Assembly: GCF_964204645.1 (NCBI RefSeq)
Contig: NC_134026.1
Location: forward strand, 29,918,150 to 29,982,149
Direction of reading: 5' to 3'
DNA: 64,000 bases
DNA from: Tubulanus polymorphus
Taxonomy: Eukaryota; Animalia; Nemertea
Shown here: positions 1 through 64,000 of the stretch, in pieces
Numbering within the stretch: position 1 is the first letter of the stretch
How the letters are laid out: each line of letters opens with the position of its first letter
Notes under the pieces: model-generated
Told to the model about the DNA's origin: nothing
Seen by the model: the letters and a program-made list of their open reading frames with translations, nothing else
Databases searched by the model: none
Translations under genes and position numbers: made by a program

Positions 1-694
1 CGATCAGGGACCTCAAACCACGTGAAAATTGTGGATGGCTAGCAGCTCTGGAATCGTGATGTAGGGTAAGCGATGGTAGTTATTTTGTTTTGTAGTTATA
101 TGAACATTGTTTCAGCGTTATACAGCGCAGTACGGTAGAACTATAAATACACGACTGATTGAATTAATGTTTCGTTTCCGTACGACATCTAATTAATAAT
201 TCATACGACGAACGCCAATGATTTATAAGACGAAGAAAGGTCATAAAACTCTAATTTTCACCTGAAATCAGGCCCAGAAAATGATAATGATCGCACTGCA
301 TACAAATATCAGATACAACAACTGCAACCAAAGCATTTTAAAACTAAACCTTTATACAACACACATACTACTGTATGCATACATGATCATTATCCAGCAT
401 TTGTTTTGTCCTGAATTCATCTTGTATTTGAATCGATTTTAATGAAAAAAAAATTAAAAACACAATAAGCAGAAAATGTTGATTTGTTAGCTTTATAAAA
501 ATTATCACGAAAAGCAGATTTATGGTTTTTATAAGAAGCGTTTGGTCGTGTAGTAGGAAGCAGGTGTCCCGATGATATATTGTTGTTTCCTAAGCATCTG
601 TCTTTATGTAAGGGAAGCCAAATCGATGTACTGCAAAACTATCTCAAATAAGTGAAACAGCGACCCTTATCGAGACAGTCGTATAGACACGTAC

Positions 695-3600
695 CCAACG
701 GAAAGGTTTCCAACACTTCCACTCGGACGTAGAGAGTAGAATTTACTCGATGAAAACCTGGTTTAACAATGATTACAATACTCAACACTACAGTTAGGTG
801 TATACAGGATCTATCGTGTATAATGAATAACTCTTTTATAGAATATAGAAAACTATAATTGCTGAAGAACAATGATTTCAAGTGGAGAGTAATTCACATT
901 ATCAAAACAGTAAACGCGAAGACCTGGTGAAGTTACTCTATGCACTAATAGTAAAAGTTGGATATTTTGATAAAATCAAGTAAACCTTCAAATTACAACC
1001 AGGTTTTCATGTTTACTGATTTGACACAAGGTTAAAACGGCTTCTCTACAACTACTCTTATTAATAAAACATTACAAGGTAGAGTGACACATGCACAAAT
1101 ATGAATAGATCACAAGCAACAAGGTGAATGATAGTTTATGAGGTTCCGTGCCATTCAAATTGGCAAAACCATCTAAAAGTATCTTACATATTGACAAATA
1201 TCTATCAAATTCATTTATTTTTGAAACAAGAAGAGTTAAGATAGCTAGTTCGATACAATGAGATTTGGTACTTATTTCACACTGTAGATGGAAGCACATT
1301 CTAAAGCCTTTCAGCGTGAATCATCGAGTATTTGACCGAAAAGATTGATGACGAACAACAGAGTAAAATCCAACAACAAAAATAGAAATATGATATTGAA
1401 TAAGAAATTACCTGCGTGGTCCAAATCCTGATCTGCGAATCCTATAGAAAGCATGAATACCAAAGAAACAGTTTGATGGTTAGTTTTACTATAAAAATGG
1501 CAGGTTTTACAGCGCAATAATCTCAGCAAAGTATTTGAAATCGATCATGCCATTAGTACAGAGTTTCTTAAAGCAAGCATTTTCTCCACACACAGTTTTA
1601 TACCGAACGAAAAAATCAGCATAAGTTAAAAATCTTTCAAAGAGAAACTTTAAAGGGAAGGATTTGACTATTTGCAGAAAATATCAGTAGAATTTAAGTG
1701 AAAGATTCAATCATTCGAAGCGAATGATGACAGTATTTTGATGACTACTGTTTTAATGATCGTAGCACAAGCGATTTAAGGCTCTAAATCAAACTGATAT
1801 AAACAGAACTTACGCAGAACTACGATTGTCTAAATCTTGAACCGGACTCGGAGATAACAATGTCTTAGCTCGTTTCACTGTGATCTCTTGAGTCTATAAG
1901 AAATAAACAAGAGTCATTTAGTGAACTATGACAAATCAAGTAAAAGCATAGATGAATTGAAACCAGTTACTACAAGCTGGGTTCTTACAGATCAAGGAAT
2001 CCAAAATTCACTATTTCCTGATTTCCCCTTGACCCTTGGCCAAGAAATTCCCTGATTAAATCATAAGACATCCTCAGTGGTGGCTGTTCTTTTCAAGATT
2101 CCTTGCGCCACTCATCACAAGCAAGAAGAGCAAGACTCCAAACATTCAAATTCCCTTTTCTTAATTTGCAAGAAAAGTCAGAATTTCCTGATTTTCTCTC
2201 CGGGGAAATAAATCCGGGATTCCCTGACTTCCCTGACTTGTAAGAACTCTGTACAAGTATCCTGACCTTCACTCGAATTCCGTATTCAGTTTCAACCAGA
2301 TTTTTCATCAGATTATAACTTTCAACCATGTGATCATGAAGTGGTTGCATAGTTGGTGAAACTCTCTGACTGTGAATCTGTAAACCATTACATAACAACT
2401 GAATCTGAAATATTAAGAAGAAAAAGAACAAAATCAATGTTGAGTGAACCATATTCGCAATGAACCATCAACTAGACTACGTGGTGTGTTTAACTAACTT
2501 GTTTAGCCGTCGCTTCCCGCAATCTTTGCACCAATTGAAACGTTGTTTTTCCTGGGTTTTCGTGCATGTAGGAATCTTCATAGAAGACCTGTATAAAAGA
2601 TGTTAATTACTGAATGTTCTTATAAAACAGTTTTATCTGATAGCGATAAAAATACCGACCTTATACATGCTGATACCACCACTTACAGCGGGATCAACAA
2701 TACCATTGAGAACCATTCCTAACGGATCGACGCGCATTTTCAAATCTGACTGCGTAACTTCGATTAAACCTCTTAATTTCTCATTTGCTGCGTCAATAGT
2801 TTCAATAGCTACCTCTAATGGACTAACTAAACTCTATATATGTAAAATAATAATCATTCAGTCACTATAAACAATTCATTCATTGATGTGTAATCATTAA
2901 ACTTACAACATGAGTAGAAGTAACTGGGAACCAGCGTAGAATCCCCGGTAATGGGTAAGATGTGACCATATTAGTTCGTTCTAACCACATATTCTGAAAA
3001 AATTAAACCAGATATCATAAGAATTTCGCAATAGTTATCTTAGAATGAACACAGAATTGATTCGACTCACAGCTACATCTCCGCTGCCTTTATCAATTCT
3101 ACGTGAAAACGTAAACTTCTGAACCTCGTTCACTTTATAATACTTCAGTATTTGATCTTTCACTTTTTTGTTGATGAATTTTGATTTTAGTTCGAGCATC
3201 GGAGTTACTGCATTCACTTGTAAATGCTGTTCACTTGACTCCATGATTTCATCACCCGGTGTCGTTAGTGTCTTCAATAACTGTAATATTTATCACAATT
3301 GTACAGATCAAAAACGGATTATATAAGAAATAAAAGTACATAATATCGAACTGAATTTGTTACCTGTGAATTTGGAAATTGATTTTGCAATCTGACCGCG
3401 AAATCTGATAATCTCTCATACTCTTTACCTCTGAACACATAGACTTTATTCTGAAATGAATAACAAACAAAATTTCAACCAGAGTTTCTATCGACAAACA
3501 TCAAAGGAGTATTTTCATGATATAAATCGAATGAATACCTCTAAGAATGATGGGAATCCTTTTCCATAGAACCCAACTCTAAAATACTCCGGTTCTGGTC

Positions 3601-6600
3601 GCATTTCAGTGATTATTTTCTTATAAAACTGCGCTTGTTGCGTCTGAAATTGAGCGATGAATATAATTCAATTAAAGTTCAGATAAAATTATCTATAAAC
3701 TCATAAATGATTGAACTGTTTACCAATAAATCACTGAGTTGATCGTAATCGAATGTTTCAGACTCATATTGATTTATCAACTCTTTACAGATTTCAACTC
3801 CTTTCTCCCACATCTGAAATAACAAAAATCAACATCACCTCACGAAAGATAGACGTAAAATACCGAGTACGAATCTAAAACGTACCTTCCCCTTATTGAA
3901 GTAATGAATCATTTCGTAGTAAAGTTTCTGTTTTAGTTCCCGATGAGTATGAGCTTCAGGATATTTATTACTACACAACACTGAACTCAAAAGCGTATCC
4001 GACCACTGAAACGATATATACGAAACTCGAGTTCATTTCACTGATCGATGAACACAGCGATTACAAAGATTTCGCTGGATTACGCTGAAATGTTTATTAC
4101 CTGTAGTAGTTTAGCATATAACATCAGTGTATAAGCGGCTTCCGTGTAGTTATCACACTCTAAATGCAAGTCACATAGTTTATGCAAGTATCTGATGTAC
4201 ATTTCCTGACGATTTATGTCATGATAGAAATTCTGAAAATAGAGAAATCATTTGCGATCATTCTGCTACTAAATCGACTCATTATATCGATGATTTTGAG
4301 GGTTTAAACATACCAGCAAATTGACGATACAGCTCATTTTATTCTCTTTACTATCGTCATTTATAACCGACCGGTATTCCAGTAAGTGCTGCAATAGCTG
4401 TTGAATCGTAGCTACAAATATCACACCTTGTTCCTTCATACTTTGTTGGTTCTCGAAATATCCGCGCATTCTGTGAACGGGGGAGAACATCATAACAGAT
4501 TATTATTAGAGATATGAGTTTTTGTGGAGACAAGTTTGCGGAAGAAAAACTTACATATTGTAAAATAAGTCTCTATATTGTTCATCACCTCGTCCTCCTT
4601 CGACTAATACATCCAACTGTGTTATTATTTCATTTTCAACCTAAACAGAAATCGATGACATCAATCAATATCGATTTATCGATTTTAATATTCAACAAAT
4701 CTGATATTTCAGTTTTCTACCTCTTTAAAGTTGCTCTTATACTTCGTTCCACCGCCGCGTAGTTTCTCGATCTGTAAGAACTCGTTGTGCATCATATCGA
4801 AGAATATCGGAATCGTGTGTTTACGCAGTTCGATCTCCGGAATCAACGTCATCTCGAGAATCGGCCCGACCATTCCCGGTATAAACAATGTCTTATTTGG
4901 ACCTGCAGAAAATATACTAATTTGTGTTACATTGTTCAGCAGGTACAGCGGAATAACTATTAACCCTTTCAGTGCCGACTTATTAATACCCGAAAGTGCT
5001 GGAGATGATTTGAAATTTTTTCATAATATACCACCCCAGTGTGTTAAATAGGGGGAAGTGTAGATGTACTGAAAGGGTCAAAACTATTGATTCGATACCT
5101 AAATTGAACCAAATGCTGCGTATTTCAAAACCAGCTTCTCTTCGCATGTCTTTATATCGTGATATTATCTTGCTTTGTTTCAGCGCGGTGAAGTTTTCCA
5201 GTTGAAGACTCTCTTGTGTCAGGAATGATATCGAACAATGGAAAAAGTTGTTCCACAACTAGAAAAAACATTATACAATCGAAATGAAGCTTTCTGTCAT
5301 GTTTGTACAACAGGTGCTGATATCATAACTAAAAGGAAACTTCAGTGCGAGCTCATTTTGAAGAACATTTTTACCTGATATTCAAATGGTTCAGAGAATC
5401 GATCTTTCAGCGTATGTGAAAAGAAGCGCAATGCTTTCAGTATGACGCTGTTCTGTAACATGATCATCTCATTCCAGTCGTTGGGATAATAAACACGTTT
5501 GACCAGTTCACGAAATACGAGCAAAACTTTCACCAGAAAATCCATCACTTCTCGTGTACCGGCCATGTTAGTGATGTATTCCTGATAATGAGTCTCGGTC
5601 ATTTGATGAAACATAGCCGTTAAAACAGCGACGCAATTACGCTGAAAATATCATTAACCATCAGTTGATATAAAATCTATTCAAAATAACAGGGTGGCCA
5701 GCATCCTCGCTTGCCAGGGGTCCGGTATCACTCCCGAACTCGCTTCCACCAGCCCTATGGCCTCACGAAGCGTGATTCCATTACTGGCGCTGTTGCACGT
5801 GACGTCATATATCGATTTGCGAAATACTTCCTTGTTCGGTAAAACGTTCGCTGATTGGTCAATTTAACGGGAAAACCAACAGAAGTCTACTGACGGTTTG
5901 TTACAAGCGCTGTGATTGGTACGACCGGATTCTGGTCGGCTAGTAACGACTCCAACGACTCGTGAGGTCAAGGGGTTCGGGGAACAGCTTTAGCGTAGTG
6001 GGTTCGAATCCCTTGACGGGTGAAGATGGGTGGCCAGAGAAATCTGAAACACTTACGACAAGGGAACTCTCTTTCTCGATGTCGAGTTGTATGACAGTTT
6101 TGATTACCGTGCTCAGCATTATTCTCAATATCGAAGCCAAATCTTCATGAAGTACTCCCTAATCAAATATACCAGAGATAGAAATCAATATTACGATGAA
6201 GTTTTTAAAACTATAGTCACAAACCCAGGTCGCTAACTTCTTGAACTTACAGTTTCATTGCGATACATCAAATCTAGAATATCTCCGAGTATAACGATGC
6301 AAAGTTCAGTCTCTTCGTATGATTCCAAACTCATTTTAACGTGGTCTAATAAAGCGGGTAAGAGAACACTTCTCGATGTCGGTTCACGGAATATCTCACT
6401 GTGTACGATATCCTTGATACACTGTAGTTTCTGTTTAATCAGCGAATTACTCGCGACGTTATTGACGAAATTTACGATCAGATTACTCAGTTCATTTACA
6501 TCGAGCATCTGCATTAAATCTGGTATTGCAGATGGAATGTATTTCATAGCAGCAGCCTGAAATGAATAACCAATAAAATCATAAATCTCCTAACCCTTTC

Positions 6601-9600
6601 AGTGCTGACTAGTTAATACCCTCTAGTGCTAGAGATAATTTGAAAATTTTTAAAATTCCACCCTAGTGTGTTGAATAACGGGAATAGCACTATAGTGTGT
6701 CTACACCGCGGCGCGGTGTATCGTTAGTTACTAATATTTCACTATGTTTGACACGTGCTGCCATTTTTCTAGAGAGATAATTACTAATTACATCAATACA
6801 CCGCATTGCGATGTACTAGCAAAATCCATCACTGATTTATACACCCCACTGCGGTGTAGACGCACTGAAAGGGTTAAACACGTAAATTAACCAACTTTTC
6901 TACAACAACACTTTCAGCATTTCTAGGTTATTGTTGGAACTAAAAACATCATCAGACTTACAGAATATGAAGTCTTCTGAAAACAGGTACAAGCAGAGGA
7001 AGACGAAGGAGGTATTTCAATGTATAAATCCGGTGGGTTAATAGAAGATTGATTAATTATAGACTGTTTCAACTTACCTGAACTAATCTTGTTCTCTCAG
7101 TTTTAATCATCATCATGATGTTCAGCGATGTCAATAGTTGTACAACTGATGTCTGAAACTGTTGTTGTCCGAGTCCTTCATTCAAACTGTCAATAAAACA
7201 TGTAAAATATTCATTCCTCTTCGGGTAAACACTGCAGAAGTCTCTCTGATGAGAGAAATACTGATTAAACTTACGCGACAAACAGCACGCGAGATCTGAG
7301 GATAAATTTCATCAGAAACTCGTACGACTTCAAAGTTTTCAATAACGGTTCTAAATACTCAGTTTCTCCGGCTCGTTCAACGTAGAAACGCAAAGTATTT
7401 ATCAATTTCCTAAAAATAAACGATAAACTCTGAATCTGCTGCCTGGGTAAAGCTCTGGTGGGGTAAAGCTGCTCTTGTGTCACAACACGTATACGATTAC
7501 TTACGGATAAACTAATGTAGCGCTGAAGTCGTTTTTAATGTAGACCTCGAGAACCGGTTTGAATTGATTATATTTATGATCGGAAGTCAATCCAATGATC
7601 ATAACTAACGCATCGAACACAAGATTGTCGTATTGATCGCAATCAGAATTCTGTAGAATGTTGAATAAAGCGTCCAGCGTATCTTGTAAGAACTAGAAAC
7701 AGATATATGAAATAATTACCGAATTCAACTCGCTTCAGAATTTCATGGATCTGTAAAGAGTGAATTCTACCTTGATGATTTCCTCTCCATCGACTTTCAT
7801 AATCGCTTTCAGATGATGTTCTAATCCGGTTGGATTATCCCTCCAGTTCAATAATCCCCTCAAATCGACGTTCTGAGTTAGTTTAGTGGAACAGACGAGT
7901 GAAGATATTTGAAACGAATCTTTCTGTGACAATGTCAGAGGACCGTGTCCTATATGCGGTTTACTATTCGTGTTATTAGATAACACAGTATCCAGATCAA
8001 GACGTGTAGAGGGTAATGACTGATAAGCTTTCCAGCAATCGTCCAATTTCTTCGATTCGATCTGAAAAATGCACCAAATAACAGTAAAATACCAGCAAAG
8101 TACAGAGATAACGCTTTCATAACAATTATATCACAAACTCTACCTTATAGACTAGAAGGTTATGTAACCCATCTGCTAATGTGGTTCCATCCGACTTTTT
8201 TAATTTCACATACGCAAGAGCGAATGGTCTTTCCGTCCGATCTTTAGCTGAAAATAGACAATCAGTTATACGTCCAACTTTTCTCATCATTGAGTTTTCC
8301 AAGCTCAGATTTGATGTAAATGAATTCTACCTTCGTTAGTCGATCGATGTCTGAACAAGAATCTTAAATGTGAAGCACTGAAATCATCGATAGGCAAAGC
8401 GACCTACAAAACAAAGCAATCAAACTATTAATCATAAAAATACTGTCAGTAGTGAATTACTGATGAACTTATAAAGATTAAGACACAAAGTTTTAGACTC
8501 TCTCTTGAGAACATATTCAGGTAGGTAGAAATAGACAAAATGACGGGTATTTTATGTATTTCTTCACACCTGACAATGGTCTCTAGAGAGTCTGAAACGT
8601 TCCAAATCTTTATCTTAATTATAGATTTATTAATTTTGTATTTGTATATAATGGGTTTTAATCTTATTCCTCCACACGGGAGTTTACGCGCTATTCTACT
8701 ATTGATGAACTTACTTTGACAGTTTCGTACCATTTCGGACGATCCTCGTGGTAATAAATAACAGATCTGTATTCACAATGCGGAGGGCAGCCAGCTCCCA
8801 TCATTACTACTGACTGTAATAGAAGTCGTTTGGAGACTTGAATCAGTTATCAAAAAAATCATTCAGCAATGGTCATTAAAAGACTCACCGAAATAATGCT
8901 GCCAGATTTATCACAGACAGACATGATGACTTCGACATTCCTATCCGATGTTTTATTTCCTTTTGTAAATTCTCCTTGTACAATAGTTACGTAGATATCA
9001 TTCCTAATATCACCCGGTAATATGACCTCGGGGAAGCCTAACTTTCTCGAAATCACTGTCGATCCGATGATAAGATGGGGTTGTTCTTCTTTTACTTGTT
9101 CTAAATCTCCCGGCAATCTTAACGCCGAGATCCACAGACCTTGACCTTTGTGATTGATTGCTCCCTCTTTAACTGAAATCACCTTCTTCACAACGGAATC
9201 AAGAAACTCTCGTTCACCGCATCTATTTACAAAGATACATAAACAATTCAAGCTGAATTCAAATTCCCTGATATTTCCCTGACCCTAGACTAATAATTCC
9301 CTAATCAAATTATAAGATATCCTAAATGGTGACTGTCTCTTATCATGAAGTTAGTTGTACCCCGTAAGAACAAGAAAACGCCAAACCAAGAAAAGAGTCA
9401 GAATTCCGTGATTTTCCACGCAGGTAAAATAAATCAAGCATTCCCTAATCTGTAACAACCCTGAAAATAGTTATATATTGATGTAGGTATTTAGATAAAC
9501 TAATTCAGTATTTACTGTTGAAATGGTACGAAGAACTGAGTCTCTTCGTCTGTCCGAACTTTGCCCATGATTATTTCAGTAATATCCATAGCAGCGACTC

Positions 9601-12600
9601 CGAATGGTCGACGCAATCCTTGAGCTAGTTTACGCTCACTGTGTTCCTTCAGATTCATACAACCTTCAATATCAAATACATACATTAACATATATAGCTG
9701 GAAATTACTCGATCAAGTTCCAAAAATATGACTAGGGCTGAATTAGAAACAAACTTATTTCAATATAGAGTGAGAACTGCAGATCGCAGTCGTGGACTAT
9801 AAAACATACCAATTCTGATGATTTGACAGATCAGAAACACCTTCCCTCTTTCGAGATCTCTGTGACCAAGATCCTATAAATAATCACATGATTAGAAACT
9901 ACTTAACTACGACGAAATGAAAATCATATCATGAAACAAAAATATTGAACTACTTACAGTGAAAAGCACTCGCAGATTGTTTAACATCTCGATATCTTTA
10001 GGAAGTCCTTTACCTCCCCACTTCACGATGTAGTTTTCACTGAAAATGAATGATAACAATGACTCGCATTCATAAACTACAGTTTTATGCTTTTCTGAAA
10101 CTGGACCCTCAATATAAGTGAAATCCAACAAATGAAAACTAGAAAATATAAAAAATATATTGAGATGACTATGTTTTGGGTGCAATAATGACCTGGGGCC
10201 GGTTCCATAGACAACTTAGACTTAAGACCGGTCTGAGACAAACTAAGTCCTATAGCCAATCAAACAACTTAAGACCCGTCTTAAGGGTTAAGATAACTTT
10301 TGGTCTTAAGTCTTGACTATGGAACCGGCCCCTGGTGAATATTTCCTAGCCTGTATTCGTGGGATTTATCTTTCGTTTTATCATTTCACAGATTACTGAA
10401 GTCACTGTTATGATATCTACGTGATAATACCTGATATATCTGTTCTGTTTACAATCATATAAACTCATTAATACATCCGCATCTTCACCAATTCTACACA
10501 CGAAATTCCGCACAGAAACCAACAAACTGAAACTGTGTTTATTTCCTAATGTTCTGTATGGCGGTTCAATTGACTGAAATAAATGCAAACAATTATCACA
10601 CAACATTTCAATCGAATCCATTTTCCTGAAAAGCAACCAGTGTACAGTAGTTTTCATATTTATTTGTGATCGTAATGAGGAAGTTATACTGATATCATGT
10701 CGCAAAAACGTGGAGTCATGAATGTTCTTATAATAAATTACTGAATCTGAATGAAATAAAAATCGTAATCGGACAATAATTCAAGCATTTGAACACAAAC
10801 TAACGATTTGCATGATTAAATAAAACACAAGAAAGCCAAAGTAAAATTACTTCTGGAGGGAATGAACTGAAAAAATAAATCACACAAACACGAATAAACT
10901 TATTCACCAAGGACAAAAATGGTGTCTAAAACAAAAATAAAGAATATTGGATGTGAACATTTGAGGTATAAACATCCACAGAAATTTCCATCGTCAAGTC
11001 ATTGTGTATCTGCGGAATTTAAGAGAAAGCCACAACCTATTTGAAAATGGTTCGCAGTTTTTGAGTTAAAAAGATTTAAGTGAATTTTTCTATCTGATTC
11101 AACTATCGAGACGAGTTAATAACACAACATCCACATAAACAAATAGAATAATAGAAAGCAATGCCTCAATCATTCGATCAAGGACAAACCAAAATTTCAC
11201 GAACATAGACCCGATATTCATGCAAAATAGTTTGTACATTTACAACAATGAGCACTCTACCTCTGCCTCTGAAAAAAGCAAGGGCAGCGTCAAATCCTGT
11301 GACTGAAAACATTAAAACAAAATATCGTTTGAATTCAAACGCATGATTATCATAAACAACAGTTTTTAGGATTTATGAGCAAGGGAAAACTGACCTTGGC
11401 TCTTTGAACGCGTAAAGCACCGGCCTCGTGTTGTCTATATAACTGTATACAACCAGTACGGCTAGGATCTAGAATGTTCCCTTGTTCATCGCGAACGACC
11501 AAATCAAGACCCAATAATCTATTAATTATAACAGTTATATATGAGTGAAAATTGATTTCTCATGTGTGATATATAATACGACTACAGGAATACATACGCA
11601 TTTCCCATATCAATTTTAGCCGTCATTTTCTGCTGAAGACTTTTCACTTCATCCTTTAAGAAAATTATATGCCACACTTAATCAATAACACAAGTTTTTT
11701 CCCGGAAGCGCGAAGTTGTTTCAGTTTACAAGATCAACGCTTACCATTGGTAATTTACGAGACATAATCAGCTTCCTTTGATCAATCAGTTCTAACATGA
11801 ATTTACGCACAACATCAAAATGTCGATTGTGAGTCTGTAATTAAAAAATTTAATAACATATTTAGTAAATATGGAGCAATGGATCCATCAATTCTTATTG
11901 AATTATACTGACCAGATAAAGATCTTTGAGAATCTTCTCCCATTCCCACAATACGGAGGTAATCTCTTGAATGATGGGAGGTTCAGATAGGTATACCAAC
12001 TCAGCAGTCCTAGTAGACAATAATCAAATATATCTTAATAATTTACCAGATAAAGATACTAAAGACATATTGATCCGAATCAATCATGTAATTGCGATAA
12101 GAAGCATACAAACCCTGGTTTATTGAGAACATTTTGTCTGATATGAATATATTCTTTAGGAAAGATTCCTTTCACATGTTTATTTCTGATGTTATAACCT
12201 CTGTACCAATCTGCGAATAAGATAGGATAGCATAACATCATGAATTTGTATAGTGTCTTGTAAATAGTATGTGGCTAGAACTATTATCAAAAGATGCCCT
12301 CTAGAAGCAGGTGATGACTTCAACAGAAATGTTTCTCGAGATATCCTTTGAATACTTGGAGAGAGTCAATATCATGTGTTGGTCAGGTTGGAAATTTCAC
12401 AATATGGGTGCAAATGTGCCAAATGCACACCCACCAAATGAGACTTCAGATGTATACGACCCAACATACGCATAAAATTGACTAATTTAGTTTAGATTAC
12501 AGGTAATCAAATGATCCAGTATTTTTTTAGAACTTACTAGCATTTTCTTCGAGAATATGAACAACATCACCAATATTGAGAGGAAGTCTATGAGGTTGAT

Positions 12601-13752
12601 CATCGTTGTAACTGTATATGGCTGAAATTACCAGACAAACCTCAAACTCAATCATGATTTTCATTTGTATCAGGAGAAAAGAACATTTATTAACTCGTCA
12701 GGTCAGTGTCTGCATCTACGTAAGAAAAAACATATTTCTACTTCATATAATAAATACTACCAAGTCCAAGCACAATCGAGACAGACAGAGTAGTAGTATT
12801 ATTTAATTAGTTGCACAGGGACTTGTCACAATTGATAGTGAATGAATAAAACCAATATCAATGACCAGGTCCACTATCCCTGTATAATATAAAAACAAGG
12901 GTGGCAACAAATTGTCAATCTGACAATGACTTCTCCACTTCAATCGACTGTAATTCCAAAAATTCTCAACCGATTCACATGAAATAAGCTTTAATACAAC
13001 CTAGAAGACTTTCTGCTTCGAACGAGCCTTCAACCACCACTCTCCGACAATTATCTCACAACGAAATCACCTTTTTTTGACGAGAGATAGCTCAAAATGG
13101 AGGTCTACCGATTCTATGGTGGACAGCAAAATGGTCGTTTTTTTCACTTCAAACGATGATTTCTATGTGAGATCTTAGAGAAAACCCCAACAAACCATAC
13201 ATTTTTTTAAACTACGCGGTCATACCTGTACGCTAATCTCATTTCTAGTCTTCTAGGTTGTATTAAAGCTTATTTCATGTGAATCGGTTGAGAATTTTTG
13301 GAATTACAGTCGATTGAAGTGGAGAAGTCATTGTCAGATTGAAAATTTGTTGCCATCCTTGTTATTTCATTGTACAGTTGCAGGGATACTGGTACCCCCA
13401 TCATTGGTCTCATCATCAGTCGTGACAAGTCCCTGTGATTTAGTTGAGGCTGCAGAATTCGTGACTTTTTTGTCTTTTGAATTAATGATTACATTGGAAT
13501 TATTGACAAGGTCCAACCAGCGAGAGCAATTACCAATACCATCATTATTAGGTTGAACCGATGGCCGGTCCGCATAACGACTGACAACTGCCAATTGTAG
13601 TAGATCAGTTGATTGACATGAACACGGAAGTAAAATTCCAAAACAAAATTTCAAAGGGAATTTACAGTTTGTAGAGTTTATGTAAAATGATAGACGAGCA
13701 ACTCACCGACGGCATACTTCCTCTCATTGCAAGCTTTCAACCACTTCGTCAT
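695..13752 (-). CDS. DOCK1: Dedicator of cytokinesis protein 1-like (DOCK180/myoblast city; DOCK-A Rac GEF), multi-exon; 3' end unresolved and probably continues past the left edge
   Basis: Exon 1 (13707-13752) [15 protein letters not shown] splices to [26 protein letters not shown] then WYRGY...[10 protein letters not shown] (N-terminal SH3). DHR-1/C2 motifs [21 protein letters not shown] and [17 protein letters not shown]; DHR-2 motifs [17 protein letters not shown] and [16 protein letters not shown]. Canonical GT-AG boundaries. Last supported exons: 1814-1893, 1412-1441, 695-757. Confidence 0.93.
1977..2251. mobile_element. Non-autonomous DNA transposon (MITE) with hAT-like CAGGG-type termini, in a DOCK intron
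   Basis: Termini CTGGGTTCTTACA...TGTAAGAACTCTG, flanked by a direct TACAAG repeat. Internal (A)TTCCCTGA repeats. Related copies at about 9250-9463 and 57633-57846. Confidence 0.7.
4964..5077. mobile_element. piggyBac-type MITE (short, internally deleted copy)
   Basis: TTAA|CCCTTTCAGTGC ... GTACTGAAAGGG|TCAA. Same termini and 5' sequence as the 6594-6873 copy. Confidence 0.75.
5695..6036. mobile_element. GC-richer intronic insertion with degenerate terminal inverted repeats (probable old MITE)
   Basis: TGGCCAGCATCCTCGCTTGCCAGGG at the left imperfectly matches the reverse complement of CCCTTGACGGGTGAAGATGGGTGGCCA at the right. It enlarges an otherwise short intron. Confidence 0.45.
6594..6873. 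mobile_element. piggyBac-type MITE
   Basis: (C)TAA|CCCTTTCAGTGC ... GCACTGAAAGGG|TTAA: perfect 12-bp TIR at a TTAA-type site, with internal TACACCGC..GCGGTGTA palindromes. Confidence 0.8.
9250..9463. mobile_element. 5'-truncated copy of the TTCCCTGA MITE family
   Basis: Shares AAATTCCCTGA...TAAGATATCCT with 1977-2251 and ends in TGTAACAACCCTG. Confidence 0.6.
10196..10331. mobile_element. PIF/Harbinger (Tourist-like) MITE
   Basis: Perfect 15-bp TIR GGGCCGGTTCCATAG...CTATGGAACCGGCCC, flanked by a 3-bp CTG duplication. Confidence 0.8.
12894..13363. mobile_element. MITE with long (about 117 bp) terminal inverted repeats in DOCK intron 1
   Basis: 12894-13010 is the near-perfect reverse complement of 13247-13363 (CAAGGGTGGCAAC...GTTGCCATCCTTG; about 2 mismatches). 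No clear TSD. Confidence 0.8.
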
Positions 13753-13949
13753 GATGTCAATTTGAATCCTTTCATTAAATATATCGTATACTTTCAGTAT
13801 AAAAATCTTCACTTTCCGTAAACTGGGTAAACTGCGGCATCCATTTTGAATTCAGGTGGCAGCACCAGTAGTACGTGGAATTCATTGAATTGAATTGAGT
13901 GGCCAGAGTACGTGGGTTCGAATCCCACAATGTATATATCCAGCAGCGA

Positions 13950-15370
13950 AAATTCTAGTTGTCCAGTAAAAATGATGTTAATGAAAATGAAATTTAGAAC
14001 GTTAAGTTAATACTAAGCTTAGGATGACTTTGTAGGATTTGTCTCTAGTTTGAAAGCTTTTATGTTACACTGTTTTTCAATACAGTTCATTTGTTTTTGG
14101 TTTTTCTTGTAATTTTCTTGTATTACGCTCTAATTGTCATGTAAATGACCTGAGTTTATCGTAAATAAAGTAAAGTAAAGTAAAGTTAACTAGGAACTTA
14201 CATGATAGTTCCTCGAGTCATTCCTGTCATTGAGCAAGGTTTTTGTCATGAGAATAAAATGACACATACGTGTTCATTATTCATGGTCAAACTTTTCAAT
14301 TGTTTAGTTAAGTTTATATCAACTATCAAACTTAGGTCCTATCGAATAAAGAGGAGCAGTTTCTTTTTATAAATGAGGATTTATCAACAGTGTTGATTAG
14401 TAAATTGTCCTGTTTTGATTGTCGGTTTTACAATGGCTATATATAGTATATTTATTTTTCATAACTCCTACATATGATGTTGGACAGGTTTTACGTGCAC
14501 TATATGGTTATGGAGGATCCTGTACTAGCCAGCTGGCAGTGCTTAGACCATGTGCATGGTGCATATATATATGGGCCTGATTCAAATCTGCGCAAGAAGC
14601 ATTTCAAGTATCGAAAAAAGTTATAGATAATTCTAGATATCTCAGCAATCAGTTGTTTGTAATTTTACCTAGCTATATTCAAGTGGATAGTTGAACAATA
14701 TCTATATGATGTTACTCAATATATCTTTATTAAAGTACCTTCCAAATACTTTGCATTAAACGTACCAATGTGGAGAAAACGTTGATGATGTTTGAAAATC
14801 TCAGGCTAAGTTGGAAAAACTCTAGTTATCTTGTAAAATAATGTTAATGAAAATGAAAATAAAGATTGATTAGTTAATCTCAAGCTTTCCAGAATGAATC
14901 TGTAGGTTTTATTAGTTTTAATGCTTTTATGTTGAACTGTTTTTCGAATACAGTTCACTTGTTAACGAAGAACTTACAAATTCCTCGAATACAAAGCAAA
15001 GTTTGCAAAATTTTCTTATAAAAATAATGTTAATGAAATGAAATTGGAGATTGATTATTTGAGAGAGTGAAATTGTTGTTTTATGTTCAGTTTTAATGTT
15101 TATATGTTGGAGATATGGTATGCAATTTATTTGTATAAACAGAATATCCTAAATCTCTCTTACATTATTTGAATAGTTGATATGATTGAATGCTTCATAT
15201 TTCATGAAATAGCCAAGTGTCACCTATGCCCGGTGACATCATGAACTGTCAAATTAATAATCTGCCGGCCGGGTCAACTTTTAGGAGTAAAAATGTAAAT
15301 CAGATTGATTACTTAAAATCTTACGCTTTCCAGAGTATATGGCCAGGTTTATCTCTGGTTTTAGTGCGGG
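13950..15370. repeat. Degenerate local duplication (3-4 diverged copies of a ~150-bp AT-rich unit) upstream of DOCK
   Basis: TAAAAATRATGTTAATGAAAATGAAA...CTTTTATGTT..ACTGTTTTT..ATACAGTTCA recurs near 13965, 14835 and 15020, and partially near 15290. Confidence 0.55.
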
Positions 15371-18300
15371 GAGCCATGGACTCTTACAGTTTAAGAGTCC
15401 ATGGTTGGGCCATAGACGTTTTTGTTTTATAGTCTATATGGTTGGACCATGGATGTATAAACTCTAGTTTATAGTTTATACGTCCATGATTGGATTGTTT
15501 TTGAAATCAGTCCACGTGTTTGAGGAACTTACATTATAATTCCTCGAACCTGGCATTTTGCATACCGGTAATTGTTGTATGAGAATAAAATTGTTTGAAA
15601 TTCTTTGTTTATTTAATTGGCTACTTTGAACTTTGTTAGTTCACCAGTCAGCGGTTTTTTATTATCTTGCAATCCACCACTTTTTTCAACCCAATATCCC
15701 CCATGATAATGCAATTATATCAATGGCAATACAGCTTACCACTTTAAACCGGACACGCTGACACTTGTTGACCGGTTAGAAGCGACTGTTGAGCTGCCGA
15801 AGAGTATTACGAAATTAGCAATCTTTTTGATTGTCACTATAGCCATCAGGGGCGGATCCAGACCGTATTAGCCGTATTGCCCAATACGGTCTAAAATTTA
15901 AAACGCCCATCGAGATTCCTCGGCAATATTTTTTGACGGCATATAAATTTCACCACCCCGGGTCCCGCTAATTTGATATAATGTCCACTGATGATCGGTT
16001 TGATTTTTATATGCAGAAGCAGAGTCCTGAATAGAAAACTTTGCCTTTGAAGGGGGTACCCAGTATACCGTGATAGCACTTTTTGGTCCGAAAGTTTATT
16101 TTCCTTGAACTTTTGTGTTAAAATTAAAAGATAGTGTCGTAGACTGGTTGCCTAGAAGATAGAGACCGGCAACCAGTCTCGGTCTATCGATGTATATGCG
16201 CATGTGCGAAGCATTTATAGCGAATAACGAGTGACGTTGTCCCGCAGGTATTCCGTAGGATGGAGAACATGCGCACGACAAGCAAAACTGGATGGCAGAA
16301 ACCTCTTGTGAAAAAAATCGCCTCGTGGATGTTAGAAGAGCGAGAAAGCTCGATATCATCCATGAACCTATTGCATTAAACAAACCAAGTTACCGAATTT
16401 TATTTCTTTCACTGCAACAAATACATATCTTGATTTTAACCAAATGGCTTAATAATTCTAGATCTATCTAAGCGAGGATTCACCTGTCATTTTACATGCA
16501 TCTAGTCGGCTGGGTGCATGTTTGAATCTGCCATCGGGTAGATGCGCTTACTTTACGGCGTATCGGGCAATCATTATCAAACGACGTAAATATAATTAAC
16601 TGATCTTTTCACAACTCGATATTATATATGACAAACGCAGTTTTCCTCTCTTTGATTCTGGCCTCAGGCTCTCGATAAAAAAAAGAACGTCTCGCCACCA
16701 AATCATAGACAGCTTCTGAAACCGCAATAAAAGAATCAAAATGATGACACGTCGATCCACGGCTGAACAGCGACATCATTCAAGCGAAGGATTCAGTCAC
16801 AATCGACGTTTAAGTGCATGAAGCTTTACACAAACAAACCGAACGAGACGTTGCATTTACGTTGATTAGGTCAAATCAACGAACGCTACTCGTGATGCGG
16901 ACAAAACTAAATATACGACAACTCTCAATCAAACTCGCCATCAACAAACTTACAGGACCAATTTGTTCCTCATTGATATCAGCTGAGAATCGGGAAATTC
17001 AATTGGAAACCTTGGAAACGATGAAATTTGATAAACCACCGGTGTGGATCAGTTTTGACGTGTTTTGCCGATAAAAGAAGAAAGCTGCCGTCCGGGTTTC
17101 AACTGTTTACACAGTTTTGTAACATTATTTTCATTTCAAAACGAGTAGTTTGGTGATACATCAGCGTCACACAATAATGAGCAGGTATTATAATGAAATA
17201 AGACAATAGAAATAATTTCAAAATTACAGTCAACAATGACGCGCAATAATTATTATTTTCTCCACAAATTACATTCTTGGATTTTGATGAACGAATTTAA
17301 ATTCTTGTTTTGAATGACTTTTTTTACAATTGGTATTGAGATCACTGATTGGTTTAATATCAATAGCAAAATAACAGTTGATACTCTATGAATACAAAGC
17401 AATCTATAAGCGACGCCGGCGCGAACACTGTGTTCAAATTATCAAAACGAATTCTTCGGTGTACATGTTATTAGAAATGAACTGGATCGTGTTTGACAAG
17501 TTTGCAACGTTGCAATGGATCATCTAATACACCTTCTCGGTTTGATTACGTAATGCGTTAGATACATGATACAGAAGCTGATTAGCAATTAATCATCGAT
17601 CGATTTATTGCGATTAGAAACGGGATCTTATTTAATACATGTGGAAACATATAAACCGTATAGATGGCACATGCGGGGATAAAGATTATTGTCGTTTCTC
17701 TGACGCATCGTAGATATATTTGTGATATTCGCGTTTTGCTCATCCATCGGAAAATATTAACAAAAACACAAACGATTTTATAATTCTTCAGCAATATTCT
17801 AAAAGTTGCGCACAGCATCCTCGGAACATGTCCTTGTTGTTTCACGACATTCATCATTGTTTGACTGCGGGTAATTTATGTACACTATAAACGGCCTGTG
17901 AACCGATTCCTACAATACAAATTCAAACGATATCAAATTCTCGAAAATTCCGAATTAGAAACACATTCGAATTTGTATCAGACCCGCAATTCAATCATTA
18001 CACAACGTTGAATCGCTTACCGTCATGTTACTGGTTATTTTCTGCGACGAGGGTTCAATTCCATTCCGCGGCGATGATTTTCCTGTAAAAATTTAAGTTT
18101 GCATTAATCTGAATATCAGACGATATCGTATTACCCCCACCTGGTAACCCCCAAGCCTGGCCCACCATCCTTGATTCGGAACAACGACTACCTCTCTAGA
18201 GCTTTTATGATTACTTAGATTTATAAAAGGTGATATTGACTCAAAAAACATATATTCACCAATTTTCAATATTTTGAACCTTTTTGATGATGCCTGTAAT

Positions 18301-18381
18301 GGTCAATGATACGTGATCGTTATGTAGGAATTTCACTAGGAGTGTTGATTTTATTGGGCCGATATAAGAGAAATAAATGTT

Positions 18382-19326
18382 TCATACCATCGTGCTCTCG
18401 AAGGCTCTGTTTCCCCATAGATTTCTCAGGAGATTAGCTTTAATAACATTATTGTTCATTCGTTCCAAGCTTTCGTCAGAACTTCCACTACTGATGTCCA
18501 CTTCTCTCTTGCCTCCCCCGTTCGCGCACCCGTGAAACGCGTTACAGAACGGCCGTTTTCTGGCGACCGGTTGCGCACGACTAGCCTCCAATAATTTAAT
18601 CATTTTGCGAATATTTCGCTCGGTGTTTGAACGTTTGCTGGCGCCATTACCGCAGCCGTAAAACGCGTTACAGAATGCTCGTTTCTTCTTCGTTTTTGTC
18701 GCGTCTATCGACGATGATCTCGATGACGATGGAGACATCACTCGCGCAATCGCTCGCGATATTAACAGTTTTTTATTCTCGCTACTTGTCCGTTTTCTTT
18801 TTCCATACTGACCGTTACCGCAGCCATAAAACGAATTACAAAACGGGCGCTTGGATCGAGTCCTATCGTTATCTTGTACGTGTTGATTGACTTTTTGTAT
18901 TAGATCAAACGTGTCTACCTCTCTGCTATCGTCCCGTAGAGTTGTCGTCTGCGGAATTTCCTGAAAATTTTTTTAGAAAATAACTTTTGATAACAAATGG
19001 TTTCTCGAGTTCATGCAATCTTATCTAATCAATCAGACCTCTGTCCTATCTACAAAAACTATTAATATGAAAAAACTCATTCTAACGGTTAAAATAGTTA
19101 AGGAAAGGTTACTTTCTATTGAGTAAGTCTTATAACCTAGTATAGTCGTTTTTGTGAACAACACGAACTCTAGATATAAGTTGCTAGTCTTCACATATTA
19201 CTTGTGATAAAAGAAAAATACATTTACGATAACCTGATTGGTTTTCTTTCTTACCTCTTCAAATAAAACTTGAGACAATGTACTAGTCACTGCTACTAAT
19301 AAACATAAATATGTCTGTACCAACAT
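18382..19326 (-). CDS. CCAP: CCAP-type (crustacean cardioactive peptide family) neuropeptide precursor, about 216 aa, three peptide copies
   Basis: Coding exon 19255-19326 gives signal peptide MLVQTYLCLLVAVTSTLS. Exon 18382-18960 contains KR-PFCNSFYGCGNGQY-GKR, KR-AFCNAFYGCGNGAS-KR and KR-PFCNAFHGCANGG-GKR, matching CCAP PFCNAFTGC. Confidence 0.92.
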
Positions 19327-22300
19327 TGCTCCACGACTGCAGATCAGTTCCGTTACAATTTTCCTTTTTCACTCAAAAGCTGAAATATGAACAAACATTA
19401 TTATGATATATATTCAATTGAAAATCTAACATCTTTTTATTTGAAAACGAATAGAAACTAAGTCCACCTGTAACAGAAGCAATGTTTTATGGACATGCAG
19501 TATTCCTTCGAGATGACGTTTATTGTTATAAATTGCATGCGATATGGATTGTCTGATTGTCTGATTGTCTCTGTCTCTTGCGCAGTCATTGAATCACACA
19601 TAACACGGACTATGGAGAAAATCTCAAGCGATGAACTATAAATGAAGGTCAACACTTTTTATTGGAACGAACAAATTTAGTTATGCGGCGGCTGGAAGAA
19701 CTGAGATATGAAGTGTCTGCAGTTACCGTGAAATATCGCTCTCATTTTATTCCAGATCGACTCTCGATAGTAAGAGAGCGGAAATAGAAAATACTGAATT
19801 TTCTTTCATTAACAGCTAGGAGATATTTTAAACCGGATTCCGCCATTGTTTGCGATATCTTTTTATGTATTAGAATTGATACGAACTCTTTCCGTAGCGG
19901 AATGTTTTCGAAGGAAATTAACATGACGGCGTCGAAAAGGCGAAATATTAATGCTTTCCCATCATGCCTCGTCCCAGTCCTGCTGGTCATAGAAACAACG
20001 TGAATAACTATAGCTTCTAACGAGACGCCAGAAATTGCCTGGCAATACAATTTAAGGCGGTACCTCGCGTTTGGTGCGGTCTAATGATGTTTGAAACAAA
20101 TTTGGGTATAAAGTAGTAATTGGGCTTTGGCCAGGAGGTAAATCAAAAGATTTGCGATTGTCAGAGAACGTATTAAGAGAATCTTTGAGTGGCGAAATGT
20201 ATCGATGGTCCAGCGATAGTTTAAACTGTCGGACCGGTTCTGTCGATCCGTGGCATATTAAATAAGCCATATTATGCATAATTATTACATACCCATTGTG
20301 TTTATATAGAGTTTTGCTGATAACTAAAATAGATTTAGATATTTCCTAAAGTATACGATATCAGAAGTATATTTTATTGATTTTAGTATCTTTGAATTGA
20401 GATAGTATTGACACGCCTGTAGAATCGAAGGAGCCTACCGACAGCAAAATAATAAATGATTTTGAGCGGGTGTTGAGTCTATAAAAGAGTTGAAAGCTAG
20501 ATCGATACCTGTTTTTTTTAACCCGCCGATGCGAGTTTGACGCTCGTCGTACAATTAGCCAGCTTCAACCTCGGTACCGACTTCTACCACAAATAAAAAT
20601 ATTTTCTTCCATTTCGTGAATACATCTACTCATTGATTCCCGATACTGATAATGACTTATGATTCATTATATTGCCTTCCACCGGCCAACTCCCGTCGGA
20701 TTGAGTGAAAACAAACGATTTATCAATAAATCGAACAAAAGGACGATCGAGAGAATGATTTGAAACGACAAATTGGTAATCACGCGAGGTTCACCCCGAC
20801 CAACGAGAAAATAACTATATAATTTCAAATCTATAACACGGTGTATGCCTCTCAATTTTGAATATTCTTGTTTCAGTTGCACAGTCCTATTTTCAATGTT
20901 TTCATCCTAATCAAATTTTAATGAAGAGCTACAGAATTTACTTTTGCTTAATAGAAAATAAATCAATTCATAAAAGTTACTCGAGAAGAAAGAAGTCACG
21001 GGTATATGCACGCGCTGTCAATGTGTAGCCGATTGAGGCTGTATATATCTGGGCATTGCCAAAAACGCATGTAACCACTGATCATGAGCTAACTGTCTGT
21101 AAAATTCCCTAAACGATGGTTCATTACAGATTGTCTGTTAGACTATGTGTAACCCGATAGAATCGTTAAATAAGCCCGGGCAGCAAAAACAAGCTGTATC
21201 TCACAAACTGAATTATCTACCGACGAAAAATAAAATGGGACCCTCCGCTTGATCTAGCGCGGTGAACCAAAGTTTGGTTTGTAAGCTGATAGAACTTGAT
21301 GACGGGAAACGTTTAGACTTAGTCAAATCACTGCCTTGTATTTCTGTAGAAATTTTTCCAAAATGTCCAATCCGTCTCATATATAATGTTTGCGTAAATT
21401 TCAAAACGACAAAATCTATTAAATAGTGACGCCGTGCTTCCGGTTCCAGGTTGCTTTATCGGCGTTATTTGATTCATAATTGATGAATAAATTCAAGTTG
21501 TCTGCGGCAGAAAAAAACACTGTAGATGTGTTAGATGAAATAGATAATCCCCATTAGATGTATACGTACATGTACAAATGCGCAAATTAGAAAGTAATTT
21601 ATATGATTCAAATGGTTTGGAATGAAATACGTGTCTATATACAATTACATTTACGGATAAGTCTTACCAGTTTAGAAATAGGCGGAATTATTCTATCCTA
21701 ACAGTTGCATCTTTCACTCAGTATCAACAAACAATATACCCTTTGATTAAACGCTATGACTATTTTATTGGTTCTACGGTCGACTGTAGCAAGCGAGGAT
21801 CAACCAGGATCGCTAGTGTGCATTCGGACAACGATGCCGACTTTCTTCTGAAATTACTCAAATTCTATGAATGATGAATTAAAATCGCGCGCTATGAATC
21901 CTAAAGAATAATGTGAGTTTATCTAGAGTCACAATTTGTGTAATTTCTAATGTGGGAGGCTAAAAATCTAGATGAAACTAACATTGAAAATGAAGTAAAT
22001 TTTGATCTAGTCCTATTGATGCGCACGCCATCTAGTGGGGTAGCTTGCGGCACGGGGATTAGAGTCTTTCTTTTTTACTAATTGCAGAATGAGTTCAGTT
22101 GTTTGTTGAATCTGCATTTGAATATAACCTGTTATACCTTGGCCTTACAGGTTGGCCAGAGGGTAAAGAAGGATCACAATAGCGTATCTAACATAGATAT
22201 GTTTTAACGATATTATGGATGGTATCACGTCACATGTTGTAAGCGCTGCTTCTAGGAATTCTGAATTTAACCAATGCGGGGGCTTCTTTGACTCAAAAAA

Positions 22301-25300
22301 GCCATATGAATTCCTCGAGGCAAGTAACCTTCTGTAATATCATAAGCCGTCGTGAATGACAAATAATCAGATAATTATTTTCTCTGGAATCAGATTTTCT
22401 ATAGCCACGGGAATTTTGTACTTTTAAATGGTAATATTTGCAACAGTGACCAAAGATTTCGAATCTGAAAATGTTCCGACGACAGAAGGAAATGCGATTG
22501 GACTAAGAATATTAAGCCTTTATAACGAGTCCCAGTTGCATGTGATGAAGCGTGATGTTTGACTCAGTAATAGGTTACGGGGGCTATGCTGCCGCCGATA
22601 CACAGTAAATCAGTTGTTGATTTGAATACATTCAGAAATATTAATTAAGTAAGTAGTGAATATTGATTAGGCGCAAGCATAATTGACGTCAAACGCTACT
22701 GCTGTTAAACACATAGATACTTGCGACGTAGATTTGTTGCAATGAGATCCACTTAGAATGGTTTGAATAGGAATTTCGAAAGAAGTTTGTGGTCTAATAT
22801 CGACAGCGGGCTTCGGACTTACAGTCTAGTATGGCAAGTCGGTGATGTTTGACCTTAACAGGAATAGTTAACATCTTTAGCACACATCAAGTCTTCGTTA
22901 AGCACCCGGTCCACTAATGATATTTTGTACATCGACGTGGCAGGTTTTCATTACTTTTGGCCGGACGCCTTCCAACATAATTCCTGGATACAGTCCATAT
23001 GAGCAGAAAATGGGCCGATAATGAACTAAATAAATCAACAGCACAGCTATCTCTATACATGTATATAGGCATATAGATCGTTGTGTGATATTTAGTGGAC
23101 ATCCATCCTATTATTTACAGGTTACTGAATGTTGAGTTGCTGATCCGATGAAAGATTACAGTTGTTTATGCACTACGAAAGTAGTTGTTCCATTATTTTT
23201 CACCTGGCTGAAGAAATATGTATGAAGAGAATCCATTAGGTAGAGATGTGATGACACATTTCGATATTCACCTGGGGTTAGCCTACATTTTATACAAGTA
23301 CCTATACGTATCTATCACTTAAGCAATTTCACATCAAACTGCTAACATATCAAATATATTCTAGACACACCACATTCACTGTAGCAGTTATTTCATTCAG
23401 TCGGTTTTACTCGTGGTTTTGGGCGTTGTGCTAGACGGTTCAACATCAATAATGATTTGTCGTTGAGTTCCTATCATCACCAAGTGACAAGAGCCCTTGT
23501 CTTAATTGATGCATGACCAGAAACATCAGTGAACAGGAAATACTGAACGCTACGTTAAGTTTGCTCTTTTACCACTGAATGATACACGATTTATTTTACA
23601 TATGTATTTTTCGGTTTGATTTGAAATTAATGAAGTTGTCGTTAATCAAATGGTTTTTAGAGGATGCAAATTTTCTTCTTATTTATCGGCAACAAAAAAT
23701 AGATAATGCATCATGTTCCTACTAAGCAACCATATTCAGTGATCAAATACATGAAAACGGGAAAAAACCTGTCGTATGCTATATAGAAATGTATTCGTGA
23801 AATGATCATCAGAATGATGAAACACTTATCAAAGAAATTCTTCATCAGATTTATTCGAGTTTACGTCACCAACACTTTTAGACTGAATGCCTAATTCTAG
23901 TAGAGAGTGGTTGAATTAATAGAAGGCATTTCTAAAAAAAAAACTCCTTATTCAGACAAATTCTCTTTGAATGTAAGGTTCATTTGTTTCCGAATAGAAG
24001 CTTTATATGCGCATTGCACGGTCAGACTGTTGGAAATCGAGTCCGCAGTGAATGGTAGCAATTAGTTAGCGCTTTACCTCAATTCGCGGTAAATCTGGCT
24101 ATATTAGGCCTCAGCAGTCATTAGCTAACTCCCGTAAGAATACTAAATATTCAGCCATTCGTCTCAGATTAGTGTACTTTTCCACTTAAGATCCGAATTA
24201 ATATGTATTATCAATGTATTGAAATCTCTACACGAGACATGATATAGATGGGAAAGTTAATGAAGTAGTGAGAATAAGTGGGAATGTGTCGCTCTATGTT
24301 GATTCTATCGTATCTCATTTAACAAACGAGATGACGAACTGTCATTAAGGTAACGCACAGAAAAACGAATAATCTCCATAAATTAGTGTTTTATTGTCCA
24401 TAGTTTCCCTAATCTATAAAGTGTAAAGGCTTAGATATTCAAACGACTCGTTTATGATAAGTTTAGGGGATAGTCTCTAAACGTATCCCAATTTGCAGCA
24501 GGAGCCATTATCCTGGCGGAATTACGCATCGTGAAAGTTTGTCTCGGTCCGTAATAAGTTTTCAACAATTTTTTCTTATTTGATATTTTTTGTTGGAAAC
24601 AGGGACTGTTCGACACGAAGGCTATGATGATGATATTATACCGGTGCCCCGGGGTGTGTGCTAATTAAAAGCAAATTACGCCTATAAAGTAAAGCACTTT
24701 TTGTCACTGACCTCGCTTCAACGTATCGAGTCTTCACTGTACACGCGATCATGTTATTTTATTGAGCCATCATCTCTAATATATCATTCAATAATGAAAT
24801 TATGATAGCTAATTACGAGCGATATTGTAAAGGCTGTTTTTAAAAGTGCGTATACGTCTGAGAAACAGTAGGAAGACGTCGTCGTTAAAGAGTACGTGGC
24901 TTGAAAGCATCACGAAACGGCTTTAAAAATCGGGAGAAATTTAGAAAAGGTTTAAATTGAAGGTGTGTCTGCTGGATGCGAGGGTGCTAGCAGGGAATCG
25001 CATTATCTGAGAATTAAGTTAAACGCTTCCAAGCAAATAACATTCGAGTTACAGATACCTGATGGTATACTGAGAGCCGCGCAACTCATTTTTAGAATAA
25101 ACCGCTGAAATTAACGAGTTTAATGCGATCTACCCCGGGCAAATCATAGTCTCAGTACTGCCACCAGAACATAATTTTATCAAGACATTTCATTCTGAAG
25201 TAGATACAGTTAGAGATAATGAAAGACTTTGAGCCACCAACACTCACTAGTATAACTGTCTCTTCTAGTTCACTAATATCTCTTTATGTCATTTGAGATT

Positions 25301-28300
25301 TATGATATTTTCATTGCATCGCCTACGTATTTTGTTTTCAATATCTATTATTTGTGAAACATTTGTCCTGAGCATATAGAGTTTTCTTTATGAATATCCG
25401 CGAATAAGACTCGCTAGTTGAATTGTATGTGAAATAAATGTTATTCTAGTCCCTGTTTAAGATTATGATACATAGTGTTTAGAACTATGATGTCAGGTCG
25501 GTTAATCTGACAGTCACTAATATTAATGATGCCCTTCTGTACAAGTAAAACCAGCGTCTTGCGAATCGTTGATATTGCGAGAATCACCGGGGCTTTTTCT
25601 GTATTATACAATAACCAGTGAACTCCTTCAATGTCACGTTATAGTTTACCGAAACCCCTGATGTTATATTCTGCGTGACGAATGAACATGTGTGACGATT
25701 GAAATAAATAATTCAATTATTCATTCAAATATATAGCAACGACGACGTCACTGTGACGTAATGTTACATATCTCGATGTGGATCGTGGGTAAAGAGTTCA
25801 GAGAAAAGCGAAAACAGTAAAAATCTCTTTTACTAAATGAGACTGATGTGAAAAATACTGATTTTCCGAGAATCTCTGAATCCAAAGAGTTCCACAAAGG
25901 CAGGAGGCAACAGATTGGAAGCAACGTGCGCCAAATGTTTTAAGACGTTAGGAGTGTAGGGATTAAATATTGCCTGCCTGGGTAAGGAGTGGACAAGGAG
26001 CTACATTTTTAGACATTTTTTGCTTCCTTATTGATTTCTACGACATGAACAATTTGGATCCTCCGGAAATAGCGTAAACTACTGGAACCAGATGTGTGTT
26101 ATGTTTGACTCTAGAGTTAAACAGCTGATTTCAAAGTTTAACTGTTGAATCGGGTCCAGATTATGAAATGTTGTTCGTCATTTTGTAACGGGAAGGTGGG
26201 AGAGCGTGTATCAATATGTTTATGGTCTATTTGTGTAAACTGTAAAGGTCCCACTGGCGTCGACCCTTAGGAGGAAATAATCACCAGTCAAAAAGATTAC
26301 ATTTCACACGGAACATCATACTGTCGTTTTATTGCTGTTTCAGTATGTGTTTGCCCTAAGATAAACTGTAGCACATGTATGGAGCCTTTAAACCACGTGC
26401 TGAAAATATCAATCGTAAAGAACCTGGGTATTCGACGTTCAAGACGATTTTTAGTCCGATCAAAACATAAAGAACGCGGTGAATATTTACTGATTCGATA
26501 TACTTCATATTTATCGAATTTATTGCACTCCCTCCTGATGCAAGAACTTCTTCATGAAAGACTAATGAAATTCTGAACACCCCAGACTCGATTCGTTTGG
26601 AGATTACCACATGTTACGAGCGGTATACACCAATAACGTCTTTTGTTCTCTGAATTTTTTGTAACTTTAATTTATTTTGATTAATTGCCAGTAATCAATG
26701 GCGATTAATTCATCGTTAAATCAAACCCCCAGTGATTTATTAGCTAAAAATTAACCAACGGGTATAAATAGAGTTGGCAGCATTGACCTAAAGTGACTTT
26801 TAAGTATAATTACTAGTAAATGTGCAGATACTGCGAAGATAATGTCAGTTTCAAATTACATCGTATCTTCTACTACAATTTTATATCTACATCTGATGGA
26901 AATATCAAATTACCTTAGTCAACATTTGAAATGGAGATTTAATAATCATTCATCGTATTTTCAGATGGAAATTTCTCGATGATTGCGTATATATGACAGC
27001 ACCATGTGTGCTGATTTTGTAATATCTGTACGTACATCTTGTTAGGAAAGGTGAACGTGTGAGCGATGTCTATTAAAGGGTCTCGGAGTCTAAAGCTGCG
27101 TGACCATCGAACATTAACCGCAGTGAAGTGACAGGCTATTTTCAAAGAATACCCCATACCACGCGTCTCGGGGAAATAAAATTACGACGAAAATTATTGA
27201 ATCGATGTTTAAAACGCACACCACTGGTTCAGCATCTTCCGGCCAGTGAGCCTTCGGGAAAATGCCTTTTCATACACGTTTTCGATCGTTGCTTTTTCGG
27301 TCGAATCACGAAACTAACTCTCTCGTTAACAGGAAACAAATTTCCTTAATTGACGGTTACGTGGGTTTTAAGTAAGGATAGCTGTGACCACATGCCTGAT
27401 TCTGTGTTATACAAAGTGCGAGGTGCGCTACCCGGTATGTCTCATGTAAATATAGGTTTGAGTGATTGTCACAAATTCTGAGGAGGTTTTAAGCCAGTTC
27501 TATGTATATACGTAGACATACTGAACTATGTGGCGCTTAGTGTCATCATTAAAGCATACATAATTTCAGCTTTATCAAGAACAGATCGATGATGGCTACA
27601 CCCTCGTCGGTTTTTGATAACTTCATGTTTTAGATAAAGTTAAAGGCTTTTAATCCTTTTAATCTTATTACGTAGGCAGGCAAACAGCAAAGCTCATACG
27701 TGTAGAGAAATTGTAAGAGGCTCCTCACAAAAATGTGCGAAAGAAATGACCAAAGTGACCAAACCAAAAACGGACAATTACTATGTGTGTGTCTTCACAC
27801 AATTGCTGAGTGTTTTTTTTCTGAACAGATACGTTACACGGTGGGATATGTGTATGTACATAATTCTGTACTGAAGCGCAGTAATAGTAATAATGAAATA
27901 GTTGACGTTACTCTGTAGGATAATTGGATCTGCAGATGGACACGAGGGAAATGACCATTGATGCTCGGCGTAAAGACTCAATATTCATCGTCGGTTATTG
28001 CGGATTATCCTTCTTATATTTGCTCCTCTCATCAGCTCAAACACCCTCTAAAAGGCTAACCGAATGATGTCATGTGACCATAACGGAGTTATGATATGAC
28101 TTTGAAAAAAATATTTGGGTTACGATGACTTCATATTGGGCAAGGGAACGACGATAGGTTAGTTTTAATAATATAAAAGGAATCACGAACCCGCAGTCTT
28201 ACTAGCATTCATTCATTAGACTGACCGGATTTTGGGGGCGACGTAGATTTGTAATCGTCACGATATCGTGTTAATTTCATAAATGCAGATGGAAACACCG

Positions 28301-30810
28301 TCTCCGTGCTGATAATGATAATGTCGTATGTGTGTTTGTAGTTCATTTTCAATCATCGTCAATGGCTCAGATGATGTTCTGATCACATGAAGCGTGGACG
28401 ATCAGTTTTTTGTAAGTGCGCGTATAAAATGTCTAACGTTTGATATCGTTCATTCGGTAGTTCGCTTGCGATTAGATATGTAAAGTTCTGGTCATCACTT
28501 TTTTTAAATGAGCCGATGAAATATATATGACTAACTACAGAATGCCCCAAACTCGTGTGTGAAGTGAAGGCTTGGCAATGAAAATTGAAGAAAGTATGGT
28601 GAATGTGTGAATGGTAAATGCGAGGTATTAGAACTCATGTAATGATAACAACCGCAGGAAATGTTCATCGTTGAATCGATTAGCGACAAACGCGAACAGC
28701 AGCAACAAAAACTGGAAAAAACACGAAGATCACTTGATTTACAATATCAAAGTGATAAAACAACGTGAATAAACGCTACTACAACTGCCCAGTTGTATCG
28801 GGTGACACAGGCATGCATCAGCATTGTCGCGTTTGATTAATTGTATTAATCATCCTTATCGGCAAAGTAAATGTTTCCATACCGATTTGAGCCAAGGGTG
28901 ACTGGCTGGACTAGTTAACTTTTATCTTCGTCGAAAAAAACTGATAAGATTGGCTCGAAACAATGGTAAAAGCTGTCACGCGTATACAGCACAAATCACA
29001 GTCGCTTGGCGTCCCGAGTATAGAGAGTATTCGGGTGTTAGGAAAATTCATCCTGAATATGTACGGGCAACAAGATTGTAACATTTTAAGCAAAAAATTT
29101 GTAAAGACATTTTTCTTCTAAAAAGAACACATTGAAATCGGGATCTTGGCCCACCCAACGAATCGAACAGAACAAGCTAACCAGTTTCACCCCGATGACC
29201 ACTTCTGGGGAAAACACGAATATGATTCAATATAAGATCATAAACTTAATGATAATCTGTTTGAATTGATATGAAAATTAAATATATTGATGAACTTTGT
29301 GTGCTTAGGGGGTTTGTACGGAGGAACCTCGTGGACTGGCATGCCATGGGCGTTTATTTAGTACTAAATTTGAAAATAAGTTTAATACGTTCTGTTTTAA
29401 CTATACTTCAATGGGATATTTGAAGAGTGTTCGATTGGGAAGCGCGTTAAATCGTTTATCTTGGCTTTGTTCTGATGAATACTATAATATAATAATATAA
29501 ATCAATAAACATATAATAGGCGTAATGATTCGGTACGTATTGCCCCCAGGAAAGGTTACATCCAGAATTTTCGGAGCAATCGATATCAAACTTTTGTGCG
29601 GATTAATCAGAATTGATGAAGGCGAAATTCGCTTCTTAAATATCAAATTGTTGACTAAGTGCTTTAGACAATGTGGCTGCGTTACCGCTGAGCTGTTTAA
29701 CCAAGTTCTTCAATTTATGCGTTGGCGCTCTGTTGAAAAGGTCTGAAAACAAGGGTACTGAGTATGTGCGGCTATAGAATACTTCACTCAATAACTTTCA
29801 ATTCAGTAATGCATCATTGACGCCAGTTACTGAAAGATAACCGACGCCCCCCGTAATCATCCAGTTTAATCACATGAAGATACATGGAAAATACAAAGAA
29901 TTTGGAAAACAATTTTGTATATAAATCATTTAAGAATTTAATCATAACTAAATATTTGTCAACTATAAAAATGTTCATATCGATTCCAATTTACTTTAAT
30001 AAGTCACATTACAAGTGTCACATTATGTTTCATTATTCATTTTAACCAAGTTCAAGTTCTGCGTTCATGCCGAAAAGTTACGTTTCTACGTAATTTTTAT
30101 TTCTATCCCATAAATAGCAAATCGTAGAAATATTTTTCAGCAAATGTGGGCACAATCTCATCATGTAAAGAGAGTGAAGAGCGAGGACCTCTTCACAATC
30201 GTCAACGGAAAGAATCGATAAATATATTACCGAACGTTACAGAAAATCGTAGAAATTCATGCTTCTCATTCTGTTTGTTCTTTAGTTGAGATTAAAATTG
30301 TTCGTATTATTAAAAAAGTGTCGCCTCGTTCAAACTGAAAAGTAATTACATTTCGTACACTTCAATTAACTACAACAGATGCAGAAAATGGAAATCACGG
30401 AGCTGCGTAAAGCGATATAGACTTTATTCGCTACACTGAATTCATTCTTATTCCTATTACCTTTTACTGATATTGCAATGCGATTTATTCAGGTAGATAT
30501 TGGAAACTGTATATTATATTTTTGAGCCGTTATTTGACAGTTGTGTGTATCAGGCGACAAATCTTCTATCATCGCACTTCGCGCGTCGTATGTGTTATAA
30601 ATAAAATACCAACGCACATTGTGTTATAGCGGCAAAATATACGAAAACTTAAACTGCTAAAATCAACCGCAGAAATCTGATTACGAAACCGAAAACAGAA
30701 CAGAAAAAAAATTGACAATGAATTATTGTATTATTTTACGAAACCAATTACCGAGATATTCAGTAACCTTGAATGAAACACTTTGTTAGTGTTGCAAAGA
30801 TGATAAAATT

Positions 30811-30951
30811 CCGAAAATTTTCCTCGAGCCGATACTTGGGCGACTATATCTAGTCAAGATGACTTTTAGAATAAAGTCGAAACGTGGAATAAAATATTAG
30901 CTCAAGGAAACATTTCGGTGGACTCATTTTTCTTTCGTATTTTGTGGGATT
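30811..30951. repeat. Degraded copy of the palindromic hammerhead-motif element
   Basis: AAGATGACTTTTAGAATAAAGTCGAAACGT...TGTGGGAT matches the right arm of 44350-44587. CCGAAAAT..CTCGAG and CGACTATATC are left-arm remnants. Confidence 0.65.
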
Positions 30952-32784
30952 TTATATTAGAGATATTTAGTAACGGTCAGAATAATTTATTGTCATCGAC
31001 GATAGTGACTAGGATATTGCTATGTTGTTACGAGACTCGCCCGTGGCCGTATCACGCCTTATCGTGCCACGTTTTACTAAGTAAACACGGGTTTATTTGT
31101 ATTTTACGCTGTTTTCACTCCACTGTTACAACTATCACGTATATATGGTGGACTCGTTCCTTTGACACGCCAAGATATTGACCACAGCGATACCAAATCT
31201 ATGTCCCGCGTTGAACATTTATCCGGCCACGTATTCAATTGCTATTCAGTAGCAGTTGCTACTAATGAGTGAACTTGATCGCTATAACTATGGCTGTCTC
31301 AGTGGGTAGCTTTTACACGAACGATCATTGCGGACTGAACCTATTTCAACTCGAAAACTCGAAACTTTCACGACAAACGTCTATCATTCTCTAATTCGAT
31401 ACGTGCTGATGAGTATAATAGAGTATCCGCCTTCATCAGGAAATGGTCACCATACAGTTCTAAAATGGAATTATTCCTTCCATCACGCCTTTATATCATT
31501 CGGTGCGAATTTCGCTAATCATGAATACAACGTCAACTTTATAATAATTCTCCTTTTATTTGGCTAAAAGGTCACTCCGTTCGGTCGCACGTACCTATCA
31601 TCGACGAACGTCAAGCGCAAATATAGGAAATACCATTCAAATAATAAGTTAAAATCTGAAAATGTGCTCGTCTAGCTGTGAGTTGATCTCGTACTAATTG
31701 TTGTTATACTCTATACTAACACGGGACATCAGTATTTTTCCTCGGCGGCAATTGAGTTTTCCGGTTCGTCTTAAAGCTAAAAACAGCCGTACTAACTCGT
31801 CTGGTTTGATCATTACCCGTATTCTATACAATAAGACTAATGAGGCTCGAGTAACGCACACAACTTCGTCTTATAGATGCCGTGATTTTCAAGAACTCAG
31901 ACCAACTCTTGGTCGCCTTGTCGTTTACGTTAATGGGTTATAATCGATGGCTAAGTAAGCAGTCCAACAACTCATCATTAGCGAGCGAATAATAATATTT
32001 CTCATATCTGATGAAAGGCGCGGGTCGAAGCCCTCTTACCCTATATGTGATGTTTTCATTCAACGAATTGAACTTGGTTGATTTTTTGGGTTTTTTTGTG
32101 ACTCATAAGAAAAGCTACAAGTCGCGCGTGCATTTCGAATTTTCGATTAGATTAGATTAGAATGAACGAGCAAAAATATCGTGGCAGTTGACGTTCACCA
32201 GATTCCTGTGTAAAATTCTAGTCTAAAGTTAGAATGAACCGCTTGATGTTATTTGATAAATATCGCATTTTATAAGATGCACGCGTTATTCTGTTAATTT
32301 TACTGGAATTTCGATGATCTAAATACTCGATGAATGGCGGTCGCGGCTGGTAGAATGATTAAGAGGAACTGGACGCGTATGTTCAGTTAAATGATGTGAT
32401 AGATTTATAGATGGTATAATATGTAAATCAATATGATCAGATAGTATCAATATGTAACCACGAGTAAATTACACGTTCATATCAGATCCTGTTCCATGGA
32501 GAAAGTGAGGAAGTCATTACATTATGTACATCCAACCAGTTTCATCATGTGTTTGTTTTGTTCTGTTTCCACCGAAAAAATATCACATCAAAATAATTCC
32601 AAAATATTTTGCACTTCATAGAAAGACATTCTGGTTTAAATAAATGTTTGCAAAATGAATATTTTGTGAAAAAAGGATATATTATTATTATTTCGCTGTG
32701 AACTTTTTTATTATATATTTGAATATACGAAGTAAACTCTTAAACTATTTTTTCAAGTTCAAATGTAATTTAGGTTTCACTTAC

Positions 32785-33026
32785 CGATTAAAATATTACA
32801 GTTTATGGTGTCCGTCGATTATGAATTGGTATCTCTCTCTGATCGCTCTTTTTCTTTCTCACTTGCGCCCGGTATTTCCTTGAAATTATGACACCATCAA
32901 TCCGAGAATAAATCGCCGCGAACTATTCAACGACAGACGACTAAAACGCGCGTGAAAACCGCCGCTCTTTCTCTCGCTATATAAATCCCCCGAACTTTAC
33001 CGGCGATGTAACCGGATATGACGTCA
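32785..33026 (-). promoter_or_regulatory. Putative promoter and non-coding first exon, probably of the CCAP gene
   Basis: Perfect CRE TGACGTCA at 33019-33026; TATA-like element at 32978-32985; about 165 nt of exon-like sequence ending in a strong donor G|GTAAGT at 32785. The CCAP exon at 19379 begins with an acceptor, so an upstream exon is required. Confidence 0.55.
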
Positions 33027-34526
33027 CCGGTTTACGAGATGGACGAGAAATTGCGACGGAATCTTCAACTTGTCAGCAGCAGAGAGAAACAGTAGTCGAG
33101 ATGCTACCTCCCCTCGGCTCGACCGCACAGTTGTTCTGCATTGATTCAATTTGCGCTAAGTTTTGGGCATCTCTCTCAATCCAACCCGGGTGACTGCCCG
33201 ACTAATTCATTTTGTACAACTCTACTTCAACTGTAAGCGCAGAAAATCGCAGAGCACGGAAGTCGACTCGTTATAAGATTCTTGACTAGATACTTAAGGA
33301 AATAGTTGAGGGGAATTTTTTATTTGCTCAAATTATTGTTTCCATATCCCTGTGTCTGAGCAATCTTTCTAATATTCATAGGATTTCGCCTATTCTTCTA
33401 AAAGGCAGGGTGTATGATGATCAAATCTGTCTGGAGAGAGAAAGAGAAGAGCAACGTTTTCTTTAGCTGAGCATCAGTGAGTATTGATATGGCATGAAAC
33501 ACCCACGATATTGCTGGCTCAGGATATATCCAATAAAAAGGTCGTTCACAGGTCATGATTATTACGTCTTACTCTTTAAATTATCGATTCTTAAATCTGA
33601 ATTTTATGAATGATTTGTAATTATTTCAGTGTCTTTTGTTTTTTGAAACAAATTCAACCTGAAAATCTTTTCTAAAATGTTTAAGTTTGAAAATGTCACT
33701 GGCTTTCATCGCCAGTGAATACTTCCTGCGTATTTTGCTCTAATTTTATACTTTTAACGGTAAAAGTTTTGATATCCAGTGTTTTGTGTTTTTTTTCTAT
33801 TTAGTTGCCCGAGTAGCCATTAATCTAATGTCCTGGGAAAATAACCTTTCGTGAATTTTAATTCAATTATGATAAAGCACGAAATATGTAGATAAAAGCC
33901 TTTGGTTTTTCGAAGCGTTTTAGGGATGTGCCTTTAGAGATTTTAGAGATTTAGGTTTATCTAAGATCATTATACCGTAACCTGATATATCATTAGAACT
34001 GGTTGTTTGTTATAAAGACCATGTCAAACTGAGGGTATTAGTGAACTATTCCACAGCGATTACACGGCAGACAATGTATTATAGTTAACTATACTGGAAT
34101 GGTTCATCTGGCGTCTGTCCATCAATCCTTTTGAAACACGATAAGCGTACCGCGCGCGACCCCGACCGATCTTTCTCTGATGAAATATTTTTCATGATTT
34201 TTTCTAATAAGCTCCGCTGTTTTCGTCTGACGCCCAAAACATGAGAATTAACAACAATATTCTCCGCATGTTCATCAATAGTTTGACCGGAAAGAAGAGA
34301 ATCTACAACGTGGCCAAATCGACGAATCCTTCGTTGGCTAATATTCAGCTTACCATAATGATGTTTATTCACAACTTGAATTTATTTATCACACGAATAG
34401 GTTACACACAAGTATAATTATGGTTGCAATTAGAATAGTTTAAGCATAAATAAGAAAAAAAATTTATAGGTTCTTGGTCTGTGGGTGCATTAGTTGTATA
34501 AAATCATATATGAGACTGTCGAGTAG

Positions 34527-36264
34527 TTATAACTTAGGGACGACTTTCGCGACGACAGTCGTTAGAACTTTATCCCAGCCAGACTGAGCAGTAGCGTCAT
34601 ACTCCACTCCTAATGCTGTCTGTAAGGTGAATTTCATCGGGTCAACGAATGTCTAAAACGGATTAAAAAAAACTTGTTCATAATCTTATGAGTGAATGAA
34701 ACCTGGGCACAATCATTGCTTAGATCTAAAACCAGAACAACATAATTGATATAAGGGGAGTCCCGCAATAATATAACTGTTTCCATGTTTAGTTTACTTG
34801 ATCAGTCCCTTCGCTCCGGATTGTGTATTTCACAACTTCTGTAACTCAGTATTCCTGCAGGTGGCTATTAGTTTATAGTCGAAACGTTGAAAAACTAACC
34901 TAGCTCAAGGAAACATTTTCGGACTTTATTTGTGGGATTCTCTTAATATTATCGCCACAACATCTTTCAATAGTCAATCTAACAACAACACCGACATTAA
35001 GATTTAAAACAACTTTTGGACTTCAGTCACGACTGTGCAACTTGGTTCCGGACACTAGGTCACTACTTTGTGACATATTACCTTCATTTGAGCGGGGGTT
35101 ATCCCGTACCGTTTGTGTGAAGTCGCAAGACCATTCAGCAAAGAATCTAATAATTCCCCATTCTCAAGTCCAGCAACGAGTTCTCCGACCTTTTTAAAAG
35201 TCAACACCCCTTGTTTTCGCATCACCGACGAGTTTGGGTCACTAGACTTAAACAGGCGTTTATGGTCGGGATTCTTTTTGAAGAACCTGTAATTTGAGAA
35301 ATTGTCTTGAAGTCGTCTCGGTACAGTTGAATGACTGTCGTTAAGCGTTCGCAAAATCATTGCTTTTTCATACAAAGTTGGTGCATTTTTCACCAATAAA
35401 TAAACATTAACAGAGATATTAAATTTAGAATGTTCACAATAGTGTGCCAGTATTGATGGTGAAAGCATCTGGTAGATATAATGGCATAGATATTTGTGAG
35501 CTATTACGTTTATATTAAATTTGCATCCAAAAATAAATTTTTACGATGCTTTATTCATTACATGACCAGCTGTCAAACTGGAAACTGCTCTGAAATGTTA
35601 TTGCAACGCGACAAAATAAGCCGTTCTTACTCAGTATAAAAGATGACACTATTTCCTTCCAAATCACCTGCCATTTTGCTCCATGTACTTTTAACTTTGT
35701 CGAGCTCTCCAGCCGTCAACGACTGAAAACGTATCAAAAATAAAACGTTATCTTTTCATTCTAGACGCATCGTATCTGTTGGTGTAAGCGTATCGAACTA
35801 CCATGTAATATTAAACAACCATCCATACGTTATTTGAAATGAACTTATTTTGATATAAAGAAAAATTCTCTCACAAAATACTGAAAAAACAATCCTGTAT
35901 GTCATGGAACCTAACAATTCCTTTATACAAAACAATACAATAAATACGTGTATTGAAGAAAAAGTCACGAGTACAAAGAAAGACTATACGACTTAGTGAC
36001 GCTTCAACTAAAAATCAGTTTTCTTCAATATAAAATACAGACAGTCACTTGTCTATTGGATTCACTATAAAAACCAATATACATGTATGACAAGACTGCT
36101 CATCCAGGCGCGGTATTGAATAAAGATTCTGAATGAATTTTCTAATGATTATAGAACTACATGTAATGATTTTAACCGAATGCTTTCTGTGTCTGTAGCT
36201 GTTTTTTACGGTTGAGTTTACAAAGAAATGCTTGAGTAAAGTTAGTAAATGCGCTACTCACCAT
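34527..36264 (-). CDS. Intracellular single-domain globin, 141 aa (TyrB10/GlnE7/ThrE11 type)
   Basis: Exons 36262-36264 (ATG only), 35631-35722, 35082-35286 and 34527-34652 give MSLTAGELDKVKSTWSKM...IFYTEFFKKNPDHKRLF...KQGVLTF...LATSHKRYGITPAQMK|TFVDPM...GWDKVL. TrpA12, ProC2, PheCD1 and HisF8 are present, with introns at the classical B12.2 and G7.0 positions. Confidence 0.9.
34755..34943. repeat. Degraded copy of the palindromic hammerhead-motif element in the last globin intron
   Basis: ATTCCTGCAGGTGGCTATTAGTTTATAGTCGAAACGTTGAAA...CATTTTCGGACTTT...TGTGGGATTCTC matches the right arm of 44350-44587. GAGTCCCGCAATAAT at about 34758 resembles the left-arm end. Confidence 0.65.
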
Positions 36265-37103
36265 TTTACTAATTGTTGAGAATGCGAGAAGAGAACAAGT
36301 TGCTGCTAGCAAAAGTGAACTGTTTATGAAGTGAGGACTTGTGTTATGTTCATTAAATACTTGTCTCAGATGTTTCATTTTACTGACGTCCCATTGTCCC
36401 CGGTATTGTTATTACCCGAATATCATTAGTATTTTATTGTTACTGTAGGAAACATATTTACATTCTTTTATTGATACCGAACATGAAAATGTGCAGTATT
36501 TCCAGTTGTCTCCATCGTAAATAATTCCTGCGTCGTGTGAATTGTCCACGTCTGAATTGAATCATGGGCGTTCCGTTTATTGTGTATTGTCATCGGTGCA
36601 GATACTAAGATCTTTCGGTTTTCGTCTTGATAGCACATTCTCATACTTTCGGTAAAATTCTATGTAAGGAAATACATCTTGTAGATATCTTCGTCTGACC
36701 TGGTAGACATTGAGCAAAAATACCAGAAATTCCTCATCCACAGCTCTGATGTGCCATATTCGAATAAAGTCAATTTTCACATTCGACAAAATCATTTTAT
36801 TATTTTTCATATCAATTAATACTGAGAATCTACTGTAATATATACCAATGAGTATTGAGATATCTTCGGTATCATCTAGGTGTACTATTCAAAAGGGATT
36901 CAAATTTATACGAAAACCTTATTACCGCAAGCTATATAAAAATATACCACCATGATCAAATATGAATCTTAACATGTAAAATATGAGACATGTTGTTTTA
37001 ATGTTATATATATATAAATGAAGATCTGCCACCAAATTCAGCAGTCTAAAAGCACCAAACAATTGCACACAAAACTCGAACAACACTCCATTCACTCATT
37101 CGT

Positions 37104-38581
37104 CTATTTAAGTGACAGTTGTAGTTCACTCATCCATTTTAAACCATCATTTGTATCACCTACAATAAATACGAATTCAATCTGTTTTTAGTTTGGTTAA
37201 AAATGTGGGAATTCTAATTTTTATAAGTTACATCACGGATATTGTGACTTCAAGTGATTCACAAGTGCTAAGCGTTTATAATAACATACGTACCAACTGG
37301 GTTATACTCTAAACCGATATAACCGGTATATCCAACCTCTTTCAGTATATCAAACACATAAGCAAAATTAATTTCACCGGGTGAATTAGGCTCATTTCTG
37401 TGAGGTGCTTGAGCGAGTTGAATATAACCTGTAAAATTAAGAATTTCAGTAAAAACAGATGAAATGAAAAGATTTACAATTACTTCAACAATCAATAAAT
37501 ACCTACCGACATATGGCAAATAATCTTTCAGAATTTGAGTAACATTTCCATGAAGAAGTTGAAGATGATAAAAGTCGAGTTGCAGCTTCAAATTTGGGTG
37601 ATCAACTTTCTTGATGTATTCAACAGCTATGAAGAAATTATATATTGAAAAGTCATTGTCATACCTAAACCATTAGTAGCACTAGTGATATCAAATAAAG
37701 ATGCTCAGATATTCAGTGGTGATACCTTTATGGAAGGAATGAAGGAAATATCTAGGAGCCGTAATCTGTTGGTTGATAGGTTCGATGAAAGCTGTTATAC
37801 CTTCCTAAATCAGAAACCAAATGAAATACATAGAATCCAGTTCAACAGCAGTCTGTCAGGTGTGACTTGAAAATCAGTTCTTTTAAAGATGTTTCAACAA
37901 ATTTGAACAGTGGAAAAACTGTGAAAAAACACAGATGATACATAATGATACTTACTTTCAACAGACGCTCGGCAGCAAATTTCAAATTGGTAATATATGA
38001 TTCCTCCATTGCGCAATCCCCGAACGGAGGTTCCTTTCCTGCCATAACATGCATTCTAGAAAAACATAATAGCAGCGTGCCGTATGAAAATCTGATCATA
38101 ATCATATCACGTTAAATATACATGAAAGTTGGAACATTCAATGTTACATTGAACTGATCATTCAAGGTGCATCTTTATTACCTTTTACAGTGCAGAGCAT
38201 TAGCGTAAGTAATAGACTGTTCGATACCCTTTTCAAACTCGTGCTGTCTGTGTGGTATACAAGCAGTTCCCAGATCACCGGCCTCTAAATTGCCTGAAAT
38301 GATGCGATATGGGATGAAAGATTACAAGAATATATGCACACTAGAGGTAGTTACTGATTAGAATCAATACCGGTATATTCTTTACCTGGATATGAATTTA
38401 TAAGTGTAACTTCCAGACCAGACTGATTCCTGGCTGCAGTCAACTGATCGATGGGGCTGGAATAGGGGAATGCGCATTCTACTGCTGTAAATCCGGCTTT
38501 CTTCGCCGCCTCGAAACGCTTTTCAAGACTTCCAGCTTCTTTAAACATTAACCCAATGTTTGCTGTAAATTTAAACGACAT
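37104..38581 (-). CDS. HYI: Hydroxypyruvate isomerase (putative), multi-exon
   Basis: MSFKFTANIGLMFKE...AAKKAGFTAVECAFPY, RMHVMAG, LKLQLDFYHLQ, YIQLAQAPHRNEPNSPGEINF and GYIGLEYNP are HYI/xylose-isomerase-like TIM barrel motifs. Stop TAG at 37104-37106. Confidence 0.92.
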
Positions 38582-38764
38582 TCTGAACGTCGTCGGTTAA
38601 ATCAATCATTAATTAAAGGGGTCAAATTGATTAATTTCGCGAACCAGGAAATAAAAAATGTATCAGCGCAACGACCTTGAGTTCGGTAGCTGTCAGTTCA
38701 ATCCAATGAAAATAAAATTTTATTGTTAGTACAATTCTGAAATTAAACTAAGATATTGTCGAGA
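38582..38764. promoter_or_regulatory. Probable bidirectional promoter between HYI and TATDN1
   Basis: Divergent start codons only 183 bp apart. Confidence 0.6.
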
Positions 38765-40630
38765 ATGTCAGCTTCTGCGACATGTAGACGAAGCGCTTTA
38801 CGTTTTATAGGTATCAGAATCATGATGACGAAGTTCAATAATTCATGTGTTTTCGATATTTTTCCTGAATGAAAGTTTTAGCATTCATATCATCAATTCA
38901 ATTTTAATTTATTATCGAATATTGTAATATATGTTTGTTTTATTTCATTTTCAGATATTGGCGTTAACTTAACTGGTAAGTTGGATAAAAGGGATAAAAA
39001 ATGTAAAGCTAGAGTTTCATATTTATGCTTGTTGTTGGGTTGCTTTTCAGATCCAGTTTTTAGAGGTGTTTACCATGGAAAGAAAAAGCACGAAGGTATA
39101 ATAAATCTAACTGAATGCTGTCACTCAAATTCTCATGAATTTCAAAAGTTTGCGATGATAATTTGTGCTTTTGTTTCAGATGATTTAGAACATGTTCTAC
39201 AGCGTTCAATCGATATCGGAATGAAAAAAGTAATAAGTTGTTTCAGTAAGAGCTATATAAAGAGATTCAGCCTTACATATGTAAATAATCTACTGCTCTT
39301 GCTAATTACAGATGTTGATAACCGGTGGAAATCTCAAAGACAGTAAAACCGCTCTAGACCTAGCAAAAACTCAAGGTACCTAATCATGAAAACCACACAA
39401 CTAGGTACAGGTAGGCCAACTCTCAAGTATGAACTGATATAGGTTCTCAATTTCAGAGTATTTATACAGTACAGTAGGATGTCACCCAACTCGATGTACA
39501 GAGTTTGATAACCACCCATCAGGAGCTGATGAGTACCTTCAAAGTCTCATCAATTTAGCGAATGATAATAAAGATAAAGTTGTGGCAGTTGGTGAATTTG
39601 GTTTAGGTTTGTAACATAAAACTTCTCGTTTGATTCATAGCTTTCTGCTTCTTGATTAAACAACGCTTTTGTGTATTTTCTATAGATTTTGACAGGTTGC
39701 AGTTTTGTTCGAAAGAAACTCAGTTGAAGTAAGTTTTTAACTCAACTGTTGAATGAACACACCATCACATCGCGATATCACGTCGATTCTTTTCTTACCA
39801 GGTATTTCGAAAAACAAATGGAATTGGTCGAATCTACCAAGTTACCGCTATTTTTACACTGTAGAAACTCTGAGAAGGAATTTGTTGATATCATAACGCG
39901 ACATAGAGATAAAATCTCAACTGGTGTGGTACGTCTATTCAATTGACCATTGTTTGAACTGGGTTCACATCGGTTGTATGAATATTCAAACCTTATTTTG
40001 TTTCTTCTGCTGTTAATTCAGGTGCATTCATTTGACGGAACTAAAGAAATGGCTCAATCTATTATTGATCTAGGATTGTACATAGGTATAAACGGCTGGT
40101 GAGTATGAATAGTATCAAAATAATATATCATATTGTCAATTGCTGTTCATATTTTTCTAATTGTCTCTTTTCCAGTTCATTAAAGACTGAAGCCAATATT
40201 GAAGCGATGTGCAGTATACCCAGCGAACGTCTTATGATTGAAACAGGTAAATTCTGATTAAAACAAAATATACTCTTTTTATCATAAATAGAATCTAGAA
40301 GTTTCAACTGTTATTGATTTATAGATGCTCCGTGGTGCGATGTAAGACAAACGCATGCAGGATTTAAACACGTCAAGACTATTTTTCCTTCAAAGAAAAA
40401 AGAGAAATGGGAAAATGGACACATGGTCAAAAGTCGCAATGAACCGGCTAACATCATGTAAGTATCCATCATTATTAAAACGTATAATTGTTGGCAATTT
40501 AGATTCAATACGTTCTTTCTATTATTTCAGCCAAGTTTTAGAAGTTATGGCTGGTGCTAGAGATGAAGATATTGAAGAACTTGCTAACATTTTATATGAA
40601 AATACGACAAAGGCTTTCTTTAACTCATAA
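38765..40630 (+). CDS. TATDN1: TatD DNase domain-containing protein 1, multi-exon
   Basis: [102 protein letters not shown]. Stop TAA at 40628-40630. Confidence 0.95.
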
Positions 40631-41308
40631 ATCAGCCTCAATAACGCTGTAAAACTGCTGCATTCTGTTAAATATCATGTCCACTCCGTCAATGAAATAA
40701 ATGTACCGAATGAGGAAAATCCTTGAAAATTCATTGAGCTGTCATTTGTCTTGTTGTTCCACTCATTGTTGCAGAAAAGAGGACAAAACATCGTTAATAT
40801 CGTAAATAGATATATATTATACATCTGAGCACAAAATACATCATGTAATTGAACACAAAATATACCAGAATTACCAACAAAATGTGTCTTCGCTGATTGA
40901 CAACCAACAAAACACGCCCTTACTGATCAACAACCACCAAAAACTCAAAATACTAGAGTACAATGTTTATATCTTCACAGCTGTGTAAGAAGTGTCAAAA
41001 ACAATTATAATTTTTTACCTCATGATTTTTTACAAACAGCAAAATTCACAGCACCATGAACTATGGTACATCGGTATCATTGAAATTTCATCTGTAGTTT
41101 TTGTGGATTATTGTATTAATACTATTAACAGACAATTCCCACTGGAATTGGATAAACAAATTACACCAGTGCTTATAAGGGTATTACTGGAAATAAACTC
41201 TGACGATAGCAAAAACGGGGATAATTTTCTGAGTTGGTGATTAAATTACAAGATGTTAAATATCGACACCAACAACCAGTTGTAAGCCTTATTTCAAATG
41301 CATGTCGT

Positions 41309-44300
41309 TTAATTTGAACCTCGTGTTGTTATCATGTTGTTGCACCACAGCACGAATGTCGATAAATGCTCCTGAATTGTGACCAGCGATTGCGACAGGA
41401 ATTGTTGAAGGTTTTCCGGAGAAAGTTTGCCACTGAAATAATAATCAAACGACAATTGATTGAATCGGGGTATATGAGATTTAAACTCGTAACAGATTAG
41501 TGACAGTAATACTTACACAAATACATTTTCGAGTAACCATAGCCAGATAATACGCATGTAAAAGACGACTGTTTGCCACAATAAGTAGCTGTATTGTAAG
41601 AATATCTCCCAACCTGCTACGACATACGCGGCAACAGTTTCAAACAAATCGTACGGAAAATTGTCTTTCACCTGAAAATAACAGGAAACAGGTTCGATAC
41701 AGTGTCAATTTCCATAGTTCAGCAAGTTCCATGTTCTTTGAGTTTAGAGTTTAAAATCCTAACTTTAACTCTGAAGGCGAACCTTTCCAACAGCTTAGTA
41801 GAACACTAGGTCCTGTATTATTAGTAGATTGCGTAGGACTTACCCATGTTACAAGTTCAGGTGATTTCTCTTTGACGTTATCGATAACCGGTTGTAAAGT
41901 GTCCATTAAACTTGTAAGGAATACTCCGAGTTTAGCCCAGATAAGTAACAAGTAAGGATAGCTTATTTCTACTGCACGACTGTAGTAAACTGGTACATTT
42001 TCATTCAACCAACTGCAAATAAATGACATATAAATGAATATAAATCAAAACAAATTTTACGCTACTGTCAATCAATCTATATTCCAAACCCCCATCAGAC
42101 AATCTGATGGGATAATTGAGACCGTCTGCTGTCTGGACCCACCCTCAATCTGCTATCTGGTCCCACCCTCAATCTGCTGTCTGGACCCACCCTCAATCTG
42201 CTATCTGGACCCACCCTCAATCTGCTATCTGGACCCACCCTCAATCTGCTGTCTGGACCCACCCTCAATCTGCTGTCTGGACCCACCCTCAATCTGCTAT
42301 CTGGACCCACCCTCAATCTGCTATCTGGACACACCCTCAATCTGCTGTCTGGACCCACCCTCAATCGGCTGTCTGGACCCACCCTCAATCTGCTATCTGG
42401 ACCACCCTCAATCTGCCATCTGGACCCACCCTCGATCTCCTGCCTGTACTCCTTCCCATATTCTCCAGTCCAGACCCAAGGCAATTTTACTTGTACCCCG
42501 TAAACGAATTGGTTTTTACCAAACATCCACAGAGACATCGACATTTTATCAGCAGGTATGGAAAACGAGTTCATCAAGACATCGCCCATCAAATGGTGAT
42601 CATCTGAGGGGGGGTAGAATACAGACAGTTAATGTATTGGATACTTACTCATAAACCTTCAAACTGTATAGTTTTGTTAGTGCGATTACTTGAATGGAAA
42701 ATGCTAAAACACCAGTGTCTTCAAGAATACGGTAAGTTCTCGATCCTAAAAACAGAACATTCAAACGATGATCATCATTAACTCTTTACACCGAACAGAT
42801 AAACAACAAATACAGCAATATGTTATACCTTTAAATCCATTATTGATAAGGAAATCATAAGCGAGCAACGCGATTACAACGCCAAATACTGCCAGGAATA
42901 ACGACCCCCACGGGAACCGAAAACCGCACAGTTTCTTCGATATTATTTCCTGCAAGAGAAATTATTCGAATTGATCATAAAACTGAACGTTACTCGACGG
43001 AGAGTTTCAATATATGATCGATTGATTACCTTGCAAGTCACGGAGCATACAATAAATCCTTCCGGTTCATCCTTATCGTAAATAATTCCATCATTCGTAA
43101 TATCGAACGCACGAATCGTATCTCTCAACAAAACCTTATTAATCTTAGTCGAATTCACCGTGTCCCAATTATCAAGTATATGCTCCAACAGAACTCTGTA
43201 ACAGACGCAGGACGAGATGTGTTCAATATTCCAGTCATGTTTCAAACTATTTTACCGTAAACTGCATTCGCTATGGAACCAGTTAACTCGTAACATTCAT
43301 CATAGGCCACAAACTCTCCTCGCTGACGAAGATGCAAATGGTCCAGCGAGATTCGAGTCTTACGTAATAACATACATACCCCGATTCCGGCAAGTGTTTC
43401 AAATACATTTGACGCCAAAGACTGAAGCACTGTTTATCTTTCTCTAAACAAACGATCAGACAGGATAATAGCTGTAAAATATCAAACAAACAAACACTGA
43501 TCTCGTTAATCAGAATCTCTCTACGCATTCAGAAAAATCGATAATTACACGTAAAAATACCTCTTCGCGGAACGGAGTATAGCCATCTGGTTTCAAACGC
43601 GCCAGGAATGAAGGGAAGAAATCATGCAACGTGTTCTCCTGATTATCACCAAATGCAATTTCCTAAAATAAGAGTTTTCCCAGATTTTTTGATTCCCTGA
43701 ATTTTCCAGGTTTTCCAGATCAGTGGCCCCCCTATAAGTGATGCGACTTAACCGATGTCAGACGGCTTGAAATTTGAATCAGACGGCATTTACCTTGAAT
43801 TTTGGATAAATTCCGCGCAGTTGTTTTTGTAGTTGAGTCGGTAGTGTGTTAGTTCCGGAATGAACGACGTCTAGAACGGGGAAGAAATCTCGAAACGTAA
43901 CGGAAGAATATGCTTTCTTCAAATCTTTGTGATGAATCAATAACCGTTCGAGATAACCGACGGAATACGCTGTCAGCGACCTTAATCCTAATACTGGCAA
44001 CATTACATCCAACCAGACTGAAATAGAAAATCGTGTCGCGACATTTAAAACATGAGGAAATAACAGAATTCAGAGAAAAGAGGGCAATAGCTTACCGCGT
44101 AGACCAGCAGATAGATCATTAGCTCCACACTGACCTATGCACCATAAAATCGATAAACATCGTAACGGTCGATTTTTATGCAACTTAATAAGATCCAAGT
44201 ACTGCGAATAATATAGAGATAAAGATGAATTAAGAGAAATACAGCAGAATATCACTGATTTTCATCGTGTGCAATATAATGAAATGTAGCCAATATTTCG

Positions 44301-46147
44301 GTAACCGAGTTTTCCTAAAATGGTTTTGATATTGATCCGTAAGATTATAGATGAGGAGAGAATCCCACAATGATAATAAAAAGTCCGAAAATGAAACTTC
44401 GAGATAGTAGTTTATTTCAACGTTTCGACTATATCCTAATAGTCATCTTCAGGAATAATTATTATTCCTGAATAATCATTATTCCTGAAGATGACTATTA
44501 GGATAAAGTCGAAACGTTGAAATAAACTACTATCTCGAAGTTTCATTTTCGGACTTTTTATTATCATTGTGGGATTCTCTCCTCATCGCATCAACACGGA
44601 TATAGTGTTCTACCAATCGTGATCGTAAGATTATAGTTGAAGATGAAGCCTCTTACCTGCGATAAGTTTTTGACTACAATCTGTGGATGATTGAAAGCTA
44701 CTAATTGTATAAATATCTGGAATCCATACAACGATAAATCTGTAAGAAAATGAAAATTTTTAATCGCGTGGATAAAAACCAGAGAAACTTTCACGGCGTT
44801 TTCGTTACCATTACCATTTCCTACATCAGCTATCACTGATTTAACGCAATGTTCGAAGAATAATTCTAAAACTGCGGTCGGAGCTTGTTTAAGTATCTTA
44901 CGAAACGCTTTCTTACAAGATTCCGGTAACAAATTCTGCGGATATTCTGAAGAAAAGTAGATGGTTAGCAATTAATCATCACCGATGATAATTGCAACAA
45001 AAATTTCAATTTAGTAGCATAAAGAAGAAAATTTATATCATATTGTAGTGTAGTATGCATTATCACCAGAATGAGCCATTGGCTCAATTATTTACCTAAG
45101 AAATATTGTGTTGGCCAAATATCAACTCTAGGACACTTCCCAAGAAAATTGTCAATTTTCTGAAGGGAAATTGGGCCTTTGTAAGTGAACACCATTAAAA
45201 GGATGTCAATATTTAAGTATTTATTGGTTGATTTTCAAGAAAAAGTGCTTTGATAGTGGGAACATTGACATTTGAACTATGCTACAAGGACGTGAAGTGT
45301 AAAATGAATTTCCTAAACATTTCTCGGATTGGAGGAAAGTATTTCCAAAGGGGAAATAAGTTATTGAATCATCAAATTGTTCCATATACTGTGGATACCA
45401 CCACGCTAGGAAGAAACTACCTGTAGGTTTGCCCTCGAACGCAGGGTCATCGGCTTTGACATCTTCTAACTTTAAATTTATAAAAGACGCCAGATCTTTC
45501 AACCAAATAGATGGTGACTCCGGGAATGTAGACATATCATTAGCAAGAAGTGATTCGATTTCATTTGTGTTTATCTACAACAGTAAGATAGAAAAATAAA
45601 CTTCTATTTCGTTAATTATCATATATATTTTAGAGGAATAATTTTATGAAAAAACGATCACGTCCCCGTGATTATATAAGTAATTGGCTTATTGTGACTC
45701 ACCAATTTCATACCCTGTTCTAGAGTAATTTTAGGTGTATGATGTTTCTTCAATTGAGATTGTGGTTTCTTTGATTTTGATGCTGCTGCAGGTCTCTTAC
45801 TGTTAGCGCTGCCATTCATGTGCTCAGTTGTCACTGGTTTACTTTGCTCCGATGTTCTGTCACGTTCTGTGAAGGCATCGTAGATCGTAGAAGATTCTTT
45901 TAAAGGCGCTACAAAAAAGGAGTGCGTATTTGAGTGAATAAAATTGATTTGAATTGGTACAACCGGTCCATATTTAACGTCATAATTTCCCACTTTGATT
46001 GTAAACAAAAATTTAAGTTTTACCATTGCGTTCAATACGAGGCATACTCTCTATAAATGTCTTAGTCTGATATTTAGATGATGTTTTACTGGCATTTTTC
46101 GTAGGTTTTTTAGCGGTCTTGCCAACAACTTCCCAATGAGTCGCCAT
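41309..46147 (-). CDS. TMEM214: Transmembrane protein 214, multi-exon
   Basis: MATHWEVVGK N-terminus, FPESPSIWLKDLASFINLKL, CLSILWCIGQCG, LHDFFPSFLAR, TM segment FPWGSLFLAVFGVVIALLAYD, LYSLKVYDWLNENVPVYY. Stop TAA at 41309-41311. Confidence 0.88.
42125..42436. repeat. 24-bp minisatellite, about 13 copies, in a TMEM214 intron
   Basis: Unit TCTGCTRTCTGGACCCACCCTCAA repeated with few substitutions and one 1-bp deletion. Confidence 0.95.
44350..44587. mobile_element. Palindromic element with about 110-bp arms, each carrying a minimal hammerhead-ribozyme motif (Penelope-like pLTR derivative)
   Basis: 44350-44459 is the near-perfect reverse complement of 44478-44587. The core CTGAAGA-T-GACT..AGTC-GAAACGTT lies at 44485-44518 and is mirrored on the minus strand. 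Confidence 0.75.
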
Positions 46148-46171
46148 TTTCTTTGCCGGGTGTAACGCAAT

Positions 46172-46330
46172 CATATACGAGCTATCCATGTTCCCCTCAC
46201 GACCCGTTACCAGCTCGACCTGTTCCTACTTTGTCTAGTTGGGAGCGGTCGAGCTGGAAACGGGTCGAGAGGGACACGTGGATAGTTCATTAGACTGGTT
46301 GCGTGGTAACCAGTCTAGATAGTTCATATG
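46172..46330. mobile_element. Hairpin-type MITE with a nested 27-bp mini-palindrome directly upstream of the TMEM214 ATG
   Basis: Imperfect inverted repeat 46179-46288. TAGACTGGTTGCGTGGTAACCAGTCTA (46291-46317) is flanked by a 10-bp duplication GATAGTTCAT. Confidence 0.6.
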
Positions 46331-46406
46331 CAAGTCAACGCAATATATGAAACCCGGATGCGGAGCTGAGTGGCTCCGAGAATATCAAAATTACATCATT
46401 CATTAG

Positions 46407-46684
46407 TACCAGTGTTCACAAGTCCCGCAGGGCCCGGCCGAGGTTTATTACAACCCCCTTCCTGGCTAGGGGCTCTAAATGGGTGTCCCTCTTCTCACAC
46501 TTTTTACTATGAATATGGCTCGATCACGGGCCTCCATTTCCTCGTGGCACAATAGAGGATCCTCCTCAATGCGCTGACCACTGGGTCGAGTACGCGCACC
46601 TCCCAAAATAGGTACAAGGACAGCCGACGGAGGCCAACAGGGGGACCTACGTATTCCCTGCAACACGCGTAGGGAACACCGGTA
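46407..46684. mobile_element. GC-rich structured insertion with short terminal inverted repeats and TA flanks (possible Tc1/mariner-type MITE)
   Basis: TA|CCAGTGTTC ... GAACACCGG|TA. Clearly higher GC than its surroundings. Confidence 0.4.
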
Positions 46685-49033
46685 ATGATAAATGGTAATT
46701 TAATCACTGAAATATTTCTTTTTTGGGATCAAACATATATGCCTAGTGACCATTGCATTAACTATTAATAATTGCTGGAGTTAATAGTTAGGTAAGTGCC
46801 AACATAGAAATGCGAGTTGTCTGCACATCTCCAGTGATAGCCGCCGCCTCACTATTTATACCCGTCGGTCCCAAGCGAAAAGAATGGCGCTCAATTTATC
46901 AATGTGACATCCACTATCGGTGCAACCGCGAGATCCAATTAAGTCGCACGACCGCGGGAGCAATCTGTCTAATCCGATGGTCCTATTAAATTAAGGTCCC
47001 ATTGACTAAAATCTATAACTCACCGGCTTAGTACCGGTATTTTATACGCATGACTAAAGATAACACGATATTTATGCAGTATCTGTAAAAAAGATATGCA
47101 TTTACAGCAATACATTGATGAGAAAAAAACTATTCATTTGCCAAAAATATAGAATTAGCCCTAAATACATTTCAATTCGTTGAATTTTTTTTTAATCCGC
47201 CGTTTATGCTCTATTGCCTACGAGCATTCTAAACAGAGTTTATCATTGATCTAGATTTGCTGTGTTTTTTTCACAGGCTTCCAATCCTCGCTTGCCAGCA
47301 GCGATTTAAGCCGCTTTCATCAACGACATGTAATGTTGTCAGGAATGTGTCAATACATTTCATGCATTCGGTATTAATTTTTGTCGCCGGAGACGTCGTC
47401 AGTGATGATACACGTCGCTGCGACGACATTTGATGAAGAATCGACGGCTCGATCCACACCAAATTCCCATCCGTTATTTCCTCAACTCCGCGCCGACATC
47501 TCGTCGTAGATCAAGTAGGCTATTGACGTTTTTGCATCACAGAAGATCGATTACCAGAATTCAAAATGCTTTCTGCAGCCCGAGGCTAAAAACTGTTTAT
47601 TACGTACAAACGAGAATTCTGCAAATAAAATATCACTGGTTTGTCGCCACACCACATCCGTATTAGCAGCAGCGTCCATCGATATGTATATCCCTCATCG
47701 CTCGATCAGCTTTTAGATTTTGGATACGGATGCCTCATCTCAGATCATCCTCCTCCTTAGTCTACAAAGCTTTTCTAGAATCTATCGTCCAGGTCGCCTA
47801 ATTAGGCTGGTAACTTGAAATGTTTAATTGATTCTTTCCTCCCTGAAAAGACATGGTGCAACTGCGATAGTAACATCCATCGGGGGACAGTAAAATTCCT
47901 CCAAAAACAAATGCAGTCGGCTTATGCTTGCTCCTCGCTATAAACAATTAATAACTCGTTAGAATCGCCGACACTTCGCACTTAAAAGCTATTCGAACAG
48001 TTACTAAAGGATTTTTCATTATTTTCAAATTTGATTTTTTGTTGTTCTCAAGACGCTTCCTTACTGTTCCGTTCGCATTTTTGTATTATACACCGTGTCT
48101 GTCCCATGTAATTAATTAATTAGAAATTAATAAGTTAAGAAGTTAATTAATTAGAAATCCTGAATATTGATATCAATAGCAATATCATATTCATAAAATT
48201 CTGCTAGAAAATAATGCAGATTTTGTTAGTATACGTTTTCATGTTTTCATATTCCGGCGTATATAAGTTACAGGCCTTGTCTTGTTTGTTCTTTTGCATA
48301 AAGTGTTTACGTATTCCTTCTGACAATCAGCGCCGAAACCTTAGAAAATTCAGCCATCGTCAGAGAAGCTTTTCATCATTGTCTGCTTGAAGTCTTCTAA
48401 TTTCATCTATTTGATGTGAGCCACTGTCTGATACAGGCGTGTATACCTTTCTACTTTTCTTTCCCGTTTGCATAATAGTCTTTCATTTCACGAGACTCGC
48501 CACACTTTAAACGTTAATGACGAGAGACGATTTATCTAATCAATTCGTAGAACAATTAGAACCCAATTATACGTGAACGCTAATGCGTATTGGAAGAAAA
48601 TAGAGAAAGAGAAATGACATTAAATTTCAGTTTGTCTCGCTTCCAATTGGTGTCAGTGTGACTGAATCGATCGCTGCAACAATTGCAGCATCCTATGCGA
48701 CACTGCGCCACCGTTAACGGCGAAAACTTGTCAATATGAGAGCATCAGTATAAACCGGGAGAGCAGGTTTATACTGAGTCATACCATACATCGAACAGAA
48801 AGCGCGGCGACGTTGTTTTTGAGCGATCGGATGGCGACTGACGCCAAGCGTAATGTTCGCTGTATCGTAAAGCAGAATATTCATGCGACAACAACGCGAT
48901 GCTAGGATGGAAATACATCAGAGTGACGTCAAGTGTGAAATACAAACATATGAAGGTAAAACACTCTCATTTATAGACTAGATTAGATTGGACATCAAGA
49001 GTTGATGACAGCGATGTGAGATATCTGTTCATA

Positions 49034-50470
49034 ATGCGACTCCGGTACGTACTGATTCTACAGCTCGCTTTCATTTGTACTTTGCATGTAATTTATGCAT
49101 GTCCACCAGAATGTTTCTGCAACCCGATAATAAAATCCGTCAACTGTCAGAACAAAGGGTTGAAAACAATACCGAAACGTATGCCGAAAGAGACTCTCGA
49201 AATGAACATGAATAAGAATGAATTCGAAATATCGACTTTACGCAGGAATAATTTCAGCGATTTTCGACAGTTGAGACAACTGTTTCTGAGCGGATGCGGT
49301 ATTAAAGCTATCACTGTTGGATCATTCATCGATTTAATTAATTTGAAATGGCTCGATCTGAGTCAAAATCGAATCAAAGACTTGCAAGATTTTACATTTC
49401 GTGGCCTTAGTCTCGACCAGCTGTTCATATCTGGGAACGACGGTATAGTGTTACACAAAGACACGTTTAACGGATTGAAAGCGAAAGGTTTATATCTGAC
49501 TCACTGTGGACTGAAAGAGATCAATGCAAGGCTACTGACGCCATTGAACGATAGTTTGAACTATTTATGGTTGAATCACAACCGCATCCGAAGTTTGAGT
49601 CCGCATTTACATCGCGTATTCAAAAACATGCGACATCTGCGTATAACCGACAACCCGCTTCATTGTAACTGCCGCATGAAATGGTTTAAACGATTTTACG
49701 ATAGTCACATGTCAAAATTCGATGAATCGCCGGCTCCTTCTTGCGCTTCACCGTCGCACGCTCATCATCGCGGTTTCGGAACCCTTTCTCTCGAAGATTT
49801 CAGATGTCAACCTCCAACATTCAACGATGTCGATTTACTTTTCTCGAACGAGAAGGGTATACTGAGTTGTACGGCTAGCGGGGATCCGGCTCCAACTCTG
49901 ATCTGGGTGAAACCTAACGGGGAAAGAAAAATATTCTTCCCGCGTTACAACGAGCCGGCGGTGAAAACAGACGCAGTTATGCGTATAACACACGGAGAAG
50001 ATTTATATACTGGTGGTTATGAGTGTATGGCGACGAATGACGGAGGTAACGTTACCCTGAAGCTAAACGTATCGTGGCCAAAAATCGAGAAAAAAACCAT
50101 CATTCGTTACGTGGGACTGAATGAATCCAGCGCCACGATCGATACTACTGATATATTCAAAAAGGGCGCAGGGACAATTTATGGCGTCAAGAAAAACAAG
50201 CAGAACAGTAACGAAAAATCATTTACGATGATTCAGCTGATTATTGCTGTAGCTGGTACATTTGTCGCTACGTTACTCGTTTGCTTACTTGTCTTTCAAA
50301 TTGTATCAAAGATCCGGGCGAATCAGGTACCGAGGAATCGTTTGGATAATTCGCATTACACGACCGCTCAGCAATGTGCAAAACCGATTGCGAGCAATAG
50401 CGCATATCTGAACAACAGGGCTGATGACGATGATCTCTATATGAGAATTAATGATCTTCCCCACAGATGA
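49034..50470 (+). CDS. Leucine-rich repeat and Ig-domain type I transmembrane protein (LIG family; kekkon/LRRC24/LINGO-like), intronless CDS, 478 aa
   Basis: Signal peptide, LRRNT CPPECFC...VNCQNKGL, several LxxLxLxxNxI repeats, LRRCT NPLHCNC...C, Ig domain LSCTASGDPAPTLIW...GGYECMATNDGG, TM segment LIIAVAGTFVATLLVCLLVFQIV, short tail. Confidence 0.9.
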   Translation: MRLRYVLILQLAFICTLHVIYACPPECFCNPIIKSVNCQNKGLKTIPKRMPKETLEMNMNKNEFEISTLRRNNFSDFRQLRQLFLSGCGIKAITVGSFIDLINLKWLDLSQNRIKDLQDFTFRGLSLDQLFISGNDGIVLHKDTFNGLKAKGLYLTHCGLKEINARLLTPLNDSLNYLWLNHNRIRSLSPHLHRVFKNMRHLRITDNPLHCNCRMKWFKRFYDSHMSKFDESPAPSCASPSHAHHRGFGTLSLEDFRCQPPTFNDVDLLFSNEKGILSCTASGDPAPTLIWVKPNGERKIFFPRYNEPAVKTDAVMRITHGEDLYTGGYECMATNDGGNVTLKLNVSWPKIEKKTIIRYVGLNESSATIDTTDIFKKGAGTIYGVKKNKQNSNEKSFTMIQLIIAVAGTFVATLLVCLLVFQIVSKIRANQVPRNRLDNSHYTTAQQCAKPIASNSAYLNNRADDDDLYMRINDLPHR

Positions 50471-53260
50471 TAACTCGATCAGATTCACTGCATGTTATCG
50501 TACCGAAAAATCGACGAAAAAAACAGTTTGGTTTCTTTTTAGGATCAGGGAGAAAAATTACTTTAAAAAGATAATCATCGAATTGTTCAGATACGTGTTT
50601 GGAAAACGGCGATGATATCAGTTTATTATGTGGTCGTTTGGCCTTTATGAATAACGTAAATGGAATGCCACGTTTCATGTGCGCAAATGAAAATGCTTTA
50701 AAAAGATGTGTACATATATTTTTTCGTATCGTGACGTGTTTGCTTTAATAGAAGTTATGATAATGACTACACGATCGTCGATTTATAGATTTGACTGTTT
50801 GATGTAAATGCCTTGATCGCTACAGGACATCCGTGCAGTCAGATTGAAAACAGATATAGATATTTATAGACATACGACGCGATGGCTTTTAGAATTTACA
50901 AAAAAAGCCAAGCTGAAATCGAATGTGTATATTTATATTTACATTTCATTTTACTGTGCGCAATATACGTAGGTTCGTGACGTCATGCCGTGACGTCGTT
51001 GCGCATCGATGACGTCACTTCGGCGTGTCCTCTTTTCAAAAATGTTGGTATATAGTTTAACCTTTTTCGAACTAGTGGCAGAAATTATCAATGTTTATAA
51101 GAAACTACGGTTTCTATACTATGGACGCTTCATGCTTATTTAAAAGCTCTGAAAAAATATATTGGAATTCATGCAAAACGTTCGCCTGATGAAGAAAAAA
51201 ACCATGGCAACGCATGACTCGGGCCGGGAGATTCGTTTGCATCACGCGAAGCATTTAGCTACTCTTTAGACTGGAGTCCCATCAGGCGTATATTGATTAA
51301 ATCAATAAAGGACGGTAGCAAATTTACCTCCCAATTGTTTCACTTCACCCATACACAAGCAAACAATCAACGCTCTCTGATTCGTAACTTAATTTATTTC
51401 CTCGGATCAGAAATAGTTTGCGAAAAACTCGATAAATTGGCTACCGAAAAGTAAATGCATTCGAACATTGCGCTGATGGTAATTGGACGAACAATCAGGT
51501 TGTATGGGAAGTTCCGCCAGTCTGCATTTATTTTGGTAATAAATCGGGAATCGAATCCAAAGATTATAGCAGTTCGCGATATTATTGGTTTATCATATTC
51601 GCGGGTTATTGACCAAGTAAACTCGGATTTACACACGAAATTATGTTATTCAAAAGCAGTTTGTCAATGCAACCACAAAGGACTAAAATATAAAGAGTTT
51701 GTTATCGAACTCGGCATAGATTTTTTGCGACTAACATTGTTAGAGCCTCGTGTTGTTTATCGACTTTAACATCTGCGCACAGCTTTTATGTCCATGTCCG
51801 TAATGATTGTACACGTGTGCATATATGGCCGCTAAATTTTTCGAAGCAGAATCAATGTAACCCAATGAATAAAACATATGTAATATCGCTGCGCACATCA
51901 TCGAGGGAAAACTTGAATAACGTGACTTAAATATTCTTTTCACATATCTATCTTTAGCTCATTTTTTCTGTCTATGAATCGGAAGAAAAGATATCTTAAT
52001 TCGAAATATGCTAAAAAAGACTGTGTACATATATGATTGATTTCGTGTTTCATTTTCTTGTAAATACGTACGTGTATATGACGACTTATATATACAAATA
52101 TCGTTAATTGTAACGAAAAAATTAAAAACTGTAGAATTTTGACCTTAAGAAGATCAAATTCGTTTGTGGTTTATCACTTTGAAAAGAAACTCTGCGGTGG
52201 CAGTTCAAAATGTTTGACTTGTTATACGATAATTTTCATCCTGTTTAAGAAAGTCATTCCTTCCAATTTCCGTCCGTCACGTTTGCCATTCAAATTCACT
52301 TTTCTCATCCATGTAACGCTTAACGATGACGGGCAATCGTCTCACGTCCGCCATTTCCACCATACCGGAAATAGTCAACGTGCCGTGATTTCATTTTCTG
52401 GCGCAGACGAAACATTTATCTTCGACTTCTAGATTAAAGATGAAAGTGATTCTCAGGAAAAAAAAAGTTTATCACGGATTCAATTTAAAATTCTAAATTA
52501 CGCAGCCATCTTTTACATTCCTCGCCTGCCATTGCCACTGTAGATGAATATGATTCTTTGTCCCCGTGAATTGTGACTATATCGTGCCCTCAGGATCGGA
52601 TATCGCACATTCTACTTTTTACAAATATCGGCGCCCACAGAATTGACAGTTTTTTTCAGGGTTATAACCAGAGGCTGCACTGGTTTTCTTCCCGAAGGCG
52701 TTTCTCATCAATCTCCTATTTCATACCGACTTGTGAAAGGCTATTCATGTATCACAGACGTAGAACTCGGCGTCTCTCACGTTTCACTATATCGTATCGT
52801 GTACTTCTTGCTGATCAAACAAAAAATGACTAAAAAGATGTATTAGCGGCCCATAAACAATAGATGATGGATGATGCTGGACAAAAGTCTTCCAATATCC
52901 CGAACACTCTGAAGGGAAACATAAAATCTGGATTCCATTGCAAAGAGAACGATTATATTTATTATTCATGCGCATACTCTGTATTGAGAATACTTAATTT
53001 GATAATACATCATTCGTAATTCATAGCAGATTCGTGGCAGAGCACACTAGGTTCGTCAATAGTTCATAATACATTAGTGACAGCGGCTCAGGTGTAATGG
53101 TCGTATCACGCAGCGCCTGAAAATAAAAGAACCCCATTTTAAATACGTCATCGTATGATACGTCAGTAAACGGCTTTCAGCTGATCTTCTGGATTTTACC
53201 TTCAGGAAAGTAATCAACTTTATTTTACGCTTAACTGATTTTGAATGATTACACCACTAT

Positions 53261-53472
<212 letters not shown>

Positions 53473-53792
53473 TCGTAAATACGCGTGTGTCCCACTGTTA
53501 CTATGGGCGTTAACGCTAATAACGCAGTAATATCATCACGGCGATGAGAAAATTATGAAGAAACTAATAGTTACAATTAATTGCATATATTTGCCTTGAA
53601 ACAACAGAAATGGCGTTCGAAAAGAGGCATGTGCTGTGAAGGGAATGTGCTAGGTATACGAGATAGCTGTATAATAAGAAGCATCGCGTTTTAGAAACAA
53701 AAAGACCTCGACTTAATGATACCATATGGAGTCTATTTTCTGTTTGAATTGTATGTGATATGTATAAAGGCAATTTGAAAGACGTAGATATA

Positions 53793-53855
53793 CCCAATTC
53801 CGCCCTTATTCCACCCCAATTCCGCCCTCATTCCGCCCAAATTCCGCCCTAATTC
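53793..53855. repeat. 11-bp tandem repeat, 5 copies (GC-box-like)
   Basis: AATTCCGCCCT / TATTCCACCCC / AATTCCGCCCT / CATTCCGCCCA / AATTCCGCCCT. Confidence 0.8.
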
Positions 53856-56596
53856 GTGTATTTCGAGGCGCCTTTGCGCTTCTCGTATGTCGCTGTGATA
53901 CGGCCATTTACTACTCCACACGATAAAGCCACAAATCGACGATTATTTTTATCCCCGACCCGCCGCTGTTGCAAGCTGAAGATAACACCTGACTTTGACA
54001 CGGTCGACTGAACTATTTCTCTTCGGGTCAAATAAATTCCAACCGATTGCGTCTCGGTGGAAATGTAAAAGAACTATACCAATTGACGGTATTCGCTCGC
54101 AATTTATATGTAGATTTCCAGCCGTCGATAAATACTGATAAAAACCCTCGATCTCCAGGCATGTTGAGACAAACTGACCATTCGGGAATCCTCTCAAGAA
54201 AGAAACGCATTAAGGTAAATTGACCATCCTGATGATTTCGACATTGTCTGTCGGACCAAATTTGATTATCAGCCATTTGGAAGGCAATTGCCGAGGCATG
54301 GCACAAATTGAAATGAATCCATTCGCATTCTCAGGATTTCTATCATCAAAAAGGTTCCCTCAATATAGTTAGGACACGATAAAAACCGATTCTGTTCATT
54401 CTGAAAGCAATCTCCGTCGCATTGATAAATCAAATTACTTCGATGATGACATGTCTAGAACCTTTAAGCCGTTCACTACCTGTTACACTTAGAATAAAAT
54501 TAGCATATTCTTAGAGAATTCGACACGAATATATCAGAAATAAAAACCGTGCAGCGAACTAAATAAGTGGATCCATAATGATCCATGTATTATTCAATAT
54601 GAATCACTGTAACGTGATATTCCCGTTATTTCATTTTTATTTTTTTTTTTTGGGGGGGGGGGGTAGATTATCAGGACGTGAGGTAAAAAATCTATGAGAG
54701 ACTTGAGCCCTGAAAACTGGACCCTGATTGAATGATACCATTCCAACAACATGAGCAAACAATTTAGCCGGAACAGTATTATTCAGGAATGATAAACTAC
54801 TAAATGCCGGGGTGATGGAATCTAAATGGAAATCGGATCCGTAGGAAGTGATCATGCATAAATTGCCGTTGCTGTGCCGGTGTACAAGGCGGATGATGTG
54901 GGGAGAGAGAAGACGAAGAAAGTGATGGATGAGTGAGAAAGTGCCATAACGTTGATGGGGCATCGTTTTTATTGTGACTAAGGTAAATGGAATCGACGTA
55001 TTTGAAATTGGGAAGTCGATTAAATAAATGGGAGGCATAGAATTTCGTGATTTTAAGTCGAGATCGAGAGATAATTCAATTGGATTTTAAATCGCGTGTC
55101 TGTCAACGACAAACGAATCAAGATTATTTTTGTTACCAGGTTTCAGATTATTCAAAGACTGCGGTATAGGATAATATTCCCAAAGAACAAATCTGTTCTT
55201 TGTGTCATTAGGAAATTAATTCATTAGGCATTTCTTCGTGATACGTGACACCAAACACACTACTCTCAGACTTTTCTTTATTCATTCTTGGATATAAGTC
55301 GCCATCAAAGCGTATAGTGGCATTCAATGCAAAGGTCGCAATACGCTAAAAGAACAAAGTTTACGAAAAGTCAATAAATGACGTAAATGATTCAAGATCA
55401 AACCAAAGGTTGACTTTCACTGAAAATTACATGATTTGGAAATCACCAGTATCAAGAATCACCAGTATATGAAGAGTCGTTTTTATAATTTTGCGTTTAG
55501 ACGATCTTCGTGTAAAATGTTTGAAAGATAGACAGTATATAAACAACACCTGAAGCCACGTCATTGATTAGACATATATAATTACATACACGGCATAATT
55601 TTGTTGTGACATTTAAGATGCTCTGTGTTTTTTCCAGTGATACTGCGTGCAGGAAACGGAATCATCAATAACGCCCTTTCTTTTCTCCGTATTTTAATAA
55701 AATGATTTCCAGTCGATTTAGAATTCGCTCGACGTTCGCGTTCCCGGAGCTCATTTATGGAGATTAAAACAAAGCAATTGTAATGGGAAATCGGCATTGA
55801 TTGATTGCACGATTCTACAGGTAAAGAATAATAGTAGCAACTAAACGATAATCTCTGTTATTACTGAGAATTATTTTCCACATAACCCGACTGTCTGCAG
55901 GGAATCGATTATTCCAACAACACGACGACGATGAAACATTTTTACAGCTATCGCCAATGAATACAGCGTTACCCCCGGGGAGTTGGACTTTTTCAGTTTG
56001 TGAGACGTGCAACTCGATACGTTCTGTAATTACATACAAAATCTCATCGTATCCTCCTCCAACCCATCAGCGAGCAACTAGACAGACGGATCTTTTTACT
56101 TACTACATAATCAGAAAGATATGAACAAAAAAGAATTGAGAATCGAATGCCAATAGAATCTAAGGTAAAATCGTACCGCCTGAGATCACAATACAGAACG
56201 TAGAACAGCACGCACGCAATCGTGGTTGTATGTTTCAGTATCAGAGTGGTTCTAAAAGGGTTAAATGAGCTAATCAACTGTAATTAAGATTCATGGCGTA
56301 TTCTTCAAAATAAAATGACGTAAGAAATTGAGCTGTAGTCGATTGTACGTACAAATCGTTCCGTTCTACATGAATGACCAATATGTTTCCTCATTACAGT
56401 TCATTTAATTGATAGAACGGTTAATTTCCCCGAGAAGGCAGCAGCGTGCGTGGTACATTTACATAAAGTTCGCAGTTTCTGTTTCCACCAAAGATTTATT
56501 GTCGGATCGTTAAATAAACGACATGTAAATAACTACACAATGTACTACAAACCGAAAACTACTTTGCAACCGCTTTCTCTGAGATCTATTTATTAT

Positions 56597-59500
56597 TTAA
56601 CTAAATGTTGTTTCTGTCTTTAGCTTCTCCTTTAATGTTTTCACATACGGAATTTTAGTTGGAATCTTTTGGCGTTGTAGCCAGTCATACAAGGATTTGT
56701 CGCAGTTGTGCGTAAATTCTCGGTTGTTGATTATAGGAAAAGAGAACTTACTCTCGCAATGCAATGGTTTACCACTAAATACACCAGTTTCTGTACAAGT
56801 GCGTCGATCCGATCCATCAATAGGCACAAAACCAGACAAACAATTCTGTTCTACGGAGTCTCCTACTAAATATCTATCAGATAAATCTACAAACATTGCG
56901 TTTATTCCTGGTTCTGGCATCCCGCAACTCATTGCTTTAAAAAAACAACATTATTCATGCATATATACAAATACATAAAGAGATATGTGATGAACAGCTA
57001 TATACAACGTGCACTTACGACATTTAGGAATAATACAATGGTCCCATCTGTAGAAATGGTCAGTCGTATAACACCAAGGTGAAGGATAAGAAGAAGAACT
57101 GACATATCTACAATTATCGGCTGTTAATGATAGATCATTATCAACGAACATACTGGCGTTGAATACCGGATGTTTGTGAGGATGTTGCGAGTCGAATCGT
57201 TGACATTGTTTATTACGACTAGTGATCTTCTGCGTACCCTTGTATTCCCGACCATATCTGCTTATCTGGCAGTTACTGCTGGCGGTATCAAAATCTAAAA
57301 GAAGTATCGGGGCGTGTTTGATTTCACGTCTAAACGTTGGGAAGTGACGTCGTAATTTTCTAAGAATCGAAATTACCAGAATAACAGGTTGGATAAACGC
57401 TGTAGTTTGTCCATATTTTGGTGACGTCAGGACCGCCGAAACATGATATGTATACTGGTTCACCTTGCATGTAATAACCAGCAGCACATGTTAGTATTTC
57501 TTGTTCGCCGATTTCGTAAAATGTTTTGTCGTTTTTGGACACGAGATACGAAGGTTTCTGTGGTGGAGGACAACTTTCACCTACAAATAACAATATGTTT
57601 CCGGATTCGTAACAGAGCTGTATAGCTTTTATCAGGGCCCTTACTGAGTTCGAAATTCCCTGATTTCTCCTGAGCTTTGACCACAAATTCCCTGATTAAA
57701 TTGTAAGATATCCTCAATAGGGGCTGTTTCTTATCAAGAGATTCCTTATGCCATTCATCACCAGCAGGAAAATTTAACGCAAAAAATTGCTTTGTCTTTT
57801 CCCTGCTTTAGAATTCCCTGATTTTATTTCTGGTCTAAGAACCCTATATAATAAATGAATAGTCATTATATTTAGAAATAGCGTACCTTTTACCGCACAG
57901 ACAGGGGCCGAACCTGTCAACTTGCCATCAGTACAGTTCCGCTTTAAAGATCCACTATACAGAGAATACCCATCCTTACAAACATACTCAACATAATCAT
58001 CATTCAAATACTCTATTTTCCTGTCAATGATATCAGCTTTGATCTGGTCGTCGATGAGAGCTCCACAACTTTGTACGGCTGTAAATTCAGATGATACAAA
58101 AATGAACCATGTGCGGGTCACAAAAAATGCCGAAACTACGAAATTTATGGATGAATGCCGCATTAAGGTTTTCTCATGCAGGGTGGATGATTTATACTTT
58201 TATTTCTGGTTACTTACGACATAATGGAATATTACAGTGATCCCAGAACATGTTTGGATCGGTAGTTAAACACCACGGGGATGAAGCAGCCGAATAACCA
58301 TTACGGCAATGATCTGCTACTTCTTCCATTGTGTCATCGGGAAAATAATACGACTCGTTCCATTGTTTGTGGGCGTGAGGAACATGTGAGTCCCATCTCT
58401 GACATGGAGTTCCGCGTTTTGTTTCGCTTACGTTTCCCAAGTATTCGCTACCGACAACCGATATTCGACAAGTTCTTACAGCTGCATAAGGAGCTACAAT
58501 AGATGAGATGTTTGTAGCTAAATGCATTTTCAAATCTCTAAAATAATCGTAATATGGATTTTTGTAAATAAAGAATGAAATATACGTACACATACAACTA
58601 GTGAAGCTGTCTGCGTGCCAGGTAGCGTTAATACATGTGATATTGTGTAATGTACCAACTCGACGGTATCCAGATTTACAAACTAGTGATACATTGGATC
58701 CAGATTCATATACCTCTTTTGATAAGTGTAACTCAACACCAGCAGGGAGATCTTCCTTCTTTTTACACGAATATGCTAAAAATCAATTTCATAAGTGGGA
58801 TGTTTCGTTTCTATACGAATGAAGTTAGAAATCATTAAAATACGATGTTCTAGTCTAACACAGGGCTTCTAACATTTGTTAATGTATTGGTCCAAACTTA
58901 ATGATCATTATCATCATATCTTAAGTTATTCAGTAATATAGATATTGAGAGTGGACTTATACACGATCAAATGTTACAAGCCTCTGTGAAGTGTCCATAA
59001 TTTACTTGGAGCACATTTTGGATATTCAGTATATTTCCAGTCATCGCCACCGAAGCATTGAATGTTATCAGGTCCGATCAACTTGAAGCCGATTCCGCAG
59101 GAAAGAAACGCCATTTCACCAGACATATAAACATCCTTGCTGTTTAATATTGTGAGTTCATCTGGTAAATCAGTCGGCCGTGTACAGTTTGATTTCAGAT
59201 TCGATGCTGTAAATTCAAAAATTCGATCGCATCTAATTTATCATCGAAAAGTAGTTAACGATAAATTAAAATGGCTAATTAAAGAAAGAAAATAGCCCAA
59301 AAAGGTTTCGTTTTATTAATGGCATCTATCTTCGATGGCATTCTTGATGCTGACTATCAGGATATACGTTGTCCTGACCGAAGGAAACCTTTTCGGACTC
59401 AATGGTTATAGCATACTTACGAAGACAAACAGAAGCGGGTTCAAATAGAGAAGAGAGTGAACATTCTTGTTTCAACGATCCGCGTACGAGTTCATAACCA

Positions 59501-62500
59501 TCTAAACATTCATGGAATACGGTATCACCAACTCTATATTCATCAGCTTCATCGCTTATGATATGTGTATTCGTTCCTTCATTAGGTTTACCGCATATAC
59601 GAGCTGTTCGTTGAGCACAAAAATCATACAAATCAATTGAAGTATCTGTTTATATCTGAAATATCGTTTCAAAACTCAGTAAAAACTTACTGCAATAAGG
59701 AATATCGCAGTAATTCCAGTCTCGAATATATGATGAATCGTCCACATGACACCAGGGGGCGGCGTGAATAAGACTCGGATTTCTGCAGTAATTATCGGCT
59801 GACTCGACAGATCCATCCGGAAACTGATTGTCATTGTAAGCCGGTGAATGTTGTGCCCATCGTTTACAAGGTTGACCAGTTTCTGTCACTTCCGTGGTTC
59901 CTATGTATTCCGCACCGAGAGGTGAAATAATACAAACTCGCTCTGCATCGGCTTTTGCTAAAATAAAAGTAAAATCCAGTTAAGAAAATCGACAAATTGA
60001 AGCGGTGTTAACAGGTTAACGATAACCAATTAATCTAATTAATATTCCAATTCATTTTACCATAACATGTCGGCAGATTGACAGCATCCCACTCGTTCCC
60101 TGTTACACACGTTATGATTTTATTATCCCCTTTTATGAAGTATCCAGGAGCGCACTGTATTTTTACTTGTTCTCCGAGAGAATATCTTTGTTTAACCCGA
60201 CTTGGAACGACACCGTCCGGGAGAGCGGGCAATACACACTTTTCTGTCGAATGGAAAGAAAAACGTTACGAGCATAATATCTATCATATTATTACTATTA
60301 TTATTATTATAACTTTATTTCCTGAATGAATTTTAACAGAGTATAATCAAGTACATCGATATCATAAAATAAGATATGATAAACATAGATTGTTACAAAA
60401 TGTTATATTATATCAGTGGGACAACATGAAATAAAGATATGCATGTACTTTAAATGGTCACCTAAGCTATTGAAACTGAAATACCATGGACAAAAGACTT
60501 TTATACGAGGAAAGCAGTTTCATTTTAATGCATGACTTGGCGCGATCATTTTGCTTTTTCAATTTTACCTAAACAGGTAGGTACAACTCCCGAGAATAAC
60601 CCCGTTCGAAGACACGTTCTTTTCATCAAACTCGTGGTCGATACGGTCTCAAATGTTTCATCGATACATCGATAATGAATTTCATCGCCAACTACGAATC
60701 GATCCGTGGAATTCAGAATCCGAACCGATACACCTTGTTCCGGGTAGCATCGTATTTCTGAAAATACACAAATTCATTTAAAATGACAAAACTTATCGAA
60801 CCTGAATTAGGTATAGATGAATTTATTCAAACAAACCTGAACAAACGGGGGGATCTTCAAAAATAATCTCTCCAGATGGAGCACACATTCCTACTAGCAT
60901 TCCCTTTTCCAGGTAATAGTTAACGTCACAGGAATAGTAAACGAATTCTCCGACCCAATAATCGGGATAATACGATTCCAATTCATACGCATTAGGTATT
61001 TCACCAGGAATACATGTAATAGCTGGAAATATACATTCACATGATCGGCAATAAAAGAGTTAATATTTCTGAAATTCAAAAGATGCCTCGTTTGATGATA
61101 AGTTAAAATGTACTGACGGTAACAGAGCGGACTAAGATCATTCCATTTTCCATCTGATTGGCAGGTGCGTGACCGATCATCTTCTGGTTGGAAGAAAAAC
61201 TCATCACATTCAAACGCGATCGTGTCATTTTCGTGATAAACAGTGTTACTATCATTAACAATGTGGATTCCAGCTAAATCTGTCGGTTCTTCACATCTTA
61301 CTAGGATAATTTCTGCAACAAAAATGATCATATTTTCGTTAGATAGGGGAGAGAGTTTCAGGTGCATGTCAATAACAAGACAAAATACTTACCTTTACAT
61401 CGGGGCGTTAAAGATGACCAACTACCGTCAATCTGGCATGTCATTGATAATTGATCATCAGAAGTATATCCATGTGCGCAGGTGAACATTAGTTCATCAC
61501 CAGGAAATACTGGTGATCCTTCAGCATGGCTGTTCATAGAATTAGCCACAAATGGAACTGTACATGTTACTGAAATATTAAAAGAGACGTAAGTTCCATA
61601 TAGGTAGATAGACAAGGATAAAATCTAAGAGTCGTTTGTCGGGATTGACTGCTGCACCTGAACACGCGGGAGGGTTATCAGTGAAGTTGCCGCTTTTTAA
61701 ACATTGACGTGTCAGAGATCCACTTAACAAGGCATATCCGCTTCCGGAACACTCGTATTCAACAAAGTCACCCTCGAAATATTGTTTTGTTTTATTGGTA
61801 ACAATTGCTGAAATACCTGCTTCTGGAATACACTCAGTAACAGCCTCTGTAATAAACATAGCGATATTTTACTCTTATGAATGAAGGATGTATTTAATCA
61901 AGATGTGTTTGTCTCGAAGAAGTAAGATGAAACGTCTTACCAACACAATGAGGAGGCGTCGACCCGAATGAACCATCGGATAGACACGTTCTATCTGTTT
62001 CTCCACTTACGACTGTCATTGTTGATATCTTACATCTATATTCAGCATGTTCACCAGTATTATAGTGAACCTTATTCACATCGACTAGTTCTGAACCAAT
62101 TCCCGGTTCGGGGTTTAGACACCCATTTACTGCAGAAACATTGCAGACAATCCTTTACTTAATTCCCAAATGATAACAAATAATAGCTATTTGTTTTCTT
62201 TTTACCTCGACAATTAGGTAGGGATCCGCTTAACGTTCCATCCCACTGACAAACTCTGTCTAAATCGCCAGAAACATGAACGGTATCTGCCGCCTCAGTA
62301 TTTCCACATCTATATTTGACTGTACTACCAGCATACCATCCAAGTCTAGATGGATTAGCTATAGTCGCAAGAGTGCCGAGCTCCGGTTCTCCGCAACTTG
62401 TCTCTGAAAATGAAATTTTCATTCGCTCTAAAAACGATGTCAAATCTTAAATTATGGTTGATTTCTAGGATACTCTTAAGAATACGGACTGCACATTGGA

Positions 62501-64000
62501 ATTGTACAATTTTCTTTTTTCAAGGTAGATTTTGAGAAACACCACGGGGTTTTTGCACCATCCGGATTCCTGCATTTATTTCCAGCAGCGACGACAGAGC
62601 CATCGATGAACATTGAATCGGTATGGTAAACAGTAGGAGTATCTGACGTCCATTCCATACATGTATCTCCGGTATCAGTTTTACTTTGCGAACCGCGATA
62701 CACCCAGTTCTTAGTCGGAAGTCGACAGTAATTTTCAGCTTCTAAGAATTCTAGAAATAGATTTGAAAAAATACGAATGAAATTTGTGCCAAATGTAAGA
62801 AATTGAACGCGTCCAGCTCGCCGTTTACCTATGCATTGTGGTAATTGTCCCTTTATCCATAAGTCATCTCCGTAGCAGGTCACCTCAGATGGTTGGTTCA
62901 GTAAGATGTAACCAGACTTACACGAGTAAAATGCTTTTTCCCCAGAATTGTAAATTCTGTTATCATTCACAGTAACACCAGGCATAACCAGCACTGGACA
63001 AGGAGCTTCAGCTGTAGAAGCTGCAAATCAACAATTCCATAATGTATCAAAGTTCATTCATAACCCATGTGAGTATGGATATCTATTAGGAGACACAGCA
63101 ACTATGAGATGATGATTACATTTACAAACTGGTGGTTCATCTTTGAAAAATCCATCGACGTCACAAACACGATTCCTCGATCCAGATACATGGTCAAAAT
63201 CCGGTATACAAACGTAGTTAACCGTATCACCAACAAAATACTCAATATAATCGTCGGTGATTATAGTATTTGTACCGGGTTCTGGAACTCCACAACTTCT
63301 CTCTACAAGATCAATTTCTACATTCTAAACATCAATTAAGGAAGCTTTCGATTGAACGTTTTCCGGTTCAGGAATAGCAATTCCGGATTACAAACTCTCT
63401 ACCGGCTGTTTCTATGGAATAGCAATTCCGGATTACAAACTCTCTACCGGCCGCCTCTATCGGGTTTACAGATTATGCTATTCCGGAATAGGAAGTGCAT
63501 ATTCTGATCGAAACGAACGCACCGAGTATTACGGAACCGGAAAAGGCCTACCTAAGTATCAATAAGAAACAGTATCGGGTAGTGAGCACTTACTACAAAC
63601 AGGAACATCGCAACTTTCTCTTTTTACTTCAGAATTCAGTGTATAACACCATATACGACCATAAACCGAAGCCGGATTTCGACAATAATTCTTGGCAGCG
63701 TTTACATCACGTTCTGGGTACCACGGGCCCCAGGTTAAACTGTGTTTAACAGGTGTTTGTGATGCCCACGCTTGACACGTAAAGCCTGATCTCGTCACAG
63801 ACACAGTTCCCATATATTCAGTACCACGTGGAGGATTAGTTATACATTGCTTTACTGCTTCATCTTTAGCTGCAACGACATCAACAATCTATTTGCTATG
63901 ATATGTATGAATGTATAGATAACTCATCAATACGATACCTTACCATAACATTTAGGGAAACCACTCGACCAAAGTTCTCCTCCGTAGCACGTTTTATATG
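56597..64000 (-). CDS. Large mosaic protein of CCP (sushi) and kringle domains; 5' part lies outside the window
   Basis: Kringle exons (CRNP...PWC...CxIPxC): 63594-63869, 62490-62741, 59691-59957, 58218-58493, 57019-57294. CCP exons: 63944-end, 63120-63302, 62829-63020, 62206-62403, 61941-62129, 61658-61846, 61393-61569, 61118-61312, 60837-61022, 60569-60757, 60061-60243, 59421-59603, 59006-59206, 57887-58078, 57377-57580, 56752-56934. All complete exons are multiples of 3 and phase 1-1. The stop at 56597 assumes read-through of the last donor; an AATAAA follows it. Confidence 0.88.
57633..57846. mobile_element. Copy of the TTCCCTGA (hAT-like) MITE family in an intron
   Basis: CAGGGCCCTTAC...AAATTCCCTGATTAAATTGTAAGATATCCTCA...TAAGAACCCT, similar to 1977-2251. 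Confidence 0.65.
63359..63544. mobile_element. Small intronic MITE-like element with an internal direct duplication
   Basis: TTTTCCGGTTC...GAACCGGAAAA termini. GGAATAGCAATTCCGGATTACAAACTCTCTACCGGC occurs twice, 45 bp apart. Confidence 0.55.

Follow-up and report, generated by a model that had tools for sequence, protein, structure and literature searches.

An array of CCP and kringle exons in the genome of the ribbon worm Tubulanus polymorphus is likely, judging from the genomic exon chain, the C-terminal tail of one giant secreted zinc protease of ~3,500 amino acids. A sequence-only reading of the window (the whole stretch of 64,000 nucleotides of contig NC_134026.1 that was analysed) had headlined the absence of a protease and taken the array for a protease-free binding protein. 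The absence comes from the position of the window edge: only the 3' part of a longer exon chain lies inside the window, and the chain, which starts outside it, runs in frame for another ~9 kb from an astacin zinc-metalloprotease domain. The interpretation as a protease-free protein is not supported, given the in-frame join to this upstream domain and the paralogue gene models that fuse core and tail. The false 'protease-free giant' is thereby removed, and what is likely the true gene, fragmented in the NCBI annotation, is given instead.

The array in the window and its 3' end

The 21 one-domain exons described earlier (16 CCP and 5 kringle, all phase 1-1) stand: they span 63869 to 56752 on the minus strand, and every one is stop-free and flanked by AG and GT (Table 1). 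With E values of 1.4e-19 to 4.8e-15, all five kringle exons exceed the Pfam Kringle cut-off; among the 16 CCP exons in the window, 15 exceed that of Pfam Sushi. The remaining one, 62403-62206, has no Pfam match, but it keeps the four cysteines and is placed among the post-kringle CCPs in the domain tree.

Table 1. Domain exons of the predicted gene. Numbering is continued past the window edge (contig position = number + 29,918,149).
Feature	Position	Strand	Basis
CCP, post-kringle type, last domain exon	56752..56934	-	Pfam Sushi
Kringle 7 of tail	57019..57294	-	Pfam Kringle E 3.8e-15
Two CCP exons: 58078-57887 post-kringle type, 57580-57377 pre-kringle type	57377..58078	-	Pfam, tree
Kringle 6 of tail	58218..58481	-	Pfam Kringle E 6.6e-18
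Three CCP exons: 59603-59421, 59206-59006, 58775-58590	58590..59603	-	Pfam, tree
Kringle 5 of tail	59691..59957	-	Pfam Kringle E 2.2e-16
Run of eight CCP exons, starts 62403, 62129, 61846, 61569, 61312, 61022, 60757, 60243	60061..62403	-	7/8 pass Pfam Sushi; phases
Kringle 4 of tail, sole window kringle with RNPD	62490..62750	-	Pfam Kringle, alignment
Two CCP exons: 63302-63120, 63020-62829	62829..63302	-	Pfam Sushi
Kringle 3 of tail	63594..63869	-	Pfam Kringle E 1.4e-19
Pre-kringle CCP exon, 3' end only, truncated by window edge	63944..64000	-	Exon chain
First nine tail exons (7 CCP, 2 kringle)	67237-63944	-	Exons, Pfam
Unnamed 163-aa lectin-like domain	67806-67315	-	Alignment-based fold
EGF, ApeC, CUB, two-exon kringle, ShK-like, CCP, C-type lectin, ShK-like, CCP	71590-67897	-	Pfam, collinearity with P0058
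Astacin catalytic domain after RKKR	73140-71670	-	Zinc motif 72182, Met-turn 71943
Pro-peptide exon	73369-73220	-	Exon chain
Candidate signal-peptide and pro exons	74402-74350, 73813-73735, 73586-73464	-	Candidate only

That no protease, TM or kinase exon lies downstream, as stated earlier, agrees with the lack of any Pfam match in the seven ORFs tested (51455 to 56021), and the next identified gene past the array is an LRR-Ig gene on the opposite strand. The 3' end proposed in the sequence-only reading is uncertain, because the read-through stop at 56597-56599 is a sense codon in haplotype X1 (changed place 56599). Splicing of the last CCP exon to a very short terminal exon is more likely than reading on to this stop; the donor of that CCP exon scores 6.3 (median 7.1), and paralogue E ends in a terminal exon of three codons. 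The downstream ORFs 56021 and 55812 were rejected as extra exons, having neither a family nor a hydrophobic segment.

A probable single gene across the window edge

The full-gene assembly with adjacent DNA that had been proposed could be made as a genomic exon chain (56 exons, ~3,480 amino acids, no stop), its joins predicted from DNA. Leaving aside its three 5'-most exons, the chain has 53 exons and 3,342 codons with no stop, and all 52 introns between them are GT-AG (69-526 bp, median 89). Three candidate 5' exons, picked by splice score and hydropathy, would supply a signal peptide and bring the total to 3,478 amino acids. The astacin domain lies ~8 kb upstream of the array on the same strand, joined to it by unbroken in-frame exons, and the whole tail comprises 23 CCP and 7 kringle domains. 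No membrane anchor was found in the gene. We consider it highly probable that the array and the predicted astacin protease belong to one gene.

NCBI annotates at least two separate proteins at this locus, P0001 (762 aa, EGF through the middle of the unnamed domain) and P0224 (1,728 aa, the tail alone). The latter model is what would be expected if the array were, or could also be expressed as, a CCP/kringle binding protein of its own with no protease, and 28 of the 53 core-collinear relatives (among 148 proteins examined) likewise have the unnamed domain as their last. We nevertheless regard a separate binding protein as improbable. P0224 starts inside a CCP exon in another reading frame, has no signal peptide and drops parts of domains, while the unnamed-domain exon and the first tail exon are just 77 bp apart, and their splice scores are unremarkable (ranks 30 and 34 of 52). 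Paralogue models also link core and tail: P0079 extends from astacin past the unnamed domain into a CCP, and P0074 joins the core to a tail of CCP-CCP-CCP-KR-CCP-CCP-KR-CCP. Nor is a usable first exon (ATG, at least 10 codons, phase-1 donor) present in the introns from EGF through the third tail kringle; the four candidates further 3' have weak donors of 0.7-3.3 (real donors at least 2.7, median 7.1). The 338-bp intron that follows the first tail CCP could encode a hydrophobic peptide starting with ATG, but this candidate for an internal first exon has no phase-1 donor and was rejected. A short form of the single gene may exist, since so many relatives end at the unnamed domain and its exon also reads to a stop 32 codons beyond its donor.

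The fragmented annotation could also be what decaying duplicated exons or an assembly artefact would produce, an explanation that is largely refuted and to which we give very little credence. X1, a separate assembly and second haplotype, covers the stretch with collinear contigs. Of its 32 exonic differences, 22 are synonymous, a skew towards silent sites (21.6% expected), and none creates a stop; all 11 listed indels are intronic. The tail is under purifying selection. The array does not consist of collapsed repeats, because mean identity among CCP classes is 19-33% and the tail kringles are mutually 27-47% identical. Runs X1-X3 cross introns as DNA does, without a joint at any exon boundary, and are uninformative on expression; run X4 gave no match over the stretch.

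Predicted catalytic domain

The exon with the HEXXHXXGXXH zinc motif and its catalytic glutamate reaches 36.8 bits against Pfam Astacin, whose cut-off is 22.5. The domain also has the family-specific glutamate directly behind the third histidine and a Met-turn (SIMQY; consensus SIMHY) that keeps methionine and tyrosine. The prodomain is clear and ends in RKKR. As described in PMC9848320, astacins have a signal peptide, a prodomain, HEXXHXXGXXH plus the family glutamate and a Met-turn with tyrosine, and their accessory domains include kringle, sushi, ShKT, CUB and C-type lectin. The Tubulanus gene has the same catalytic hallmarks as this family (M12A) and these known kinds of accessory domain; it differs in its 40 accessory domains in series after the astacin domain and its degenerate RXDRD. 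It also contains ApeC, which is not among the astacin domain names in the legend passages of PMC9848320.

Only three of the five conserved residues of EXXRXDRD are retained (E, R, R), and the replacement of both aspartates would be in keeping with a catalytically weak or dead protein that acts by binding, as a scaffold or decoy. We find such a loss of activity quite improbable, as the three histidines, the catalytic and family glutamates and the Met-turn methionine and tyrosine are all retained, and EXXRXDRD is degenerate throughout the subfamily, being loose in the 38 collinear relatives with the zinc motif (R4 3/38, D6 9/38, D8 17/38).

A core shared with molluscs

The 11 domains of the core are ordered astacin-EGF-ApeC-CUB-kringle-ShK-CCP-C-type lectin-ShK-CCP-unnamed lectin-like fold. 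Residues 70-1248 align with the gastropod protein P0058 at 31% identity over 1,215 columns (E 2e-155), and molluscan astacin-ApeC mosaics (P0058 Gigantopelta, P0083 Patella, P0097 Aplysia, P0077 Crassostrea) share the collinear core at 24-33% identity. Their extensions consist of the unnamed domain, CCP, C-type lectin or ShK, without a second kringle, and the longest of the 53 collinear relatives has 1,798 amino acids. In a tree of ApeC-CUB-KR (42 rows, quick method), the gene and its Tubulanus paralogues group together (SH-aLRT 99) among mollusc members. The molluscan mosaics probably correspond to the ApeC proteins of groups 8/9 that PMC9585378 calls 'highly complex'. These comparisons define a so far uncharacterised mollusc-nemertean astacin-ApeC family. 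What is already known is the uncharacterised lophotrochozoan astacin-ApeC mosaic protease core, and what is new is the CCP/kringle tail; a search of freely accessible article text found no paper that treats this gene or describes a CCP-CCP-kringle tail.

The unnamed domain has no Pfam family. Its fold was obtained by alignment-based prediction (single-sequence prediction gave pLDDT 29), and Foldseek returned no match at E 0.001. Word-index searches of proteins to 2,000 aa, one with this domain and one with a CCP-kringle frame, recovered nothing beyond the NCBI fragment of the same gene, and a search with P0001 gave one collinear relative among 68 matches, crowded by cubilins.

Cassette-wise growth of the tail

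Duplication of a CCP-A, CCP-B, kringle cassette from symmetric exons, as suggested from the sequence earlier, is upheld by a domain tree of the whole tail, in which a 95/89 branch separates all seven pre-kringle CCPs from all seven post-kringle CCPs. The motifs once attributed to the neighbours of every kringle hold less strictly. The pre-kringle motif is present in four of five cases, exon 58775 lacking C-(Y/F/V) and P-x-C, and the post-kringle start motif is exact in 4/5. Exon 59206, which precedes 58775, does carry C-(Y/F/V) and P-x-C. Placing the seven tail kringles in one group takes five changes on the tree, with weak support.

The amplification also appears lineage-specific, as had been inferred: among the 53 relatives, a second kringle is limited to two Tubulanus paralogues. 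The genome holds six paralogous loci whose tails differ in length and cassette type, seven loci in all with tails of 1 to 30 domains; two sister genes differ by exactly two cassettes, the cassette of one paralogue is CCP, C-type lectin, kringle, and the NCBI models P0074 and P0071 have the same core and the same kind of tail. These loci are a compact natural example of cassette-wise exon shuffling. In the ribbon-worm lineage, the tail probably grew through duplication and loss of phase 1-1 exons, to an extent differing per paralogue. We speculate, as a rather unlikely extension, that ribbon worms made a conserved lophotrochozoan mucus protease into a modular targeting platform. A shared astacin-lectin head would carry swappable phase 1-1 cassettes; genes would differ by gaining or losing entire cassettes, exon skipping would vary the tail of each gene further, and a small number of loci would yield many binding specificities. 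Ribbon worms would then have a counterpart to the kringle amplification of apo(a), based on a metalloprotease and on kringles that do not bind lysine.

Where the enzyme may act

We tentatively propose that the gene encodes a secreted astacin metalloprotease of ~3,480 residues, with the tail as a tether in mucus or on epithelial or microbial surfaces. Array and astacin exons would form one transcript, and the zymogen would be cleaved at RKKR. ApeC, the C-type lectin and the unnamed beta-sandwich may recognise glycans or microbes, and the long multivalent tail would add avidity and reach. The presumed site of action is the mucus or the body surface. Granted one gene with a protease, a mucus or surface role is somewhat favoured. 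In the mucus work of PMC7333891, P-vulgata_14 (M12A, ApeC, CUB, kringle, 2 sushi, C-type lectin, ShKT) is reported from limpet bulk pedal mucus; its antibacterial function is the authors' proposal, and it is outside the five proteins with a specific in situ pattern. This secreted protein has the same domain set as the gene's core, matched by domain list, not sequence; it differs in its 1,113 aa (5' incomplete) with one kringle listed and no CCP/kringle tail. Nemertean mucus proteomes include astacin-like proteases, according to PMC11768458, and ShKT-astacins are described as mainly epithelial in PMC9848320.

A single gene with an active protease might instead work in digestion, in remodelling of the matrix, in regeneration or on the envelopes of gametes and embryos, its tail positioning it on matrix or cell surfaces. 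Gene anatomy is silent on tissue, astacin roles given in PMC9848320 include digestion, tissue turnover and hatching, and the ApeC domain is without the DXED motif (present in 1 of 43 family rows). We hold these other sites to be less probable, as the literature search turned up a single protein with this domain set, and it came from mucus (PMC7333891).

Kringle ligands

As claimed earlier, RNPD occurs in one of the five window kringles and the D-x-D lysine-binding pair in none. At the aligned position D-x-D is absent from all seven tail kringles and present in aligned plasminogen kringles. Plasminogen and apolipoprotein(a) have a C-terminal trypsin-like domain behind their kringles, and the apo(a) kringle repeats are near-identical and lysine-binding. 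The Tubulanus gene resembles both in having many kringles from tandem exon duplication; unlike them, it has CCPs between the kringles, no D-x-D after RNP and no C-terminal trypsin domain, and no exon for a trypsin-like domain was found downstream of the kringles. The apo(a) analogy drawn earlier is loose at best, given the divergence of the kringles noted above and the kind of protease, a metalloprotease at the N terminus instead of a serine protease at the C terminus. Complement regulators are chains of CCPs only, whereas the Tubulanus CCPs are interspersed with kringles behind a protease core. The paralogues offer a route to the ligands of invertebrate kringles without a lysine site. In the PDB, a window kringle finds its best sequence matches in plasminogen, HGF, prothrombin and apo(a). 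A D-S-D is present in the first tail kringle, one residue off the aligned position.

Extent of the gene

On the minus strand, six-frame translation gives cysteine-rich frames that extend from 56600 up to the window's right edge, and exon-by-exon reading divides 63869-56752 into 21 exons, each flanked by AG and GT, in phase 1-1 and without a stop. Curated Pfam cut-offs are passed by all five kringle exons and by 15 of the 16 CCP (sushi) exons, which bears out the 21 phase 1-1 domain exons of the sequence-only reading; the array is real, and chance is far off. High-copy short repeats occupy two introns (63340-63500 and about 57680-57720), with very high depth in the separate assembly of the other haplotype. 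The window itself corresponds to G000:C2:29918150-29982149.

That reading also saw a giant mosaic with no protease, a claim that falls when the next 29 kb past the window edge is taken in (window numbering continued). Upstream of the array, on the same strand, lie nine further tail exons and then an unnamed domain; moving further 5', CCP, ShK-like, C-type lectin, CCP, ShK-like, a two-exon kringle, CUB, ApeC and EGF follow in that order, and beyond EGF stand six exons of an astacin domain, whose zinc motif HEXXHXXGXXH is at 72182 and whose Met-turn SIMQY is at 71943. The astacin exons join the array in frame, in a chain (73369-56752) of 53 exons and 3,342 codons with no stop, and each of the 52 introns is GT-AG, with lengths of 69-526 bp (median 89). 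Three candidate 5' exons would supply a signal peptide, and no other part of the protein is as hydrophobic; with these and a read-through last exon, the predicted protein has 3,478 aa (~388 kDa). The gene starts outside the window, and is bounded because a GPCR gene lies upstream and an LRR-Ig gene on the opposite strand lies downstream (Table). The latter comprises a signal-like start, LRRNT, leucine-rich repeats, an Ig domain, a hydrophobic segment and a short tail.

Table. Features of the locus and of related loci in the T. polymorphus genome (G000; C, contigs; L, stretches analysed)
Feature	Location	Strand	Description
GPCR gene	L002:2543-3562	-	rhodopsin family, single-exon, intronless; directly upstream of astacin gene
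LRR-Ig gene	window 48977-50467	+	single frame, ~480 aa; downstream, tail to tail with astacin gene
Unnamed domain	L001:4316-4804	-	163 aa; no Pfam family
Paralogue	C5		after unnamed domain: one CCP
Paralogue	C6		after unnamed domain: CCP-CTL-CTL-KR-CCP (CTL, C-type lectin; KR, kringle)
Locus E	C11		after unnamed domain: 6 CCP + 2 kringles
Locus D	C11		after unnamed domain: 12 CCP + 4 kringles
Gap in locus D tail	L011-L013, G000:C11:7582884-7600333		17 kb
Paralogue A	C2, 2.16 Mb		after unnamed domain: extra unnamed-domain copies with a kringle
ShK-like array	L005:3198-9971, G000:C2:2168198-2174971	-	~21 exons, strand opposite paralogue A; 5' end past the stretch analysed
3.82-Mb paralogue	L006-L008, G000:C2:3819173-3842599	+	long tail; cassette of two CCP, two C-type lectin, CCP, kringle; last copies nearly identical; end maybe further on

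In the NCBI annotation the locus is broken into two or more fragments: P0001, of 762 aa, runs from EGF to midway through the unnamed domain, and P0224, of 1,728 aa, covers the tail. This split speaks against the one-gene model; yet both models resemble poor predictions. P0224 begins within a CCP exon, in a frame other than that of the chain, lacks a signal peptide and drops parts of domains. The intron at which core and tail meet is 77 bp long, and its splice scores are ordinary, ranking 30 and 34 among 52. When every intron from EGF onward was scanned for first exons (ATG, at least 10 codons, phase-1 donor, 60 bases left), there were none up to the third tail kringle and four candidates past it, all weak. 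In NCBI models of Tubulanus paralogues, astacin through unnamed domain is joined to one CCP (P0079), and the core to a CCP-CCP-CCP-KR-CCP-CCP-KR-CCP tail (P0074) or a CCP-CTL-CTL-KR-CCP tail (P0071). We infer from the DNA that the exons of the chain join into one gene.

An old core with a new tail

The gastropod (Gigantopelta) protein P0058 aligns with residues 70-1248, where it also ends, and is 31% identical to them in 1,215 aligned columns (E 2e-155). We examined this protein and 147 of the 150 matches of a representative search, leaving out P0001 and two cubilins; 53 of these 148 proteins are collinear over at least 450 residues, and the 19 looked up include 11 gastropods, 3 bivalves and 3 Tubulanus. 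The longest collinear relative has 1,798 aa, in a search that covered cluster representatives at E values of about 1e-30 or lower; long forms are possible in other nemerteans. Among the 53, profiles built from the relatives' own sequences place a second kringle only in Tubulanus P0074 and P0071. The Tubulanus genes group together (SH-aLRT 99) in a quick ApeC-CUB-kringle tree of 42 rows, restricted to rows with all three domains. The core is an old family that has been described already, probably as the complex group 8/9 ApeC proteins of PMC9585378. What is new relative to it is the CCP/kringle tail; a literature search, with figures and subscription journals outside its reach, returned no paper on this gene or its tail.

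Binding domains and a possible function

In alignment, plasminogen kringles carry D-x-D directly after RNP, whereas no tail kringle of this gene does, in agreement with the lack of the lysine-binding pair proposed earlier; in the tail kringle at 66159, D-x-D is present but shifted by one residue. The ApeC domain contains no DXED motif, which is likewise missing from a snail ApeC protein that is reported to be a peptidoglycan receptor (PMC9585378). The unnamed domain, with two nearly invariant cysteines, clusters with unnamed animal clusters at 0.96-0.97 in the Atlas, has 10 matches in the T. polymorphus genome and forms up to four repeats in relatives. Its predicted structure is a beta-sandwich (pLDDT 90), best matched by the Cwp84 lectin-like domain (Z 11.3, rmsd 2.9, 140 aligned, 9% identity), with viral jelly rolls and carbohydrate-binding modules ranking next. 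The domain is predicted to be lectin-like by fold, a common fold being no proof of function, and merits definition as a family.

We suggest that the protein would be secreted as a zymogen and matured by cleavage at RKKR. The astacin head would be the part that cuts proteins, with a chemistry that follows from membership of the astacin family (PMC9848320), while the ApeC, lectin and lectin-like domains may pick targets that are glycosylated or microbial. The tail, of 30 domains, may add reach and avidity and retain the enzyme; a secreted astacin held by its tail in gel or on a surface is likely the overall scheme. Mucus or surface is proposed as the site because the pedal mucus of a limpet contains one protein with this set of domains, its antibacterial role proposed, not shown (PMC7333891), ShKT-astacins have an epithelial bias (PMC9848320) and nemertean mucus contains astacin-like proteases (PMC11768458).

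Maintenance and 3' end of the tail

The separate assembly is a second haplotype, with collinear contigs across the locus. Among its differences from the window haplotype, 40 of 101 and 40 of 81 were listed, and we used the stretches in which the listing is complete or nearly so, 56752-60451 (33 sites) and 63547-66504 (30 of 31). Classed by hand, 32 of the 63 differences are exonic, 22 synonymous and 10 missense, with no stops; with 21.6% expected to be synonymous, pN/pS comes to roughly 0.13, no correction for transition bias being applied. All 11 listed indels beyond a short intronic repeat cluster are intronic. The tail is maintained.

In the second haplotype, a sense codon replaces the read-through stop at 56597-56599. 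Since paralogue E ends in a terminal exon of three codons, this gene likely has a short one as well. With either ending, no anchor or enzyme follows the last CCP, so that the earlier view of the 3' side as free of protease or TM domains holds.

Cassette evolution

With the unnamed domain, ApeC and astacin as queries, searches found six further loci, which were then domain-mapped (Table). Within the window gene, a 95/89 branch divides the pre-kringle from the post-kringle CCPs, with mean identities of 30-33% within types and 19% between types; the proposed [CCP-A, CCP-B, kringle] cassette is upheld by the tree. The amplification in this gene is old. The 22 single-exon kringles of these loci separate from nine core kringles at 100/100, so the core kringle is not a recent source of the tail kringle. 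Read by eye from the domain map, sister loci D and E are six exons apart, exactly two cassettes, and their kringle pairs are supported at 98/97 and 89/70. None of the family's domains was found in the gap of the locus D tail.

The last three kringles of the 3.82-Mb paralogue are nearly identical, a recent tandem amplification that makes its pattern more like that of apo(a) than is the case in the window gene. The tail of the latter combines a striking architecture with a clean case of cassette evolution. The genome contains 125 or more exon matches to kringle, 150 or more to sushi and 161 or more to astacin, as well as several poly-kringle loci and, at C2:23.23 Mb, an open frame of tandem CCPs of 1,899 aa.
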